A stretch of DNA of 64,000 nt, from assembly GCA_965243135.1 (NCBI GenBank), contig OZ251539.1:5280001-5344000 (forward strand), read 5' to 3'. A program made the position numbers and the translations under genes. The notes beneath the pieces are model-generated. The model ran no database searches and was not told the origin of the DNA. It worked only from the letters and a program-made list of their open reading frames with translations. Of this stretch, positions 1 through 64,000 are shown one piece after another. Positions within the stretch are counted from its first letter, which is position 1. Each line of letters begins with the position of its first letter. Source of the DNA: Alphaproteobacteria bacterium. GTDB taxonomy: Bacteria > Pseudomonadota > Alphaproteobacteria > MPNO01 > UBA830.

Positions 1-1
1 G

Positions 2-1390
2 CGGCCTCCGGCGGCTTCGGAGCGAAGCGTCAGGTCGGAGCATTCGCTGGAACTCGTTTCTCCGGCCTTCCTCGCAGGCGCCGGGCAGAAGAAGGCGGAC
101 TGCGATCTGCGGCCCGCGACGCTGCGGGGCTTGCTGCGCTGGTGGTGGCGCACCATGCATGCAGCCCATCTCGCACGCGGCGATCTGGCGAAACTTGAAG
201 CGCTCGTGTGGGGCGACACGGAGACCGGAAGCGCCGTCGCGCTGGCGCTCGAGTCGGACAAGAAAAACGGTGCTCCGATCCCATACAACAAGACAGAGAT
301 ACAGAGGGAACACAAGCTCGAAAGTTCCGAGACTCGCAAAGTGACGCAGGGCCTGTTTTATGCTTCCTATGGCATGGACGAGACGAATAAGGGCGAGCGC
401 CAACAGCGATGGTACAGGGAAGCTGGAGATAGCTGGAAGCTAGTTCTGGCTGCGCGGGAAGGGTTCTGGAAAGAAGAAAGAATTCCGGCGCAACGCATGA
501 TGAAGCAGGCGGAAGCGGCGCTCTGGCTTCTGACGAGATACGGAGCGGCGGGATCCAAGTCACGCAAGGGTTTCGGCGCCTTTGCGGACATTCCAATTCA
601 ATCGGTCGGTTCTCTTGAGGATTGCGTCGCCGCGGGCAGTCGCCTTCGAGAAATATGCGGCCTTCGGTCCGGCCAATCGACCGGCACGTCAGCCCTGGAG
701 CAAAAGATAGGTCCGGTCGAGGTAAGGACTCCGTGGAAGGATCCGTGGTACGCGCTCGACAGGATGGGTCATGTCTATCAGACCGCCGTGAAGCGCCAGA
801 GCGGCGATAACCGGAAGGTATTCGGCTTGCCACGCAAGGTTGGGCGTCCTCCGCACCCGCTCGGCGAGCTCGAACGTCACTCGTCTCCGATGCACTGGAG
901 CCTCGCCCGGGGATCCGATGGCGCTATGGCGATCCGCCTGATCGCTTTTCCCTCGCCGAAACTTCCGGATCTGGAAACCAGCAGGACGGTGCTGGAGGAA
1001 ACGGTGCGCCATGCCGAAAACGCGATAAAGGAAGAGGCAAACCGACCGAGAACAGGGGAAAAGAAAGTGGGCAAGCCACCGGTGAAGCCAGCTATTACTG
1101 GTATGCCGGAGAAACACGCTCGCGTGCGGGCTGTTTTGCTTCCAGAAAAGACCAAGAACCTGCATTGGAAGGCCCAGCAGGTGGATGGTCCCATGATCGG
1201 CGAAATATTCAACCACGATGAAGTGCCGGGCGATCTCGAAGCGGGCCAAGAGGTCGAACTAGTCGTATCCAGTCCTGACCAAAGAAACGGTCGCTTCTTG
1301 TGGCCAAGTCCGAAGGTGGAAGAGCGAATGACAAGAGGGCCGCAAAATCGGTCTCCACGCGGCGGCGGAAATCGGAGAAAAGGGCGATGA
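2..1390 (+). CDS. cmr1: Type III-B RAMP protein, Cmr1-like (5' end outside the window; may be the C-terminal part of a longer RAMP fusion)
   Basis: Frame is open from base 2: LELVSPAFLAGA...DLRPATLRGLLRWWWR (Cmr1 signature) and G-rich loop YGAAGSKSRKGFG. Carries an extra C-terminal beta-rich segment and a basic tail. Confidence 0.75.
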   Translation, partial: RPPAASERSVRSEHSLELVSPAFLAGAGQKKADCDLRPATLRGLLRWWWRTMHAAHLARGDLAKLEALVWGDTETGSAVALALESDKKNGAPIPYNKTEIQREHKLESSETRKVTQGLFYASYGMDETNKGERQQRWYREAGDSWKLVLAAREGFWKEERIPAQRMMKQAEAALWLLTRYGAAGSKSRKGFGAFADIPIQSVGSLEDCVAAGSRLREICGLRSGQSTGTSALEQKIGPVEVRTPWKDPWYALDRMGHVYQTAVKRQSGDNRKVFGLPRKVGRPPHPLGELERHSSPMHWSLARGSDGAMAIRLIAFPSPKLPDLETSRTVLEETVRHAENAIKEEANRPRTGEKKVGKPPVKPAITGMPEKHARVRAVLLPEKTKNLHWKAQQVDGPMIGEIFNHDEVPGDLEAGQEVELVVSSPDQRNGRFLWPSPKVEERMTRGPQNRSPRGGGNRRKGR

Positions 1391-2685
1391 GCAGCGGCGC
1401 TGCGCTGGTTTTGACGATCGGAACTGGAAACAAGGAACGCTTGGAAGAAACACTCTATACTCCTCTAACTAAAAGCATCAGGGACGGAGAATGGCGCGAG
1501 ATCGTACTGCTTCCGTCGCAGGTGACAGAAGGCGTTGCCGAGGTTCTGAAGCAAAGGTTTCCCAATTTACGCGTCAATATGTATAGCTTGCCAGGCAAAA
1601 ACATGGAAAACAATGCGGATGCTTGTTTCGCGCATTTCAATGACGTATTAGGCAAACTGTTGAAGGAATACAAACGTGAAGAAATCCTGATTGACTTTAC
1701 TCGGGGAACCAAAGGAATGAGCGCTGCGCTCGTTCTTGCCGCCGTCCGGCACAATATACCACAGATGCGCTATATCGGCGGTCCGCGAGACAAGCATGGC
1801 GCGGTTATTCCGGGGAAGGAGGAGATAGCAAACCTGGATGCCGTTCAGGCGACGGGTCGCCGTCTTCTCGACGACGCGCGGCATCTTTTGCGTCAAGGAG
1901 ATTTTGCCGCGATGCCGAAACTGCTTTCGAACCTTTCGAATTTGCCTGAAGGACTGCAGCAAGAAGGAGCCGTGTTACTTGAACGGGCAGAATTCTATGG
2001 CGCTTGGGACAGGCTGGCCTATAGAGAGGCTGCTGAACTTGGCAAGGCGTTTTCTGAAAAATCCGCATTGCACGACGCCGTGGATTGGACACGAAAACTG
2101 GCCGATGCGCCGGAACGCTCGAATCATTCCGATATGTCGCGTTGGTTGAAGAAAGTCGCCTGCGACCTTTTGGAGAATGGACGACGCCGCGTTCGGGATC
2201 ATCATTTCGAAGACGCTCTGTTGCGAGCTTACCGCGTACTTGAACTGATTGGACAATTTCGGCTGTTCCATCGCGGTTACGATACTTCTTCCATTGATCC
2301 TGAAGATACACTCGTTAAAAAATTGGAAGAGCGTTTGAAAAAAAGGAAAAGCCATGGTTTTGGGGAGAATGGCAAAGGAAAATATACAGCGGCTCGTGCG
2401 ATTGCAGCCAGATTTCTCGAACATATCGGCGATCCGCTTGGAAGGCCGTTGTTCGATTTTGGGGAAAAGACATATGGCGGGTTCACGGCGACACAGAGAA
2501 ATCACAGCATTCTAGTTCACGGATTTGAAGCGGCCGCTGCAAAGGCCGACGAAAGCTCATTGGTTCAGGTTTATGATGACTTACAGAAGCTATTATGCTG
2601 CGCAGACGAGGAAGCGGAATCTCAACTAGACAAGATTCGCAGATGTTACAAAGATATTGACGCACAATGCCGAGTCTCTACGTGA
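1387..2685 (+). CDS. CARF-HEPN type III accessory ribonuclease (TIGR02710/Csm6-like)
   Basis: ATG overlaps the upstream TGA. CARF motifs LVLTIGTG and IDFTRGTKGMSAAL; HEPN-like RNHSILVHG near the C-terminus. Confidence 0.85.
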   Translation: MSSGAALVLTIGTGNKERLEETLYTPLTKSIRDGEWREIVLLPSQVTEGVAEVLKQRFPNLRVNMYSLPGKNMENNADACFAHFNDVLGKLLKEYKREEILIDFTRGTKGMSAALVLAAVRHNIPQMRYIGGPRDKHGAVIPGKEEIANLDAVQATGRRLLDDARHLLRQGDFAAMPKLLSNLSNLPEGLQQEGAVLLERAEFYGAWDRLAYREAAELGKAFSEKSALHDAVDWTRKLADAPERSNHSDMSRWLKKVACDLLENGRRRVRDHHFEDALLRAYRVLELIGQFRLFHRGYDTSSIDPEDTLVKKLEERLKKRKSHGFGENGKGKYTAARAIAARFLEHIGDPLGRPLFDFGEKTYGGFTATQRNHSILVHGFEAAAAKADESSLVQVYDDLQKLLCCADEEAESQLDKIRRCYKDIDAQCRVST

Positions 2686-3704
2686 CCGAACCTGGCGCCG
2701 TCGTACGTCGCCGGGCGGGTTCAATCATCGTCACTCTGGATAAAGATCCGGACGGGCCCGGTCCTTTGTCGAAAAGGAGGCGCGAACTAATCGAGGTCGA
2801 ACCACACAGGCTGGAAATGGTCGGTTTGGTGGGTCGCGTGCACATTACATCCGACGTCACGCGGCTTTGCCTGGAGCAAGGCATAGCCGTAGCCTGGTTC
2901 ACGCGAGGCGGCGATTTTCTCGGGCGACTCGTGCCGGAACTATCTCGAACGGCAGATTTGCGTCTGCGGCAATTCCGTCTGGCCGACAATCAGGCAACGG
3001 CAATCGATCTCGGACGAGTCTTTATCGACACCAAATTGCGCAATGCGGCAGCGACGATTGGCGCGGTGCGGTCCAATCGGCCGGGCGAAAGCCGTTTCGG
3101 AGAGGCGATCTTTCATTTGCGGCGCCTTCGTGAAGGTTTGACGAATGCCAAGGCGCGCGACGCGGTCATGGGAATTGAAGGAGAAGCCGCGCGGAGATAT
3201 TTTCAGGTTTTGGGACTTGCGTTCTCCGGTCCTATTCAATTCGAGTTAAGAAAGCGACGTCCGCCGCCGGATCCGGCCAATGCGCTTCTTTCGCTTGGCT
3301 ATGTGTTACTTGCGAACATGCTGGCGAGCCTTCTTGAGGCGCGTGGTTTCGACCCCTATCTCGGCATTCTACACACGGTACGGTCGGGCAGACCTAGTTT
3401 AGCGCTCGATCTCATGGAAGAACTGCGACATCCTCTTGTCGATCGCTTCGTTCTCCGTTTATGCAATCGTCGACAATTGACCCCGGAGGATTTCGAGAGC
3501 GACGAAGAGCGCGGCGGCGTTCGCTTGATTCGAGAAGGACTTAGGCGTTTTTTTCGCTCATGGGAGAAATATCTCGACGGCCCGATGCCGGGGGTGGATT
3601 CCGATTTGACCGTCGAACAAATAGTAGCTTTACAGGTAGATCGGTTAGCGGCTCATGTCAGAGGCTCTGCAATATACCAACCTCTTCTACTGCGGGGAGC
3701 TTGA
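2667..3704 (+). CDS. cas1: CRISPR-associated endonuclease Cas1 (type III-associated, no RT fusion)
   Basis: LYVTEPG start, GIEGEAARRYF, RRPPPDPANALLSLGY, GILH, SLALDLMEELR. Confidence 0.97.
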   Translation: MPSLYVTEPGAVVRRRAGSIIVTLDKDPDGPGPLSKRRRELIEVEPHRLEMVGLVGRVHITSDVTRLCLEQGIAVAWFTRGGDFLGRLVPELSRTADLRLRQFRLADNQATAIDLGRVFIDTKLRNAAATIGAVRSNRPGESRFGEAIFHLRRLREGLTNAKARDAVMGIEGEAARRYFQVLGLAFSGPIQFELRKRRPPPDPANALLSLGYVLLANMLASLLEARGFDPYLGILHTVRSGRPSLALDLMEELRHPLVDRFVLRLCNRRQLTPEDFESDEERGGVRLIREGLRRFFRSWEKYLDGPMPGVDSDLTVEQIVALQVDRLAAHVRGSAIYQPLLLRGA

Positions 3705-3706
3705 CG

Positions 3707-3985
3707 ATGAGATATATTGTCTGCTACGATGTATCTGACGATAAAAGGCGGAGAAAGATTTCCGAAGTGCTTGATGGATACGGCGACCGCATTCAAGAGA
3801 GCGTTTTCGAACTTCCCGTTGAAAGTTCACTTATGGATAAATGCATGGGGGAACTAACGGACCTCGTAAAGGAAAGCGAGGATTGCGTGGCGATATATCG
3901 GCTTTGCGCTTCTTGCGACAGCGAACGAACCTATTTTGGGGACGCGGTGCCAGATATCGGTGAGGAAACTGCATTCGTCGTATAG
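3707..3985 (+). CDS. cas2: CRISPR-associated endoribonuclease Cas2
   Basis: MRYIVCYDVSDDKRRRK...GYGDRIQESVFE, directly after cas1. Confidence 0.97.
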   Translation: MRYIVCYDVSDDKRRRKISEVLDGYGDRIQESVFELPVESSLMDKCMGELTDLVKESEDCVAIYRLCASCDSERTYFGDAVPDIGEETAFVV

Positions 3986-4179
3986 GCTTGGATTCGTAGT
4001 CGCTGGATGGAGCGAATATGCGAGAGATAACGAATCGCGCAAGTGACTGGTATGATTGGGAAATTCAGTATGCTATACTCACGAAGCGCATTTCGACCAA
4101 GGCTTCTTGTTCATGCGTACGAAGGTTACGACTATTTGGGTCGTAACTTGCTGATTCGATACACCCTCTTCTGGATGGT
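3986..4179 (+). promoter_or_regulatory. Leader of the type III array
   Basis: Lower-GC noncoding region between cas2 and the first repeat; extended -10 TGcTATACT at 4071-4079. Confidence 0.7.
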
Positions 4180-7100
4180 GTCGAATGCGTTGCCCCGCTA
4201 TCGAGGGGATTGAAACTTAAGGATCCGAGCCGTGGCTAGAAGAGGTCAAGCAGTTAGTCGAATGCGTTGCCCCGCTATCGAGGGGATTGAAACGGCGTCT
4301 ATCTGCCGTTCCGCCGTGTTCCGTATCGTAGTGTCGAATGCGTTGCCCCGCTATCGAGGGGATTGAAACCCATGAGAAAAAACCGCCTGATCACCAGACT
4401 ACAGCAAGTGTCGAATGCGTTGCCCCGCTATCGAGGGGATTGAAACGGGTTGGATCCGGGAATCGCAGTTCCCGGATCCAACCTCGCCGTCGAATGCGTT
4501 GCCCCGCTATCGAGGGGATTGAAACGCGTCGCCGTAATGCGTACCGAAGTACCATCCCGAAGGGTCGAATGCGTTGCCCCGCTATCGAGGGGATTGAAAC
4601 ATCTCCTCATAGGACCCGTAGAGGAGGATCTCATGGGCCCGTCGAATGCGTTGCCCCGCTATCGAGGGGATTGAAACCTTGTCCAACACCTGCGCAGCAA
4701 AGTCGCGTTCATACCCAGGTCGAATGCGTTGCCCCGCTATCGAGGGGATTGAAACGCGCTGTTGTCGATCGCCGGGAACGCGGCATCCGCAAATGCGTCG
4801 AATGCGTTGCCCCGCTATCGAGGGGATTGAAACCGTTATCACGTCGCGTTCGGTGCGGTCGGTTTCCGTAAGGTCGAATGCGTTGCCCCGCTATCGAGGG
4901 GATTGAAACCTCCTTCAAAGGATTCAATCTTCTTGACAAACTCACCCATCAGTCGAATGCGTTGCCCCGCTATCGAGGGGATTGAAACATCGCTAACCAA
5001 ATGTCGTTCTGCCAATGTTCGAAGAAGGTGTCGAATGCGTTGCCCCGCTATCGAGGGGATTGAAACGCATATCCTGCCGTAACACGCGCATAAACCTGCG
5101 GCCAGTGTGTCGAATGCGTTGCCCCGCTATCGAGGGGATTGAAACATCGCTACGGTAAAAGCCCTTCCGTGCCGCCCGGCGACAGGGTCGAATGCGTTGC
5201 CCCGCTATCGAGGGGATTGAAACGCGATAGGGGTTGTAGTCGCCGCAATTGCGGATTACGGCGTCGAATGCGTTGCCCCGCTATCGAGGGGATTGAAACA
5301 CAGGCGGGTCGTGCAGGCCCGTGCCGCGACGATGCCCGGTCGAATGCGTTGCCCCGCTATCGAGGGGATTGAAACCTCCAAAGAGTATTTGTGCTCGTTG
5401 ATTTGCAAGAGAAGCCGTCGAATGCGTTGCCCCGCTATCGAGGGGATTGAAACGTTCATCATCCACGGGGGGATAAACCACGGCTTCCGGGACGCGTCGA
5501 ATGCGTTGCCCCGCTATCGAGGGGATTGAAACAGGGCCGTGGAGCTTCCCCGCGCTATCGAGGGCCGGGGCCGCTGTCGAATGCGTTGCCCCGCTATCGA
5601 GGGGATTGAAACGCATCGCAGCGCCGGGATCGCGCCGCTGGAAGCTCTTTCTCGTCGAATGCGTTGCCCCGCTATCGAGGGGATTGAAACCGGGCCTTTT
5701 CCAAGGCCGCATCCCCGTCCAGCAGGCTATGTCGAATGCGTTGCCCCGCTATCGAGGGGATTGAAACTCGAGCTTTGAACCGTCGGAATCCCCGGAAACC
5801 TCATCTCCAGTCGAATGCGTTGCCCCGCTATCGAGGGGATTGAAACGAATCGCCCGTGAACGCATCGGAGCGAAGGCATGACGGGTCGAATGCGTTGCCC
5901 CGCTATCGAGGGGATTGAAACCGACCCGGACGGACCTGACGACGCCGGCGGAATGGGGCGCTGTCGAATGCGTTGCCCCGCTATCGAGGGGATTGAAACT
6001 TTCAGGAACTTTGCAAGGTCGCGCCAATCATGCGTTTCCGTCGAATGCGTTGCCCCGCTATCGAGGGGATTGAAACTAAGTGCACGAATAGCCGGTATCG
6101 TGCATATCGACCCGCGTCGAATGCGTTGCCCCGCTATCGAGGGGATTGAAACAAAACTGTAACCTCTTCCTGTACCGCAACGTCGCCTCCCGAATGTCGA
6201 ATGCGTTGCCCCGCTATCGAGGGGATTGAAACAACGCCCGAGCGCCCCGTAGGACGGATCGATCCCGACGTAGGTCGAATGCGTTGCCCCGCTATCGAGG
6301 GGATTGAAACTACGTTCCTTCCTCGCCGCTGGCGAGTTCCTCGTTTCCGGTCGAATGCGTTGCCCCGCTATCGAGGGGATTGAAACCGGTCGACGTCTAT
6401 GAGGCGGCCCGTAGGCGCGTCGCGTGGGGGTCGAATGCGTTGCCCCGCTATCGAGGGGATTGAAACCAAACGCTTTACTGGTCCAACACCTACGCAACAG
6501 TGTGGGTCGAATGCGTTGCCCCGCTATCGAGGGGATTGAAACCTATCGAGATCGCCGGTGGGAGTACTGGTCGTCTTCGCGTGTCGAATGCGTTGCCCCG
6601 CTATCGAGGGGATTGAAACCATGCTACGGTATCCGCCGGAGGCGGCCGACCACTTTCACCGTCGAATGCGTTGCCCCGCTATCGAGGGGATTGAAACGAT
6701 CTCATGGGCCCGATCGCAGAGGTGCATCCTGACACTGCCGGTCGAATGCGTTGCCCCGCTATCGAGGGGATTGAAACGCGGGACCAACAGATCCTGCTTG
6801 AACCGAGGTTTCGCGGCCGGTCGAATGCGTTGCCCCGCTATCGAGGGGATTGAAACCTGACTGGCAAGCGGGCTGAGCCCATGCTTGGTAGCCGCCTGGT
6901 CGAATGCGTTGCCCCGCTATCGAGGGGATTGAAACTTTCAGCGGCACGGCCGCCGTCCGGATGCAGAAAGCTCCGTGTCGAATGCGTTGCCCCGCTATCG
7001 AGGGGATTGAAACCAGTACCGACCGCGGAATGGCCAGGGCCACATGGTAGCCCAGTCGAATGCGTTGCCCCGCTATCGAGGGGATTGAAACTTGGAAGAT

Positions 7101-7867
7101 TGTGCCTTTCTTCTTGGCGTGGACGTAGCTAGGTCGAATGCGTTGCCCCGCTATCGAGGGGATTGAAACTTTCCGCATACGACGCCGCAACGTTTTCGGA
7201 TTCAATCCGAAGTCGAATGCGTTGCCCCGCTATCGAGGGGATTGAAACAAAGCCTGAATCGCAGCGTAGGACTCGCCACGCGGCTCCAGGTCGAATGCGT
7301 TGCCCCGCTATCGAGGGGATTGAAACCTTTCTCGCGGCGGCGATGCTTCCGAAAAGTGCGGTTCGTCGAATGCGTTGCCCCGCTATCGAGGGGATTGAAA
7401 CCTTTGGAATAGCTTGTTCCAGTGATAGCTTACTTGGTATCGGTCGAATGCGTTGCCCCGCTATCGAGGGGATTGAAACCCGAACGGCCTGACGCGCTGA
7501 ATGGGCCAGCTTTTCGGCGGTCGAATGCGTTGCCCCGCTATCGAGGGGATTGAAACTCGAGAACAAGCCGAGCGTCAACGAATACGCTTTCCATATCGTC
7601 GAATGCGTTGCCCCGCTATCGAGGGGATTGAAACTCCATGGTGGCATACCCACTATCCGCCGAACGGGTGGGTCGAATGCGTTGCCCCGCTATCGAGGGG
7701 ATTGAAACTAGGTTTGGCAAACGACGTCAAACTCCTCGCCCAGGCCGGGTTCGTCGAATGCGTTGCCCCGCTATCGAGGGGATTGAAACGGGAACGCGGC
7801 ATCGGCAAACGCTTTGTTTGTCCAGCAGCGGTCGAATGCGTTGCCCCGCTATCGAGGGGATTGAAAC
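4180..7867 (+). CRISPR. CRISPR array 1 (type III-associated): 48 repeats of 37 bp, GTCGAATGCGTTGCCCCGCTATCGAGGGGATTGAAAC, and 47 spacers of 37-44 nt
   Basis: Repeats counted by eye from 4180 to 7831. The ATTGAAAC 3' end and the leader position give + orientation. Confidence 0.99.
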
Positions 7868-8050
7868 TTGGCGCAATCTTTGCCGTCGTCGGCGGATCGC
7901 AGCGTTTACCTGTCGTGACTGGACCGCGCTGCCGGCCTGTCGTATGCTCGGATCGGGCGCTTGATGGGCTTTCCAAGAGGCAATGTCGGCGCATATGCAG
8001 GGCGAATTCAAGAATGGCGCGATCATTGCCAAGCGCCGCCCTCGAGGAGG

Positions 8051-8266
8051 CAGCAGCGGCGCGAGATCCGCGTCGGCGGGACGATGGCGGCGCGAAGAGA
8101 CGGCAGCGGCGCGAGATCCGCGTCGGCGGGACGATGGCGGCGCGAAGAGACGGCAGCGGCGCGAGATCCGCGTCGGCGGGACGATGGCGGCGCGAAGAGA
8201 CGGCAGCGGCGCGAGATCCGCGTCGGCGGGACGATGGCGGCGCGAAGAGACGGCAGCGGTGCGAGA
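8051..8266. repeat. 50-bp tandem repeat, about 4.3 copies, inside the IS
   Basis: Unit CGGCAGCGGCGCGAGATCCGCGTCGGCGGGACGATGGCGGCGCGAAGAGA at 8051, 8101, 8151, 8201, partial at 8251. Confidence 0.97.
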
Positions 8267-8286
8267 GGCGGGCCACCGGTCGGACG

Positions 8287-10047
8287 TCAGAAGACCTCCG
8301 TGGTCAGATCTCGAACGGCCTGACGCGAATCGTAGTGTCGGTGGGCCTGCGGCAGATAATCGAATCGTCCGCGCAACCGAACGATGGAAATCGCGGCGTT
8401 GCGAATCGAAGCCAGTGCACGGGCGCTGCTGCCGACGTGGTTGCGGCGGCGGTCCTCGTCGTAAGTCATGTCGCGAACATGATGCACCCGGTTCTCGATT
8501 TCCCAGTGACGGCGAGCGATGTCGAGAATTTCGGCAGGTCCTCCGCGCGACGGCGGGATGGAAGTTACCCCGTAAGCGATTTCCGAAGTTGTCCCGACGA
8601 TCTTTCCCTTTCTGAGTTTCTGACGTATGCGTTCGATACGGAATGCTTGCCGTCGTCCGGGCAGTTCGACGTACCCGTCCCAAGTTTTGTCGAGTTCGAC
8701 GACCAGACAACTGCGAGTGTCGATTCGACCGTGCGTTTTTTCCATCGTCTCGCTTTTACCGACTGCCTGATCGTTCCAGTCAATCGCTTTCAGATCGTCG
8801 AGTATCGTTTTTTGGTTGCCCTTGACGATCATCAAATAGTCAGCTCCCCTGTCCAAGATCAACTGGGTAGTTTCGACCTGGGTATGCATGGCGTCGGCGG
8901 TCACAATACGTCCGGACAACTGCATGCTTCGCAACAACTTTCGCGCAGCCGGAATCTCGTTTGACTTGTCTGCGACTTTCACCTGACCGCAAATTAGTCC
9001 GGTTTCGTGCTCGACGGCTCCGACCAGATGGCATCCGTCTCCATGCCGTGACGCTCCGCGCACGGATTTTCCGTCGAGGCTTCCGTTGGGATCCTGGTAT
9101 TGTGCGGTCCATTCTCGCAAAGCCTTGTCAAGGGCTTCCGGGTCGACATTCGAAAGCACGCGATGGAAGGTCGAATAGCTCGGGGCCGTCCGGATTCCAT
9201 CGCCTTTCATCCATGAGCGCACTTCCGCCAGCTGCGATTGATTCAACTTCCCGGAAAAGTCCGCTATGGCGGTTAGACTGAAAAAACCGCACAGTTGCGC
9301 CGCTATTGCGATGGCGAGGACCGTCGCCAACTGATAGCGCTGACCGCGACGACTTCGGAAGTCCGGCACCGTACTTAAATACTGGTACAAACTCCCCATT
9401 CTGTGATCCGGTATCTCGTCTACGTTCAATGTCTTGCAGTTCCAGAGCTTATTGTCGGAAAGCATGCAAAATTGCTTGCGGGCATCCTTTTCCAGTTCGA
9501 GCATCAGAATTTTTCTGGACGTTCCGTGTTCGCGGTAACCACCGCCCGATATGCGCTCGTATCCTTTTGTGAACCCAACGGCTCGCCAGTTCGCCGCCTG
9601 GTAACACGTTCCCTCGAAACGGTCCGGATCTACAAAAGTCTCCGCCATCAGAACTGGATGGTCATATGCTGCCTGAAAGTCAGCCGACAGGCGCCGGGTG
9701 CTGAGGGACAAAATATGGGACGTCAGGTTGTGTCGCCGCCAGGGCGGAAGAATCAACAAGCGCGCGTTGTTCGCCACAAGATGCAACCGGCGGCCGCGCT
9801 GCTCGGGCGTCCAGCCAATCCACTGGTCGCGCGCCCGCAGCCGCCAGGCCCCGGCTTTCCAACCAAGCAACGCCACCCATTCTCCGTCCGGGGCCACGGC
9901 GACATGCCGCACCGCCTCCCCGACCATGCCCCGAAATTCGAGGTAGTGGTGTTTCCGCATCGTCTCGTCCCACCGGTCGCGTTCCGCCGGGTCGAGCACC
10001 GGCCGAACGGCGATGTCGTCCGGCTCCCGTATGTTTTTCGTCATCAT
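8287..10047 (-). CDS. ISAs1-family DDE transposase with N-terminal DUF4338 (DruA-like) domain
   Basis: N-terminal HHYL...RDQWIGW...NNARLLILP...ETFVDP...GTCYQAANW (DUF4338). C-terminal LDGKSVRG, KSNEIPA, TADAMHTQ, VKGNQ, HGRID, HWEIENRVHHVRD (ISAs1). Confidence 0.92.
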   Translation of the reverse strand: MMTKNIREPDDIAVRPVLDPAERDRWDETMRKHHYLEFRGMVGEAVRHVAVAPDGEWVALLGWKAGAWRLRARDQWIGWTPEQRGRRLHLVANNARLLILPPWRRHNLTSHILSLSTRRLSADFQAAYDHPVLMAETFVDPDRFEGTCYQAANWRAVGFTKGYERISGGGYREHGTSRKILMLELEKDARKQFCMLSDNKLWNCKTLNVDEIPDHRMGSLYQYLSTVPDFRSRRGQRYQLATVLAIAIAAQLCGFFSLTAIADFSGKLNQSQLAEVRSWMKGDGIRTAPSYSTFHRVLSNVDPEALDKALREWTAQYQDPNGSLDGKSVRGASRHGDGCHLVGAVEHETGLICGQVKVADKSNEIPAARKLLRSMQLSGRIVTADAMHTQVETTQLILDRGADYLMIVKGNQKTILDDLKAIDWNDQAVGKSETMEKTHGRIDTRSCLVVELDKTWDGYVELPGRRQAFRIERIRQKLRKGKIVGTTSEIAYGVTSIPPSRGGPAEILDIARRHWEIENRVHHVRDMTYDEDRRRNHVGSSARALASIRNAAISIVRLRGRFDYLPQAHRHYDSRQAVRDLTTEVF

Positions 10048-10572
10048 GGTCGGCACATTGGCGGCAAAACCTGGAAATGTCCAGAAAAAAATTATCCGCC
10101 GGTATTTCCGATCATTCACCCCCTTCTTGAAAAGCCGTGCGCGCTGTCCGCAACGCCTTGAAATGCGGATAGCTTTCAGGAGTACCGAATTTTTCCTCGG
10201 GTACGGAAAGCTGCGAATTCTTCGCGCTGGGACCGCGATTTTCGCAGATTCCACCCCACGGCCGGCCCCCTGGCCACCTACGTTCAGGCCACGGCCCGGC
10301 TCGCCCCGGGTTTGCGGCGCGGCAACACTCGCCTTTTGTTCCGAAGTCTGAGCGTCCGCGAGGCCCTTGCGGGTTGCCGACGGGCGGGCGGAGCGGACCG
10401 CGATGCGTCGGCAGGGCGGCGGGTCGAAAAAAATGGCGCAGCGCAAACGGCTCTTGAACGGCCTTTTCCTTGCATTATCATTAGGTTAGCCTGAAAGATA
10501 AATTCGCCCTGGCGCATATGCGAGGGCGCGGACCTCAGTCTCTGGGCGATCTATCGTTGGCGGGAGACAACA

Positions 10573-10980
10573 ATGACGATGCCTGAATCGGCGACTCACA
10601 CTCGATTCCTGCGGCGCGATCCGGTGGAAGAATCTGCAATGCGGAACATGGCGTTCGCATCGGCGCTGGAATCGCTGGACGTGGACGCGCTGCGGCGGCG
10701 CTACGGCGATGCGGATGGTGCTACGGCGACGGCGGATGCGCTGATGGATGCTGCCGACGCGCTGCGGGCGGTGGCGGATCATATCGTCGGCGCGGAACGC
10801 GCTGGATCGAGAGCGCTGGCGCTCGCGACATCTACGGCCGCGCTGGCAATCGCGCTGGCTGCCACATTCGGACCGGACGACCTGCGGCGGTCGCTGCAAT
10901 CCCGGCCGGCGATGCGGCCGGCGGACCTGGACAAGACGGCGAATCTGATCGCTGCTTTCGCTGGCGCGATGGATGGATAG
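10573..10980 (+). CDS. Hypothetical Ala-rich helical protein (135 aa) within the interrupted array end
   Basis: GGGAGA RBS before the ATG, GC-rich codon usage; no family recognised. Confidence 0.65.
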   Translation: MTMPESATHTRFLRRDPVEESAMRNMAFASALESLDVDALRRRYGDADGATATADALMDAADALRAVADHIVGAERAGSRALALATSTAALAIALAATFGPDDLRRSLQSRPAMRPADLDKTANLIAAFAGAMDG

Positions 10981-11207
10981 GTCGGGCGGGCTGCCTGTCG
11001 GCGCGGCCTGCGATCCCTGCGGGCTGAGATAGGGTATTCGCGGCGCGGGATACCGCTGGCGGCCAAAAGCTAGGCGGATTGAAGTGGCGCAATCTCATTC
11101 CGCCGGCAACGGCGATCCCGGAATGAAATGGGTGCGGACCGGTAAGACTGGACCGATAGCGGAACGAGATCGCGGCGCTTCAACCGCTGTCGCCGAACTT
11201 GCAATAA

Positions 11208-11244
11208 GTCGAATGCATTGCCCCGCTACTGAGGGGATTGAAAA
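11208..11244 (+). CRISPR. Orphan degenerate terminal repeat of array 1
   Basis: GTCGAATGCATTGCCCCGCTACTGAGGGGATTGAAAA differs from the consensus at 4 positions; lies 3.3 kb beyond the main array. Confidence 0.92.
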
Positions 11245-11262
11245 AAGCTGGTTTTCCAGCTT
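11241..11262 (-). terminator. Intrinsic terminator for csx1
   Basis: Minus strand AAGCTGG-AAAA-CCAGCTT followed by a T-tract, about 35 nt after the csx1 stop. Confidence 0.7.
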
Positions 11263-11297
11263 CACCGGCCGAGTGGCGGTTTCCGTGGAAGCATATG

Positions 11298-12515
11298 TCA
11301 CCATCCCAAGATTGAACGCGAACTATCCAACAATTTTTGGAAGGATGTCTCCAATTCGCGGTAAAGGCGATCTCGATCCGTGAGCACATTGCGGTACCAA
11401 TTGTCAGGACCGGGACCGTGAGCGAGGCTGTTACGGATATTCTGTAAATTCCGGTAGGACGTTCGTAGCCATGGAGGTTTCGTGTGTAAATTTGATTCGA
11501 AAATTTTGACAGCGTTCTTGCGTTCCTCGAAATCGGTAGCGGACACGCCCTGAGCGCTGCATATGCGATTAGCGAACGCTTCCCATCCCAGCATGGCTGC
11601 GCGAACGAAGTCGTCTCGTTTGAGGTATTGATACGCCAGCAATCTCTGCTGCGACGCCAAGTCGGGCTCGTTCGCCCATCGCAATCGTGCGGTAAGCCGA
11701 CGTTGGAAGAGACCGGATGCGCCATCGAGGCGATCGTCTAGCGCAGGAAGGAAAGCCCGGAGCTTGTGCGCGGCGTCGCGCACGTTGAGGGTGCGCTCGT
11801 AGAATGCCGCATCCTTCAGGAGGTTGGCCATGTTGTCCTGTACGCCGTCGTCAATCAACAGCCGTTCGAAAACCCCGTAATCGCCGGTAGCGTCGAATCG
11901 GTCCAAGGCGTCTATCCAGTGTCTGACGCGGATCAGGCCATCGAGTTTCAATACCGGGGTGACGCCGTCGCGCGTCATGTCGAGCGCGCCATACCACAAA
12001 CTGCGGACGTTCAGGTTGCTGATGCGCTCCAACATGAACGCTGAGAGGAACCCGACCATGCCGAGATGACGGAATCCGTGAGTCAGGTCGAAGCTGACGG
12101 CGCCGTTCGGCACGGCTTCGGCGACGACGTCCAGGATGGCGTATTGCTCCTCCGCATTCTGGCCGAACGGGATAAGGCGCGGGTGCGCATCGCGGCCGAT
12201 GCCTTTTCTCATAAGTGGCGCCAATTGGTCGAGAAGAGGTTGGCGAACTGCATGATCGGCTTCGGCCTCGAGCAGCGTAAGGCGCACGTCCTCTTCGGTG
12301 CCGTCTTCTGCCAAGTGTTCGACCAGAACGCTCCACTGACTGCTGCAGGTGCCGAGGATGACGGTGGAGTCGGGATCGAGATACTGCGACAACGCCAGTC
12401 CAAAAAACGCTGTTTCGTGATTTGTCTTGTCCGGGAACTGGTAGACCGTCTTCCGATATCCGGCGTTTTCCGTCATTCGGCTCTTGCCGAGGAACGTGAC
12501 AAGTGTGTGATTCAT
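11298..12515 (-). CDS. csx1: Csx1-family CARF-HEPN ribonuclease (TIGR02221-like)
   Basis: TLVTFLG...YRKTVYQF, FDLTHGFRHL (CARF), IRNSLAHG (HEPN RxxxxH). Confidence 0.9.
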   Translation of the reverse strand: MNHTLVTFLGKSRMTENAGYRKTVYQFPDKTNHETAFFGLALSQYLDPDSTVILGTCSSQWSVLVEHLAEDGTEEDVRLTLLEAEADHAVRQPLLDQLAPLMRKGIGRDAHPRLIPFGQNAEEQYAILDVVAEAVPNGAVSFDLTHGFRHLGMVGFLSAFMLERISNLNVRSLWYGALDMTRDGVTPVLKLDGLIRVRHWIDALDRFDATGDYGVFERLLIDDGVQDNMANLLKDAAFYERTLNVRDAAHKLRAFLPALDDRLDGASGLFQRRLTARLRWANEPDLASQQRLLAYQYLKRDDFVRAAMLGWEAFANRICSAQGVSATDFEERKNAVKIFESNLHTKPPWLRTSYRNLQNIRNSLAHGPGPDNWYRNVLTDRDRLYRELETSFQKLLDSSRSILGW

Positions 12516-12628
12516 GCGTCGACGGCTCCCGAGTTGTTGCGGTTATCCGGTTCGACGTAGACGGATTTCGCCGAGAGCGACGCATGCGAAGATGCTGTGG
12601 TCAGTTCCATGAAGCGACGGTATTGGCC

Positions 12629-13249
12629 TTATCTACGCCCAGAAAGATCGATCTTCGGCTCGGTCCCCGCTATCAGCCGCTGAATGTTGCGCCAGTGCCG
12701 CAGCCAGACAACGACGGCCAGCGCCAGTCCGAACTCCGCCATCTGAGGATCGGCGAGCCACCACAGAAAACCCGGCGCCGCCGCGATCGACACCAAAGCC
12801 GCCAGCGACGAGTACCGGAACGCCGCCGCTATGGCCAGCCACGTCAGGCAGCACAACGCGCCCGCCGCTGGCGCCAGCGCCAGCGCGATGCCGAACGCCG
12901 TCGCCACGCCCTTGCCGCCCCGAAAATTCACCCACGCAGGGAACAGATGCCCGACAAGCGCGCCCGCCGCGGCGATGATCGCAATGTCGGGCCCGTAGAA
13001 CTGGCCGAGCAGGACCGCCGCCGCGCCCTTGCCGCCGTCCAGCAACAGCGTCGCCGCCGCGAGGGGTCGGTCGCCGGTGCGCAGCACGTTGGTCGCGCCG
13101 ATATTGCCGGATCCGATGCCGCGAATGTCCGCCGTTCCCGCCAGCTTGGTCAGCAACAGCCCGAACGGAATCGAGCCGAGCACGTATCCGCCCGCGAAAC
13201 CCGCCACAATGTAAGGCCAGCTGTAGGCCCAACTGATCGGATCGATCAT
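12629..13249 (-). CDS. plsY: Glycerol-3-phosphate acyltransferase PlsY
   Basis: GSIPFG, GSGNIGATNVLR, DGGKG, GHLFP, FRGGKGVAT, RHWRNIQRL; start overlaps the pyrC stop. Confidence 0.96.
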   Translation of the reverse strand: MIDPISWAYSWPYIVAGFAGGYVLGSIPFGLLLTKLAGTADIRGIGSGNIGATNVLRTGDRPLAAATLLLDGGKGAAAVLLGQFYGPDIAIIAAAGALVGHLFPAWVNFRGGKGVATAFGIALALAPAAGALCCLTWLAIAAAFRYSSLAALVSIAAAPGFLWWLADPQMAEFGLALAVVVWLRHWRNIQRLIAGTEPKIDLSGRR

Positions 13250-14526
13250 CCCGCTTGTCCCTTCCAGATATGGATTTCGCGCCCGTCCGCGATCGTGCGC
13301 AACGCCCGGCCCCGCGCTCGATGGCCGTCGAACGGCGAATTCTTCGACTTGCTCCGCATGGCCGCCGTATCGATCGTCCAAGGCGCTTCCCGATCGAACA
13401 GTACCAGATCCGCCGGCCTACCGGCGGCGAGGCTTCCCGCCTTCAGGCCGAGCAGCGCGGCGGGCGCGGCCGTCATCCGCCGCAGCGCGTCGAGCAGGCT
13501 CATGCCTTCATTGTGATGCAGCGCCAGCGCCAGCGGCAACAGCGTTTCGAGCCCGACGATCCCGTTTTCGGCCTGTGCGAACGGCAGGCGCTTCGAGTCC
13601 TGGTCCTGCGGATTGTGATCCGACGCGATCGCGTCGATCGTGCCGTCGCGGAGCCCCTCGATCACCGCCAGGCGGTCCGGCTCGGCGCGCAGCGGCGGCG
13701 AAACCTTGGCGAAGGTCCGGTAATCCTCCACCGCGCTTTCGTTCAACGTGAAATATTGCGGTGCCGTATCGCAACTGACCGGCAGGCCGCGCCTCTTCGC
13801 CGACCGGATGACCTCGACCGCCGCCGCCGTCGAGACGTGCGCCGCATGGTAACGGGCGCCGGTCAGTTCGACCAGGCGCAGGTCTCGCTCGATCATCATC
13901 GCTTCGGCCGCGGACGGTATGCCCGTCAGGCCCAGCCGCGTCGACATTTCTCCCTCGTTCGCGTGGCCGTCCGCTGCAAGCCGCGGCTCCTCCGGATGTT
14001 GGACGATCAGCGTATCGAACGTGGCGGCGTAGGACAATGCGCGGCGCATGACCAGCGCGTCGGCGACCGCCCTGTCGCCGTCCGAAAACGCCGGAACGCC
14101 GGCTTCCCGAAGGGTGCCGAACTCCGTCAGCTCGATCCCGGCGCATTCGCGGGTGATGGCGCCGTAAGCGTAGATCTTCACGTCGTTCGGCGCCCGACGC
14201 GTGACGAACTCCGCGACGGCGACGCTGTCCACCGGCGGCTGGGGCAGGCAGACGAGCGACGTCACGCCCCCGGCCGCGGCGGCTTCCGACGCCGTTCCGA
14301 ACGTTTCCTTGTGCCCGCCCGGCAGATGGACGCGCATGTCGATCAGTCCGGGGGCCAGGCAATGGCCGCCGCAATCGACCGTTTCGGCGTCCGCGGGCGC
14401 GCTGTCGGCACGGATCCCGGGTCCCGCCTCGCGGATCCGTCCGTCTTCGACGAGCGCGCCGCCCGCTGCGTCCAGCCCCGTCGCCGGGTCCAGCAGGCGC
14501 GCGTTGATGAAGGCGCGTCGCTTCAT
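13246..14526 (-). CDS. pyrC: Dihydroorotase family protein (pyrB-associated; DMRVH suggests the non-catalytic type)
   Basis: [48 protein letters not shown]. Confidence 0.9.
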
Positions 14527-15464
14527 TGGCTGGCGCCCGACAGGTTGCGGGCCACGAGATCGAGGCAGGCCATGCGGACCGCGACCCCCATCTCGACCTG
14601 TTCGTGGATCACGCTGCGGTCGATGTCGTCGGCGAGTTCGGAATCGATTTCGATGCCGCGGTTCATCGGTCCCGGATGCATGACCAAAGCGTCCGGCTTC
14701 GCCCGCGACAGCTTCTTGCGGTCAAGGCCGAAGAACCGGAAATACTCCCGCGTGGAGGGCACGAAGGAGCCCTGCATCCGTTCGATCTGGAGACGCAGCA
14801 TCATGATGATGTCGGCGTCTCGCACGCCGACGCTCATGTCGTGGTGAATCTCGACGTCGAACCGTTCGATCGCGGCCGGCAGGAGCGTCTTCGGGGCGAC
14901 AAGGCGCACCCGCGCGCCCATGGCGTTCAGCAAATGGATATTGGACCGGGCGACTCGCGAATGCAGGATGTCGCCGCAGATCGCCACGACGATGCCCGCC
15001 AAAGCGCCCTTGCGCCGCCGGATCGTCAGCGCATCGAGGAGCGCCTGCGTGGGATGTTCGTGGCAACCGTCCCCGGCGTTGATCACCGAACAGCTTACCT
15101 TTTCGCTCAGCAGTTGCACGGCCCCCGATTCGCCGTGACGCACGACCAGCACGTCGGGACGCATGGCGTTCAGCGTCATCGCGGTGTCGATCAGGGTTTC
15201 GCCCTTCTTGATGGCGCTGGTGCCGACCGACATGTTGATCACGTCCGCGCCCAGGCGCTTGCCGGCGATCTCGAAGGAAGTGCGGGTGCGCGTGGAATTC
15301 TCGAAAAACACGTTCATCAGCGTGCGCCCGTTGAGCAGGGCGTTCTTCTTGTCCTCCTGGCGATTCTGCGCGATGTAGGATTCCGAAAGGTCGAGGAGAA
15401 GCTCGATTCGCTCGGCGGACACCCCTTCCGTGCCGAGGATGTGCCGAAAGCCCGCTTCAGCCAC
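14523..15464 (-). CDS. pyrB: Aspartate carbamoyltransferase catalytic subunit
   Basis: [49 protein letters not shown]. Confidence 0.98.
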
Positions 15465-15512
15465 CTTCGTCCTTCCGGGACCGCCGCGGCGTTCCGGTCG
15501 GGCGGCCCCGCG

Positions 15513-16169
15513 TCATTCGGCCGCTTGCCTCGGGACGAGTTCTTCCGGCGTCAGCTTCTCCATGCGAAACATGTTGGTTTCGTCCACAAGGGCGTAGTCC
15601 TTGTAACCGAGCCGCGCGATCGGCTTGAGTCGCGCGACGTCAAGGATGCCGTCGTCGCTGATCGCCTCGTCGGCGATATGGACGCCCACCACGCGCCCGA
15701 ACACGACCTGGTGCGTCGAAACCTTCGTATGGCCGGGCAAGGTCACGGTTTCGTGATGCACGCATTCGAAGTGCACCGGCGAACCCTTTATGCGCGGCGG
15801 CCGGACCAGGCTCGAGGAAAGCGTTTCCAGGCCGGCCGCGGCGAGTTCGTCCGCGTCGCGGTCCACGATGAACGCCGTTTTGTTCATTTGCTCGCGCTGA
15901 TCCCACGTCGCCATGTTGTACACGAACTCGCCGGTCTCATGGATGTTGACCACCGTGTCCTTCTTTTCCGAGTCGTTCGGGTGGCCGCCCGACGAGAACA
16001 TTACGTATGGCGGATTGTAGCTCAGGCAGTTGAAAAAGCTGAAGGGCGCGGCGTTGGCGCGGCCTGACGCGTCGACGGTCGTGATCCAGCCGATGGGGCG
16101 CGGCACCACGCAGGCCTTGACGGGATTGTAGCGCAGTCCGTGGTCGTTTTTGTTGGGTTCGTAAAACAT
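15513..16169 (-). CDS. Flavin reductase family protein
   Basis: VVPRPIGWITT, NAAPFSFFN, KKDTVVNIHETGEF, PIARLG. Confidence 0.9.
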   Translation of the reverse strand: MFYEPNKNDHGLRYNPVKACVVPRPIGWITTVDASGRANAAPFSFFNCLSYNPPYVMFSSGGHPNDSEKKDTVVNIHETGEFVYNMATWDQREQMNKTAFIVDRDADELAAAGLETLSSSLVRPPRIKGSPVHFECVHHETVTLPGHTKVSTHQVVFGRVVGVHIADEAISDDGILDVARLKPIARLGYKDYALVDETNMFRMEKLTPEELVPRQAAE

Positions 16170-16183
16170 TCAGATCTCCCGGT

Positions 16184-17299
16184 TCAGCTTTCGAGGGCGA
16201 CGACGCGGCCGTCGGCGGCGCGCCCCTGCCGATGATAGTGCCCGATCTTTTCGAGCAGCGGACGGACGCTGTACAGGATTGCGTCTTCGGTCTCGCTCTC
16301 GTTCGCGAATCGGTGCCAGGCGCGGCCTGGCACCACGAAAAGGTCGTTTTGGCTCCACTCCAAACTTTCGCCATCGACCTCGGCGCGGCCCTTGCCGGCG
16401 ATTACGGCGTGAAAGGCGCCGGCGGTCGAGCGGGTTTCGGCCGTGACTTCTCCCGGTCGCAACAGCGTTGCCGAATAGCCGAGCGTCTTGAAGGAGGCGC
16501 CGCCGGACGCCGGGTTGGAGAATTCCGCCGTCACCGCATCCCAAGAAGTGCCGGCGACGTCTCGCATGCCGTCGAGCGCGGCGCGGATGTCCGCGCCGCG
16601 ATAGTGGAACATCGGCGAGTCCCCGCGGCCGGACGGAGGTGTCCGCGGCACGATGCCGCCCGTTCCGTAAAGCCGCTTCGACAGGCCCTCGTTCAAAGGC
16701 GTTCCGTTTGCGCCCTCCTGATCAATCCAGATGGCGTCGAGATATTCCAGCAGTGGCCAGTCGAGCACGTCGATCACTGGCGTGTCCGAGTCGTTGCCGT
16801 GGCCGTGCCACGTGCCCGCGGGCGTCAGAATCAAATCGCCGCGCCCGGCGGCGCAGCGCTCTCCCTCGACCGTCGTGTAGCCTCCGCCGTCCGACAGGAT
16901 CGTGCGGCTGGCGTTCGGCGTATGGGTCTCCGCCACGTCGCCCGGCTTGTAGATCGAAACGGCGACCCGGATCGAGGCGGTAACCTTAAGAGCGCCGCCG
17001 AACCCGGGATTGGTCAGGAGAAATTGCTGCCGCTCCGTGAATTCCAGCGGCGCGATCGCGGCGATGCGATGAAGATAGGGTTCGTATTCGGTCCATCGCC
17101 ACAGGCAGGGCGCGGCGCGCCCGGGCCGCGCCTGGGGCGGAAGATCCGGACGGTGCCATGGCGGATGCATGGCCGCGTTGGCCTGCGTCCTCAGCCAGAT
17201 GTTGAACCGCGCCGCTTCTTCGTTCATCCGCTCCATCTCGGCCAGCGCGGCGGCGGGCAACTCCGGAGCGGCCAGCGTTGGGCGAAGCTCTGCCGTCAT
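16184..17299 (-). CDS. Bicupin gentisate 1,2-dioxygenase-like protein (metal motif looks damaged)
   Basis: ERQQFLLTNPG, YTTVEGE, GDLILTPAGTWHGHGN, DLFVVP...WH; the expected HRH motif is reduced to ETHTPN. Confidence 0.75.
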   Translation of the reverse strand: MTAELRPTLAAPELPAAALAEMERMNEEAARFNIWLRTQANAAMHPPWHRPDLPPQARPGRAAPCLWRWTEYEPYLHRIAAIAPLEFTERQQFLLTNPGFGGALKVTASIRVAVSIYKPGDVAETHTPNASRTILSDGGGYTTVEGERCAAGRGDLILTPAGTWHGHGNDSDTPVIDVLDWPLLEYLDAIWIDQEGANGTPLNEGLSKRLYGTGGIVPRTPPSGRGDSPMFHYRGADIRAALDGMRDVAGTSWDAVTAEFSNPASGGASFKTLGYSATLLRPGEVTAETRSTAGAFHAVIAGKGRAEVDGESLEWSQNDLFVVPGRAWHRFANESETEDAILYSVRPLLEKIGHYHRQGRAADGRVVALES

Positions 17300-17303
17300 C
17301 GGT

Positions 17304-18368
17304 TCAGACTCCCTCGATCACGTCCGCCCAGCTCTCGATCGTTTCTGGCAGGCCGGTACGGACATGGGTGCTGAACAGAGTGTAGCCCATGTCTCCGAGG
17401 GCGCGAATCCGTTCGCGCAACTCCTCCTTCGTGCCGGACATGGTTGTGGCGCGAATCAGATCGCCCGTGATCAGATGCTTCTCTTCCGGGCGCACCGTCA
17501 TCAGATGGTTCTTGTGGTTCGACAGGTAGCGGGCTTCCTCCGGTTCGTAGCGCCGGTAGATCTCAAGGTATTCATCGCGCAAGCCTTCCATGCCCGGCGG
17601 CAGCCGCGCGCCGAGAGAGCCGAACTCTTCCGCTTCCGCGAGGTCGTGCAGAGCGACGGCCGCCGACGGACCGGCCTGGTCGCGAACGTAATCGGCGTCC
17701 CAATCGCCGGATCGTCGAAGCACCGCGCCGCCGCAATTGGCGTTCGCCGTAAGGTCCGCGGCGTCGCGGCCCGCCTCGGTCCAGACCCGTTTCATCTCGC
17801 CGATAGCCGCTTCCGCCCGCGCCGGAGATCCGACGGAGTTCGTCCAGCCGTATCCGCGTTCGGCGATCATGCGGCGTCCGCGCGGACCGAACGCGGATAC
17901 ATGGACGGGAATGGGGTCGGCGATGTTGATCAGGCCCAGTTCCGGGTTCATGAACCGGACGAGGCGTTTCCTGCCCTCTATCTCGGCCGCCGTGGTTTCG
18001 CCCTTCAGAAGCCGCTCCACCGCGTCGACGTAATCGAACATGGCCTTCAGCCCCATCGGACCGAGACCCATCGTGCGGCGTCCGGTGAAGCCGGTCCCGA
18101 CCCCGAAGTCTATCCGTCCGGGCGCGAGAGCGTTGAGGCTCGCGAGCGCGCTGGCGGCGACGGGAGCGAGCCTGTTCGACGGGATCAGCACGCCGGTTCC
18201 CAGCCGGATGCGCTCCGTCTTCATGGCCGCGGCCGTCATCGAGACGAACAGTTCCGCATTGATGAGTTGCGAGTCGATGAACCATGCCTCGTCGAAGCCC
18301 AATTCCTCCGCGCGCCGGACGAGTTTCCACGAGTCGGCCGCGGGCGCGATGCTGATGCCGAATTTCAT
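17304..18368 (-). CDS. LLM-class flavin/F420-dependent oxidoreductase
   Basis: MKFGIS...AEELGFDEAW, TERIRLGTGV, LAPGRIDFGVGTG, IPVHVSAFGP. Confidence 0.9.
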   Translation of the reverse strand: MKFGISIAPAADSWKLVRRAEELGFDEAWFIDSQLINAELFVSMTAAAMKTERIRLGTGVLIPSNRLAPVAASALASLNALAPGRIDFGVGTGFTGRRTMGLGPMGLKAMFDYVDAVERLLKGETTAAEIEGRKRLVRFMNPELGLINIADPIPVHVSAFGPRGRRMIAERGYGWTNSVGSPARAEAAIGEMKRVWTEAGRDAADLTANANCGGAVLRRSGDWDADYVRDQAGPSAAVALHDLAEAEEFGSLGARLPPGMEGLRDEYLEIYRRYEPEEARYLSNHKNHLMTVRPEEKHLITGDLIRATTMSGTKEELRERIRALGDMGYTLFSTHVRTGLPETIESWADVIEGV

Positions 18369-18970
18369 CGGAGTCTCCAGCGAATAGCGCCGACAGTATC
18401 GCACCGTCTCGGCGCGCCTGAAACGTCCGGCGCCCGATTCCTTTGGCGCGCTCGTCATCGTCCCGCCGGGAGGCCCGGTCCTCGGACATGCGCGGCGGCG
18501 CGACGGGCTTTGCGGGATGGTCCGTCGCCGGCAATGACGGGCGGCGAGAGAACGGGTGTCGGCGGGGGGCGAAAACGAGGCCGCGCGGCGCCGCGGTCCA
18601 GGGCTCTGCCGCGGTGCCGGCGCTCGCGTCATTTTCTTGAGGCGATTGTTGATCGGGAGTGAATATCGAGCTATCCGTTCGGGCCGAATGTCCATGTCGT
18701 CGGAAGGTCGCCGGGATTTTCCGAAGACGACGCCTTGCGTTCCGGCGTTTGCCGGTTCGCGGCGTCCTTGAGCTTGCGCGGAAAGGGCGATGCATGGCTT
18801 TGGGGGGCGCGGCAACTGCCTCGAACCGGACGGCAACGGAGATGACGGATTTTTGGAGTTTTCCAAAGAGGGCCTTGGGCATTGCGCGGCGTCCTCGGCG
18901 GAACGAGAGCGGTTCCCCGGGTGCCGGCGCGGCTGCGTTCCGTGACGCCGGAATCCCGCGCCGCTGAAAG

Positions 18971-19372
18971 ATGCCGATTTTCGATACCCCTGAAGCCGTA
19001 GACCGGAGCTCGCTCAAGCGGGAGATTCGGTCCTTGCGCGCCAAGGCGGCGAAAGGGGATGGCGAGGGAGCGGCCGCGCTCGAAGACGATGCCGTGAAGG
19101 TCGCACTCGAACTGGTCGATGCATTCCCGGGTTATATCGAAAATCCGGATGTCGACGTTTCCCCGCATGGCGAAATCGATTTCGACTGGATGATCGATGA
19201 AGACGCGATGCTTACCGTCAGCGTGCTGTCTTCGAGCGAGATAGGGTTTGCCGCATTGCTTCCTGACGCCAAGGCGAGCGGAAGAGAACCCTGGAGCGGG
19301 ACGTTGCCGCCCTTCGTGCATTGTTGCTTCGAGCGTCTCAAGGCGACGGAGATCGTGAAGGCTTCGGCGTAG
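18971..19372 (+). CDS. Hypothetical protein (133 aa, PDVDVSPHGEIDFDW motif)
   Basis: Coding-like ORF inserted between catabolic genes; no function recognised. Confidence 0.65.
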   Translation: MPIFDTPEAVDRSSLKREIRSLRAKAAKGDGEGAAALEDDAVKVALELVDAFPGYIENPDVDVSPHGEIDFDWMIDEDAMLTVSVLSSSEIGFAALLPDAKASGREPWSGTLPPFVHCCFERLKATEIVKASA

Positions 19373-19814
19373 TTTGCGGATCTGCAACGGAAAGCCGCCG
19401 GCCAACCAAAAGCGCTGCGAAGGACGAGTCGTTGGACCCGAACGAAAACGGCGAGTTGTCCGAATGTCGCGCAAGTGGACGGGTCGCGGCGACGGCGGCG
19501 CGAATTGGCGGCAGACGGCAAAGTTTACGGTTGGGACGCATCGCGAATTGTCGTCGACAAGGCCGCGAGAATATTCTCCTGGCGGTTCTCCTTTCGAAGG
19601 CGACGAGGTTCGCGGCAGGGATTCTCCGATCTCGGCGGGATTTCGCTACGAGGCCCGGCGACCGCTTCTTCCGTGCGTCCGCTGCCTTTGTCGGGGGAAG
19701 TCCGGGGAATTCTCGCCGGCTCAATGCCGGAGTCCGTCCGCGCGTCCGTCTATAATGCCTTGAAGGCGGTTTCCGGCGAGCCGGCAATGAGCCGCCTACA
19801 ACGCGGAGGACGCG

Positions 19815-20603
19815 ATGCTCACGCTCTATCACAACGGCATGTCGACCTGCTCCCAGAAGGTCCGGCTTGCGCTCGCCGAAAAGGATCTCGAATGGGAAGA
19901 CCGCCACCTCGACCTCCGGGCGGGCGAGACCCACACGCCCGAATATCTCGAACTCAATCCTCGGGGCGTCGTGCCGACCCTCCTCCACGACGGGCAGGTC
20001 GTGCGCGAATCCAACGTCATTCTCGAGTATCTCGACGACGCTTTCCCCGACCCGCCGCTTCGGCCCGGCTCTCCCATCGGCAGAGCGCAAGTCCGCCTGT
20101 GGCTCAAGCGGCTCGACGAGGGCCATCACGATTTGGCGACCTCCACCCTGAGCATGGCGGTGGCGTTCCGCCATCAGTACCTCGCCAAGGGAACCGCGGA
20201 GAGCGCCATCGCAAGCGTGCCGGATCCCGTGAGGCGGGAACGCCGCCGCGATCTGATCCGCAACGGCACCGAAGCGCGCGAATTCCCGACGGCGATCGGC
20301 ATGTGGGTGCGTCTGCTCGAAGATATGGAGACGGCGCTGCGCGACAGCCCTTGGCTCGCAGGCGAAAGCTATTCCATCGCCGATGCCGCCTGGACGCCCT
20401 ACATCGTTCGTCTCGATCACCTTCGCGCGCTCGAGCTTGTCGCCCGAAAACCCCGCCTGATCGACTGGCATGCCCGCGTGCAGGCGCGTCCCGCCTACCG
20501 GAAGGCGATGACCGACTGGTTCTCGCCCGACTATCTCTCGCTGATGGCGGAAAAGGGCGAGGAAGCCTGGCCGCGCATTGCGGAGATCGCGGCCAAGCTA
20601 TGA
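19815..20603 (+). CDS. Glutathione S-transferase family protein
   Basis: STCSQKVRLAL, LNPRGVVPTL, ESNVILEYLD, WLAGESYSIAD. Confidence 0.93.
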   Translation: MLTLYHNGMSTCSQKVRLALAEKDLEWEDRHLDLRAGETHTPEYLELNPRGVVPTLLHDGQVVRESNVILEYLDDAFPDPPLRPGSPIGRAQVRLWLKRLDEGHHDLATSTLSMAVAFRHQYLAKGTAESAIASVPDPVRRERRRDLIRNGTEAREFPTAIGMWVRLLEDMETALRDSPWLAGESYSIADAAWTPYIVRLDHLRALELVARKPRLIDWHARVQARPAYRKAMTDWFSPDYLSLMAEKGEEAWPRIAEIAAKL

Positions 20604-20607
20604 CGGG

Positions 20608-21522
20608 TCACGGCCCGAGAAAGGCAATCCACAACGGCAGGGTGATGACGGCCAGCGCCGTCTGCATGGTGAGCATGCCGGCCATCAGCAGTGCGTCGCC
20701 GCCGAGTTGACGCGCCAGAATATATGCCGCCGGCGCCGTCGGAAGAGCGTGGAATATCACCAATACCTTCGTCGCGGTGTCGGAAAGTCCCAGCGTCCAG
20801 GCCAGGGCCAGCGCGATCGCCGGCATCGCGACGAGCTTCAGCGCACAGCACAACGCGACCCAGAAACGCCCGGCGCGAACCGCCATAAGGTCGAGCCCGG
20901 CGCCGACGCAGAGCAGGCCGACCGGCGGCGCCGCGCCGCTCAGCAGTTCGAGAACGCCCTCGAAAGGGGCGAGAGAGCCGAAACCGGAAACGTTGGCGGC
21001 TATGCCGAGAACGCAGGCGAGTATCAGCGGATTGCGGCACATTTCCCGGATTGCGGCGACGACGCCGACCCTGCTCCCGCCGTATCGCGCGAGCGTCCAG
21101 ACGCAGACCACGTTGATGAAGGGCACCATCACGCCGATGAACAGGGCGGCGAGCGCGAGCGCTTCCTCTCCGAAGAAGGCGGCGACGAGCGGAATGCCGA
21201 CGTAGGTGTTGAAGCGAACCGCCCCTTGGAGCAGAGACGTGAAACCCGGCCCGTCGAGGCGGAGCAGCGGGCGAACCGCCAGCAAGGCCAGCGTCATGAG
21301 AAGGGGCGTGCCCGCGACGCCGACCGCCATCGCGCCGACGGGCAGCCCGCCAAGGTCGGCGCGCGCCAGACTGAGGACCAGCAGCGACGGAAACAGCACG
21401 TAATAGGTCAGCCGTTCGACCGGCGGCCACGCCGCGGCCGGAAAAAGCCGGGTGCGGCGCAGGCAGAAACCCGCAACGACGATCAGAAAGATCGGCGCAA
21501 TCGTGACGCTGACGACGAGCAT
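20608..21522 (-). CDS. AEC-family transporter
   Basis: ERLTYYVLFPSL, QGAVRFNTYVG, RNPLILAC, LPTAPAAYILARQLGGD; about 10 TM segments. Confidence 0.92.
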   Translation of the reverse strand: MLVVSVTIAPIFLIVVAGFCLRRTRLFPAAAWPPVERLTYYVLFPSLLVLSLARADLGGLPVGAMAVGVAGTPLLMTLALLAVRPLLRLDGPGFTSLLQGAVRFNTYVGIPLVAAFFGEEALALAALFIGVMVPFINVVCVWTLARYGGSRVGVVAAIREMCRNPLILACVLGIAANVSGFGSLAPFEGVLELLSGAAPPVGLLCVGAGLDLMAVRAGRFWVALCCALKLVAMPAIALALAWTLGLSDTATKVLVIFHALPTAPAAYILARQLGGDALLMAGMLTMQTALAVITLPLWIAFLGP

Positions 21523-21530
21523 GCCGGCCG

Positions 21531-21986
21531 TCAGCGGGACAGGAAGTCGAGGAGGCCCTGGAGGACGAACTGGGCCGCCATCTTGTCGATCACTTCGGCC
21601 CGGCGTTTTCGCGTGACGTCCTGCGCGATCAGATGCCGTTCCATGGCGCGGGTCGACAGGCGTTCGTCCCAGAAGCAGATCGGCAGGTCGGTCAATTCCG
21701 CCAGGTTGGCGCCGAACTGGCGCGCCGACTGGCATCGCGGTCCTTCGCTGCCGTTCATGTTGACCGGCAGACCGATGACGATGCCGCCGACCTCGTAATC
21801 GGCGGCGGTCTCGATAATCCGATGCGCGTCCCCGGAGAACCGGGTTCGCCGGATCGTCGTCAGCGGCGTCGCGATCTTGAGGCCGTCGTCCGAGACTGCG
21901 ATGCCGATGTTCTTCGTTCCCAAGTCCAGGCCCAGAAGGCAGGTGCGCGGTGCGGGTCGAATCTGGGCCGTTTCGACGATTGGCAT
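21531..21986 (-). CDS. ruvX: YqgF/RuvX pre-16S rRNA nuclease
   Basis: LGLDLGTKNIGIAVSD, GLPVNMNGSEG, WDERLST, IDKMAA. Confidence 0.96.
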   Translation of the reverse strand: MPIVETAQIRPAPRTCLLGLDLGTKNIGIAVSDDGLKIATPLTTIRRTRFSGDAHRIIETAADYEVGGIVIGLPVNMNGSEGPRCQSARQFGANLAELTDLPICFWDERLSTRAMERHLIAQDVTRKRRAEVIDKMAAQFVLQGLLDFLSR

Positions 21987-22378
21987 CAGGCGGTTCGTTT
22001 GTTGTAGCGCACTGCAAACGCACGGCGAATTCGGACATTGGCGATCCGCGCTGTTTCCGTCGCGTTGCTGATTCTCGCCGACATCACGCGGTTTTCCATC
22101 ACCGGGATCGTTCGCGCAAGCGCTGCGCGCTTTGCTTCGAGACTATCCCACGCTTTTTTGTGCAACGGAGTGTTCGTTGGAACCAATTTGCGGCACTGGT
22201 TCGGAGGCCGCAGACTGCGGGCCCCGTGAGGCTGAGTTGGGGGCGTGGTATGCCACTTTGCGGTAGGCAGAAGCGTCCCACCGCTTCTATACCCTGACCC
22301 GCCAGCCAGCCCTTGTTGCCCTTACGACAGAGATCGCCGCCCGTCTGTGTCGTACTCTGGGGTTGATGACGGGCATTA

Positions 22379-25300
22379 GGTGTATCCGGCGTGCGGGGGA
22401 AGCTGTCCGCCAGCCGTAGAGGGACCGGACGACGAAGGTACATCCCCGCGTGTGCGGGGGAAGCTCGGTCCACAGCGCGTCGACCGCGTTGACGAAAGGT
22501 ACATCCCCGCGTGTGCGGGGGAAGCACGACTAGGGCGATTTGCTTCACGGTATAGTCGGGTACATCCCCGCGTGTGCGGGGGAAGCATGCCGGGGGAACG
22601 CGCAACGCATCCCCCCGGCGGTACATCCCCGCGTGTGCGGGGGAAGCTTCCGGCCCGGCCTGGAGAATCCGCCTGCTCGGGGTACATCCCCGCGTGTGCG
22701 GGGGAAGCTTTCACTGGCCGTTTCCGGTACCGCGTTTATCGGGTACATCCCCGCGTGTGCGGGGGAAGCATAGAATCTTTTGAGAAAAGAACGTTTATTA
22801 CGGGTACATCCCCGCGTGTGCGGGGGAAGCCGGATCCTGCTGTGCGCCGAGCGCGTGGCGGTCGGTACATCCCCGCGTGTGCGGGGGAAGCTGATATGAG
22901 ATTCACGGACGTTTTGGCGGTTGGGGTACATCCCCGCGTGTGCGGGGGAAGCTTCGGCCGGTAGAAAGGTCATGCATCCAGCTCAGGTACATCCCCGCGT
23001 GTGCGGGGGAAGCGCCGCGACAAACCGAGGCGACCACCTCGTCCGGGGTACATCCCCGCGTGTGCGGGGGAAGCCGAGCGATGACCGCAATTCCGAGACT
23101 GCAACCGGGTACATCCCCGCGTGTGCGGGGGAAGCCTGGCGCCGGCGGACGAACATGACGGCCCGCGCGGTACATCCCCGCGTGTGCGGGGGAAGCTTCT
23201 CCAGCGTTTGCGAGCATCACATGATGCCGGGTACATCCCCGCGTGTGCGGGGGAAGCCGTCTTCCACCGACGGCAGCCCGTGCACGATGCGGTACATCCC
23301 CGCGTGTGCGGGGGAAGCCGGTTCTGACGGCCGCGGAAGCGCGGAAGGCTGGGTACATCCCCGCGTGTGCGGGGGAAGCATGCAGACTAAGGCTTGAAAG
23401 GCTTGCGGTTTACGGTACATCCCCGCGTGTGCGGGGGAAGCCTTCCTGAAAGGATAACGGACATGACCAAGACGGGGTACATCCCCGCGTGTGCGGGGGA
23501 AGCGAGCTCGCGTCGGACCTCCTCATGCGCCTCTCGGGTACATCCCCGCGTGTGCGGGGGAAGCACCTTGAAGCTGGCCGGCTGACCCTTCGACAAAGGT
23601 ACATCCCCGCGTGTGCGGGGGAAGCTACCGGCGATAACGGCGATAACGAGAAACAAAAGGTACATCCCCGCGTGTGCGGGGGAAGCCGTGAGACTTCATA
23701 ACTCAGACTCCCATATGAGGGTACATCCCCGCGTGTGCGGGGGAAGCAAGGTGACGTGTTCGATTACTTCGACCCGGACGGGTACATCCCCGCGTGTGCG
23801 GGGGAAGCAGCCCGAACCAGTCGCGCCCGCGCTTCCGCAACGGTACATCCCCGCGTGTGCGGGGGAAGCCGCGGCCTGCGCAATCTCTTCGTCGTCAGGA
23901 AAGGTACATCCCCGCGTGTGCGGGGGAAGCCCTACGGAAGCGAGTCCCTGGTACTGCGTTTCGGGTACATCCCCGCGTGTGCGGGGGAAGCCGTCACAAC
24001 GGGAGATAAAAAGATGACGACCACGGTACATCCCCGCGTGTGCGGGGGAAGCCTGGATCGCCGACGGCGGAATGCCGTTCAACTTGGTACATCCCCGCGT
24101 GTGCGGGGGAAGCCGGAAAAACTGGTGGGACAACTGCACGCTCCGCGGTACATCCCCGCGTGTGCGGGGGAAGCTGCCGACAGCCAGAATGTCCCTGAAC
24201 CGCATCGGGTACATCCCCGCGTGTGCGGGGGAAGCTCCTCAACATGATCGAAAAGAAGGGCGTTACCAGGTACATCCCCGCGTGTGCGGGGGAAGCCGCG
24301 CTCTGACGTTTTCCGGCAATTTTGCCGAGGGTACATCCCCGCGTGTGCGGGGGAAGCGTGATGTCGACCCACAACGGGGAATCGAATCCGGGTACATCCC
24401 CGCGTGTGCGGGGGAAGCCCGCCGTTCCCGGCGGAAGTCGAACCAGCATCAGGTACATCCCCGCGTGTGCGGGGGAAGCGCGTTGCGTTCGACGATTTGC
24501 CCTTCCAGACGGGGTACATCCCCGCGTGTGCGGGGGAAGCGTGGGCGCCTACGCGCGGGAGCGCGACGCCCATGGTACATCCCCGCGTGTGCGGGGGAAG
24601 CCTCGTCCACTGCCCCTCGACCAGGAACTCCAGAGGTACATCCCCGCGTGTGCGGGGGAAGCGATAGCGAGGCCGTCGAAGAAGCGGAGGAGGGCGGTAC
24701 ATCCCCGCGTGTGCGGGGGAAGCGCCGGGCGATACCGGCGGACGTGCTGTACCACGGGTACATCCCCGCGTGTGCGGGGGAAGCCCGTCCTGGACCGCCG
24801 GGATCGTCCTGCAGCTGGGTACATCCCCGCGTGTGCGGGGGAAGCGGGATCGTCCGGGTCCGCACGGGCAAGCGCACCGGTACATCCCCGCGTGTGCGGG
24901 GGAAGCTCGAACGCCGCCTGGCGTCGCGCCGTCCGGTCGGGTACATCCCCGCGTGTGCGGGGGAAGCCAGCGTCGACCAGACCAAGCGGGACGGCTACGC
25001 GGTACATCCCCGCGTGTGCGGGGGAAGCTACGGCCGCGCGCGGGTCCAGGTGCAGACGCACGGTACATCCCCGCGTGTGCGGGGGAAGCAGCTGGCAGTT
25101 GGTGAAGGTGGACGAAATATCGGGTACATCCCCGCGTGTGCGGGGGAAGCGAAATCGCCAACCGGACGGTCAAAGCGCATCGGGGTACATCCCCGCGTGT
25201 GCGGGGGAAGCTGACGATTGCCGGCGGACGCGGACCCGCAACCGGGTACATCCCCGCGTGTGCGGGGGAAGCTCACCCGGTAGACGCAGGCGGCGCGCTT

Positions 25301-27163
25301 CGAGGGGTACATCCCCGCGTGTGCGGGGGAAGCGTCGCGGCGGCGATCTCCGCGGCATGAGCGAGGGGTACATCCCCGCGTGTGCGGGGGAAGCGACGAG
25401 GCCTGCCAGACGTCGCCGCCCGGAGAGGGTACATCCCCGCGTGTGCGGGGGAAGCGTCCCGTCCGAGGCCGACCGCGGCAGCCGGATAGGTACATCCCCG
25501 CGTGTGCGGGGGAAGCCGGTCGTCGGTCGACCCGAGAGAGATCTCCCGAGGTACATCCCCGCGTGTGCGGGGGAAGCGTCGCGCCATTCGCGTTCGCTGT
25601 AGGGCGTGAGGGTACATCCCCGCGTGTGCGGGGGAAGCCATGCAGGGAATAAAGCTTCTATACCTGACTGAGGTACATCCCCGCGTGTGCGGGGGAAGCC
25701 GCTTTGTCAATCCCTAACCGAATCAAGCTGAAGGTACATCCCCGCGTGTGCGGGGGAAGCCATCCAAGAAAGTCACTCATCGCCCCGTAGGCGGGTACAT
25801 CCCCGCGTGTGCGGGGGAAGCGCGATGGGAGCCGGCGTGATGCCGGAAGTGATCGGTACATCCCCGCGTGTGCGGGGGAAGCGTGGAGGAAGCCCGGGCA
25901 CGGCTCGGGATGATGGGTACATCCCCGCGTGTGCGGGGGAAGCTAGGCCAGTCCGCTGTCGCCGCCGAAGCCGTCCGGTACATCCCCGCGTGTGCGGGGG
26001 AAGCCGTCGACGCGGTGGTCACCGATCCGCCGTATCAGGTACATCCCCGCGTGTGCGGGGGAAGCGCGCCGGACTGGTCCGACGAGGCGCCGGTGAACGG
26101 TACATCCCCGCGTGTGCGGGGGAAGCGCGTTGCGGTCGTCGCGCGCCCACCGGGCGCCGGGTACATCCCCGCGTGTGCGGGGGAAGCGTCAGCAGGTCGA
26201 TCGTCTCCGGCTCCAGGGCGGGTACATCCCCGCGTGTGCGGGGGAAGCACCGTTCCGCACTTCGCCCGGTCCGCCGTCCAAGGTACATCCCCGCGTGTGC
26301 GGGGGAAGCGGCGATCACCGAGCGCGACGACGGGTCGGGAGCGGTACATCCCCGCGTGTGCGGGGGAAGCCGAAAGGCGTAAGGGCGACGGAGCGCGAAA
26401 TAAGGTACATCCCCGCGTGTGCGGGGGAAGCGTCGTCAGGCGGTAGATCGGCAGCTCCACCCAGGGTACATCCCCGCGTGTGCGGGGGAAGCCGCTCACC
26501 GGCGCTCGCATCGCTTTCAACACCAGGTACATCCCCGCGTGTGCGGGGGAAGCGTCTGGAGATAGCCGGCATACGACGCCAGTTGCGGTACATCCCCGCG
26601 TGTGCGGGGGAAGCCCCGCCGCACCTCCTCCAGCACACGGCGATCCAGGTACATCCCCGCGTGTGCGGGGGAAGCCGAGGGAAGTCGGGGGTCCGGACCT
26701 CGCAAGTGGGTACATCCCCGCGTGTGCGGGGGAAGCGGTGAAGGCGTTCCTGGACAACTCTCTCCGCTCGGTACATCCCCGCGTGTGCGGGGGAAGCCCG
26801 TAGACCCGCGCCACTTCCATCAACTCGTAAGGTACATCCCCGCGTGTGCGGGGGAAGCCCCGGCGCCGGCGGTCGGCCTCAACCTGACGAAGGTACATCC
26901 CCGCGTGTGCGGGGGAAGCGAGGAATTTCTCAGGGCGCCCGGGAAGACGATGGGTACATCCCCGCGTGTGCGGGGGAAGCTTCGCGGTCACTTGTCGAGC
27001 GTAGACGACGTACGGTACATCCCCGCGTGTGCGGGGGAAGCCGCGATCGGGGCCGGGGAGCGAAGGCATCCTCGGGTACATCCCCGCGTGTGCGGGGGAA
27101 GCGCGGCGACCGTGCGGGCCATCCTCGAACCGTTCGGTACATCCCCGCGTGTGCGGGGGAAGC
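22379..27163 (-). CRISPR. CRISPR array 2 (type I-E): about 78 repeats GCTTCCCCCGCACACGCGGGGATGTACC (minus strand) plus a degenerate terminal repeat; 61-bp period
   Basis: Plus-strand GGTACATCCCCGCGTGTGCGGGGGAAGC from 22437 to 27136 (count estimated from the period). A degenerate copy at 22379-22403 marks the distal end. Confidence 0.99.
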
Positions 27164-27220
27164 CCTAGGAGGTAAGTCCCTAATACCGCTGAATATTCAC
27201 TTCGATATTCACGATGTCAA
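27164..27220 (-). promoter_or_regulatory. Short leader of the I-E array
   Basis: AT-richer segment between the cas2 stop and the first repeat; minus-strand TTGACA (27215-27220) followed 17 nt later by AATATT. Confidence 0.55.
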
Positions 27221-27537
27221 AGAGCGTGGCGGCGATCATCGCGCAATAGCCGCCTCGTGATATGCAAGCCGTCGTACTCCACCAAGTCCTTCGGCGGTTC
27301 GCCGAGCATTAGAACGCCTTGCCGGGGCGCAGCGCCCGGAGCCGCCCAAGTCATGACGACCGATCCCTGGCGATATGCGGCCCACCAGTCGTCGAGCACG
27401 CTCCAAACCCGCTCGCGCACGCCGGCGGACATGTCGGGCTGAGTGTAAACCCCGGGCGCGATCTCCAACATGCAGCTGGACAGGAAACCGCGAAAACGAG
27501 CAGGAACGTCACGGGTCACCACCACGCACATCGGCAT
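27217..27537 (-). CDS. cas2: Type I-E Cas2
   Basis: VVVTRDVPARFRGFL...LEIAPGVY...VRERVW...EYDGL. Confidence 0.95.
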   Translation of the reverse strand: MPMCVVVTRDVPARFRGFLSSCMLEIAPGVYTQPDMSAGVRERVWSVLDDWWAAYRQGSVVMTWAAPGAAPRQGVLMLGEPPKDLVEYDGLHITRRLLRDDRRHAL

Positions 27538-28393
27538 CGAACAACTCCTTAATGCGACCAATCATCGCCGGGATCAGCTTCTTGCGGCGAAACTCCGTTC
27601 CGGCCAGTCGGCGGACATGCCGTTCCAGCGGCACGGTGGGCTCGCGCTCGTAAGCCCGCGTAGCGCCGAAGGCAACCGGGACAGTCACGTCTCCCCGGTA
27701 AAGGTCCGCAATATCCAGAACGAATGCGATGCCGGAGGCTTCATGGATGAAACCAAGCTGCGGCAGTGCTCCGACGCTGGTTACGGCGATGGAAGCGGCG
27801 GCCTCCACCGCCGTCGCGGCGTGGTTGATGGCTTGATTCGGCGGATCGGCCGCTGTCGGATCCGCGCGATCGTATCTCCGCCCCTTCCAGTCGATGCCGT
27901 ATTGATCGGCAATCGTCCGATAGAGCGTCTTCATTCGAGCGCCCTCGATCCCGCGCAACACGTCGAGATCGCGATGGGGCAGGATGCGGCCCAACCGCCA
28001 AGCGTAGAGGCGTCGCGTAACGCCGAGTCGGCTTGCGTCATCTGCCCAGAGCTGGGCTTGGCGGCGGGCGATGGAGGAGTTGTCTGGGCCGAGGGGTGGA
28101 GCGGTGTATGCTCGCACCCCGTCTTCGCCCACCGCCATCAAGCAGGTTCCATGCCGCGCGCAGAGCCGCAGCGCGTCGTGGCTGACGGTGCTGCCGGGGC
28201 CGAGCAGCAGCATCGAGACCATCTGAAAGGGGATGGCGTAATCGCCCGCTTCCAGGTCGCCGCCTCCGGTCGTCTGGAAGTGCAAGGTGCCGTCTTCGAC
28301 GGAAAGATGCCCGCGCGCGAGCCAAAGCAGGCCGTGGCGGTCGGCATGCGGGATGCGTGCGGTTTCGAGCCCCAGACGACCTGCCAGCACCAT
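27509..28393 (-). CDS. cas1: Type I-E Cas1
   Basis: LLLGPGSTVSHDA, VGEDGVRAY, LRGIEGARM, LGFIH, FVLDIADLY. Confidence 0.97.
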   Translation of the reverse strand: MVLAGRLGLETARIPHADRHGLLWLARGHLSVEDGTLHFQTTGGGDLEAGDYAIPFQMVSMLLLGPGSTVSHDALRLCARHGTCLMAVGEDGVRAYTAPPLGPDNSSIARRQAQLWADDASRLGVTRRLYAWRLGRILPHRDLDVLRGIEGARMKTLYRTIADQYGIDWKGRRYDRADPTAADPPNQAINHAATAVEAAASIAVTSVGALPQLGFIHEASGIAFVLDIADLYRGDVTVPVAFGATRAYEREPTVPLERHVRRLAGTEFRRKKLIPAMIGRIKELFDADVRGGDP

Positions 28394-28427
28394 GACCGTT
28401 CTACCTTGCGTTACGTTCGAGCGACGC

Positions 28428-29318
28428 TCAGGCTGGCTTCAGCAACAACATGCCGAAGCCGAAGCCGCAGTGCCGACCGACCCCTCTGGCCAGCACGCGG
28501 GGGAAGGCTTCCGGATTGACGATTCGCAACACGCCGGAGAAACGCACTTCCGGTCGCGTGAGCCAGCAGGATTCGCGGTTTTCGCTGCCGTTGCGGAGCG
28601 GCCGGCGTAGCAAGCGGGTGGAACGCCACGAGTCGACGCGGACATTGTAGCGGTCGCGCTCTTCGTCTTGGACGAGGGCGGCGGCTTGCGGCGCATCGCC
28701 TCCCGGCGAAGAAGCGAAGCGTTCGGCGAGCCACTGGACGTAAACATGGTCGCGACTGGGCACGTCGATACCGTTCTCCGCGGCGCGCGCCGCGACGAGT
28801 TGGTATGCGTCCATTTCGCGTTGGCCCTCGGCATCAAGAACGACGGACTTCATCGGGCCGTCGCGCCGGGTCACGAGCTGCCGCTTGGCTAGCCGCCGCT
28901 TCACGGGGCATGCCCTTAGTTCGAAGCGCAGATGGAGGCTCTCGGGCCATGAGGCGGGCATGCTCTTGGAACTGAAGCGGGGCCAGTCGATCATCGTGGA
29001 GAGATCGTCGCTTGCGAGTTTGGCCACCTCGCCTAGAGCGTCGGCCGTTCGGCGGGCGTAACCCCACACCTCCAACCGAGCGTCCCGCGGGTCGTGCCGT
29101 CGTTGCTCCCGTTGGCCGAGTGGCGGCGGACAGAACGGTCGTGGAGCCTCTCGGCCGAACAAGCCGGTCATCAGCGCGTGCAAAGCATAACCCAGGTCGG
29201 CGTCGCGTGGCTTGCCGCGGCCTTCGCCCGGCGGCGTTTCCAGATAGCCTTTCGCCGCCGCCCATTCGGCGAATCTGCGTGTTTTCACCGGTAATCGCAG
29301 AAGATGGAGTTCGCTCAT
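28428..29318 (-). CDS. cas6e: Type I-E Cas6e (long, 296 aa)
   Basis: DLGYALH, FELRACPVKR, C-terminal LARGVGRHCGFGFGMLLL. Confidence 0.93.
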   Translation of the reverse strand: MSELHLLRLPVKTRRFAEWAAAKGYLETPPGEGRGKPRDADLGYALHALMTGLFGREAPRPFCPPPLGQREQRRHDPRDARLEVWGYARRTADALGEVAKLASDDLSTMIDWPRFSSKSMPASWPESLHLRFELRACPVKRRLAKRQLVTRRDGPMKSVVLDAEGQREMDAYQLVAARAAENGIDVPSRDHVYVQWLAERFASSPGGDAPQAAALVQDEERDRYNVRVDSWRSTRLLRRPLRNGSENRESCWLTRPEVRFSGVLRIVNPEAFPRVLARGVGRHCGFGFGMLLLKPA

Positions 29319-30091
29319 GACTTGTCTTCCGTGACGTTGCCGAGCTTCATCCGTCGGCGCAGGACGACCCGCTCGCCGCCGTGCAGGCGGTTTCGCCAGT
29401 CGCGTCGATCGATCACGCGCAAGGCTTGCAAACGCTTGCTGTCTGATAACGTTCGTTCGTCCGCGATCGGCAATTCGATTTCGGGTTCGGGAGAGGCGTC
29501 TCCCCGCTCGATTTCGGCCCAACGGTTCGGAAATGCAGCCGGTGCCCGTGCAAGTGCGTCGGCCAGGCAGTCGACTGCTTCAATCAATCCAACCAGTACC
29601 GGCGTGGCAGGGAGGCACGGCTTGCGGCCGAGGAACAGTGGGCGCGCAGGACGATCCAGCGCGGCCCGCAAGTCCGTTAGTGTCGGCGCTTCGTCGGCCG
29701 GATCCAGCGCAACGGCGGTCAACACGTTCGAATCGGCGCGATAGCGGCGGTAACGGATATGGGTGCCGAATCGCGCATCGCCGCCGTCCCGGTGCTCGGC
29801 GCGTCCGTTGGTGGTCCAGCCGGGGTTGCGCAGATGCTCTTGGCCGAGATCGACGGTCTGGTAATCCGGCAATTCCCGCCCCTCCCTTACCAAGGCGCTC
29901 CCTACCCGTAGGCGGTCTTGCAAGGCTTGGGTCCGGTCCCAATTCCGATGGTCGTAGCCCAGTGCGTTTGCCAGCAGTCCGGCGATCTGGCTGAGCGTCG
30001 GGAAACGGCCGGTTGGCCCGATCTGATCGATCTGCGGTCCGCCGAAGCTCATCAACGGAGCTTGGAGGTGGAGGATCAGCGCGGCCATCAC
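29315..30091 (-). CDS. cas5e: Type I-E Cas5e
   Basis: LQAPLMSFG...FPTLSQIAGLLANALG, DYQTV, PLFLGRKPCLP. Confidence 0.95.
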   Translation of the reverse strand: MMAALILHLQAPLMSFGGPQIDQIGPTGRFPTLSQIAGLLANALGYDHRNWDRTQALQDRLRVGSALVREGRELPDYQTVDLGQEHLRNPGWTTNGRAEHRDGGDARFGTHIRYRRYRADSNVLTAVALDPADEAPTLTDLRAALDRPARPLFLGRKPCLPATPVLVGLIEAVDCLADALARAPAAFPNRWAEIERGDASPEPEIELPIADERTLSDSKRLQALRVIDRRDWRNRLHGGERVVLRRRMKLGNVTEDKS

Positions 30092-31266
30092 GCTGCCTCC
30101 GCGATTTGGGCCGATGCCCAGGAAGCGAGTTCGTCAAGCGTGACTCGCTCGCCTGCGTGGGCGGGAGCCGGTTCGATCATGGTGGCGAACCTCCGATCCT
30201 CGTGTTCGCCGTACATAGCGTCGAAACGCGCCAGATAATCGTCAAGCGCCTTGGTCGCCTTGGCCTTCACTTCCCTTTTGCTCACCGGATCCATGAAAGC
30301 GTTGGCGAGCGTGCGTGGCTGCCGTTCTCCCGCCTCGGCTAGCATCAGTTCGGCGCATGCGTAAGGCGCCGTCGCCCCTAACTTTGCGCCGGGGGAGACG
30401 GTCGCGATCAGATGAACCAACCGCCGCAGTGCGCTCTTGGCCAGTTCCAGGTCGCCGGAGAGGTTCTTCGTCAGTTGCCGCAGGTCGACGACGGTATAGG
30501 CGTAGAACAGACCGCTGGTGAGTTCGGTCGTGTTGATATGGCCGGAGCCGAGTTCGCCTCCTTCCGCCACCAGATCGTCCAGGGCCGAGAAGTAGTCGGG
30601 TTCGGCCTCCTCCGCATGTACAGTGAAGCTGTGAGCGACATGGACCGCCGCATCGTAGCGGGCCATCGAATCCGAGGTCACCATGCGGCCAAACAATGCG
30701 GCGTCCACGCCGGCGCCGCGGGCGAGAGCCTTCAGATTGTCCTTGCTCTTTCTGTCCTTGAAGTAGGATTTGACTGCTTTCTTGGTCTCCGCCGGATCGT
30801 CTTTCGCGAGTTCGGCGGCGAGGTCGGTGAGGAACGCGATCTCCGGCTCTCCGAAGACGATGACTTGCTCCGTGCGCAGTCCAGCGAATGGTTCCGCCGC
30901 TTCGTCTGTTATTTCCGACGCCGTATCGCGAGCGGCTCGCGCCTTCTCGCTCTTGCCGAGGACGACGGAGCGTATGGGATCCAGAACGTTTAGAATCTGC
31001 TCCGTCGAGAGTTGGCGATCCTTCAGACGCGGTGCGATGACGTCGCTGAAAATCCTCCGCGAACGCAGTGCTTTGCCGGAATCGATCCCATCAAGCGACC
31101 ATTCGCCGCCCTGTTCGCGCCAGTGGCGCTTCAGGCATTGAGAGGATACGCGGATGCGGTCGCAGCCGCCGAACGGCAGGCGCTTTGCCCTGCCGATGTC
31201 GTCGCGGTTGAGAAGGGTGGCGGAAAAGCCGGTAAGGGTGTGAAGCTGCAGGAAATTCGTAGTCAT
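30088..31266 (-). CDS. cas7e: Type I-E Cas7e
   Basis: LQLHTL...LNRDDIGRAK...RIRVSSQCLKRHWR, DAALFGRM, DYFSALDDL. Confidence 0.96.
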   Translation of the reverse strand: MTTNFLQLHTLTGFSATLLNRDDIGRAKRLPFGGCDRIRVSSQCLKRHWREQGGEWSLDGIDSGKALRSRRIFSDVIAPRLKDRQLSTEQILNVLDPIRSVVLGKSEKARAARDTASEITDEAAEPFAGLRTEQVIVFGEPEIAFLTDLAAELAKDDPAETKKAVKSYFKDRKSKDNLKALARGAGVDAALFGRMVTSDSMARYDAAVHVAHSFTVHAEEAEPDYFSALDDLVAEGGELGSGHINTTELTSGLFYAYTVVDLRQLTKNLSGDLELAKSALRRLVHLIATVSPGAKLGATAPYACAELMLAEAGERQPRTLANAFMDPVSKREVKAKATKALDDYLARFDAMYGEHEDRRFATMIEPAPAHAGERVTLDELASWASAQIAEAA

Positions 31267-31288
31267 GGGGCACGTCTCCGGTTGGGGT

Positions 31289-31861
31289 TCAGGATGTTGC
31301 CGCTTGTACCCGGAAGTAGTCGCGGGCGAGCCGGTGGGTTACGGTATTGGGGGGGCGGATTTTCAGGCCGCGGACGCCGGGGGCGATGCGGCCGAGGATT
31401 AGCTCCGTCGGCTCGCGCCAGTTCGCTTTCTGCCCGGCGCCGGAGAGCCAGGCGGCGGCGATTCGGGTTTCGCGAGCCAAGTCCTCGTCCTTGGCCCGCA
31501 AGAAGCGAACGAAGCGCGCTTCCGCGTATCCGGTTTTGGCGAGTGCCGCCCCGAAGGTCTCGTCGCTCCTGTGCGGGTCGGGCGCGGCTTCGGCCATGGC
31601 GCGAAGCAGGCTGGCCCAGGCGAGATCGACCCTGTCGTTGTCGCGGTCCTCCGGTTCGCGCCACGCCGCCGGTACGTTCCTGAGATAGAAATCCCAGAAG
31701 CTCGGGGGGAACTCTTTCCATGCCATTCGGCGAAGCTCGGCCAGACGGCCGGTGCCGATCCGGTCCGCGTTCAGTGCGCCCGAGACAGTGGCGACGACGC
31801 GCCCGATGAATTCCGGCGTCTTGTCGGGAGCAGGAGTTTCAAGTATCGCTCTATCGTTCAT
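31289..31861 (-). CDS. cse2: Type I-E Cas11/Cse2
   Basis: LAELRR, FGAALA...EARFVRFLRA, LARDYF; sits between cas8e and cas7e. Confidence 0.85.
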   Translation of the reverse strand: MNDRAILETPAPDKTPEFIGRVVATVSGALNADRIGTGRLAELRRMAWKEFPPSFWDFYLRNVPAAWREPEDRDNDRVDLAWASLLRAMAEAAPDPHRSDETFGAALAKTGYAEARFVRFLRAKDEDLARETRIAAAWLSGAGQKANWREPTELILGRIAPGVRGLKIRPPNTVTHRLARDYFRVQAATS

Positions 31862-33414
31862 TCCGTGTCCTCCTGTGCGTCGTGGCTAAATGCGTCGGGC
31901 AGGCATTTGCGCAAGCCTCCGTAGAATACGGCCTCGGAGGCCGCGCGCGCTTTCTCGCGTCTCGCGCCGGGCGCGGCGGTGGCCCAGACCTCGCGGGCAA
32001 GGCGCTCGGCCTGCTCGCGCAGGATCTTTTGCCAGTCGGCCGCCTCGAATCCCCGCTCCGTCGTCTCGGTGCCGAACAGGCAATCGAAAAACCGTTCATC
32101 TACGGCGCGGTCATACCTATCCGTGACCGTGTTTGCGCTGCTATCCTGAAAATCCGGATTCTCCGGCCCTTGCAGATAGACGAGCGCGGCTCTCCGGAGC
32201 ACCTTCCGCGCCTCGCCAGCATGGTCAACCATCTTCTTCGAGAGCATTGCAAGCGGCGTCGGCTCATCGTCATCGTCCGGGTCGGATTCTGCAGTCAACT
32301 GCGCAGCGATCGAATACGGCAACGGAATCACCCGCTCGTGCAGGCCCTCCGTCTTGCCCCGCCCGCGAACCATGACGGCCATGTGGATTTCCGAATCCTG
32401 GTCGACCTCCACGTTTAGATCCTTTAACGCAAGCGGCGGCAGGAGCTCGCCGCGTTGCAGCAGGATCCTTTGGGCCAAGCGATAATCGAAGCCGCCGGCG
32501 CCGACGGTCAGTGCGGACGCGCCCTCTTTGGTCCGATCGACAGGAACCCACGGATCGGCCAGGTTCCCATTCAGTGCTTGGGCGTTCACCCTCGCGTGCT
32601 CCGATGGCCTGCCGACCGCGCGAAGCCGCGCGTCCTGACCGACCTTTAGTCGAACGCGGCGGCAGACCTCGATGAAGTAGGGGTCAAGTTCGTCGAGGCT
32701 TATCTGTCCGTCGTTGTCCCACGGCTTGAGCCAGGTGAGCGCCAAACCATCTCGTCTTCGGAAGAGACTGTCCCCGGCCCGTCTGAGCACGTCATCCCTT
32801 CGGGCGAGCAGCATGCGGCTGGCACGGCAAACGCGCGGCCCCCAGCGCGGCCCCGGTCGCCGATCCACCAAAACCCGGCTGGAAAAGCCACCGTTCATGC
32901 GCGCAATACCGTAGTTTTTGGGACCAGAGTAGCCCTGAGTTGTCTGCATGGTCAGCAAGGCGTAAAGCCAATGGTGGGGTGCGCCTCCGGTCGCCTGCGC
33001 CTGTTTGCGATCATGGTTCTTGGCCGTTACCGGAACGTCGAGCATATCCGGCGTGCGGGCGCATTCGTTGAAGCTTCCGATGCATGTTGTCGGCGGCTGC
33101 AGGAACGCTGGTTTCGTTGGGTCGGAGACGGCGAGACTCCACGCCGTGGCGACGCATCTGGGAGTCAGCGCGGCGATCAGGCTGTGCCACTCGTCCGCCT
33201 CCGTCGGCAGGGTCTCCCGGCTCCCGTTGTGCAAGGCGACCGCCCCGAGCTGCGCAAGGAACTGATACCAAGCCTGCGCCTGATGCGCAGCGAGACCGTG
33301 GAAGGAATCGATGGCATCGCCGACGAGCCCGGCGTAGAGCATCGGCAAGGTTACGGAATCGCCGTTGCCGTCTCGAACAACGGGGATTATGGAACAAGTC
33401 AGCAGGTCGTGCAT
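31858..33414 (-). CDS. cas8e: Type I-E large subunit Cas8e/Cse1
   Basis: HQAQAWYQFLAQL, PAFLQPP, NYGIARMNGG, LDPYFIEVCRRVRL, GKTEGLHER; operon position. Confidence 0.88.
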   Translation of the reverse strand: MHDLLTCSIIPVVRDGNGDSVTLPMLYAGLVGDAIDSFHGLAAHQAQAWYQFLAQLGAVALHNGSRETLPTEADEWHSLIAALTPRCVATAWSLAVSDPTKPAFLQPPTTCIGSFNECARTPDMLDVPVTAKNHDRKQAQATGGAPHHWLYALLTMQTTQGYSGPKNYGIARMNGGFSSRVLVDRRPGPRWGPRVCRASRMLLARRDDVLRRAGDSLFRRRDGLALTWLKPWDNDGQISLDELDPYFIEVCRRVRLKVGQDARLRAVGRPSEHARVNAQALNGNLADPWVPVDRTKEGASALTVGAGGFDYRLAQRILLQRGELLPPLALKDLNVEVDQDSEIHMAVMVRGRGKTEGLHERVIPLPYSIAAQLTAESDPDDDDEPTPLAMLSKKMVDHAGEARKVLRRAALVYLQGPENPDFQDSSANTVTDRYDRAVDERFFDCLFGTETTERGFEAADWQKILREQAERLAREVWATAAPGARREKARAASEAVFYGGLRKCLPDAFSHDAQEDTE

Positions 33415-33530
33415 GGCTCGGTGCTCTTAAGGGTGGTCGGTCGCTTGATGGCCGGAAAGATGGCGGCCCGCATGCGCCGCCTTGCCATGAGTCGGGCAGG
33501 TCGCTGCGATAATGAACAAGTCGCCATCAT
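33399..33530 (-). CDS. Putative 43-aa small ORF upstream of and overlapping cas8e
   Basis: Strong [11 protein letters not shown] then ATGATG; MMATCSLSQRPARLMARRRMRAAIFPAIKRPTTLKSTEPCTTC. Confidence 0.4.
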   Translation of the reverse strand: MMATCSLSQRPARLMARRRMRAAIFPAIKRPTTLKSTEPCTTC

Positions 33531-33602
33531 TGACAAATCTCCTTCTGGTTGCAGGTTTCGCGGCAGCGTCCTTACCGCCCAGCATACATGCCTGAGGGAA
33601 AA

Positions 33603-33630
33603 ATTATAACCTGTCATTATACCTGTTAAG
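33603..33630 (-). promoter_or_regulatory. Leftward promoter region of the Cascade operon (two TATAAT boxes); predicted target of the mini-array crRNA
   Basis: Minus strand ...ACAGG TATAAT GACAGGT TATAAT TTT...; plus strand AAC + CTGTCATTATACCTGT matches the mini-array spacer. Confidence 0.7.
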
Positions 33631-33643
33631 AAAAATTTTTTTG

Positions 33644-33672
33644 TTGACCGCGAACCGACGGTGAGATATTCT
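33644..33672 (+). promoter_or_regulatory. Sigma70 promoter of the mini-array
   Basis: TTGACC-N17-TATTCT with an A/T-tract UP element just upstream. Confidence 0.8.
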
Positions 33673-33673
33673 G

Positions 33674-33763
33674 GCCTGCCCCGGCCTCTCGGGGATGAAC
33701 CGCTGACGTTATAGCTGTCCATGCAGCCGTTGGTGCTTCCCCCGCATGTGCGGGGACTTGTGG
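33674..33763 (+). ncRNA. Single-spacer CRISPR mini-array (crRNA-like regulatory RNA, CreR/CreA-like)
   Basis: Repeat 1 GCCTGCCCCGGCCTCTCGGGGATGAACCG (33674-33702), 32-nt spacer (33703-33734), repeat 2 GCTTCCCCCGCATGTGCGGGGA... (from 33735). Both keep the I-E hairpin. Confidence 0.88.
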
Positions 33764-33790
33764 AACGCGTAGAGAGCAGGTCGGGAACCA

Positions 33791-36373
33791 TCAATCGTCG
33801 ACTCTTGCCAAGCCCAGACGATCATATAGGTAACGGTGTGCGCCCATCCGGAAGCGAATTTCGCCGTCGGATGCAGAGATTTCCGACGGTTCGGCATCGA
33901 GGGGCAACTCGTTGACCATCCATCCCGGCAGCGTAAACTCCCGAACCCGTGCGCCGAAGGGGCCATGCAGGGGCTCAGGCAGTTCGATTCTACGGTCGTC
34001 CAATCCCAACCGCGTCATGATCGAGCGGTCGTCCTGCGGACAATTTGCGAGCAGAGATTCGAGCCAGTCGAGCAGTACCGAGCGCGCTGTCATGCCCTCG
34101 CCGAGCGCCGCGCCGAGCGCTGTCTCCAAGTGCGCGTCCCACGGCGGGCCGAGCTCTCTCGCGAGTTCGCACAGGCTTTCACCATGCGTCGCGGCCTCGA
34201 CCAGCGCGCGATTGTCGTCCGGGATGTGAATGGCGCCACGTTGCCTCAACCATCGCTCCGTCGCCAACACGCCGATCATGTTTCGGTAAACCCGGCCGAG
34301 GCCCATCGGCACTTGCCCGCGAACCTCGCCCTTCGCGTTGACATATTTGACCAGTTCCTCCGCAGTTGGCGCCAGCACCTCGACCGTCGGCGTCTCGAAG
34401 CCGATTGGGCGGGAGAGAACGTGACGGTGCAACCGGCCGATGCGTTGCAGCAGCACGTCGCCCGGCGCGATGTCCGTAATCAGCCGGTCGGCGCATATGT
34501 CGAGCGATTGCTCCGCCGTCTGCGTGGTCACGGCGACGATGCCAGCTCGAGATTCCTTCCCGAACGCGCGTTCCAGAACCTTATCCAGCTGCCGCCGGTC
34601 TTTCGGCGCGTAGCGACTGTGGTGCGGTGTGGCTACACCGTTGCAACGGAGCAGCGGCGCGCCGATGTCTTCCAATTGCCGAAAGGTATCTTGGGCGTCA
34701 CGCACGGTGTTGCGGATGAACAGCACGGCAGCGCCGTTCTCCGCCTGCCGTTTGACTTCCGCCAAGGCCGAACCGAGCGCCCCGTGATCAAGCAGCCGGA
34801 CGCTCACTCGCTTCTCCCGGCCGTCTCTGGGAAGAGGCCGCAACCCCTCGCCCGTTCGTTGAACGGCCGGGTAGGGCACTGCGGCGGCTTCCGCAAGGGT
34901 TGGCGACTCATGTTTTTCCACCCGTGCGCCGGATGCCAGAAAGCGCAGGCGCGCTACTGCGCCCAATGTCGCCGACATCAGCAGCGCATGGCCGCCGGCG
35001 GCCGAATGCTGATCGAGCACATTGCGCAGAATCTCGGTCATATAGGCGTCCGAGGCGTGCACCTCGTCGATGATCAACAGCAGGCGCAGCATCGGGCTGG
35101 AGCGGAGATGCGCGTGCCTCACCTGCAAACCGCCGAGCAGCAACTGGTCCACTGTCCCGACCATCGCTGCGCCGCTGAGATACCGTTTCGGGCGTTCCAC
35201 GGCCCATGCGCGGTCGACGTCCGTCTCGTCGGGCCAGAGCACCTTGGCCTGTTCCGGCAGGATCCGGCCCTCTTCGGCGTCGACTCGCAGATAGCCAGGA
35301 ACGGCCAACCCCACCGGCGGCGCCTCGTGGCCGAACCATCTTTGCAAGATTTCCGCGATCCGTCGGTGGATCTGCACGGCCGCCGCGCGGGTCGGCAGCG
35401 CGAAATAGAAGCCTTCCACCTCGCCAGCCCGGAACAGCCGAAGGAAATGCAGCACCGCGGCTTCGGTCTTTCCAGATCCGGTTTCCGCTTCCAGGGTCAC
35501 GACCTGCCCGTTCTTGGGCAGCGACGCGTTCCGCAGCGCCGCTTGCGCCGGCCGCGGCGTCGGCAGGTCCGGGAAGAGATCGGCGAAGGCGGTGGGGACC
35601 GTTGTTGCCGCTCGCCGCGCAACGCTCGAATCGAGCCAACGGCTGCGCAGCAGGTTGGCGGCCGCCATGCGTGCCCACGGAATCCGCTCGTTGCCGGTCG
35701 GTGCGCCTTGATGGGGAAACATAAAAACGCTCTGGTCCGAGCCGAGCCAGTCTGCGAGCGTGATCAGGCCAGCCAAAGCATGCATGAAGCGCGGCTCGGA
35801 CGGCAAAGTCGCCGCGGCTTCGTTGAACGCCAGAGGGAACATGGCTTTGAGAGCGTTCGCCGTTTCGGCGAGCGCCGACATGGGCGAATAGCCGTTCCGT
35901 TCGTTCCAGAGGCTCGGGTCCGGCCGGGCGCCGCCGTACGGCAAGCTTCCGTGATGGGCGAGCACGGCGTTCCACCAGGTAGCCTCGTCCTCTTCGTTGG
36001 CGAACCAGCACTTCCAGTCCCTTCTACGCAGGGCCTTGCGAACGCCTTTTGACAGCGGGCCTGTCGACGAATCGCAGACGATGGACCAGATCGGACCGAT
36101 ATGTCCGGCGTCCGGCTTTTCCCGGTGCAGCTTTGCCTGGAAACCATGATTGACTTTGCCAGCGTCGTGCAAACCGATGAAGAAGCCCGTTCTCTCGATA
36201 TCAATGACGTTGAGTCGACGTTTCGCCAACGCCTCCAGTCTGCGCCGAATGGTCGCAACGTTCATCAGCCCCTCGGCGACAGCGGCGACGTCGATGCAGT
36301 GATCGATCAGCTCGAGGAAAAGGGAAGAATCCGTCTCCGACTCTCGTACCGATTTGGCCCAGGCAACGCTCAT
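33791..36373 (-). CDS. cas3: Cas3 HD nuclease-helicase
   Basis: LIDHCIDVA, LHDAGK, AHHG, LADWLGS, AETGSGKTEA, IDEVH, MSAT, QRIGRLHRH. Confidence 0.97.
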   Translation of the reverse strand: MSVAWAKSVRESETDSSLFLELIDHCIDVAAVAEGLMNVATIRRRLEALAKRRLNVIDIERTGFFIGLHDAGKVNHGFQAKLHREKPDAGHIGPIWSIVCDSSTGPLSKGVRKALRRRDWKCWFANEEDEATWWNAVLAHHGSLPYGGARPDPSLWNERNGYSPMSALAETANALKAMFPLAFNEAAATLPSEPRFMHALAGLITLADWLGSDQSVFMFPHQGAPTGNERIPWARMAAANLLRSRWLDSSVARRAATTVPTAFADLFPDLPTPRPAQAALRNASLPKNGQVVTLEAETGSGKTEAAVLHFLRLFRAGEVEGFYFALPTRAAAVQIHRRIAEILQRWFGHEAPPVGLAVPGYLRVDAEEGRILPEQAKVLWPDETDVDRAWAVERPKRYLSGAAMVGTVDQLLLGGLQVRHAHLRSSPMLRLLLIIDEVHASDAYMTEILRNVLDQHSAAGGHALLMSATLGAVARLRFLASGARVEKHESPTLAEAAAVPYPAVQRTGEGLRPLPRDGREKRVSVRLLDHGALGSALAEVKRQAENGAAVLFIRNTVRDAQDTFRQLEDIGAPLLRCNGVATPHHSRYAPKDRRQLDKVLERAFGKESRAGIVAVTTQTAEQSLDICADRLITDIAPGDVLLQRIGRLHRHVLSRPIGFETPTVEVLAPTAEELVKYVNAKGEVRGQVPMGLGRVYRNMIGVLATERWLRQRGAIHIPDDNRALVEAATHGESLCELARELGPPWDAHLETALGAALGEGMTARSVLLDWLESLLANCPQDDRSIMTRLGLDDRRIELPEPLHGPFGARVREFTLPGWMVNELPLDAEPSEISASDGEIRFRMGAHRYLYDRLGLARVDD

Positions 36374-37114
36374 TTTCAAAATCCCTCAACTCATTCGGAG
36401 CGTGCACCTTAGCGCGTATTTCACTGGATCCAATCTGGCGGAGGCGTTTGCGACGCGCCATTATTGTCAGCTATCCATCCGGTCGGGCGCCCCGCAATTC
36501 AGCTGGCCGCCCGCCGACAGATTCGCAAGGGTCTCGCAGAAGGTCTCGAGCAGGACCGGACGCAATGCGTAGCGGCGCTCCCCATAGTCGGGCAGTCGTG
36601 ATTCGATCAGCGCGAGGATATGGGGACGGGAGGTTGTCGATCCGAATTCAGGGCAGGGCTTGGTGTCGTTGATTGCCAGCGGCATGTTGCGGCAGCGGCT
36701 CCCGGTCGAGATTGTCCGGCTGACCCCTGCGCCGGGATCGGAGGCGGATACTTGGAAGATAGCCCGCACCGAGCGTAGCTCTATTTTTTGCCGACCCCGC
36801 CGCTGAAAGCGTCCCTCGCAGGCTCGACGGCAACCTCAGGCAGCACGGGAACCTCCAAGAAGTTCCATGCCGCCGGATCAGCGCCAGGAAGTCCAAGCTT
36901 TTGGGTAACCACATGATTTAGTGGAATTTCTTCACCGGAAAGACCAGCATGTGGTCTTCTCCGACCAAGCAGGTAGACCAGATCTGCTACCTAAAATTAT
37001 GTCAATAAAGGGCTTTTATTGGAAGAAAAAATTTGCCGCAGATTGTCGACACCGTCGGGTTGACCGGAAAGCCGTATTCGGCGAAATTGAATCTCTCGAA
37101 GGAACAACAACACC

Positions 37115-37333
37115 ATGAACTCAGACGGAAACGCGACCCAGACTTCGAAAAATGCTGGCAGGAACATTTCGGCCGCACCTTCGATTGTCTTGCTCAATCG
37201 AAGGCTCGGCACCTCGCCCGCTCTCCGGATGTTGACGCCGTCCGAAGTCGCCTTGCTGCGGCAGTGCGCGAAGGAAGCTTCCGAGATTGCTGGCGAGGTC
37301 CTTGCGAACGAAGGCGGCACGTCGGAAACTTGA
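37115..37333 (+). CDS. Small hypothetical protein (72 aa) in a decayed region
   Basis: ORF with a plausible C-terminal helix LTPSEVALLRQ; ATG overlaps an upstream TGA. Confidence 0.35.
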   Translation: MNSDGNATQTSKNAGRNISAAPSIVLLNRRLGTSPALRMLTPSEVALLRQCAKEASEIAGEVLANEGGTSET

Positions 37334-37489
37334 CCCGTCTTCAGCACCGTAAGCGTTCGCTGCCGGGGGGACGAAAAAATTTCGTCTGGGGACTGGACAT
37401 CCGGTCCTGCTTGAGCCCTTCTGCGAAAGCCCCCGCTTCACGGGCGCCCGCTACCGCGCAGCCGGCCCGGGTCGGCAAACACAGGGCCG

Positions 37490-37660
37490 CAGCGGGCTCG
37501 ACGTGAAAAACGCGCTGCCGGTCAAGGAAGCAGGTTCCCGGGTAGCGAACGCTTACCGTTGTTCTTCCGGCGCTTGACTGGCGGCAACAACCTGACCTCG
37601 TGACCGAGCTTCGCGATCTTTCGGCTCCAGTGGCGCAGCGCGGGCTGCGCACCTCGGCTG
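37490..37660 (-). pseudogene. IS110-family transposase remnant
   Basis: HWSRKIAKLGHEVRLLPPVKRRKNN resembles the IS110 HWAREL..LGHEVRLIPP...KRQKND segment; LDRQRVFHV in another frame. Confidence 0.6.
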
Positions 37661-37952
37661 TTGCTTCGGGAAGTGCGACACTTGGCCGAGGGTCCGGCGA
37701 AACGCGACAAACCCGTCCGCTCGGGTGCCAACTCCGCTTCGCCGAGTCGATCCGCTAACCTGTTCCGTCCTCTCCTCGATATGTTGTGGTTTGGTCTGAC
37801 GGTGCCAACGCGATGCCTCGGGAGGACGAAGCTCCCGAATTTTGTAACAAACTGGCGCTCTCCCCGATTCGCCTCCGCGCTATGCGCTCCGGCCAGGGAG
37901 AGCCTATCCGCCGGAAAAAAGGTGGTTGATGAGGTACAGGGCCTCATCGCGG

Positions 37953-37981
37953 TTGACAGGGGGGAAGCCTTATGTTACGTT
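37953..37981 (+). promoter_or_regulatory. Sigma70-like promoter upstream of the low-GC cassette
   Basis: TTGACA-N17-TACGTT; a second TTGACA near 38078. Confidence 0.5.
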
Positions 37982-38552
37982 CAGGGACACTCATCTAGGC
38001 ATAACCCAATGAAAAATATAACTTATTTGCCGCATGTGGAGCGTTAGACTGCATGGGAAAATTTTTCACCTATAGTGTTGACATCGGCGAAATAAACCTG
38101 AAACCTGACAATCGCTATCTCGGAGGACCGGAAAATGGAAGCATTCATGGAACGCACCGGGCAGCGCTATAGCCCCCCAATCGACCGGGCGCACGCGACG
38201 TTTGGCATCGTGGCGCTCTGGCGTTTTTCCGACTCGCGCCGGTAGAAGCCGGCAGACGGCCCACAGCAGGGGTTGCCGACAATCACGCGATGTCGGCAAC
38301 GGGACGCTTGCCGCTGTTCGGTATGAAGGTGCGTGGGTCTGTGGGTCTTTCCTGGACGATGGCAACTGCAACCTACCGGCCTTCGAAGGCTTCTCCGGCT
38401 TCTGCAACAAGATCGGGAAACCGAAACCTTTCGTCGGAACCTGAACCCTTGAAATGCTGCCCTGCTATGTTGAGAGCGCGACATCGCAATCCAACATTGA
38501 TGCAGGGACGTTTTGCAGCGTGCGGTAAGCTGGAATGTAAGGAGATAATGCT

Positions 38553-39356
38553 ATGAACGCACCATCCTCTAATAATTTTGAAGAAATCAAGGCTAGGGTT
38601 GAAAAAATTTTCATTTCGATCTACAGTTTGTATTCGCCGATAGTCTGGATTGTCTTGGGAATTATCCTGTGCGTTGCGGTCTTGGTTTCTGCTCTTCGAT
38701 ACGATTATCCTGCGGATGGTATCGCGCTCGGCAGCGCTGCGTTTTTCGCATCTTGGTTGTCGGGTGCATGGTGCAACGAACGAAAGAGGACAAAAATCCG
38801 CAATAGTAGACCGCTTGATCCAAGACGCGTGGTTAGAATAGAGGAAGCTCAGATTGCGAGTGATCTTGTACCTCTTGTCAACAAGCTGTCGCTTGAGAAT
38901 AGCAAGCTACGGATTGTAGGATATGATGGCCAATATATTTTGGGGAGAAATAAAAGACTTTGGAGAAAATCTCTGTCCAAATGGTTGAAGGAAGGTCTTG
39001 ATGTCGAATACATCTTGGTGAATCCTTCTCCTGAGGTTATTGATTCCTTTAAGGAAATAAAGGAGAAAGAGGAAGTAGAAGGCGTTAGATTGAAGCTATT
39101 CGTTTTCGAACGTTCCGACGCCAGTGGAACGACTGAATGGGAGGAGTTCAAGACATTTCATCCAACTTTGTTTTATGGCGGAGACGGAACCAAAGCTATG
39201 TGGATAGAGGAGGATCATCCGCTGGGAAGTAGATTCGCTTATGGTGTAACCTATGTGCCGCCGGATGCAATGAACGAGGAGCAAAACAGCAAGTTCAAAA
39301 AGTACGAACGGATGATTGATTCTTCCAAAGGTCATTGTCGTGAAGTGGCAGCTTGA
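38553..39356 (+). CDS. Hypothetical protein: two N-terminal TM helices plus a soluble domain (possibly PLD-like fold)
   Basis: AAGGAG RBS; hydrophobic IVWIVLGIILCVAVLVSAL and GIALGSAAFFASWL; LRIVGYDG...WLKEGLDVEYILVNP...FHPTLF; visibly low GC. Confidence 0.8.
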   Translation: MNAPSSNNFEEIKARVEKIFISIYSLYSPIVWIVLGIILCVAVLVSALRYDYPADGIALGSAAFFASWLSGAWCNERKRTKIRNSRPLDPRRVVRIEEAQIASDLVPLVNKLSLENSKLRIVGYDGQYILGRNKRLWRKSLSKWLKEGLDVEYILVNPSPEVIDSFKEIKEKEEVEGVRLKLFVFERSDASGTTEWEEFKTFHPTLFYGGDGTKAMWIEEDHPLGSRFAYGVTYVPPDAMNEEQNSKFKKYERMIDSSKGHCREVAA

Positions 39357-39760
39357 GCGAAGTAGGGGAACGCTGCGTTATGGAAAGCAATATAGCTACG
39401 TTTTTGGTGACGTGTTTTGTTGCAACTGGCATCATAACAGGGACAAGTCTGGTACTGGTGAATTCAGTGGGGAATTCGCTATACCGTAGAGAAGGCGGAA
39501 ATTATATTTTCAGTACGAAACAAGCGTCTAGGCTGAGAAACAAAATCTTGTATTACCCGAATACTGTCTTCTTTATGTACTTAGGGTTGGGGATTATTTT
39601 GGTGATGATGGCAATTTGCAACGAACTTGAGGTGTCGGATATCTGCAACGAAGTTGAGTGGGGAATGGCTTGTTTCTCCGCTCTTTATTTTATATGGATA
39701 TTGTACAATATTCGGGATTATTGCTCGGACGCTTTTTATGCCTTTGGCGAGGGAGGGTGA
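39353..39760 (+). CDS. Small hypothetical membrane protein (3 predicted TM helices)
   Basis: Start overlaps the previous stop (alternative ATG at 39380); three hydrophobic stretches; low GC. Confidence 0.7.
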   Translation: MSEVGERCVMESNIATFLVTCFVATGIITGTSLVLVNSVGNSLYRREGGNYIFSTKQASRLRNKILYYPNTVFFMYLGLGIILVMMAICNELEVSDICNEVEWGMACFSALYFIWILYNIRDYCSDAFYAFGEGG

Positions 39761-40377
39761 CAACTTCTGTCGATAGGACGAATGCGTGGCCATTCTGGAG
39801 TCAGGAAGGCTTCGGCGCGTCCTGAGCTTCCTGAACCCGGAGGGGCTCGCAAAACGCCGTTCGTTTCGTCGTTTCCATAGCCTCGACAAGCTTGCCGCTT
39901 CGTTGCCCTACGTCGCCGATCTCCGGGCGAGGAATCGGGGACAAACGATCTTCGCTCTCTTTCGGGAACGGATATCGGTTTTCGGCGGCCCGCTTGTAGC
40001 GCGGTCGCTGCTTTCGGGTCCGTCTGGACTTTCCAAATCGTGATGCCCATGTCTTCCGGCAAGGCATCGGGGCGTCGGCGGGAATTTTTTGCCGTTCCGC
40101 GGTCGGCAACCCGAAGTCCTGCAGGCTTGCACGGCGCCCGAATCTGCCGACGGTAAGCTGGAGCCGTCGGCCCCGTCGGGCTGCGCTCTCGAAGCCGGGC
40201 CGGTGCTGCAGCCGGCTCGGGCAATCCCGCGTTTGACGCGCACGGGGTGAGGGAACGCCGCTCCGTCCGCCGTTCCAGGCGTCGGCGAACGCCCGGCCCG
40301 GCGGTTCCGCCCTGTTCGCCTTGCCGATCCCGAGGCGCGGTGATAGGTTCCGGCGGCTTTTTCAGGGGTGCAGGCTC

Positions 40378-40665
40378 ATGTCCGTCGACCGCGAGACCGT
40401 CCTCCATATGGCGCGCCTGGCCCGCATCGAGTTGCCGGAAGCGGACCTCGACGCCCTGGCTGCGGAGCTTTCCGGAATCATCGGCTGGGTCGAGCAGCTC
40501 GAAGAGGTCGACACCGCGAACGTCGAGCCGATGACGGCGGCGGTCGGCGCCGAACTGCGCTGGCGCGCCGACGAGGTCACCGACGGCGGCATCCGGGATC
40601 GCGTCGTCGCCAACGCGCCGGAAGCCGGAAACGGCATGTTCGCCGTTCCGAAAGTCATCGAATAG
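40378..40665 (+). CDS. gatC: Asp/Glu-tRNA amidotransferase subunit C
   Basis: [17 protein letters not shown]...VEPMT...RADEVTDG...FAVPKVIE. Confidence 0.97.
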
Positions 40666-42134
40666 TGACCGAACTCGCCGGAACCGGCGTCGCCGGCGCG
40701 CGCCGCCTGCTCGGCGGGGGCGAAGCCTCGGCGCGCGAACTCGCCGAGGCCCATATCGTCCGCATGGAAGCGCGCCGCTCGCTCAACGCCTTCATCACGG
40801 AAACCCCCGAACGGGCGCTCGCCGACGCCGAAGCCTCCGACGTGCGGCGGGCGCGAGGCGACCCGCTCGGCCCGCTCGACGGCGTTCCGGTCGCGGTCAA
40901 GGACGTCTTCTGCACCGAGGGCGTCACGACCACCGCGGGTTCGCGCATCCTCGAAGGCTTCGTGCCGCCCTACGAAAGCGCGGTCACCGAGCGTCTCCGC
41001 GCCGCCGGCGCCGTTGTCCTCGGGAAGACCAACATGGACGAATTCGCCATGGGATCTTCCAACGAGACCAGCTGGTTCGGCGCCGCGCGAAATCCCTGGA
41101 GCCGCCGCGGCGACGACCGGCCGCTGGTCCCGGGAGGCTCCTCCGGCGGGTCCGCGGCGGCGGTCGCCGGCGGACTCTGCGCCGCCGCCGCGGGAACCGA
41201 CACCGGCGGGTCGATCCGCCAGCCCGCGGCCTTCTGCGGCGTCGTCGGCATGAAGCCCACCTACGGACGGTGCTCGCGCCGAGGCATCGTCGCCTTCGCC
41301 TCGTCGCTCGACCAGGCGGGCCCCATCGCCCGCAGCGTGCGCGACGCGGCGATCGTGCTGGGCGGCATGGCGGGGTTCGATCCCGGAGACTCCACCTCTG
41401 CGGACGTTCCGGCGCCGGATTTCGAGGCGGCGCTCGACGGCGGCGTGAAGGGGCTCAAAATCGGCGTCCCTGCGGAATACGCCGTCGAGGGGATGAACCC
41501 GGAGATCGCCGCGCTCTGGGAACGCGGCAGGGAATGGCTGGCGGCGGCGGGCGCCGAACCGGTCGACATCCGCCTGCCCCACACCCGCTTCGCCCTGCCG
41601 GCCTATTACATCGTCGCGCCGGCGGAAGCGTCGTCCAACCTGGCGCGCTACGACGGCGTCAGGTACGGGCTCCGCGAGAACGCGGCCGACGTCGCCGGAC
41701 TGTACGCGAAGACCCGCGCGGCCGGCTTCGGCGCGGAGGTCCGGCGGCGCATCCTGATCGGAACCTACGTCCTGTCGACCGGCTACTACGACGCCTATTA
41801 CCTGAAGGCGCAGAAGGTTCGGACGCTGATCGCCGGGGATTTCGCGGCGGCCTTCGAGAACTGCGACGCGATTCTGACGCCGACCACGCCGGGACCGGCC
41901 TTCGCGATGGGCGAGAAGTCGGACGATCCCGTCGCGATGTATCTGAACGACGTGCTGACGGTGCCGGCGTCCCTTGCGGGACTGCCCGCGATCTCCGTTC
42001 CGGCCGCATTGACCGGCGACGGGTTGCCGCTCGGCCTTCAGCTGATCGGCCGCGCTTTCGACGAGACGACCTTGTTCCGCGCCGCGCAGGCGCTCGAGGA
42101 GGCCGCCGGCTTCGACGCCCGGCCGGAGAAATGA
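40665..42134 (+). CDS. gatA: Asp/Glu-tRNA amidotransferase subunit A
   Basis: [42 protein letters not shown]; GTG start. Confidence 0.98.
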
Positions 42135-42164
42135 CCCGGCGGCCGGCCCGCCGCGGGATCCGTC

Positions 42165-42467
42165 ATGGCGTTCGTCTGGTATTTTCTGATCCATGTCAGT
42201 CTCGGCCTCGTCGGCTGGAAGGTGTTCGCCTTCACCGGTCCGGGCGTTCTCGTCGCGGTCGCCGTCTGCGCCGGGGTGCAGGCGTGGCCGATGTACGAGA
42301 TATACCGCCTCAGCTGGCAAAAATTCGAAAGCGCGCGGCCGGCCCGCGGCGAGGCGCGCCTGCGGGAAACCCGCGCCTACTGGATCCGCATGGCCCGGCT
42401 TTACGTCTTCCGGGTCAGCGCCTTCTCGCTGCTGACGCTGTTCGTCGCATGGCTGATGCGGAGCTGA
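42165..42467 (+). CDS. Small hypothetical membrane protein between gatA and gatB
   Basis: 100-aa hydrophobic ORF that fills the gap. Confidence 0.7.
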
Positions 42468-42495
42468 CGCCGCCCGCCCGCCCGGGGAACGAAAG

Positions 42496-43929
42496 ATGAT
42501 CCGGGGGAGAACGGGAGACTGGGAAGTCGTCGTCGGTCTGGAAGTGCATGCCCAGATCGCGTCGGAGTCCAAGCTCTTCTCCGGAGCGCCGACCGCGTTC
42601 GGCGGCGAGCCCAACGCGCAGGTCTCGTTGGTGGACGCGGCGATGCCCGGCATGCTTCCGGTGGTCAACGGGCGCGCCGTCGAGCTGGCGGTGCGCGCCG
42701 GGCTCGGCCTGAACGCCGAGATCAATCTCGTGTCGGTCTTCGACCGCAAGAATTACTTCTACCCCGATCTGCCGCAGGGCTATCAGATTTCGCAGTATCA
42801 CCGCCCGATCGTCGGAGCCGGCTGGATCGATCTCGACGGCGGCCGGCGGGTGGGCGTCGAGCGGCTGCATCTCGAGCAGGACGCGGGCAAGTCGGTTCAC
42901 GACCAAGATCCGCGGCGGACCCTGATCGACCTCAACCGGTCCGGCATTCCCCTGATGGAGATCGTGACCGCTCCCGACATGCGTTCCGGCGCGGAGGCGG
43001 CCGCCTGCGTGGCGAAGCTGCGTTCGATCCTGCGCTATCTCGGCGCCTGCGACGGCAACATGCAGGAGGGATCCCTGCGGGCCGACGTCAACGTGTCGAC
43101 GCGCCGTCTCGGCGACGCGCTCGGCACGCGCTGCGAGATCAAGAACGTGAATTCCGTCCGCTTCGTCCGGCTCGCGGCTGAGTTCGAGGCGCGCCGCCAG
43201 GTCGCGATTCTCGAGGACGGCGGCGTTGTCGAACAGGAAACCAGGCTGTTCGATCCCGACCGCGGCGAGACCCGGTCCATGCGCGTCAAGGAAGACGCCC
43301 ACGACTACCGGTACTTTCCCGATCCCGACTTGCCGCCGCTGGTGCTGGAACGGGAATGGGTCGAGGAAATCCGCGCCGCGTTGCCCGAACTGCCGGACGA
43401 GAAGAAGCGCCGCTTCGTCGAACGGTACGGGTTGAGCGCCGAGGACGCCGGCCTGCTCGCGGCGGAACGGGAAACGGCCGACTACTACGAGGCGGCGACG
43501 AAAGGGCGCGATCCCGCGGTCGCGGCGAACTGGGTGACGGGAACCCTGTTCGGCGCGCTCAACCGCGCCGGGGTCTCCGTCCGGGAAACGCCGGTCCCGC
43601 CCGAGCGCCTCGGCGCGCTGATCGACCTGGTGACCGACGGCACGGTGTCGAACCGCCTCGCGAAGGACGTGTTCGAGATCATGTTCGAGACCGGCGGCGA
43701 TCCGGCGCGGATCGTCGCGGAACGCGGCATGGTCCAGGTCAGCGACGCCGGCGCCATCGAGCAGGTCGTCGACGAAATCGTCGCCGGAGCGCCGGAACAG
43801 GCGGCGCAGTTCCGGGCGGGAAACGAAAAAGTGATCGGATGGTTCGTCGGTCAGGCGATGAAGGCGACCGGCGGCAAGGCCAATCCGAAGGTGGTGAACG
43901 GCATATTGCGGCGGAAGCTCGCGGGCTGA
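42496..43929 (+). CDS. gatB: Asp/Glu-tRNA amidotransferase subunit B
   Basis: [44 protein letters not shown]. Confidence 0.98.
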
Positions 43930-44014
43930 GAACGGACGGAATTCCGCCCGGCCGGGAAACGCGATAGATTGCCGTCTTGCGGACGCACGACAACCAACGC
44001 AGGGAAGCGCGAAC

Positions 44015-44740
44015 ATGCTCGACGTATACACGTGGCCCACGCCCAACGGGCACAAGGTGCACATCATGCTCCACGAGGCCGGACTGGAGCACAACATCGT
44101 TCCGGTCAACATCCAGGAAGGCGAGCAGTTCGCGCCGGATTTCCTGAAGATCAGCCCCAACAACAAGATGCCGGCGCTCGTCGATAGCGACGGGCCGGGC
44201 GGGCAGCCGATCTCCGTGTTCGAATCCGCGGCGATCCTTATCTATCTGGCGGAAAAGACCGGCCGGTTCCTGCCTCGCGACGGAAGCGGGCGCTACGACG
44301 TCCTGCAGTGGCTCATGTTCCAGATGGGATCCGTCGGACCGATGCTGGGACAGGCCCATCATTTCCACGCCTACGCCCCGGAACGCGTCGAACGCGGCAA
44401 GCTTCAGTACGGAATCGACCGCTACGTCAACGAAGCCAATCGAATCTACGGCGTCGTCGACCGGCGGCTCGCCGACAGGGAATGGATCGCGGCCGGCGAA
44501 TACACCATAGCCGACATGGCCATCATGCCGTGGCTTCGGGATCCGGCGAAGCAGGGAGTCGAGATTTCGGGATATCCCAACCTCCGGCGCTGGCGCGACC
44601 GGATATGGGAGCGCCCGGCGGTCGCCGCCGCCCTGGAAACGCTCAGCGATCGCCGCCGCAAGGACAACACGCACTCGGACAAGGCTTGGGAGATCATGTA
44701 CGGCAAGACCCAGGTCGGGCAGGGGCAGGCGGCGGAATAG
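44015..44740 (+). CDS. Nu-class GST / GSH-dependent disulfide oxidoreductase (YfcG-like)
   Basis: WPTPNGHK, ISPNNKMPA, FESAAILIYLAEK, QWLMFQMG..GPMLGQAHHF. Confidence 0.92.
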   Translation: MLDVYTWPTPNGHKVHIMLHEAGLEHNIVPVNIQEGEQFAPDFLKISPNNKMPALVDSDGPGGQPISVFESAAILIYLAEKTGRFLPRDGSGRYDVLQWLMFQMGSVGPMLGQAHHFHAYAPERVERGKLQYGIDRYVNEANRIYGVVDRRLADREWIAAGEYTIADMAIMPWLRDPAKQGVEISGYPNLRRWRDRIWERPAVAAALETLSDRRRKDNTHSDKAWEIMYGKTQVGQGQAAE

Positions 44741-44843
44741 CCGCCGCCGTCCCGCTTTCCGGCCGGCGCGCCGGCGCGTCCCGCCTCGGTCCCGTGGCCG
44801 GCTTCGCCGCGCTTCAACCGAACGAACCTTGAAGGAAGACGAA

Positions 44844-45470
44844 ATGATCGATCTATACAACTGGCATACCTCGAACGGGCGAAAGCTGTTCGTCATGCTC
44901 GAGGAACTCGGCGCGGAATACCGGACGCACGCCGTCAACATCATGAAGAACGAGCAGTTCGCGCCGGAATTCCTGGCCATCAATCCCAACGGCAAGATCC
45001 CGGCGATGATCGACCAAGACGGTCCGGGCGGAGAGCCCTTCGCGCTGTTCGAGTCGGGCGCCATGCTCATGTATCTCGCCGACAAGCACGGCAGGTTCAT
45101 CCCGCCGGTCGAGGACGCCCGGAACCGCCACGTCGTCATCCAGTGGCTGATGTTTCAGATGGGCGGAATCGGTCCGATGTTCGGTCAGGCGCATCATTTC
45201 CGCCGGGCCGACACGAAGGTCGAGTACGGCATCGAGCGCTACACGAAAGAGACGCGGCGGCTGTGGGGCGTGCTCGACGCGCACCTCGCCGGCAACGAGT
45301 GGATGCACGGGGATTATTCCATCGCCGACATGGCGATCTTTCCGTGGACGGCGCGCCACGAGTGGCAGGGAATCGCGCTCGGCGAATTTCCCAACGTCCG
45401 GCGGTGGTACGAAACGATTGCCGCGCGGCCTGCGGTCGCCAAGGCGATGGCGATCAATCTCGCGGCCTGA
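44844..45470 (+). CDS. Second YfcG-like GST
   Basis: TSNGRK, INPNGKIPA, FESGAMLMYLA, QWLMFQMGGIGPMFGQAHHF. Confidence 0.92.
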   Translation: MIDLYNWHTSNGRKLFVMLEELGAEYRTHAVNIMKNEQFAPEFLAINPNGKIPAMIDQDGPGGEPFALFESGAMLMYLADKHGRFIPPVEDARNRHVVIQWLMFQMGGIGPMFGQAHHFRRADTKVEYGIERYTKETRRLWGVLDAHLAGNEWMHGDYSIADMAIFPWTARHEWQGIALGEFPNVRRWYETIAARPAVAKAMAINLAA

Positions 45471-45517
45471 AAACGGCCGCCCTCACGGCTGGGCCGCGCT
45501 GCGGAGGAGGAACGGCG

Positions 45518-47218
45518 ATGAAGAACGTTCAGGACGGCGGCGAAGCGATTCTGGAGGCGTTTCGGCGGCTCGGCGTCGACTACGTCATGGCCTCGCCGGG
45601 CTCCGAATGGGGCGCCGTGTGGGAAGCCTTCGCCCGCCAGGACGCGGCCGCCGCGGCGGGGCCGGCCTATCTGAGTTGCGCGCACGAAACTCTCGCGGTC
45701 AATCTGGCGATGGGATACACGCTGATGACCGGACGCATGCAGGCCGTGATGCTGCACACCGGCGTCGGACTTCTGCAAGGTTCGATCGGCATCGACGCGG
45801 CGAACCGTCAGGCCGTCCCGATGGTGGTCGTTTCCGGCGAGTCGTTGACCTACGGCGAGCAGGACGGCTTCAATCCCGGCCCGCAATGGCAGGGAGTTCT
45901 CAGCGTCGTCGGCGGGCCGCACAAGCTGGTCGATTCCATTTCGAAATGGTCGCATCCGGTCAGCAGTCCGCACACGCTGCACGAGCAACTCGTCCGCGCC
46001 GGCGAAATGGCGCAGCGTTCGCCGGCCGGCCCGATCTTCATGTCGGTGCCGATCGAAACCATGCTGCATGAATGGACGCCGCCGCAGGATCCCCGCAAGG
46101 TGCCGTCCGCGCCGCGGCCTCAGGCTCCCGAAGAGGACGTCGACCGCGTCGCCGGGCTGCTCGTGGCGAGCGAAGCGCCCGTCATCGTGGCCGAATCGAT
46201 CGGCCGCGACCCCGAGGGTTACGAGGCGCTCGTCTCCCTGGCGGAACTGCTCGCCATCCCGGTCTACGATTCTTCCTGGATGGATTTCACGAATTTCCCC
46301 AAGGAGCATCCCCTGTACCAGGGGGTCGGCCAGCCCGAGAATCTGCACGAAGCCGACCTCGTGCTCACGCTGCGGTCGCGGGCGCCTTGGTGGCCGCCCG
46401 GCAACCGCCCGCGAAGGGCGACCGTGGTCAACATCGACGAAACGCCGTTTCGCTCCCATATGGTGCACCAGAACCTGCAGGCCGACGTCTTCCTCGAAGG
46501 GGATGCGCCGGCGACCCTGCGCGGGTTGATCGGCAAGGCGCGGGAAAAGGGCGTGGACGCAGCCGCCGTCGCCGCCCGGCGCGACCGCTGGTCCCGAGCG
46601 CACGACGCGCTCGCGGCGGCCCGCGAGGCGAAGGCGGAGGAAGCGCAACGGCAGGAAACGATAAGTCCGGTCGGGCTTTGCGCGGCGCTGAGCCGCGCGT
46701 TGCCGGACGACGCGGTCTACATCGAGGAAACGATCACGCACCGCAGAACCCTCGTCGAGCATCTCGCGTACAGGGGGCCGTTGAGCTTTTTCAGCCTGGC
46801 GTCCGGCGGTCTCGGGCAGGGGCTCGGGCTCGCTCTCGGCGCCAAGCTGGCGCTGAAGGAACGTCCGGTCGTATCGGTGATCGGCGACGGTTCGTTCATG
46901 TACAACCCCGTGACGCAGAGCCTCGCGCTCTCCCGTCACGAGGAACTGCCCGTGATGATCGTCATCTTCAACAACGGCGGATATTCGGCGATGCGCAAGG
47001 AGCATCACGCCTTCTATCCCGACGGCGTCGCGGCGGCCGCGAACAGTTCCCACGGTCATCGCATCACGGAGTTCGATTACGCGGAACTCGCGCGGCCGTT
47101 CGGGTTTCACGGACGGCGGGTCGAGAAGACGGCGGAGCTGGCGCCGGCTTTGGAAGAAGGGCTGGCCGCGGTAGAAGAGGGCCGCACCTCGATTCTCAAC
47201 GTCGTTCTGGACGAATAG
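45518..47218 (+). CDS. Thiamine-pyrophosphate-dependent enzyme (acetolactate synthase/decarboxylase superfamily)
   Basis: GGAGG RBS; HETLAV, GDGSFMY...IFNNGGY TPP motif. Confidence 0.92.
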   Translation: MKNVQDGGEAILEAFRRLGVDYVMASPGSEWGAVWEAFARQDAAAAAGPAYLSCAHETLAVNLAMGYTLMTGRMQAVMLHTGVGLLQGSIGIDAANRQAVPMVVVSGESLTYGEQDGFNPGPQWQGVLSVVGGPHKLVDSISKWSHPVSSPHTLHEQLVRAGEMAQRSPAGPIFMSVPIETMLHEWTPPQDPRKVPSAPRPQAPEEDVDRVAGLLVASEAPVIVAESIGRDPEGYEALVSLAELLAIPVYDSSWMDFTNFPKEHPLYQGVGQPENLHEADLVLTLRSRAPWWPPGNRPRRATVVNIDETPFRSHMVHQNLQADVFLEGDAPATLRGLIGKAREKGVDAAAVAARRDRWSRAHDALAAAREAKAEEAQRQETISPVGLCAALSRALPDDAVYIEETITHRRTLVEHLAYRGPLSFFSLASGGLGQGLGLALGAKLALKERPVVSVIGDGSFMYNPVTQSLALSRHEELPVMIVIFNNGGYSAMRKEHHAFYPDGVAAAANSSHGHRITEFDYAELARPFGFHGRRVEKTAELAPALEEGLAAVEEGRTSILNVVLDE

Positions 47219-47553
47219 CTTTCCGGGCATTGACGCAACGGGTGGAACGGCCAGTGCTTTACCCCTATCGACTCCGATCCGCCGCCGCGATTGCGCGAAG
47301 ATGGGCTCGCGGTCTACGGCTTCGGCGAGCGGAAGAGCCCGAAAGCGGATCGCCGCGCCGCGGCTGGCGAAGCAGGAATCTTCGAGAAAGGCCGTGAAGC
47401 ATTGCGATCATGCCCGGCGATGGCAGCGCATAGCGGTTGAATGCGGCGGACGCGGTGCTCCTGACGATTCGTCGGGGCGAGCTTGAACATTCCGCTGTTT
47501 GTTCCTATAATTAAATGCAGTGCATCTGAGAGACGGCCTTTCGGGATAAGGAG

Positions 47554-47844
47554 ATGATTCGCATAGGCATTCTGGTCTGCTTGGCCGTGTGCGTTTCGAT
47601 TGCCGCAAAAGCAGAATCGACAGTAAATCAAAATGCGGGAATATACGCTAAAGAACAGGATCTCGTGCAGAGCTTCAAGAACTGCATTGAAGACGGAAAA
47701 TCCTGGAAAATCTGTAACGATGAGGTCTTGGGGAAAAGTCGGTTGCAATTATTGTCGGCGGGAAAGAAATTACCTTCAGGGGGAAGCGTTTGGGGACCGT
47801 CCGGATTTGAAGTCTTTCTGGAGAGCTTGAGGGTGAATCGATAG
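47554..47844 (+). CDS. Small low-GC secreted hypothetical protein
   Basis: Signal peptide MIRIGILVCLAVCVSIAAKA; AAGGAG RBS; TTGAAC-N17-TATAAT promoter at 47483-47511. Confidence 0.65.
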   Translation: MIRIGILVCLAVCVSIAAKAESTVNQNAGIYAKEQDLVQSFKNCIEDGKSWKICNDEVLGKSRLQLLSAGKKLPSGGSVWGPSGFEVFLESLRVNR

Positions 47845-48479
47845 TGAAAGCGGCGCGGTTCGAAAGCGTTGTTCGGTTGGGACTAGTTGCAGTTTTTGCG
47901 GCTGCATAGCAGTGGGTTGGTTGACAGGATTAAGCGGCCCTGATCCTACGGTGCTCGCATCAATGCTTCCGGTAGGGATTTCGGCTGCCGATACGGCTAT
48001 AAAGATGCAGAATGGCAGATTCGTCGGACGAGAGAATTGCGTTCTATTGAGTTTGAGCGTGTTGATTTTCTGCGGATAATTTTATCATGGAACGGAAAAG
48101 GGCCGTAATGATAGAGATGTGGGGGCAGAGCGGACGAGTGCCAAAGCGGTGATTCTTCGTGAAATCTATTTGCGCGAGTGCTCCGAGACGGAAGCGCGCG
48201 TTAATTTGCTGTGTAACTAACCCGAGCTGCCGGCCGCACGAAACCGTTCCGCGAATCGAAGACTTTTTCGCGGCGGCGTTTGCCGTTCGAGAATTCGGGG
48301 ACGTGACGCTGAGGGCTGCCCCGTATAGCCCTGTCTTCGCGCCGCGACGCCCGAACGCGGAACGGTCATTTGGGCGAGCGGCGCGAGGCCGGGAGAACCA
48401 CCCCCAAAGTTACATGCTACGGGGTGAACAGGCACCGAATTCATGAGAGTTTGTTCTGGGAAAAGGATTCCCGCGGTCA

Positions 48480-48790
48480 GGCGACGTCCAGCGCCCGATT
48501 TTCGTTCGAGGCATGCGTTCCGGTCATCGCTCGCCGTGCCGAAGCGGCCCGACATCGCCCTGAAGGTAAGGACGTTCTGACCGCCTTCGACGCTCCGGCG
48601 CTGGCCCGCCCGTTTCATGCGCTGGTTGACCAGCACCTTGTTGGCGGCCTCCACGACGCCCGACCCAACCGGGTAACCTTTGGCCTTGAGGCTCGCGTAG
48701 CGCACCCTTGTTCTTACGGAAGAATGCAAGCTCGCGGTCAAGAATCTTGAGCGCCGGTCGCCTTGTCGCGGAGAGCGCCCGGACGACCTT
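48480..48790 (-). pseudogene. ISKra4/ISLre2-like transposase C-terminal remnant
   Basis: YASLKAKGYPVGSGVVEAANKVLVNQRMKRAG. Confidence 0.75.
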
Positions 48791-48801
48791 GCGCGGCGAC
48801 A

Positions 48802-49481
48802 GGGCGTGGACGCAGCCGCCGCCCGGTGCGACCGCCGGTTCCGAGCCCACGACGCGGTCGCAGCGGCCCGCGGGGCGAAGGCGGAAGAAGCGCAACGGCA
48901 GGAAACGATAAGCCCGGTCGGGCTCTGCGCCGCACGTTGCCGGACGATGCGGTCTACATCGAGGAAACGATTACGCACAGCGGAACCCTTGTCGAGCATC
49001 ACGCGTACGGGGGCCGTTAGGCTTTTTCAGCTCGGCGTCCGGCGGCCTCGGACAGGGCTCGGGCGCGGCTTCGGCACCAAGCTGGCGCTGAAGGAACGTC
49101 CGGTCGGTGATCGGCGACGGTTCGTTCATGTACAGTCCCGTGACGCAAAGCCTCGCGTTCCCCGTCACGGGGAGCTGCCCGTGATGGTCGTGATCTTCAA
49201 CAACGGTGGATATTCGGCGATGCGCAAGGAGCATCACGCGCTCTACCCCGACGGCGTCGCGGCGGCCGCGAACAGTTCCCACGGTCATCGCATCACGGAG
49301 TTCGATTGTGCGGAACTCGTACGGCCGTTCGAGTTTCACGGATGGCGGGTCGAGAAGACGGCGGAGCTGGCGTCGGCCTTGGAAGAAATGCCGGCTGCGG
49401 TGGAAGAGGGCCGCACCTCGATTCTCAACGTCGTTCTGGACGAATAACTTTCCGGGCGTTGACGCAACGGGTGGAACGGCC
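48802..49481 (+). pseudogene. Decayed duplicate of the 3' end of the TPP-enzyme gene and its downstream flank
   Basis: Near copy of about 46549-47252 with substitutions and frameshifting deletions; ends in the same RTSILNVVLDE. Confidence 0.92.
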
Positions 49482-49487
49482 TAGATT
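49459..49487 (+). promoter_or_regulatory. tRNA-Ser promoter
   Basis: TTGACG-N17-TAGATT. Confidence 0.7.
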
Positions 49488-49524
49488 GCGCTTTGCATAC
49501 AGCGTGTCGAGTTCCACTCCCGGC

Positions 49525-49614
49525 GGAGAGATGGCCGAGTGGCTGAAGGCGCTGGTTTGCTAAATCAGTATGCGGGTGACCGTATCGTGGGTTCGAATCC
49601 CACTCTCTCCGCCA
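49525..49614 (+). tRNA. tRNA-Ser(GCT)
   Basis: GGAGAGA/TCTCTCC acceptor stem, anticodon loop TTGCTAA, long variable arm, GGTTCGAATCC, encoded CCA. Confidence 0.97.
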
Positions 49615-49865
49615 AATCTTGTATGTCGTGCGTCGGCGTTGAAATGGGGCGCAAGCCGAAAGGTGCCGTGGCGTTCGTGCGCGAGGCTGGCGGCCTCCGG
49701 CGGCCGGCCTTGAGTTCGCTCTTCATGGCAAGCCGCGTCGTCCAGTCCGTCAAGGCGGCGATCCCTGCTTCTCGTGCCGATGACTCGAAACAGCTGTCCG
49801 CTTGTGCCGATTCTGCCTGAAACCTGTATGGTCTCCGTCGATGATGGCAAGCGTGGAGGCAGGGA

Positions 49866-50933
49866 ATGGACGACGAGCGGGCGTCACGGAGGGCGGGTGC
49901 GCGAATAGTTGAGATGCCCGGCCGTTCGTCGCGAACGAATCGCGTTGTGCACCCCGGGGGCGTTATCGAATGCCGCGACGCCTTGGCGTGCTACGATAGC
50001 TGGCCTGAGCCGACCTGCATCGTCGTCGACGGGCCTTACGGGCTGGGGAAGTTTCCCGGCGAACCGAGGACTCCCGCCGGATTGGCCGAGTGGTATGCGC
50101 CGCACGCAGCGGCTTGGTCGAAGCGCGCTCGAACGGATGCCACGCTTTGGTTCTGGTGCACCGAGGTCGGCTGGGCGTTGGTTCATTCGGTACTCGAAAT
50201 GCATGGCTGGCAGTACGAGGAATGCTGCGTGTGGGACAAGGGCGTCGCTCATGTGGCCGGCAACTGCAACAGCAAGACCATTCGCGGCGTGCCCGTCGTG
50301 ACCGAAGTCACGGTACGCTACAGCAAGCGCAACCGGTTGCCCGTCGAAGACGGAAAAATGCTGAAGATCAAGGACTGGGTGCGTCATGAGTGGCTGCGCA
50401 GCGGACTTCCGATGTCTCGCGCCAACGAAGCTTGCGGCGTAGCGAACGCTGCGACGCGGAAGTATCTGACGCAATGTCACCTCTGGTATTTTCCGCCGCC
50501 CGAAGCGATCGTTCTTATGGCCGAATACTGCTTGCGGTACGGCAGACCTACCGAGCGGCCGTATTTCTCGATCGATGGACGCGCGCCGGTGACGGAAGAG
50601 GCGTGGACGCGCTTGCGGGCCAAGTGGCATCACGTTCATGGCGTAACCAATGTTTGGCGTGAACCTGCGGTGCACGGTCGTGAGCGAATACGCACGGGGG
50701 TGGGCTATCTGCACGCCAATCAGAAGCCTCTCGCTTTGATGAGCCGGCAGATCCTGGCCTCGACGGACGAAGGCGATGCCGTATGGGAACCTTTCGGCGG
50801 CTTGTGCTCGGCGTCGATTTCGGCGTTGCAAAACCGTCGCCGCTTCTTCGCCGCCGAAGTCAATCCGGCCTATTTCGCGGTGGCGGCGCAACGCTTGGCA
50901 GAGGCCGGGGAACGAACCGAACATGCAGCCTGA
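49866..50933 (+). CDS. N4/N6 DNA methyltransferase (beta class, DGPY catalytic variant)
   Basis: CIVVDGPYG (motif IV), HANQKP, VWEPFGG (motif I), AAEVN. Confidence 0.88.
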   Translation: MDDERASRRAGARIVEMPGRSSRTNRVVHPGGVIECRDALACYDSWPEPTCIVVDGPYGLGKFPGEPRTPAGLAEWYAPHAAAWSKRARTDATLWFWCTEVGWALVHSVLEMHGWQYEECCVWDKGVAHVAGNCNSKTIRGVPVVTEVTVRYSKRNRLPVEDGKMLKIKDWVRHEWLRSGLPMSRANEACGVANAATRKYLTQCHLWYFPPPEAIVLMAEYCLRYGRPTERPYFSIDGRAPVTEEAWTRLRAKWHHVHGVTNVWREPAVHGRERIRTGVGYLHANQKPLALMSRQILASTDEGDAVWEPFGGLCSASISALQNRRRFFAAEVNPAYFAVAAQRLAEAGERTEHAA

Positions 50934-50962
50934 CGAACAGGACGTTCCCGCTTCGGGAATGG

Positions 50963-51880
50963 ATGGCGTGGCCGGGCGCGCCCGCTTACGGCCCTGACTG
51001 GCCGCATCAACGCCTATACAACAATGTTGTCAGAACGCTCTTTGCTCTGCCGGACGGCTTCAGAACTTCGCTGCGCATATCGGATTTCCGAGCGACTGAC
51101 ATCTTTACTCTGAACGCTGCTCTCGGTGCGTCCATTGAGGATGCCGTCGTCAACGGGCTTAACGGTCGTCGGGAAGCGTGGGACGCAGATGGCGAGTACA
51201 TGCTCTGGCGGTTCGAACGGCAGGCGCAGGCCTTTCCGGACGTGCGACTCGTAAAGGGCGAAGGGGATGGACAGGAGATCCTCTTGGGGATTGAGCTAAA
51301 GGGATGGTTCGCTCTGTCCAAGGAAGGTGAGCCGACGTTTCGCTACACCGTCAACCCGGAAGTTTGCGCGCCGGCCGACTTGCTGGTCGTCTTTCCGTGG
51401 GTTTTGAGCGACGTGGTCGCCGGAAGCCCCAAACTGATGAGGCCGTTCGTTTGGCCAGCCCGCGAGGTTGCCGAAAGGCGTAATTCTTATTGGCGGGAAA
51501 TGCGCGAAATGAGAGGCCGAAATGGAACGATTGTTCCTGCAAGCCACCGGGAACCATATCCTGCCGTAAAGACGGACCAATGCGCTGACCGCGCCGAGGA
51601 CGATGCCGGCAACAATTTCGGACGCGTCGCGCGTTACGGGTTGCTTGACGAATTCGTTAAGGCGACCAGAAAACAGGAAGTCTCGGGAATACCGGTTGCC
51701 GCTTGGTTGACGTTTTTCAGGCACTTCAGCGACACGAGAGGCGATCTTGACGCGGTCGTGGAGGCGAAACGGTTGGGGCGAACCTATCCGGGCGGTGAAG
51801 CCAGAGAGGAAAGGATCTTGGCTGAGCATGCCGATCACCTTGAGAGAATTGCCGCGCTTCTCGGAACGGAGCCCCAATGA
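50963..51880 (+). CDS. Putative type II restriction endonuclease (PD-(D/E)xK)
   Basis: FPDVRL...GIELKGW, directly downstream of the MTase; start uncertain. Confidence 0.7.
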   Translation: MAWPGAPAYGPDWPHQRLYNNVVRTLFALPDGFRTSLRISDFRATDIFTLNAALGASIEDAVVNGLNGRREAWDADGEYMLWRFERQAQAFPDVRLVKGEGDGQEILLGIELKGWFALSKEGEPTFRYTVNPEVCAPADLLVVFPWVLSDVVAGSPKLMRPFVWPAREVAERRNSYWREMREMRGRNGTIVPASHREPYPAVKTDQCADRAEDDAGNNFGRVARYGLLDEFVKATRKQEVSGIPVAAWLTFFRHFSDTRGDLDAVVEAKRLGRTYPGGEAREERILAEHADHLERIAALLGTEPQ

Positions 51881-52167
51881 TAGCGCGTAAGCTCATGCCG
51901 GTGGCCGCTCCGCCTCTTCCGGACCCGTTCCCACCGGTTGCCGGAGCGGAGGCGACAGGCCTGATTCCGCGTTCAGCCGCCTGATCGACGGTCATTCCCG
52001 CGACTTCCCGGTCCATGGCGCGTTGCCTCCCGCAGCTGCCGCCCGAGAGAAATCCCCGAACAAGCGAAACGACCCGGCCGCGGCCGGGCGTGTTGCTTTG
52101 CGCGCGAATTTCTGTAGAAAAGCGGCGTCGACGGGGATGGCCCCGTGCAACGAAGAAGGAGACGACA

Positions 52168-53184
52168 ATGAAGAAAGCGTTTCCGGCCCTTGTGGTCGGC
52201 GCGGTCATGGCGGCATTGTCCGCGCAGGCCGCGACCCTCGACGACATCCGCGGCCGCGGCCATCTGCAGTGCGGCATCAATACCGGTCTGGCCGGCTTCG
52301 CGGCGCCTGACGACAAGGGCGTCTGGCGCGGATTCGACGTCGATCTGTGCCGCGCCGTGGCGGCGGCCGTGTTCGGCGACGCCGGCAAGGTCAAATACAC
52401 CAACCTGACCGGCAAGACCCGCTTCACCGCCCTGCGGTCGGGCGAAATCGACATGCTGTCCCGGAACACCACCTGGACCTTCAGCCGCGACGTCGACCTG
52501 CAGCTGACCTTCGTCGGCGTCAACTATTACGACGGGCAGGGCTTCATGGTTCCGAAGAAGCTCGGCGTGAAGTCGGCGAAGGAACTCGGCGGCGCGTCGG
52601 TCTGCATCCAGACGGGCACGACCACCGAGCTCAACCTCGCGGACTTCTTCCGCGTCAACAACATGAAATACGAGCCGGTTCCGATCGAGACCAACGCCGA
52701 GGCGCGCACCAACTACCTCGCGGGCCGCTGCGACGTCTACACGACCGACGCTTCCGGCCTGTCGGCGACGCGCGTTTCGCTCGACGATCCCGACGCGCAC
52801 ATGGTGCTGCCGGAAATCATCTCCAAGGAGCCGCTCGGTCCCGTCGTTCGTCAAGGCGACGACCAGTGGGCCGATATCGTGCGCTGGACCCTCAACGCGA
52901 TGATCTCGGCGGAGGAACTGGGCGTGACTTCGAAGAACGCGGCGAAGATGGCGGAGGGAACCAAGAATCCCGAAATCAACCGCCTGCTCGGCGTCGAGGA
53001 GCTTCAGGGACGCGAAGGGCTCGGACTGGCCAAGGACTGGGCGCTCGCCGTCGTTTCCCAGGTCGGCAACTACGGCGAGGTCTTCGAAGCCAATCTCGGC
53101 CCGAAGACGCCGCTCGGCATCGGCCGCGGCGTGAACGCGCAGTGGACGGACGGTGGACTGATTTACGCTCCGCCGTTCCGGTGA
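52168..53184 (+). CDS. aapJ: General L-amino acid ABC transporter substrate-binding protein
   Basis: Signal peptide; GFDVDLCRAVAAA, LSRNTTWT, NYYDGQGF, ISKEPLGP, GGLIYAPPFR. Confidence 0.95.
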   Translation: MKKAFPALVVGAVMAALSAQAATLDDIRGRGHLQCGINTGLAGFAAPDDKGVWRGFDVDLCRAVAAAVFGDAGKVKYTNLTGKTRFTALRSGEIDMLSRNTTWTFSRDVDLQLTFVGVNYYDGQGFMVPKKLGVKSAKELGGASVCIQTGTTTELNLADFFRVNNMKYEPVPIETNAEARTNYLAGRCDVYTTDASGLSATRVSLDDPDAHMVLPEIISKEPLGPVVRQGDDQWADIVRWTLNAMISAEELGVTSKNAAKMAEGTKNPEINRLLGVEELQGREGLGLAKDWALAVVSQVGNYGEVFEANLGPKTPLGIGRGVNAQWTDGGLIYAPPFR

Positions 53185-53191
53185 GAACGAG

Positions 53192-53222
53192 ACGCGCCCC
53201 GCAGCCGCGCGGGGCGCGTTTT
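53192..53222 (+). terminator. Stem-loop after aapJ
   Basis: ACGCGCCCCGC-N6-GCGGGGCGCGT followed by TTT. Confidence 0.65.
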
Positions 53223-53224
53223 CC

Positions 53225-54421
53225 ATGCCTGACGGGAGAACCCGGGCGGCGGGCGGCATGCTCCTGAGCCGCCTGTGGCGCGACGAGGCCGCGCACGCGG
53301 TCGTCGTCCAGCTTCTGGTCGTGGCGGCGGTGTTCGGAACCATCGCCTGGCTCATCGGAAACGTCGCCGCCAACTTCGCGGCGCTGGACAAGACCTTCGG
53401 CTTCGACTTTCTCTGGCAACTCCCGGCCAACTACGACATCAACCAGACGCTGATCGAGTACACCAATCGCGATTCCCATCTGAGGGCCGCGGTCGTCGGA
53501 CTCGTCAACACCGCTCTGGTCGCCTTGGTCGGCATCGCGGTGGCGACCGTCCTGGGCTTCGTTCTGGGCGCGATGCGCCTGTCCGAGAACTGGCTGATCT
53601 CGCGCCTCGCCGCCGTCTACGTCGAGTTCACCCGCAATACCCCCGTTCTTCTGCTGATCCTTCTCTGGCACGGGATCATCATCAATACGCTGCCGTTGCC
53701 GCGGCAGGCGATTTCGATCGGCGACGCCGCGTTCCTGTCCAATCGCGGCTTCTACGTCCCGCGCCCGATATTCGAGTCCGGCGCCTGGATCGTCGCGGTC
53801 GCGCTCGTCGTCGGCGTCGCCGCGGTCGCGCTGATCTACCGCCGCGCCCGGCGCGTTCGGGACGCGACCGGGCGGCAACTGCCGGCGGGATGGCTTTCCG
53901 CCGCCGCCGTCGTCCTACCGACCGGTCTCGCCTTTTTCGCGACCGGCGTGCCGATTTCGTTCGAGTTGCCGGAACTGCGCGGCTTCAACTACCGGGGCGG
54001 GCTGTACCTCATTCCGGAATTCGTCGCGCTGACCTGGGCGCTCGCGTTCTACACCTCGGGCTTCATCGCCGAGAATGTCCGCGCCGGAATCCTGGCCGTC
54101 CACAAGGGACAGACCGAGGCCGCGCGTTCCCTCGGGCTGCGGCCGAACCGGGTGCTGACCCTGGTGACGCTTCCCCAGGCGTTGCGGGTGATCGTGCCGC
54201 CGCTCACGTCTTCCTATCTCGACCTCACCAAGAACTCGTCGCTGGCCATCGCCATCGGCTACATGGATCTCGTGGCGACGCTGGGGGGAATCACCCTCAA
54301 CCAGACCGGACGGGAGATGGAGTGCATGATCCTGGTCATGATCGTCTATCTCGCGATTTCGCTCGGAATTTCCGTTTTCATGAACTGGTACAACAGTCGC
54401 GTGCGGCTGGTCGAGCGATGA
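53225..54421 (+). CDS. aapQ: Amino acid ABC transporter permease
   Basis: [38 protein letters not shown]. Confidence 0.93.
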
Positions 54422-55512
54422 GCTACGCGCCCGGACATCATCCCGACCTGCCGCCGCCGCCGGGATCGACCGGCGCGATAGGCTGGGCGCGCGCGAACCT
54501 CTTCTCCTCGGTCTTCAACACCGTTCTCACGTTCGTCGCGGTGTGGCTGATCTACGAATTCTTCGCGGCCGCCATCGACTGGTTCGTTTTCGACGCCGTG
54601 GTCGACGCCGACTCCCGCACCGCCTGCCGCGCCCGCGCTCCCGGCGCATGCTGGGCGGTCATCGGCGCCCGCATCGATCAGTTCGTCTACGGCTTCTATC
54701 CGGAAGCCGAACGCTGGCGGCCGATTCTCGCCTTCGTCCTTCTGTTTCCGGCGCTGGCGCCGATACTGTTCGACCGGACTCCGTACCGGCGGCAGATGAC
54801 GTGGTTCTCGCTGGCTTATCCCGCGGTCGCGGCGTGGCTGATCTACGGCGGGCTGGGCCTGACGATCGTGCCCACCGACACGTACGGCGGGTTTCTTCTG
54901 ACGATGATCCTCGGCGTCACGGGAATCGTCGCGTCGCTTCCCGTCGGCATCGTTCTCGCCCTCGGCCGGCAGTCCAGGCTGCTCGCCGTTCGGGTCATCT
55001 GCACCGTGTTCATCGAAGTGTTCAGGGGAGTTCCCCTGATCACGCTGCTTTTCGTCGCTTCGACCATGCTCAATTACTTCCTGCCGCCCGGAACGAGCTT
55101 CAATCTCCTCGTGCGGGTGTTGATCATGGTCTCCATCTTCGCCGCCGCCTACATCGCCGAGGCGGTCAGGGGAGGGCTGCAGGCCATACCGGCCGGCCAG
55201 TACGAGGCCGCCGACGCGCTCGGCCTGTCCTACTGGAAGACGACCTGGCTCATAACGCTGCCGCAGGCGCTCAAGATATCGATCCCGGGGATCGTGAACG
55301 TCTTCATCGGGCTGTACAAGGACAGCACGCTGGTCGTCATCATCGGACTGCTCGATCCTCTGGGCGTCACCCGCGCGATCCTCGCCGACGCCAATTGGAA
55401 CGGACTGTCCAACGAGACCTACCTTTTCACCGCGCTCTTCTTCTTCGTCAGCTGCCTCGCCATGTCGCGCTATTCCCTCTGGCTGGAAAAGCGCCTGAGC
55501 ACAGGTCACTGA
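54418..55512 (+). CDS. aapM: Amino acid ABC transporter permease
   Basis: [37 protein letters not shown]. Confidence 0.93.
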
Positions 55513-55523
55513 AAGGATCCGCC

Positions 55524-56294
55524 ATGACGGAACGCGACGCCGCTTCCCCCGACGAATCGAAGGTCATGATCGAAATCACGGCGATGCACAAATGGTTCGG
55601 ACCGTTCCACGTGCTCAAGGACATCGACCTGAAGGTGATGGCGGGCGAGCGCATCGTCATCTGCGGACCGTCGGGATCCGGCAAGTCGACCCTCATCCGG
55701 TGCATCAATCGACTCGAGACGCACCAGCAGGGAGACATCGTCGTCGACGGCACCGAGCTGACCCGGGACGTGAAGAACATCGAGACCATCCGCTCCGAGG
55801 TCGGCATGGTGTTCCAGCACTTCAACCTCTTCCCTCACCTCACCGTGCTCGAAAACTGCACGTTGGCGCCCATCTGGGTGCGCAAGACGCCCAAACGCGA
55901 AGCCCAGCAGATCGCCCTGCGCTTCCTCGAACGAGTGCAGATCCCCGAGCAGGCCGCCAAGTATCCGGGGCAGCTTTCCGGCGGACAGCAGCAGCGCGTC
56001 GCCATCGCCCGCGCGCTCTGCATGCAGCCCCGCATCATGCTGTTCGACGAGCCGACCTCGGCCCTCGATCCGGAGATGATCAAGGAGGTTCTCGACGTGA
56101 TGATCGAGCTCGCCGAAAGCGGCATGACGATGCTCGTGGTGACCCACGAAATGGGGTTCGCCAACCGGGTCGCCGACCGCGTGATCTTCATGGATCGCGG
56201 CGAGATCATCGAGCAGAATACGCCCGATCTGTTCTTCAACCAGCCGCAAAACGACCGCACGAAGCTGTTTCTCAGCCAGATCCTTTCCCACTGA
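55524..56294 (+). CDS. aapP: Amino acid ABC transporter ATPase
   Basis: [33 protein letters not shown]. Confidence 0.96.
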
Positions 56295-56523
56295 CGGCTG
56301 CCCGTTCGCTCGACCGCCGTTTCTTCCGGGGCGGTTTCGTTCTCTCCAAGAAAATTTCCCGTTGACATGACGTTGGCTGCCGAGCCCCTGCGCATTTTGG
56401 TTCGCCGGAATCCGCCCGTCAATCTTTTGGACAAAAAATAGCAACGAAATCATATGGTTACAAGACAGCATGGACATTCGGGGGTCGATTCGGTAAAAAT
56501 CGATCGTCCTCTTGGAGGTTTGC

Positions 56524-57700
56524 ATGCTGAATGAAATCGTCGTCGAACCTGCGAAAGACGAAGAGCGCTTCCGGAGTTTGATGCAGACCCATCATTACCT
56601 GGGCGCGCCGCCGAAGGTCGGCGAGACGTTATGGTATGTCGCTCGCCGGCGCGACGAATGGGTGGCGCTGATCGGTTTTTCGGCGGCGGCGTTGAAGTGC
56701 CGCGCGCGAGACGCCTGGATCGGTTGGGATTTTCGAATTCAGTACGGTCGGCTGCATCTCGTGACCAACAACAGCCGGTTTCTGATCTTGCCGGGTTGGC
56801 ACCGTCCCAATCTGGCGTCTCGCCTGCTTTCGCTGTGCGAACGAAGGCTTGCGTCGGATTGGGCGAAGCGTTTCGGCCACCCGTTGTTGCTTTTGGAAAC
56901 CTTCGTCGATCCGGACTGCTTTGAAGGCACGATTTATCACGCGGCGAACTGGCGGTGTCTCGGCCGCACGCGAGGCTTTCGCCGCTACCGCGGCGGCTAC
57001 GCGCCGAGCACCTCCAAACTCGTCTTCGTTCGCCCTCTGGTTCCGAACGCCAGAAAGCGGTTGAGCGCCGCCGAACTCGATCCGGTCTACCGTCACGGAA
57101 AACCCAAGATCATGATCAAAGCCGAAATGATGAGCGCTTTGCCGGATTACTTCGCCGATATTCCCGATCCCCGTGGGCGCCAGGGACGGCGCTATCCTGT
57201 CGCCACTGTGCTGGCGCTCGCGACCGGCGCCGCGCTGTGCGGCAGGCGCGGCTTCGTGGACATGGAAGAATGGGCGGAGGCTCTCGATCAGAAGGGACGC
57301 GAACGGTTCCGCTGCAGGTATCGCGGAAGGCGCTATCACGTGCCCTGCGCGCGCACCATTCGCAACGTGCTGGTTTGTATCGACCCCGACGAGCTCGACG
57401 CCGCATTGGCGCGGTTCAACGCCGACTACGGCTTGGCGGATTCGACCTGCGCGATCGACGGCGAGACGTTGCGCAGCGCGCTCGCCGATGAAGGCGACCG
57501 GGGCCACGGCGCCGACGGCCAGGCTGCCGCGCATGTCTAAAAACAGGTTGGAAAGCCGCCGGCCGGGGACGAAGTCGAGCGAATCGACGAGATGGCGGTC
57601 CCCGAGGAGGCGTCCGGCAAGCTGTCGACGCCCTGCTGACGCGGAGAAAGCTGGCCAAACGAGGCGCTTTCCGCGTCTTTGCCGTCAAGCAGGCGAACTT
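56524..57700 (+). pseudogene. Truncated DUF4338-ISAs1 transposase (second, divergent copy)
   Basis: Intact DUF4338 (HHYLG, RDAWIGW, NNSRFLILP, ETFVDP, YHAANW), IPDPR..GRRY, AIDGETLR; stop at 57540 with degenerate residue beyond. Confidence 0.85.
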
Positions 57701-58499
57701 GCTTGCCGGTCTTCTCTTCAAGTACAGGGCGAGCCCGGCTTCCGGGAAAGACTTGGAACATGGCCGAGAGCGGCTGGGTCTCCGCCGAACTCAACTGTGA
57801 GCAGTCACGATAATCGGCAGTTTCAGGTGCAAAATAATCGAGGATGCCGCGCCTGGAAGGAGGGCGTTTCCGTTTCCTCTCACGCCTGAGGGCGATCGGG
57901 CCCGGAATACTGTTTTTTCAGCATGGTCCCGCAGCACCATGGTTTGGCCCTGAAGGCAACCAGTGAACTCGTGCCCGCTGGCAGGACCCTTTTGATCGAG
58001 TTCTCCAAATGTTTCCGTCGATTATCATGTCCGTGCACACTCAACCTCGACTTTCCCGGAGCCGGCCGGGCTTTCGTTGCGCGACGCCGCAGCCAAAAAA
58101 ATCGGCAAGTCCGGCAAGGAAGCGGTCTATGGGAACCCACGCTCCCGAGACCGCCGCCCCTGCCCAGGCGCTTGCGCCGCAGTCGCTGGACGGTCGAAAA
58201 CGGCAGCCGCGCTCGATCGGGAGGAGGGCCTTCAGCGACGCCGGTGACGGCCCCGGGAACGCCGCCCGGCTACGCCGTTTCGCCCGGACACGCCTGCGTC
58301 GCTTTCCGGCATCCCCGGAGAAGTCCTCGGCCGGTCTTCGACCGCCTGACCGCAAAAAACCCTCGGAAGACAACGGCGGTCAGGAAGTTGGAACGAAAAG
58401 GCCGTGCCGTTTCCTCGGGCTGGACGAATCGCCGCGTCGCCGGAAAGCCTCGGTCCGGCCGCTCGTTTCGGTTTTCCTCCGCCGTTTCCTGCTTGACGG

Positions 58500-58560
58500 G
58501 ATACATTATGCCGGACGACATTATGTTGACCTGCATTATGTTATTCGGCATAATGTATCG
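58500..58560 (+). promoter_or_regulatory. Operator-like repeat array overlapping the promoter of the ATPase gene
   Basis: CATTATG/CATAATG at 58504, 58519, 58534, 58549; 14-bp inverted repeat 58500-58513/58546-58559; TTGACC-N17-CATAAT 6 nt before the ATG. Confidence 0.75.
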
Positions 58561-59916
58561 ATGCAGTTCCTGAATCGCCGCGACGAAATGCGCAGACTCG
58601 ACGGCGCGCTCTCGCGAACCGGAGCGTTCGTCGCCGTCTGGGGGCGCCGCCGGATCGGCAAATCGCGCCTGCTCGTCGAGTGGTGCCGACGCCGTGACGG
58701 GCTGTATACGGTCGCGGACCAATCCGCGCCGCCGGTGCAACGGCGCTATCTGGCCGGAGCCGTCGCCGAACGCTTTCCCGGGTTCGACGATGTCGAGTAC
58801 CCGGACTGGCGCTCGTTTCTGGCCAGGCTGTCCGGGGAAGCCGACAGGACCGGTTGGCCGGGTCCGTTCGTTATCGACGAATTGCCTCATCTTCTGGCGG
58901 CGGATCCGGCTCTCGCCGGCGTTCTGCAGAATTGGCTCGACGTCCCGGAACGGCGCGTGAGCCTGGTCGTCTGCGGATCGAGCATGCACATGATGCACGG
59001 CGCGATACTTGACGCCTCCGCTCCCCTCTACGGCCGGGCCTCCGAAGCCTTCGCCCTGCGCCCGATTCGGCCGGGGCATCTTGCAGGCGCGTTTCCGGCC
59101 GGCGACGCGCGCGCTCTGGTCTCGGCATACGCGCTGTGGGGAGGCATGCCCCGGTACTGGGAACTCGCCGCGCCGTTCGGGGGCGACGCCGAAACCGCCG
59201 TGGATGCGCTGGTTCTCGATCCGGCGGGACCCCTGCACGGGGAGCCTGATCGATTGCTGCGGGAAGAAACCCCGGCGGCGACCGCGCTTCGGCCCCTGCT
59301 GGACGTCATCGGCAACGGCGCGCATCGGATCAGCGAAATCGCGGGCCGCCTCGGCAGGCCCGCTTCCAGCCTGTCGAGGCCGCTTGCTTCCCTGACGGAG
59401 ATGGGGTTGGTGCGCCGCGAAACGCCGTTCGGCGCCGATCCGAAATCCGGCAAGCGAAGCCTGTATCGGATCGACGATCCTTTTCTGCGGTTGTGGTTTC
59501 GGGTCGTCGCGCCGCACCGCGCCGCCCTTGCGGCGGCCCCCCGCGAAACGCGGCTCCGGTACTGGCGCCGGCACCGGCAGGGTCTCGAATCCTTCGCATG
59601 GGAGGAACTGTGCCGCATGGCCGTGCCCGCGCTGCGCGACTCGCCGCTCGGCCGGCTCGGTCCCTGGGAGAGCGCGCAAAGATACTGGCGCGGCAACGCC
59701 CCGGAACTGGATATCGTGGCGCGGTCGGTCGACGGTCGGCGCCTGCTGGTCGGCGAGGCGAAGTGGTCAGCCGTTCCCTCGGCGGAAACTCTGCCTCCCG
59801 GCGCGCGGGACGTCGATCTGTGCAGGGCGCTATTCGTTCCAGAGCCCGGCGCCCGGCAGGCCGGACCGGACGTTCACGTTGTCGATGCGGACGAGGTATT
59901 GAGCGCATTGGCGTGA
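58561..59916 (+). CDS. Archaeal-type AAA+ ATPase with wHTH and C-terminal PD-(D/E)xK (DUF234-like) domain
   Basis: FLNRRDEM, WGRRRIGKS, IDELP, CGSS, PLYGR, GGMPRY, YRIDDPFLRLWF, ELDIVA...GEAKW. Confidence 0.9.
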   Translation: MQFLNRRDEMRRLDGALSRTGAFVAVWGRRRIGKSRLLVEWCRRRDGLYTVADQSAPPVQRRYLAGAVAERFPGFDDVEYPDWRSFLARLSGEADRTGWPGPFVIDELPHLLAADPALAGVLQNWLDVPERRVSLVVCGSSMHMMHGAILDASAPLYGRASEAFALRPIRPGHLAGAFPAGDARALVSAYALWGGMPRYWELAAPFGGDAETAVDALVLDPAGPLHGEPDRLLREETPAATALRPLLDVIGNGAHRISEIAGRLGRPASSLSRPLASLTEMGLVRRETPFGADPKSGKRSLYRIDDPFLRLWFRVVAPHRAALAAAPRETRLRYWRRHRQGLESFAWEELCRMAVPALRDSPLGRLGPWESAQRYWRGNAPELDIVARSVDGRRLLVGEAKWSAVPSAETLPPGARDVDLCRALFVPEPGARQAGPDVHVVDADEVLSALA

Positions 59917-60135
59917 TTCACGGATGGCTCGCTCGGCGGCCGTCGTCGCGACCGCCGGGCCGTCGTCGCGGTCGGCTCTTGCTTGCGTCCGTTTCGGGCA
60001 GGCGCCCTGGGCGCCGGGATGCGCAGAGCGATCGTTCTTCGCGGGCCGCAGGCGACCGCGGGGTTCCGGCAGGATTTCGGCGGGATCTGGCGCACGGCGT
60101 AAGGACCGTCAGGTCGCGCCGGCCGCCTTCCCGCC

Positions 60136-60792
60136 TTAAGCGAATCGACCGGCGGCGTCGACCAACCTTTCGAAAACGCTCAGGAATCCGGATTCGTGCA
60201 CGCCGTCTACATGGACATTGTTCCAGAGGCCGGACGATCGCACCTTTTCGCGGTCGCAGTGATGCCCCAGCCAATTCGACGAGGGCCGATCGCTCGCCCT
60301 GTCCGGGAAGCCGCTCAGCAATGCGATGGCGTTCCGCTTCACATTGTCGCGGCCAAGCGCATCTTCGATCGGAACGAATGCCACCGACATGCCGCCGATG
60401 CGTCGACTGACCATTTCTTCGAGCGGCTGCTCGGCATGCCGCATGTTTCTGACCTTCCTCGCCCCCCAACTGTCGATACCGACGCCAGGGTCTCGGCCTA
60501 TCAATGCGTTGCCTACGAGCAGGCGAAACACCGAACGTCGATGATCGCCGTAAGGCGGAGTCAAGGTTCCGCAATGTTCTCCGAGGCGTTTCCGCAACGG
60601 CCTGCCGGAGCTTCCTACCCTGACGACTCGAGGTCCCTGTCCGCTGCAGGACCGGTTTTCCCCGGGCTCGAAAAAGAAGTAGACGCCCGGCCAGTTCATG
60701 CGGCCGTCCGTTTCGGAGAGACGGCGTTTTCCGCGACGCTCAAGTTCGTCCATGAGCGCATAGAACGCAATCAGGTCATCCCGCTTGCTCAT
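60136..60792 (-). CDS. GIY-YIG-like nuclease domain protein
   Basis: GVYFFFEPGE...RVVRVG...LRKRLGEH...HRRSVFR...SGLWN. Confidence 0.6.
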   Translation of the reverse strand: MSKRDDLIAFYALMDELERRGKRRLSETDGRMNWPGVYFFFEPGENRSCSGQGPRVVRVGSSGRPLRKRLGEHCGTLTPPYGDHRRSVFRLLVGNALIGRDPGVGIDSWGARKVRNMRHAEQPLEEMVSRRIGGMSVAFVPIEDALGRDNVKRNAIALLSGFPDRASDRPSSNWLGHHCDREKVRSSGLWNNVHVDGVHESGFLSVFERLVDAAGRFA

Positions 60793-61229
60793 TTTTCAAC
60801 CGGCTCAACCGCTTTTTTCAACCAGTTCAACTGTTCTCCGAATCTCAATCCTTGCATCGGTACGCGGACTGACGAAAAACGGCCTGACAGATAGGATCCA
60901 AGGTATTGGCGGTAACGAAATCCCGCGAGAATCGCGACCTCGTCGACCTCGGGCGGATGTTCGTTCATCTGGGAGATGACTCTCTGTGCCCAAGCGCGCC
61001 TGTCGGCAGCGTTCATCCGTTTCAGAGTTTCGTCGTATGGGGAAATCGGGCGATCCGGCTCCAATAATCCGTGTTTCGCCGACAGGATGAACCAGGGCCC
61101 GCCTGAACTTTCCACGTATCGGCGAGCCAGCTGAAACCACAGCGAAATATAAAGATCCTTCGCCGCAACGGTTTCCGTTCGCTTCTTCGCGACGCAGGAT
61201 ACGAGATAAATTCGATTCTTGTTCGCCAT
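60789..61229 (-). CDS. DUF6884-like protein
   Basis: IYLVSCVAKK...AKDLYISLWF...WFILSAKHGL...PYDETL...LAGFRY...GLRFGEQL; stop overlaps the next start. Confidence 0.78.
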   Translation of the reverse strand: MANKNRIYLVSCVAKKRTETVAAKDLYISLWFQLARRYVESSGGPWFILSAKHGLLEPDRPISPYDETLKRMNAADRRAWAQRVISQMNEHPPEVDEVAILAGFRYRQYLGSYLSGRFSSVRVPMQGLRFGEQLNWLKKAVEPVEK

Positions 61230-61682
61230 GGCGTTCCAGGGTCCGGTTGCCCCGTCGATTATACGCGAAGCGCTCGGGGTCGCGAATCCGGAATTGCGAA
61301 AATATATCGCGATCCATTCGTCGAGGATTCGCTTCCGGCTCCGTTGCAGGGGCTTCGGCCGGATATCGTCGGCGGGGAGACCGCGTTCTTTCCGCCGCGC
61401 CGACTGGCGGCCCGGCAACAGGTTCCGTCGATGGCGGCGTCTCGAGGAGGGAGCGGCGGGCGCCGGCTGCCGGCGTCGACATGCGTTGGCGCGCGAGGGA
61501 AGCGGCGCAAGGCGGGAACCGGCGGGCTGTCCGTCGAGACCGCGAGGCCACTTCGGCGCGGCCTGGCGGCGCGGGCCGCAACGGCGCCTTGACTTACCGG
61601 CCGGCCGATATTTCCCTTGCGGCAGAGATTGCCGCCCGCCCGTATCGAAGGAGGGCCGCGACGCGTTCCGTGGTGGATTGGT

Positions 61683-63782
61683 TTGACCGAAAGAGCAGAG
61701 GCCCTCGGCCTTCTCAGAACGATGACGAATGATCCGGCCGCCGATTTTCGGCGCGGCCAGTGGGAAGCCATCGATGCCCTCGTGAACCGAAGGGAGCGTC
61801 TGCTTGTCGTGCAGCGCACCGGGTGGGGCAAGAGTTGCGTCTACTTTATCGCCACGCGCATCCTTCGCGGCAACGGATACGGACCGACGCTGATCGTTTC
61901 CCCGCTCCTTGCCCTTATGCGGAACCAGATCGAGGCTGCCGAGCGGTTGGGAATCCGCGCAAGGACGATTAATTCGACGAACCGGGAAGAATGGCCGGAA
62001 CTGCAGCGCACCGTATGGGCGCAAGAGGTCGACGCCCTCCTGATTTCGCCCGAGCGGCTGGCGAACGACGATTTCATGGAAAACGTCCTGTCGCCGATCG
62101 CCGGGCGAATCGGTTTGTTGGTGGTGGACGAGGCGCACTGCATTTCCGATTGGGGCCACGACTTCCGGCCCGACTATCGCCGTCTGGTGAACGTCCTGCA
62201 GCGAATGCCCGGCAACATGCCGATAGTCGGCACCACGGCGACCGCGAACGATCGCGTCGTAGAAGACGTACGGAGCCAACTTGGCGATATCGGCATCCAG
62301 CGCGGAACCCTGATGCGTCGAACCCTGGCCCTGCAGACCCTGCGATTGCCGTCGCAGGCGGCGCGCCTGGCATGGCTGGCCAAGAACGTCGATTCGCTGC
62401 CCGGCACCGGGATCGTCTATGCGCTCACCAAGCGCGACGCGGATCAGGTCGCCGACTGGCTTCTGGAACATCGCATACCGGCTGCGGCATACTATAGCGG
62501 CGTCAACAGGGGCGGCTTCCGTGATTCCGACGATTGCCGCCGGCATCTCGAAGGGCGATTGTTGCGAAACGAGATAAAGGCGCTGGTCGCGACCACGGCT
62601 CTCGGCATGGGGTACGACAAGCCGGATCTCGGTTTCGTCGTCCATTACCAGGCGCCGGGTTCCATCGTCGCGTATTACCAGCAGGTCGGTCGCGCTGGCC
62701 GAGGCATTGACTACGCCGCCGGAATTTTGATGTCCGGCGCCGAGGACGAAAACATCCATGAGTACTTCAGAAGAACGGCCTTTCCCAAGGAGCAATGGGT
62801 GACTGCGATACTGAAATCTTTGGAAGAAAGCGACGGCATGAACATCTTTCAACTCGAAGAGGCGGTTAACCTGAGACGCGGCCAGATCGACCAGGCGCTC
62901 AAGTTTCTGTCCGTCGAAAATCCGTCTCCCGTATTGAAATCCGGAAGCAGATGGCTCCGCACTCCCGTGCCGTACGGGATGGATCGCGAAAAGATCCGGC
63001 GGCTGACCGGACAACGCGAGACCGAATGGCGGCAGGTCCAGGATTATATCGGCGAAGAGGGTTGCCTGATGGAGTTCCTTGCGAGGGCGCTTGACGATGC
63101 CGATCCCCGGCCGTGCGGGAAATGCGCCTCGTGCCTCGGCCGTCCGATCGTGGACATGTCCTTCGCGAATGAAGCCGCGATGGCCGCCGCTCGTTTCCTT
63201 CGAAAGTCCGAACTGGCGCTGAACGCGAACAAGCGGATCCCGCAAGGCGCGTTCGCCGAATACGGCTTTCAAGGAAACCTTCCTCTTGCGCTTCGCGCCG
63301 GGACCGGACGGATCCTCTCTCGATGGGGCGATGCCGGTTGGGGGCGGCAGGTCGCCGAAGACAAGAACGCCGGCGGCTTTCGCGACGCTCTTGTCGATGC
63401 GGTCGTGGAGATGTTGAACGAACGGTGGCGGCCGTCGCCGGCGCCGCGGTGGGTGACCTGCGTTCCCTCCATAAATCGTCCCGACCTCGTTCCCGGCTAT
63501 GCCCGGCGGCTGGCTGACGCCTTGAGGCTGCCGTTCGAGCCGGTCGTGGCGAAGAACAGGGACAACGAACCGCAGAAAGAGCAGCAGAACGGATTTCATC
63601 AGTGCAGGAATCTGGATGGCGTATTCGCCGTCGAAGAACCTGTCCCTCCAGGCCCCGTTCTGCTGGTCGACGATGTCGTGGACTCGGGTTGGACATTGAC
63701 CGTTGTAGCTGCGCTTCTTCGAAACGCGGGCAGCGGGCCTGTCTGGCCCCTGGCTTTGGCCACTTCCGGCATGGGGGCATGA
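61683..63782 (+). CDS. RecQ-like helicase with C-terminal phosphoribosyltransferase domain (RqlH-like)
   Basis: QRTGWGKS, VDEAHCISDWGHDFRPDY, YYQQVGRAGR, Zn motif CLM...CGKCASC, PRTase motif LLVDDVVDSGWT; TTG start inferred. Confidence 0.92.
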   Translation: MTERAEALGLLRTMTNDPAADFRRGQWEAIDALVNRRERLLVVQRTGWGKSCVYFIATRILRGNGYGPTLIVSPLLALMRNQIEAAERLGIRARTINSTNREEWPELQRTVWAQEVDALLISPERLANDDFMENVLSPIAGRIGLLVVDEAHCISDWGHDFRPDYRRLVNVLQRMPGNMPIVGTTATANDRVVEDVRSQLGDIGIQRGTLMRRTLALQTLRLPSQAARLAWLAKNVDSLPGTGIVYALTKRDADQVADWLLEHRIPAAAYYSGVNRGGFRDSDDCRRHLEGRLLRNEIKALVATTALGMGYDKPDLGFVVHYQAPGSIVAYYQQVGRAGRGIDYAAGILMSGAEDENIHEYFRRTAFPKEQWVTAILKSLEESDGMNIFQLEEAVNLRRGQIDQALKFLSVENPSPVLKSGSRWLRTPVPYGMDREKIRRLTGQRETEWRQVQDYIGEEGCLMEFLARALDDADPRPCGKCASCLGRPIVDMSFANEAAMAAARFLRKSELALNANKRIPQGAFAEYGFQGNLPLALRAGTGRILSRWGDAGWGRQVAEDKNAGGFRDALVDAVVEMLNERWRPSPAPRWVTCVPSINRPDLVPGYARRLADALRLPFEPVVAKNRDNEPQKEQQNGFHQCRNLDGVFAVEEPVPPGPVLLVDDVVDSGWTLTVVAALLRNAGSGPVWPLALATSGMGA

Positions 63783-63783
63783 A

Positions 63784-64000
63784 ATGAATTTGCCCCCCCG
63801 GTCCCAGGCGATAATGCTTCTTACCGTTTCCTTCGGAAAATCCGACGCCGCCGGAGCGAAGCCGCTTTCGACGAAGGAATGGGCGCGTTTTGCCGCTTGG
63901 ATGAAGGATCTCGGCCTTGATCCCTCCGCGTTGTTGAAGGGCGATTTGAATGACAGGCTCTCCGGATGGGAGGATCGGTCGATAACGCTGCCCCGGATCG
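63784..64000 (+). CDS. DprA/Smf-domain partner (RqlI-like), 3'-truncated by the window end
   Basis: MNLPPRSQAIMLLTVSFG...KPLSTKEWARFAAWM...LDPSALL, directly after the RecQ-PRTase gene; the DprA core lies outside the window. Confidence 0.7.
   Translation, partial: MNLPPRSQAIMLLTVSFGKSDAAGAKPLSTKEWARFAAWMKDLGLDPSALLKGDLNDRLSGWEDRSITLPRI

Follow-up and report, generated by a model that had tools for sequence, protein, structure and literature searches.

In the type I-E CreTA module of Citrobacter rodentium, a 96-bp ORF with a strong RBS lies in the gap between cas3 and casA, and a crRNA-like gene on the opposite strand matches the promoter (PMC12055562). Induction of this ORF arrests growth, which needs its ATG and its reading frame; for gut colonisation the bacterium requires its Cascade genes, though not cas3, and this requirement disappears when the region is deleted (PMC12055562). 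In Salmonella enterica, Cascade-dependent repression of the casA promoter by the type I-E CreR has been demonstrated; no toxin is recognised in the accessible portion of that report, whose authors left the question of hidden toxins open (10.1101/2023.03.10.532045). A review, in the portion available, describes CreR as generally without toxin coupling (PMC12737573). Mini-arrays occur in ∼19% of bacterial I-E loci (PMC10120712). The haloarchaeal CreT RNAs depend on strong signals for the start, on a pair of identical minor codons, and on a stable stem-loop, and longer ORFs carrying early minor codons have been suggested as a possibility by the same authors (PMC8501985). In type I-F, CreP is a protein toxin (10.1101/2024.01.05.574328). 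These systems are compared below as they are described in the accessible portions of the cited sources.

The window (the whole stretch of 64,000 nt of DNA that was analyzed) comes from a genome that consists of one 6.1-Mb contig with 65% GC. It contains a type I-E operon on the minus strand, in which Pfam assigns the order cas3, a 376-nt gap, cas8e, cse2, cas7, cas5, cas6e, and cas1 (Table 1). The gap is laid out like that of the C. rodentium module, between cas3 and casA/cas8e, with a crRNA-like gene on the opposite strand, a partial match of this gene to the promoter, and a strong RBS. The two loci differ in the size of the ORF (31 codons in C. rodentium, 43 here), in the PAM (ATG there, AAC here), and in codon content, rare codons being absent from the C. 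rodentium ORF (PMC12055562). Toxicity and the need for translation were demonstrated in C. rodentium, whereas for the ORF of the window both are putative; the two ORFs were compared by description. The original prediction had proposed an undescribed RNA or peptide toxin; the type as such is already described, given the experiments in C. rodentium (PMC12055562). Analogous to the Salmonella CreR, the locus carries a degenerate mini-CRISPR between cas3 and casA whose spacer partly matches the casA promoter. The Salmonella target, ∼140 bp 5′ of casA, has an AAG PAM and 15 consecutive matches (10.1101/2023.03.10.532045), whereas in the window the PAM is AAC, the match is 13/16 with gaps at positions 4, 6, and 12, and an ORF with a strong Shine-Dalgarno (SD) sequence fills the leader.

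Table 1. Features of the type I-E locus, with positions numbered within the window
Feature	Position	Strand	Basis or remark
Long CRISPR array	~22924-27163	minus	Repeat in crRNA orientation on the minus strand
cas8e (cse1), 518 aa	31858..33414 (start 33414)	minus	Pfam Cse1 and homologues
43-codon ORF and TGA	33399..33530 (ATG 33530)	minus	Frame reading; ends 16 nt within cas8e
GC hairpin in the ORF, GGCGGC/GCCGCC stem, outer AUGGC/GCCAU	33448..33488	minus	MFE fold
Shine-Dalgarno AAGGAG	33539..33544	minus	8 nt 5′ of the ATG
Two TATAAT boxes, predicted promoter	33621-33616 and 33608-33603	minus	Second box abuts the PAM and is retained in variants
PAM AAC (33608-33610) and partial protospacer (33611-33642)	33608..33642	plus	Best non-self match of the spacer in the window
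Promoter-like site of the mini-array, TTGACC-17 nt-TATTCT	33644..33672	plus	Consensus scan
First degenerate repeat, ending in ATGAACCG (would-be 8-nt 5′ handle)	33674..33702	plus	21/28 identical to the main-array repeat
Spacer-like segment of 32 nt in the crRNA-like RNA	33703..33734	plus	Between the degenerate repeats
Second degenerate repeat, intact CCCCGC..GCGGGG hairpin	33735..33762	plus	20/28 identical to the main-array repeat
cas3 (862 aa from TTG)	33791..36379	minus	Pfam Cas3_HD, Cas3 C-terminal, and DEAD domains

The mini-array (33674-33762) has a period of 61 nt, and its repeats are in crRNA orientation. It shows the repeat arrangement of CreR and CreA, with two degenerate repeats flanking a spacer within the cas locus and with the handle ATGAACCG and the hairpin retained. 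The consensus promoter scan returned two sites, against 0.4 expected in shuffled sequence, and a search of Rfam with 33350-33850 gave no match at E up to 1. The protospacer lies at the predicted cas8e promoter, at a distance of 92 nt from the spacer. Of the first 16 positions of the spacer, 13 pair with it (1-3, 5, 7-11, and 13-16) and positions 4, 6, and 12 are mismatched. The match spans one TATAAT box and adjoins the other; it has the form expected of a CreR or CreA target, a seed-weighted partial match to a nearby promoter beside a PAM (AAC, where AAG is canonical). In the whole genome (6.1 Mb), only three non-self sites match at least 13 of the 15 seed positions, and that at the cas8e promoter is the sole one with an AAN PAM. 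Related loci were surveyed in the same way, 17 candidate mini-arrays being obtained from 16 of the 20 loci tested. Six of the 17 match the leader of their own locus at no fewer than 13 of the 15 seed positions, beside a PAM of AAT or AAC. The mismatch positions are common to the window and two of these loci, L004 and L011, and in L004 the target likewise has a −35 box on one side and, on the other, a −10 box sharing bases with the PAM. The genome-wide uniqueness of the seed match and the homologous architecture in relatives make CreR-type control of the cas8e promoter well supported, and on this sequence evidence the promoter is very probably regulated in this way. CreR/CreA-type regulation in type I-E is of an already published kind. 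The mini-array and the partial promoter match of the original prediction are real, but the array is on the plus strand, divergent from cas8e.

Type I-E Cascade leaves spacer positions 6 and 12 unpaired. Among metagenomic variant contigs alike to the window at >99% (X4), 95-99% (X5), and 90-95% (X7), X4 shows only three differences over 33523-33900, which fall at protospacer positions 6, 12, and 17. The same three are the only ones within the protospacer of X7, and the change at position 17 makes that position pair with the spacer. The first TATAAT box is altered in X4 and X7 (33616, 33622), and X7 retains the second as a close variant. None of the differences listed for X4, X5, and X7 falls within the spacer-like 32 nt. 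Positions 6 and 12 are also unpaired in type I-F (PMC10120712).

Downstream of the targeted promoter is a small ORF with a strong RBS, as a translated CreT of the C. rodentium type requires. Its start region reads on the minus strand as had been predicted, with AGAAGGAGA (33546-33538) followed by the 7-nt TTTGTCA (33537-33531) and ATGATG (33530-33525). The pairing energy of the SD with the 16S tail is −9.3 kcal/mol, and only 9% of the first ATGs of 1,962 long ORFs have an equal or stronger one. The prediction of a basic, Cys-containing peptide also stands; the peptide has 7 Arg and 2 Lys against 1 Glu, 3 Cys, and no hydrophobic stretch. So does that of an end 16 nt inside a weakly initiated cas8e: the SD energy at the cas8e start (33414) is −2.2 kcal/mol, which ∼80% of the 1,962 first ATGs equal or exceed, while cse2, cas7, and cas5 have −10.3, −7.0, and −9.5 kcal/mol, respectively. 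The N terminus of Cas8e from 33414, M-H-D-L-L, is usual for the family. The possibility that the small ORF is a frameshifted or extended part of Cas8e was rejected, as it is in a different frame and, in every relative, the Cas8e alignment begins at M-H-D-L-L. N-terminally extended Cas8e calls (P0009 and P0015) were dropped as too indirect a clue to the upstream sequence. Described originally as the first cistron, the ORF is the first frame that bears an SD but not the first with an ATG, since a 52-codon frame lacking an SD (33585..33427) begins earlier on the presumed transcript.

The layout raises the possibility of a CreTA-type addiction or abortive-infection module, in which the translated ORF would be a CRISPR-repressed toxin with a promoter common to cas8e. 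Cascade and the crRNA-like RNA would hold the ORF down, and it would be released upon loss or block of Cascade. By analogy with the described modules we regard this as possible, on the doubtful side. It draws first on the match with the layout proven in C. rodentium (PMC12055562) and on the type I-F CreTA1 of Pseudomonas aeruginosa, where creT is reported on promoters common to the adjacent cas genes, albeit as an RNA toxin acting through proline codons (10.1101/2024.10.29.618823). A toxin on the operon promoter would, against this, be produced whenever Cascade is.

Retention of the ORF together with the mini-array would speak for the toxin as well. This Cas8e was absent from the 60 taxonomic relatives, the one positive among 61 genomes being the source itself. 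A metagenome scan gave 80 loci, none of them close, with a top full-length identity of 43% and one partial match of 65%, and the six plasmid Cas8e records are all <60% identical. The closest Cas8e proteins, P0002, P0003, and P0005-P0013, are 73-88% identical, and leader DNA was compared in L002 and L021 (Cas8e identity 81% and 76%, respectively, both from MAGs labelled Alphaproteobacteria). In X5 and X7 the mini-array, the unchanged SD, and the ATG are kept, and the frame is open for 43 and 42 codons, respectively. L002 has neither the promoter nor, in the 8.5 kb examined, a mini-array; its SD and ATG are identical to those of the window, but a TAA follows after four codons (the frame is cut at codon 5), ∼100 nt before cas8e, and beyond this point the homologous sequence falls in other reading frames. 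In L021, also without a mini-array in the 8.5 kb examined, the part with the SD and ATG is absent and a TATAAT box directly follows cas3. The weak GAAGAGC motif before cas8e is retained in both. The ORF is therefore intact where the mini-array is present (window, X5, and X7) and cut or absent where it is not (L002 and L021), a pattern drawn from too few independent lineages to be firm. The retention of SD and ATG in L002 without an antitoxin speaks against a toxin. Conservation of the SD and ORF in loci that keep the mini-array, which the toxin proposal had called for, holds for the near relatives X5 and X7, but the distant loci with a mini-array carry no recognizable homologue of the ORF.

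The ORF itself does not resemble a gene. No homologue of its peptide was found by a word-based search among the proteins of 23-76 aa in a collection of 5.8 billion proteins or by a full HMMER search of 1.84 billion representatives, and Pfam and PADLOC gave nothing that matches. Its codon-usage score is −0.146 per codon, equally low in only 2.5% of 1,660 in-frame gene windows and outscored by all 41 windows of cas3, cas8e, and cas7; judged by codon usage, none of the reading frames of the region is coding-like. In X5 the 43 codons carry the replacements M2T, M20V, A22N, and F25L and two silent changes. X7 in addition carries S6P as well as other changes in codons 20-22 and has lost three bases net (one codon). 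Counted by hand, replacement and silent changes per site are in a ratio near 1 in these variants, so purifying selection on the peptide is not apparent; within the last 18 codons there are just the two silent changes, which are too few to weigh. These comparisons give the ORF the appearance of a fast-evolving leader frame. For a peptide toxin, the equal frequency of amino-acid and silent changes, the lack of a homologue, and the basic composition without a hydrophobic stretch are all unfavorable.

The start of the ORF has an unusual codon content. Codons 4-7 (33510..33521, minus strand), ACT TGT TCA TTA, rank 7, 4, 3, and 1 from the rarest of the 61 codons, and among 1,727 genomic SD-ATG sites a run of at least three such rare codons within codons 2-8 occurs only once, in this ORF. 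The strong SD, the AUG, and the presence of four of the seven rarest codons recall the tRNA-sequestering CreT (PMC8501985) and lend the toxin proposal some weight. The ORF may even be the bacterial type I-E counterpart of the haloarchaeal CreT in its suggested longer-ORF form (PMC8501985), an analogy that appears improbable. The strong start would then load ribosomes on UCA and UUA and tie up tRNA-Ser(UGA) and tRNA-Leu(UAA), which are single-copy here, when repression by Cascade fails. As the promoter is common to the ORF and cas8e, one crRNA-like RNA would set both the level of Cascade and an addiction or abortive switch. The window shares with the I-B CreT of Haloarcula hispanica and Halobacterium hubeiense the strong start, the early rare codons, a downstream stem-loop, and crRNA-like control of the promoter, which in the window is predicted. 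In those systems, a mini-ORF with tandem identical rare codons and a required stem-loop is transcribed from its own promoter, divergent from cas8 (PMC8501985), whereas here four different rare codons open a 43-codon frame, the hairpin is nonsignificant, and the promoter is common with cas8e. No tandem of identical minor codons was found at the ORF start. The identical pairs in the ORF are ATG ATG, which is lost in X5 and X7, and GCC GCC and ACC ACC, which are common codons; moreover, ACT and TGT are decoded by tRNAs that also serve common codons. These differences count against an RNA toxin of the haloarchaeal kind, as does the hairpin. The ORF RNA can fold as had been proposed, and the stem forms in the MFE structure, though shuffled versions are about equally stable (z −0.07 for the hairpin and −0.81 for the leader as a whole). 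In X7 the hairpin is eroded, its arms having four substitutions and three deleted bases, and most of the changes in X7 fall there. The homologous hairpin of L002 is strong (z −3.7).

Chance is a further explanation, in which the SD-like hexamer and the ATG met fortuitously in an untranslated leader and the AT-rich patch at codons 4-7 would be a promoter-like or protein-binding element, not a run of codons. Genome-wide, 73 of the 287 AAGGAG-N5-9-ATG sites precede frames of <60 codons, about as many as for permuted hexamers. Once an ATG is present, 43 codons is an unremarkable length at 61% GC, and an open frame of this size is expected in roughly a quarter of cases at this composition (an estimate). 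A promoter-like match, TTGTCA-16-CATTAT, overlaps the ORF start; since the AT-rich patch is also this weak −10-like match, base composition may account for the rare codons. The codon usage, which is not gene-like, and the lack of a conserved peptide agree with a fortuitous frame. On the other side, SD-N5-9-ATG arose in just 2.7% of 1,000 dinucleotide shuffles of the window leader, the identity of SD and ATG in L002 stands against a background of ∼70% (∼0.04 by chance, an estimate), and the −35-like hexamer of the promoter-like match is weakened in X5 and X7. Similar mini-ORFs also occur elsewhere. Strong-SD mini-ORFs were found in three of 11 mini-array leaders, those of the window, L004, and L046, where 0.28 would be expected (Poisson P 0.003), and, if the window is left out because it was chosen for the feature, in two of 10 against 0.25 (P ∼0.03, calculated by hand). 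That of L004 is a 14-codon frame flanked on both sides by a significant hairpin (z −3.9 and −2.8), and that of L046 is a nine-codon frame opening with ATG ATA. Overall, a fortuitous frame seems rather unlikely. The enrichment, together with the layout match to the proven case and the co-retention with the mini-array, is what the toxin proposal stands on, but eight of the 11 mini-array leaders have no such ORF. The leaders of distant loci align too divergently for homology between the mini-ORFs of the window and L004 to be judged.

We lean, tentatively, toward the ORF being a translated leader frame with an effect in cis or none, a reading that may hold and that is suggested by the absence of a coding signature and by L002, where the SD and ATG persist although there is no antitoxin and the frame spans only four codons. 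The Cascade operon would regulate itself in the manner of CreR, and the ORF in its 5′ leader would be an upstream frame equipped with an SD. Cascade with the crRNA-like RNA, bound over the −35/spacer region, would lower the joint transcription of the ORF and cas8e-cas6e. The ORF would probably be translated owing to its strong SD, and its peptide would have no function of its own. Any effect would be exerted in cis, by ribosomes that cross the GC-rich leader and terminate 16 nt beyond the weak start of cas8e, where some may restart. Against the leader frame stand the enrichment of mini-ORFs, the unique run of rare codons, and the proven C. rodentium toxin at the same position.

The last step of this proposal amounts to translational coupling, which the original prediction had offered as the alternative to a toxin. 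In translationally coupled operon genes, the upstream frame ends just past a weak downstream start, usually with an overlap of 1-4 nt. The anatomy of a coupler is present, namely the overlap of ORF and cas8e and the weak cas8e SD. The overlap of 16 nt is, however, larger than the usual one, so that ribosomes would have to restart 16 nt backward, which counts against coupling; nor is the upstream frame a conserved gene. The layout is also not conserved in relatives with a weak cas8e start. The cas8e SD of L021 is equally weak although no ORF precedes it; coupling is thus dispensable in that relative, which weakens this version of the leader frame, and the frame of L002 stops after four codons. 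In L004 and L046, a distance of ∼190-245 nt separates the mini-ORFs from cas8e, which is too great for coupling and points to another selected role. Supplementary files aside, the type I-E CreTA literature, in its accessible portions, contains no report of an ORF overlapping cas8e. The coupler proposal thus fits the overlap and the weak cas8e SD of the window but not its two nearest relatives.

If the ORF is merely a leader frame, the locus would be one further CreR-regulated type I-E locus. Its micro-evolution is instructive in that changes in the promoter target land on positions that Cascade leaves unpaired. Toxicity of the ORF would instead make it a second type I-E CreT, unrelated to the first and joined to the Cascade operon, and would suggest that toxins are hidden in the leaders of some “standalone CreR” loci. 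Small orphan ORFs and strong-SD mini-ORFs recur at this position in loci of Acidobacteriota, Dehalococcoidia, and Caldilineaceae, and together they provide a short list of candidates.

As a CreT-like candidate, the 14-codon frame of L004, an Acidobacteriota type I-E locus, is better than the 43-codon ORF of the window. The L004 leader shares the promoter-target layout of the window and carries an AAGGAGG motif, followed after 7 nt by the ATG of this frame, which lies ∼190 nt upstream of cas8e and has a significant hairpin on either side (z −3.9 and −2.8). Comparison with the sister locus L003 showed a shortened mini-array, whose own hairpins are 49 nt apart, and neither the promoter nor the 14-codon frame of L004 is present there. 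A still shorter frame was observed in the Dehalococcoidia locus L046, where AAGGAG and a 7 nt spacing precede nine codons (beginning ATG ATA GTT AGA ACA) immediately downstream of the mini-array target.

In three Caldilineaceae loci, the small ORFs located between the mini-array and cas8e are longer. Those of 80 and 84 aa have ∼50 N-terminal residues in common. The remaining one is acidic and has 73 aa. Neither Pfam nor PADLOC assigned a family to any of the three, and the only match of the 73-aa protein in the protein collection was itself.

Features of the window and of related type I-E loci
Feature	Location	Strand	Remark
Second CRISPR array	window 4180-7867	+	37-nt repeat, present 48 times, matches Rfam CRISPR-DR10
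50-nt tandem repeat	window 8053-8266		4.3 copies, 99% identical
Type I-E array	window 22924-27163		
52-codon frame without SD	window 33427-33585	-	same reading frame as cas8e
L004 leader region with 14-codon frame	L004:3296-3425		Acidobacteriota locus
L046 nine-codon frame with SD	L046:3245-3290		Dehalococcoidia locus
Small ORFs, mini-array to cas8e	L036:3235-3477, L038:3236-3490, L050:3047-3268		Caldilineaceae loci

The 52-codon frame of the window starts ∼10 nt downstream of the presumed transcription start site, and the TAA that closes it stands five codons upstream of the cas8e ATG. In sequencing runs X5 and X7 this TAA is altered (33429), and the frame therefore continues into cas8e. An N-terminally extended Cas8e is annotated in some relatives (P0009, 597 aa; P0015, 551 aa). 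In another contig of run X7, the start of cas8e (window 33394-33425) is preceded by a different sequence, which was seen as a loose end and resembles the leader of the L021 type; both leader types are therefore present in one sample.

Elsewhere in the window, the second CRISPR array is of a type other than I-E. The type I-E array may be interrupted, because TRF gives separate blocks (22924-23379, 23903-24297, and 24389-27163).

Run X4 (>99% alike) differs from the window at just three positions over 378 nt (33616, 33622, and 33627), all of them inside the protospacer (positions 6, 12, and 17). The same three differences are present in X7, and they spoil the first TATAAT box. The sites that the mini-arrays of this Cas8e clade target for regulation (window 33608-33642 and the leaders of L004, L011, L012, L013, L026, and L137) have AAT or AAC, not AAG, as their PAM. 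Mismatches between the mini-array spacer and the leader target at positions 4, 6, and 12 are common to the window, L004, and L011. This PAM and the shared mismatches may provide a means of binding without setting off interference.

Follow-up and report, generated by a model that had tools for sequence, protein, structure and literature searches.

[quoted passage not shown] Judged by these matches, the genes for Cascade, Cas6e and Cas3 are intact. The spacers of the main CRISPR array are 33 nt long in 75 cases and 34 nt in two, and the handle of its repeat reads ATGTACC+N. Between cas3 and cas8e lies an intergenic region of 376 nt that harbors a single repeat-spacer-repeat unit, hereafter the mini-array. 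This unit is oriented divergently from cas8e and convergently towards the 3' end of cas3, with its second repeat ending 28 nt before the cas3 stop codon.

Table 1. Features of the type I-E locus and of the cas3-cas8e intergenic region (positions in the window)
Feature	Coordinates	Strand	Details
Main CRISPR array	22437..27163	-	78 identical 28-nt repeats, 77 spacers
cse2, cas7, cas5, cas6e, cas1	27509..31861	-	Cascade, processing, adaptation; Pfam match each; cas6e PF08798, 3.6e-22
cas8e	31858..33414	-	Pfam CRISPR_Cse1, 5.7e-8; 738 homologues
Proximal promoter-like site	33509..33536	-	TTGTCA-N16-CATTAT; from scan; segment common to L002 and L021 (alignment by eye)
Putative distal cas8e promoter	33603..33629	-	-35 TTAACA 33629..33624, 15-nt spacer, -10 TATAAT 33608..33603
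Target	33608..33642	+	PAM AAC 33608-33610, protospacer 33611-33642; paired part 33611-33626
Mini-array promoter-like site	33644..33672	+	TTGACC-N17-TATTCT; from promoter scan, 9/12
Repeat-spacer-repeat unit (mini-array)	33674..33763	+	between cas3 and cas8e
psi-repeat 1 (R1)	33674..33702	+	21/28 versus the 28-nt main-array repeat
Predicted mature crRNA-like RNA	33695..33755	+	61 nt: 8-nt handle, 32-nt spacer, 21-nt hairpin
psi-spacer	33703..33734	+	32 nt; first 16 nt partly complementary to promoter site
psi-repeat 2 (R2)	33735..33763	+	20/28 versus the main-array repeat
cas3	33791..36379	-	862 aa; Pfam Cas3_HD 1.9e-28, Cas3-like_C_2 1.5e-26

The two repeats of the mini-array have degenerated in different ways. 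R1 retains a CCCCG/CGGGG stem (33679-33683 and 33690-33694; hairpin 33679-33694) followed by an 8-nt 5' handle, ATGAACCG (33695-33702), that differs from the ATGTACC of the main array at one of seven positions, and its degenerate 5' end overlaps the -10 element of the mini-array promoter and the predicted transcription start. In R2, the first 12 nt and a GCGGGGA segment are the same as in the main repeat and the hairpin is retained (stem 33740-33745/33750-33755), with the handle part gone. An earlier note, made from the sequence alone, had described this architecture, namely, a first repeat matching at 21 of 28 positions with stem and handle, a canonical 32-nt spacer, a second repeat with a hairpin and no handle, and a plus-strand promoter; direct reading of the repeat and spacer, the 20/28 comparison and RNA fold for R2, and a promoter scan that recovers the promoter-like site bear out each of these elements.

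The minimum-energy fold of the mini-array transcript contains both hairpins; its fold energy is unremarkable (z = -1.5) and is not counted here as evidence. The promoter scan of the region returned two sites compared with 0.4 expected in shuffled sequences. Transcription is predicted to start near 33678-33680, some 6-8 nt past the promoter, so that the RNA would begin with the R1 hairpin, which would fit the degenerate 5' end of this repeat. Because Cas6e of type I-E systems canonically cuts at the 3' base of each repeat hairpin, the predicted mature product is a 61-nt crRNA-like RNA, the 3' end of which is expected to be set by the cut after 33755 in R2. No terminator was found after the mini-array, a search of Rfam (evalue mode) over 33300-33900 gave no relevant match, and the four open reading frames overlapping the intergenic region had no match in Pfam.

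The candidate target of the psi-spacer lies 92 nt upstream of it. Next to the AAC trinucleotide, the paired stretch CTGTCATTATACCTGT (33611-33626) agrees with the spacer at 13 of its 16 positions, the mismatches being those at 4, 6 and 12, and the pairing collapses after position 16. This is the site that the earlier note had singled out, with the same number of matches, two of the mismatches at positions 6 and 12, and the same point of collapse. The third mismatch, at position 4, falls in the type I-E seed, which the note had not stressed, and could weaken binding.

The target is embedded in an AT-rich segment: GC content is 24% in the 50 nt from 33600 to 33649 compared with roughly 60-65% around it. 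The note had also claimed that the target overlaps two minus-strand TATAAT boxes facing cas8e. Both hexamers are present, at 33608..33603 and 33621..33616, and this part of the claim stands; their role as promoter elements is a putative assignment. In the arrangement that we favor, the outer hexamer is the -10 element and overlaps the PAM, and the -35 element TTAACA occupies protospacer positions 14-19, as it does in two homologous loci described below (L010 and L011). This distal promoter was assigned by reading; its 15-nt spacing is short, and the scan, which requires 16-18 nt, did not call it. The scan did call a proximal minus-strand site, at 33536..33509, downstream of the target, which would escape blocking at the target.

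The match between the spacer and its target is not a product of chance. We scored the matches at the 15 non-sixth positions within the first 17 nt of the spacer, a rule that follows the known geometry of Cascade and was chosen after the site had been seen. Across 12,206,636 genome positions, only three non-self sites score at least 13/15; the intergenic target is one of them, and neither of the other two has an AAN flank. The number of such sites expected for the 376-nt intergenic region is about 1-2e-4. Isolated repeat-like sites at 20/28 number about a dozen in the whole 6.1-Mb genome, and pairs of sites at 20-21/28 or more, spaced by 61 nt on one strand, are limited genome-wide to R1 with R2 and a second small array elsewhere.

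We compared the intergenic DNA with 60 taxonomic relatives and found no match beyond the window's own genome. The module is thus not conserved along taxonomic lines, and homologous loci were therefore retrieved through Cas8e. There were 738 Cas8e matches, of which 38 were aligned, and 79 genomic and 80 metagenomic loci were fetched. Nine loci at 55-62% Cas8e identity (L003, L004, L010, L011, L012, L013, L014, L018 and L026), which come from Acidobacteriota and a gammaproteobacterial metagenome-assembled genome, carry an antisense mini-array in the same place and orientation as in the window. The first repeat of these units has a hairpin and a handle, which reads ATGGACC+N except for variants in L010, L014 and L026; the spacer measures about 20 or 32-33 nt; and the second repeat has a hairpin and no handle. 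By reading, the spacer is only about 20 nt long in four of the ten antisense loci. The main-array handle is ATGGACC in the four relatives in which it was read (L013, L004, L018 and L010), and the mini-array handle is the same in the first three and differs at one position in L010.

In the Cas8e tree, all ten antisense units, including that of the window, fall within one clade of 21 rows with a support of 100/100. The other 11 rows of this clade lack the unit, and these include the nearest kin of the window, L002 (81% Cas8e identity), L021 (76%) and L016. The intergenic regions of L002 and L021 are about 230 nt shorter than that of the window, with which they have the proximal segment 33430-33560 in common. 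This pattern of presence and absence implies that the unit has been lost, or has moved, repeatedly. The tree was built without L020 and L025, the contigs of which are cut upstream, and without the short L108. The Cas8e lineage as a whole reaches Acidobacteriota, Gammaproteobacteria and Rhodothermota. The metagenomic loci are mostly distant (33-43% identity) and added only four further mini-arrays; the hairpin-plus-handle filter used for detection is conservative, and degenerate units like that of L019 escape it.

If the mini-arrays guide Cascade to a local site, spacer and target should change together from locus to locus, with positions 6 and 12 free, which is the check that the earlier note had proposed. 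The predicted result was obtained. In eight of the ten antisense loci, the window included, the top-scoring site within 800 nt on both strands is a partial target flanked by AAT (seven loci) or AAC (the window), located on the strand of the spacer, 66-175 nt upstream. Of the remaining two, L014 has a weak AAC-flanked target (8/15) and a spacer that fits the target of L018 better, and L003 has a mini-array and no recognizable target. For the nine pairs, the table of which leaves out L003, a spacer matches its own target at 12.3 of 15 positions on average compared with 7.8 for cross pairs, and in 20,000 permutations the total never rose to that of the own pairs; the loci being homologous, these trials are not fully independent.

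At positions 1 to 5, the bases match in 9, 9, 9, 6 and 8 of the nine pairs, respectively; at positions 6 to 10, in 1, 9, 8, 4 and 9; and at positions 11, 12, 13 and 18, in 8, 1, 8 and 1. Positions 24-32 match at near-random levels, and pairing is never full-length in the relatives. The covarying letters are diverse: the matches at position 1 involve all four bases, and those at positions 2, 5, 9, 11, 13 and 14 involve three. Mismatches outside the sixth positions occur too, at least one within positions 1-11 in eight of the nine pairs of the antisense clade; position 4, mismatched in the window, is also mismatched in L004 and L011, and position 5 in L010.

In sister clades, the mini-array is found in the sense orientation. 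Among the nine mini-arrays of these more distant loci, the top site is flanked by AAC (seven) or AAT (one) in eight (L022, L027, L029, L067, L078, L100, L145 and L149), and the mismatches in these eight units are again concentrated at positions 6, 12 and 18. The ninth, L156, has a top site without an AAY flank and was left out of the PAM tally. Altogether, position 12 is matched in only one of 17 pairs. A mismatch periodicity of six nucleotides is specific to Cascade. Overall, we regard the mini-array as a genuine, non-random feature on which selection acts in its clade.

The promoter context of the targets is also shared. Read in the sense of cas8e, the target of L010 lies in TTGACA-N17-TACACT, with the -35 element at protospacer positions 14-19 and the PAM beside the -10 element; that of L004 lies in TTGAAA-N17-TAATAT; TTTACA occupies positions 14-19 in L011; and a -35 element directly adjoins the PAM in L014 and L018. 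Each of these five targets covers or borders recognizable -35/-10 hexamers that face cas8e, and the register corresponds to that of the window, as assigned by reading.

Natural variants of the locus were read from DNA contigs of four runs, aligned to 33300-34300. A 619-nt contig (X4) differs from the window at only three positions, 33616, 33622 and 33627, which correspond to protospacer positions 6, 12 and 17. Positions 6 and 12 are still mismatched to the spacer in this variant, and position 17 has gained a match; on the other strand, the change at 33627 converts TTAACA to TTGACA, and that at 33616 abolishes the inner TATAAT. A second contig (X9), about 95% identical to the window, has the same three changes and a 12-nt insertion after 33604. 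Of its 42 differences, 5 are not listed; the listed ones include changes in the promoter and, within R1, in the 5' end and the loop, and they spare the segment from 33687 to 33768. In a third contig (X5), the 66 nt from 33567 to 33632, around the target, have diverged and the mini-array aligns, which may or may not contradict the model.

An AAC or AAT flank accompanies 17 of the 17 called targets. In E. coli, the nucleotide that follows the 28-nt repeat derives from the last base of the PAM. The nucleotide in this position of the window's main array is C in 36 units, G in 20, T in 19 and A in two (n = 77), and in four relatives, A is found in 0 of 113 units. From this distribution of the 29th nucleotide and the conservation of the flank, rather than from protospacers, we infer AAC as a working PAM. 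Comparison of the main array with a phage collection gave only repeat-like or weak matches, none informative for the PAM. A BLAST search of the window's own genome yielded a perfect 33/33 self-match for spacer 43 (flank AG+A) and another match of 30/33, and neither of them has an AAB flank or is informative for the PAM.

Taken together, these observations make it probable that the mini-array is a CreR-type regulatory mini-CRISPR of the type I-E system that autorepresses the Cascade operon. The plus-strand promoter would transcribe psi-R1, the psi-spacer and psi-R2 in a direction that diverges from cas8e and converges with cas3; Cas6e would cut after each hairpin, releasing the 61-nt crRNA-like RNA, which would then be loaded into Cascade. 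So guided, Cascade would recognize AAC at 33608-33610 and pair over about 16 nt, between the -35 and -10 elements of the putative promoter facing cas8e. Because pairing stops after position 16, the R-loop would stay partial, and Cascade would act as a roadblock that does not license Cas3, as is suggested by established knowledge of type I-E systems and by the work on CreR. In type I-E systems, short complementarity does not license cleavage by Cas3, and the complementarity found here, ending after 16 positions, is probably too short for it. By analogy, the outcome would be negative feedback, with free Cascade lowering transcription of the Cascade operon and with repression relieved when Cascade is titrated by many crRNAs or inhibited by an anti-CRISPR protein. 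That the circuit senses free Cascade or anti-CRISPR activity, as the published work on the Salmonella type I-E CreR would suggest, we likewise infer by this analogy.

Other explanations deserve to be weighed against this one. The mini-array might be an inert relic in this particular genome, descended from a unit that once functioned or that arose by accident, its crRNA no longer made or no longer binding, with the cas8e operon driven from the proximal promoter. The seed mismatch at position 4, the one-position difference between the mini-array and main-array handles, and the absence of the module from the nearest relatives L002, L021 and L016 would all be expected of a relic; furthermore, the mini-array of L003 persists without a target, and the proximal promoter-like site is common to L002 and L021. 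Yet the hairpins of both repeats remain intact, as do the handle, the 32-nt spacing and the match with its AAC flank, and the match is far above chance. Moreover, the three differences of X4 leave the pairing unreduced, and the listed differences of X9 (5 of 42 not being listed) avoid the segment from 33687 to 33768. On this evidence, we hold an inert relic to be unlikely.

Alternatively, the main role of the repressed promoter might be to control a toxin, either a small RNA or a peptide, that would be encoded in the 180-nt leader between the target and cas8e and would arrest the cell when Cascade is lost or inhibited, a logic for which CreA/CreT systems have been published. The leader is indeed long, with about 197 nt from target to ATG compared with 24-114 nt in seven of nine loci, and it contains a 43-codon open reading frame (33530..33402) behind AAGGAG with an Arg-rich stretch, according to a hand translation. 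However, the 43-aa product has no Pfam match, the frame extends over only four codons in the homologous segment of L002, and in most relatives the interval from target to cas8e is too short to encode a toxin, which makes control of cas8e itself the conserved role. A toxin acting as RNA would escape such sequence comparisons; even so, we consider such a guard quite improbable here. Still less should be expected of antisense transcription as the sole function, whereby the plus-strand promoter would act on the 3' end of cas3 through interference or an antisense RNA and the hairpins would be incidental. The promoter does point into cas3, the short distance between R2 and the cas3 stop codon and the failure to find a terminator fit this idea, and such transcription could coexist with a CreR-type function. 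By itself, however, it leaves unexplained the PAM-flanked target, the covariation, the periodicity at positions 6, 12 and 18, and the conserved combination of hairpin and handle.

The preferred reading, a CreR-type unit, has close counterparts in the literature. The earlier note had acknowledged that the concept is known, and it is: publications describe it, with tests in Salmonella and E. coli. In the type I-E system of Salmonella enterica, CreR retains the 8-nt handle in psi-R1 and the 3' hairpin part in psi-R2; 15 nt of creR recur in a site that is flanked by AAG and lies about 140 bp upstream of casA; and CreR represses PcasA 8.6-fold in E. coli, an effect that is abolished by mutation of the guide and relieved by AcrIE8 (bioRxiv 10.1101/2023.03.10.532045). 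The window unit resembles CreR as a degenerate mini-CRISPR inside a type I-E cas locus in which the psi-R1 handle and the 3' hairpin part of psi-R2 are kept, the spacer partly matches, through its 5' part, a site with a known or putative PAM upstream of casA/cas8e, and autorepression of Cascade is expected. The two differ in the PAM (AAC here, and AAT or AAC in the relatives, versus AAG), in the pairing (13/16 with mismatches at 4, 6 and 12 versus 15 consecutive nt), and in the Cas8e lineage and host group; the window unit, furthermore, is known from sequence alone.

More broadly, regulatory mini-arrays have been reported in about 19% of bacterial type I-E loci, typically between cas3 and cas8 and transcribed opposite to cas3, with PAM-flanked partial targets in the cas8 promoter and tolerated mismatches at sixth positions (bioRxiv 10.1101/2023.03.03.530964, PMC10120712). 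The window unit shares with these mini-arrays the long intergenic region, the orientation opposite to cas3, a spacer-proximal repeat that is better kept than the distal one, sixth-position mismatches, and a target with a putative PAM in what is probably the cas8 promoter. In contrast to the published units, R1 is also strongly degenerate here (21/28), and a BLASTN-based pipeline could therefore miss it.

In the CreTA modules of types I-B and I-F, CreA provides a partially complementary crRNA-like guide that turns Cascade into a transcriptional repressor, which is also the role proposed for Cascade here; CreA, however, guards a toxin gene, whereas no toxin is recognizable in the window and the target promoter of most relatives drives cas8e directly. 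Finally, phage-borne Cracr arrays mimic CreR (bioRxiv 10.1101/2024.10.29.618823) and are comparable to the window unit in RNA architecture and in the logic of targeting a promoter in type I-E systems. Cracr resides on phages or plasmids and shuts the host system down, whereas the window unit is chromosomal and located inside the cas operon. Thus, with sequence-level features that fit and with a putative AAC PAM, the window unit is a further, probably functional example of a published class and not a new mechanism.

A more far-reaching interpretation can be offered as a tentative one, which we think rather doubtful at present. The unit of about 230 bp, consisting of the divergent promoters, the embedded target and the psi-CRISPR, might be a self-contained regulatory cassette that type I-E loci of different phyla acquire and lose in one piece, with targets that are tuned on purpose. 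The notion of a cassette comes from the presence of the unit in the window and its absence from the three nearest Cas8e relatives; that of tuning comes from the non-sixth mismatches in eight of the nine pairs, together with the observation that all targets have AAY PAMs overlapping the -10 element. If the targets are indeed tuned, their low affinity would set a threshold, and the circuit would report the concentration of free Cascade instead of shutting the operon off.

The window unit leaves the published concept of Cascade autorepression unchanged. What it would add is a comparatively supported example of such RNA-guided autorepression, as proposed here, in an environmental alphaproteobacterium. 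The clade to which it belongs provides a natural mutational map for the binding of Cascade to promoters, with AAY as the PAM, positions 1-3, 5, 7, 8, 10, 11 and 13 paired, and positions 6, 12 and 18 free. For genome annotation, the implication is that wherever the intergenic region between cas3 and cas8e is long, it should be searched for degenerate units with a single spacer, since standard tools do not detect them.

Sense-oriented mini-arrays, which are degenerate one-spacer CRISPR units, are also present upstream of cas8e in sister Cas8e clades (loci L022, L027, L029, L067, L078, L100, L145 and L149 of the set retrieved through Cas8e homologues). Their partial targets, that is, incomplete matches to the mini-array spacer, are again flanked by AAC or AAT and mismatched at protospacer positions 6, 12 and 18. 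Among the 17 spacer-target pairs from the window and the retrieved loci, position 6 is matched in four, and position 12 in only one, a rate at the edge of the neutral-drift expectation of about 1 in 4.

Comparison with L002 and L021, the two closest loci, divides the region between cas3 and cas8e into two parts. Its proximal segment, which includes a promoter-like site, is common to all three, whereas the distal ~230 nt, comprising both the target and the mini-array, are found only in the window. The motif CAGCATACA recurs near the promoter region in the intergenic regions of two other loci, L004 and L010, its relative place in L010 being different from that in the window; this motif could be a regulator site or a chance occurrence. 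The cas8e leader contains an Arg-rich open reading frame (ORF) without a Pfam match, which ends within the start of cas8e. In the homologous segment of L002, the ribosome-binding site and the ATG are retained, and a stop follows after 4 codons.

Features of the cas3-cas8e intergenic region and of the genome outside the window (G000, the genome that contains the window; G000 coordinates are genome positions)
Feature	Coordinates	Strand	Remarks
Proximal intergenic segment	window 33430-33560		
Promoter-like site	window 33536..33509		
Motif CAGCATACA (TGTATGCTG in the cas8e sense)	window 33584-33592		
cas8e leader ORF	window 33402-33530	minus	43 codons; preceded by AAGGAG
Chromosomal match to main-array spacer 43	G000 4133743-4133775		perfect, 33/33
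Second short degenerate array	G000 4813018-4813201	minus	4 repeat-like units; spacing 61 nt

The unit of the main array consists of a 28-nt repeat and 33 nt, both in the window and in the related loci L161-L164 and L170. A second, short array elsewhere in the genome is degenerate, its units agreeing with the main repeat at 25, 24, 23 and 19 of 28 positions. The first of the 33 nt in the main-array unit is nearly always C, G or T, with A found in 2 of the 77 units in the window and in none of the 113 in the relatives. One of these two exceptions is spacer 43, which has a perfect match elsewhere in the chromosome, flanked by AG + A and not by AAB. This match is possibly a tolerated self-target.
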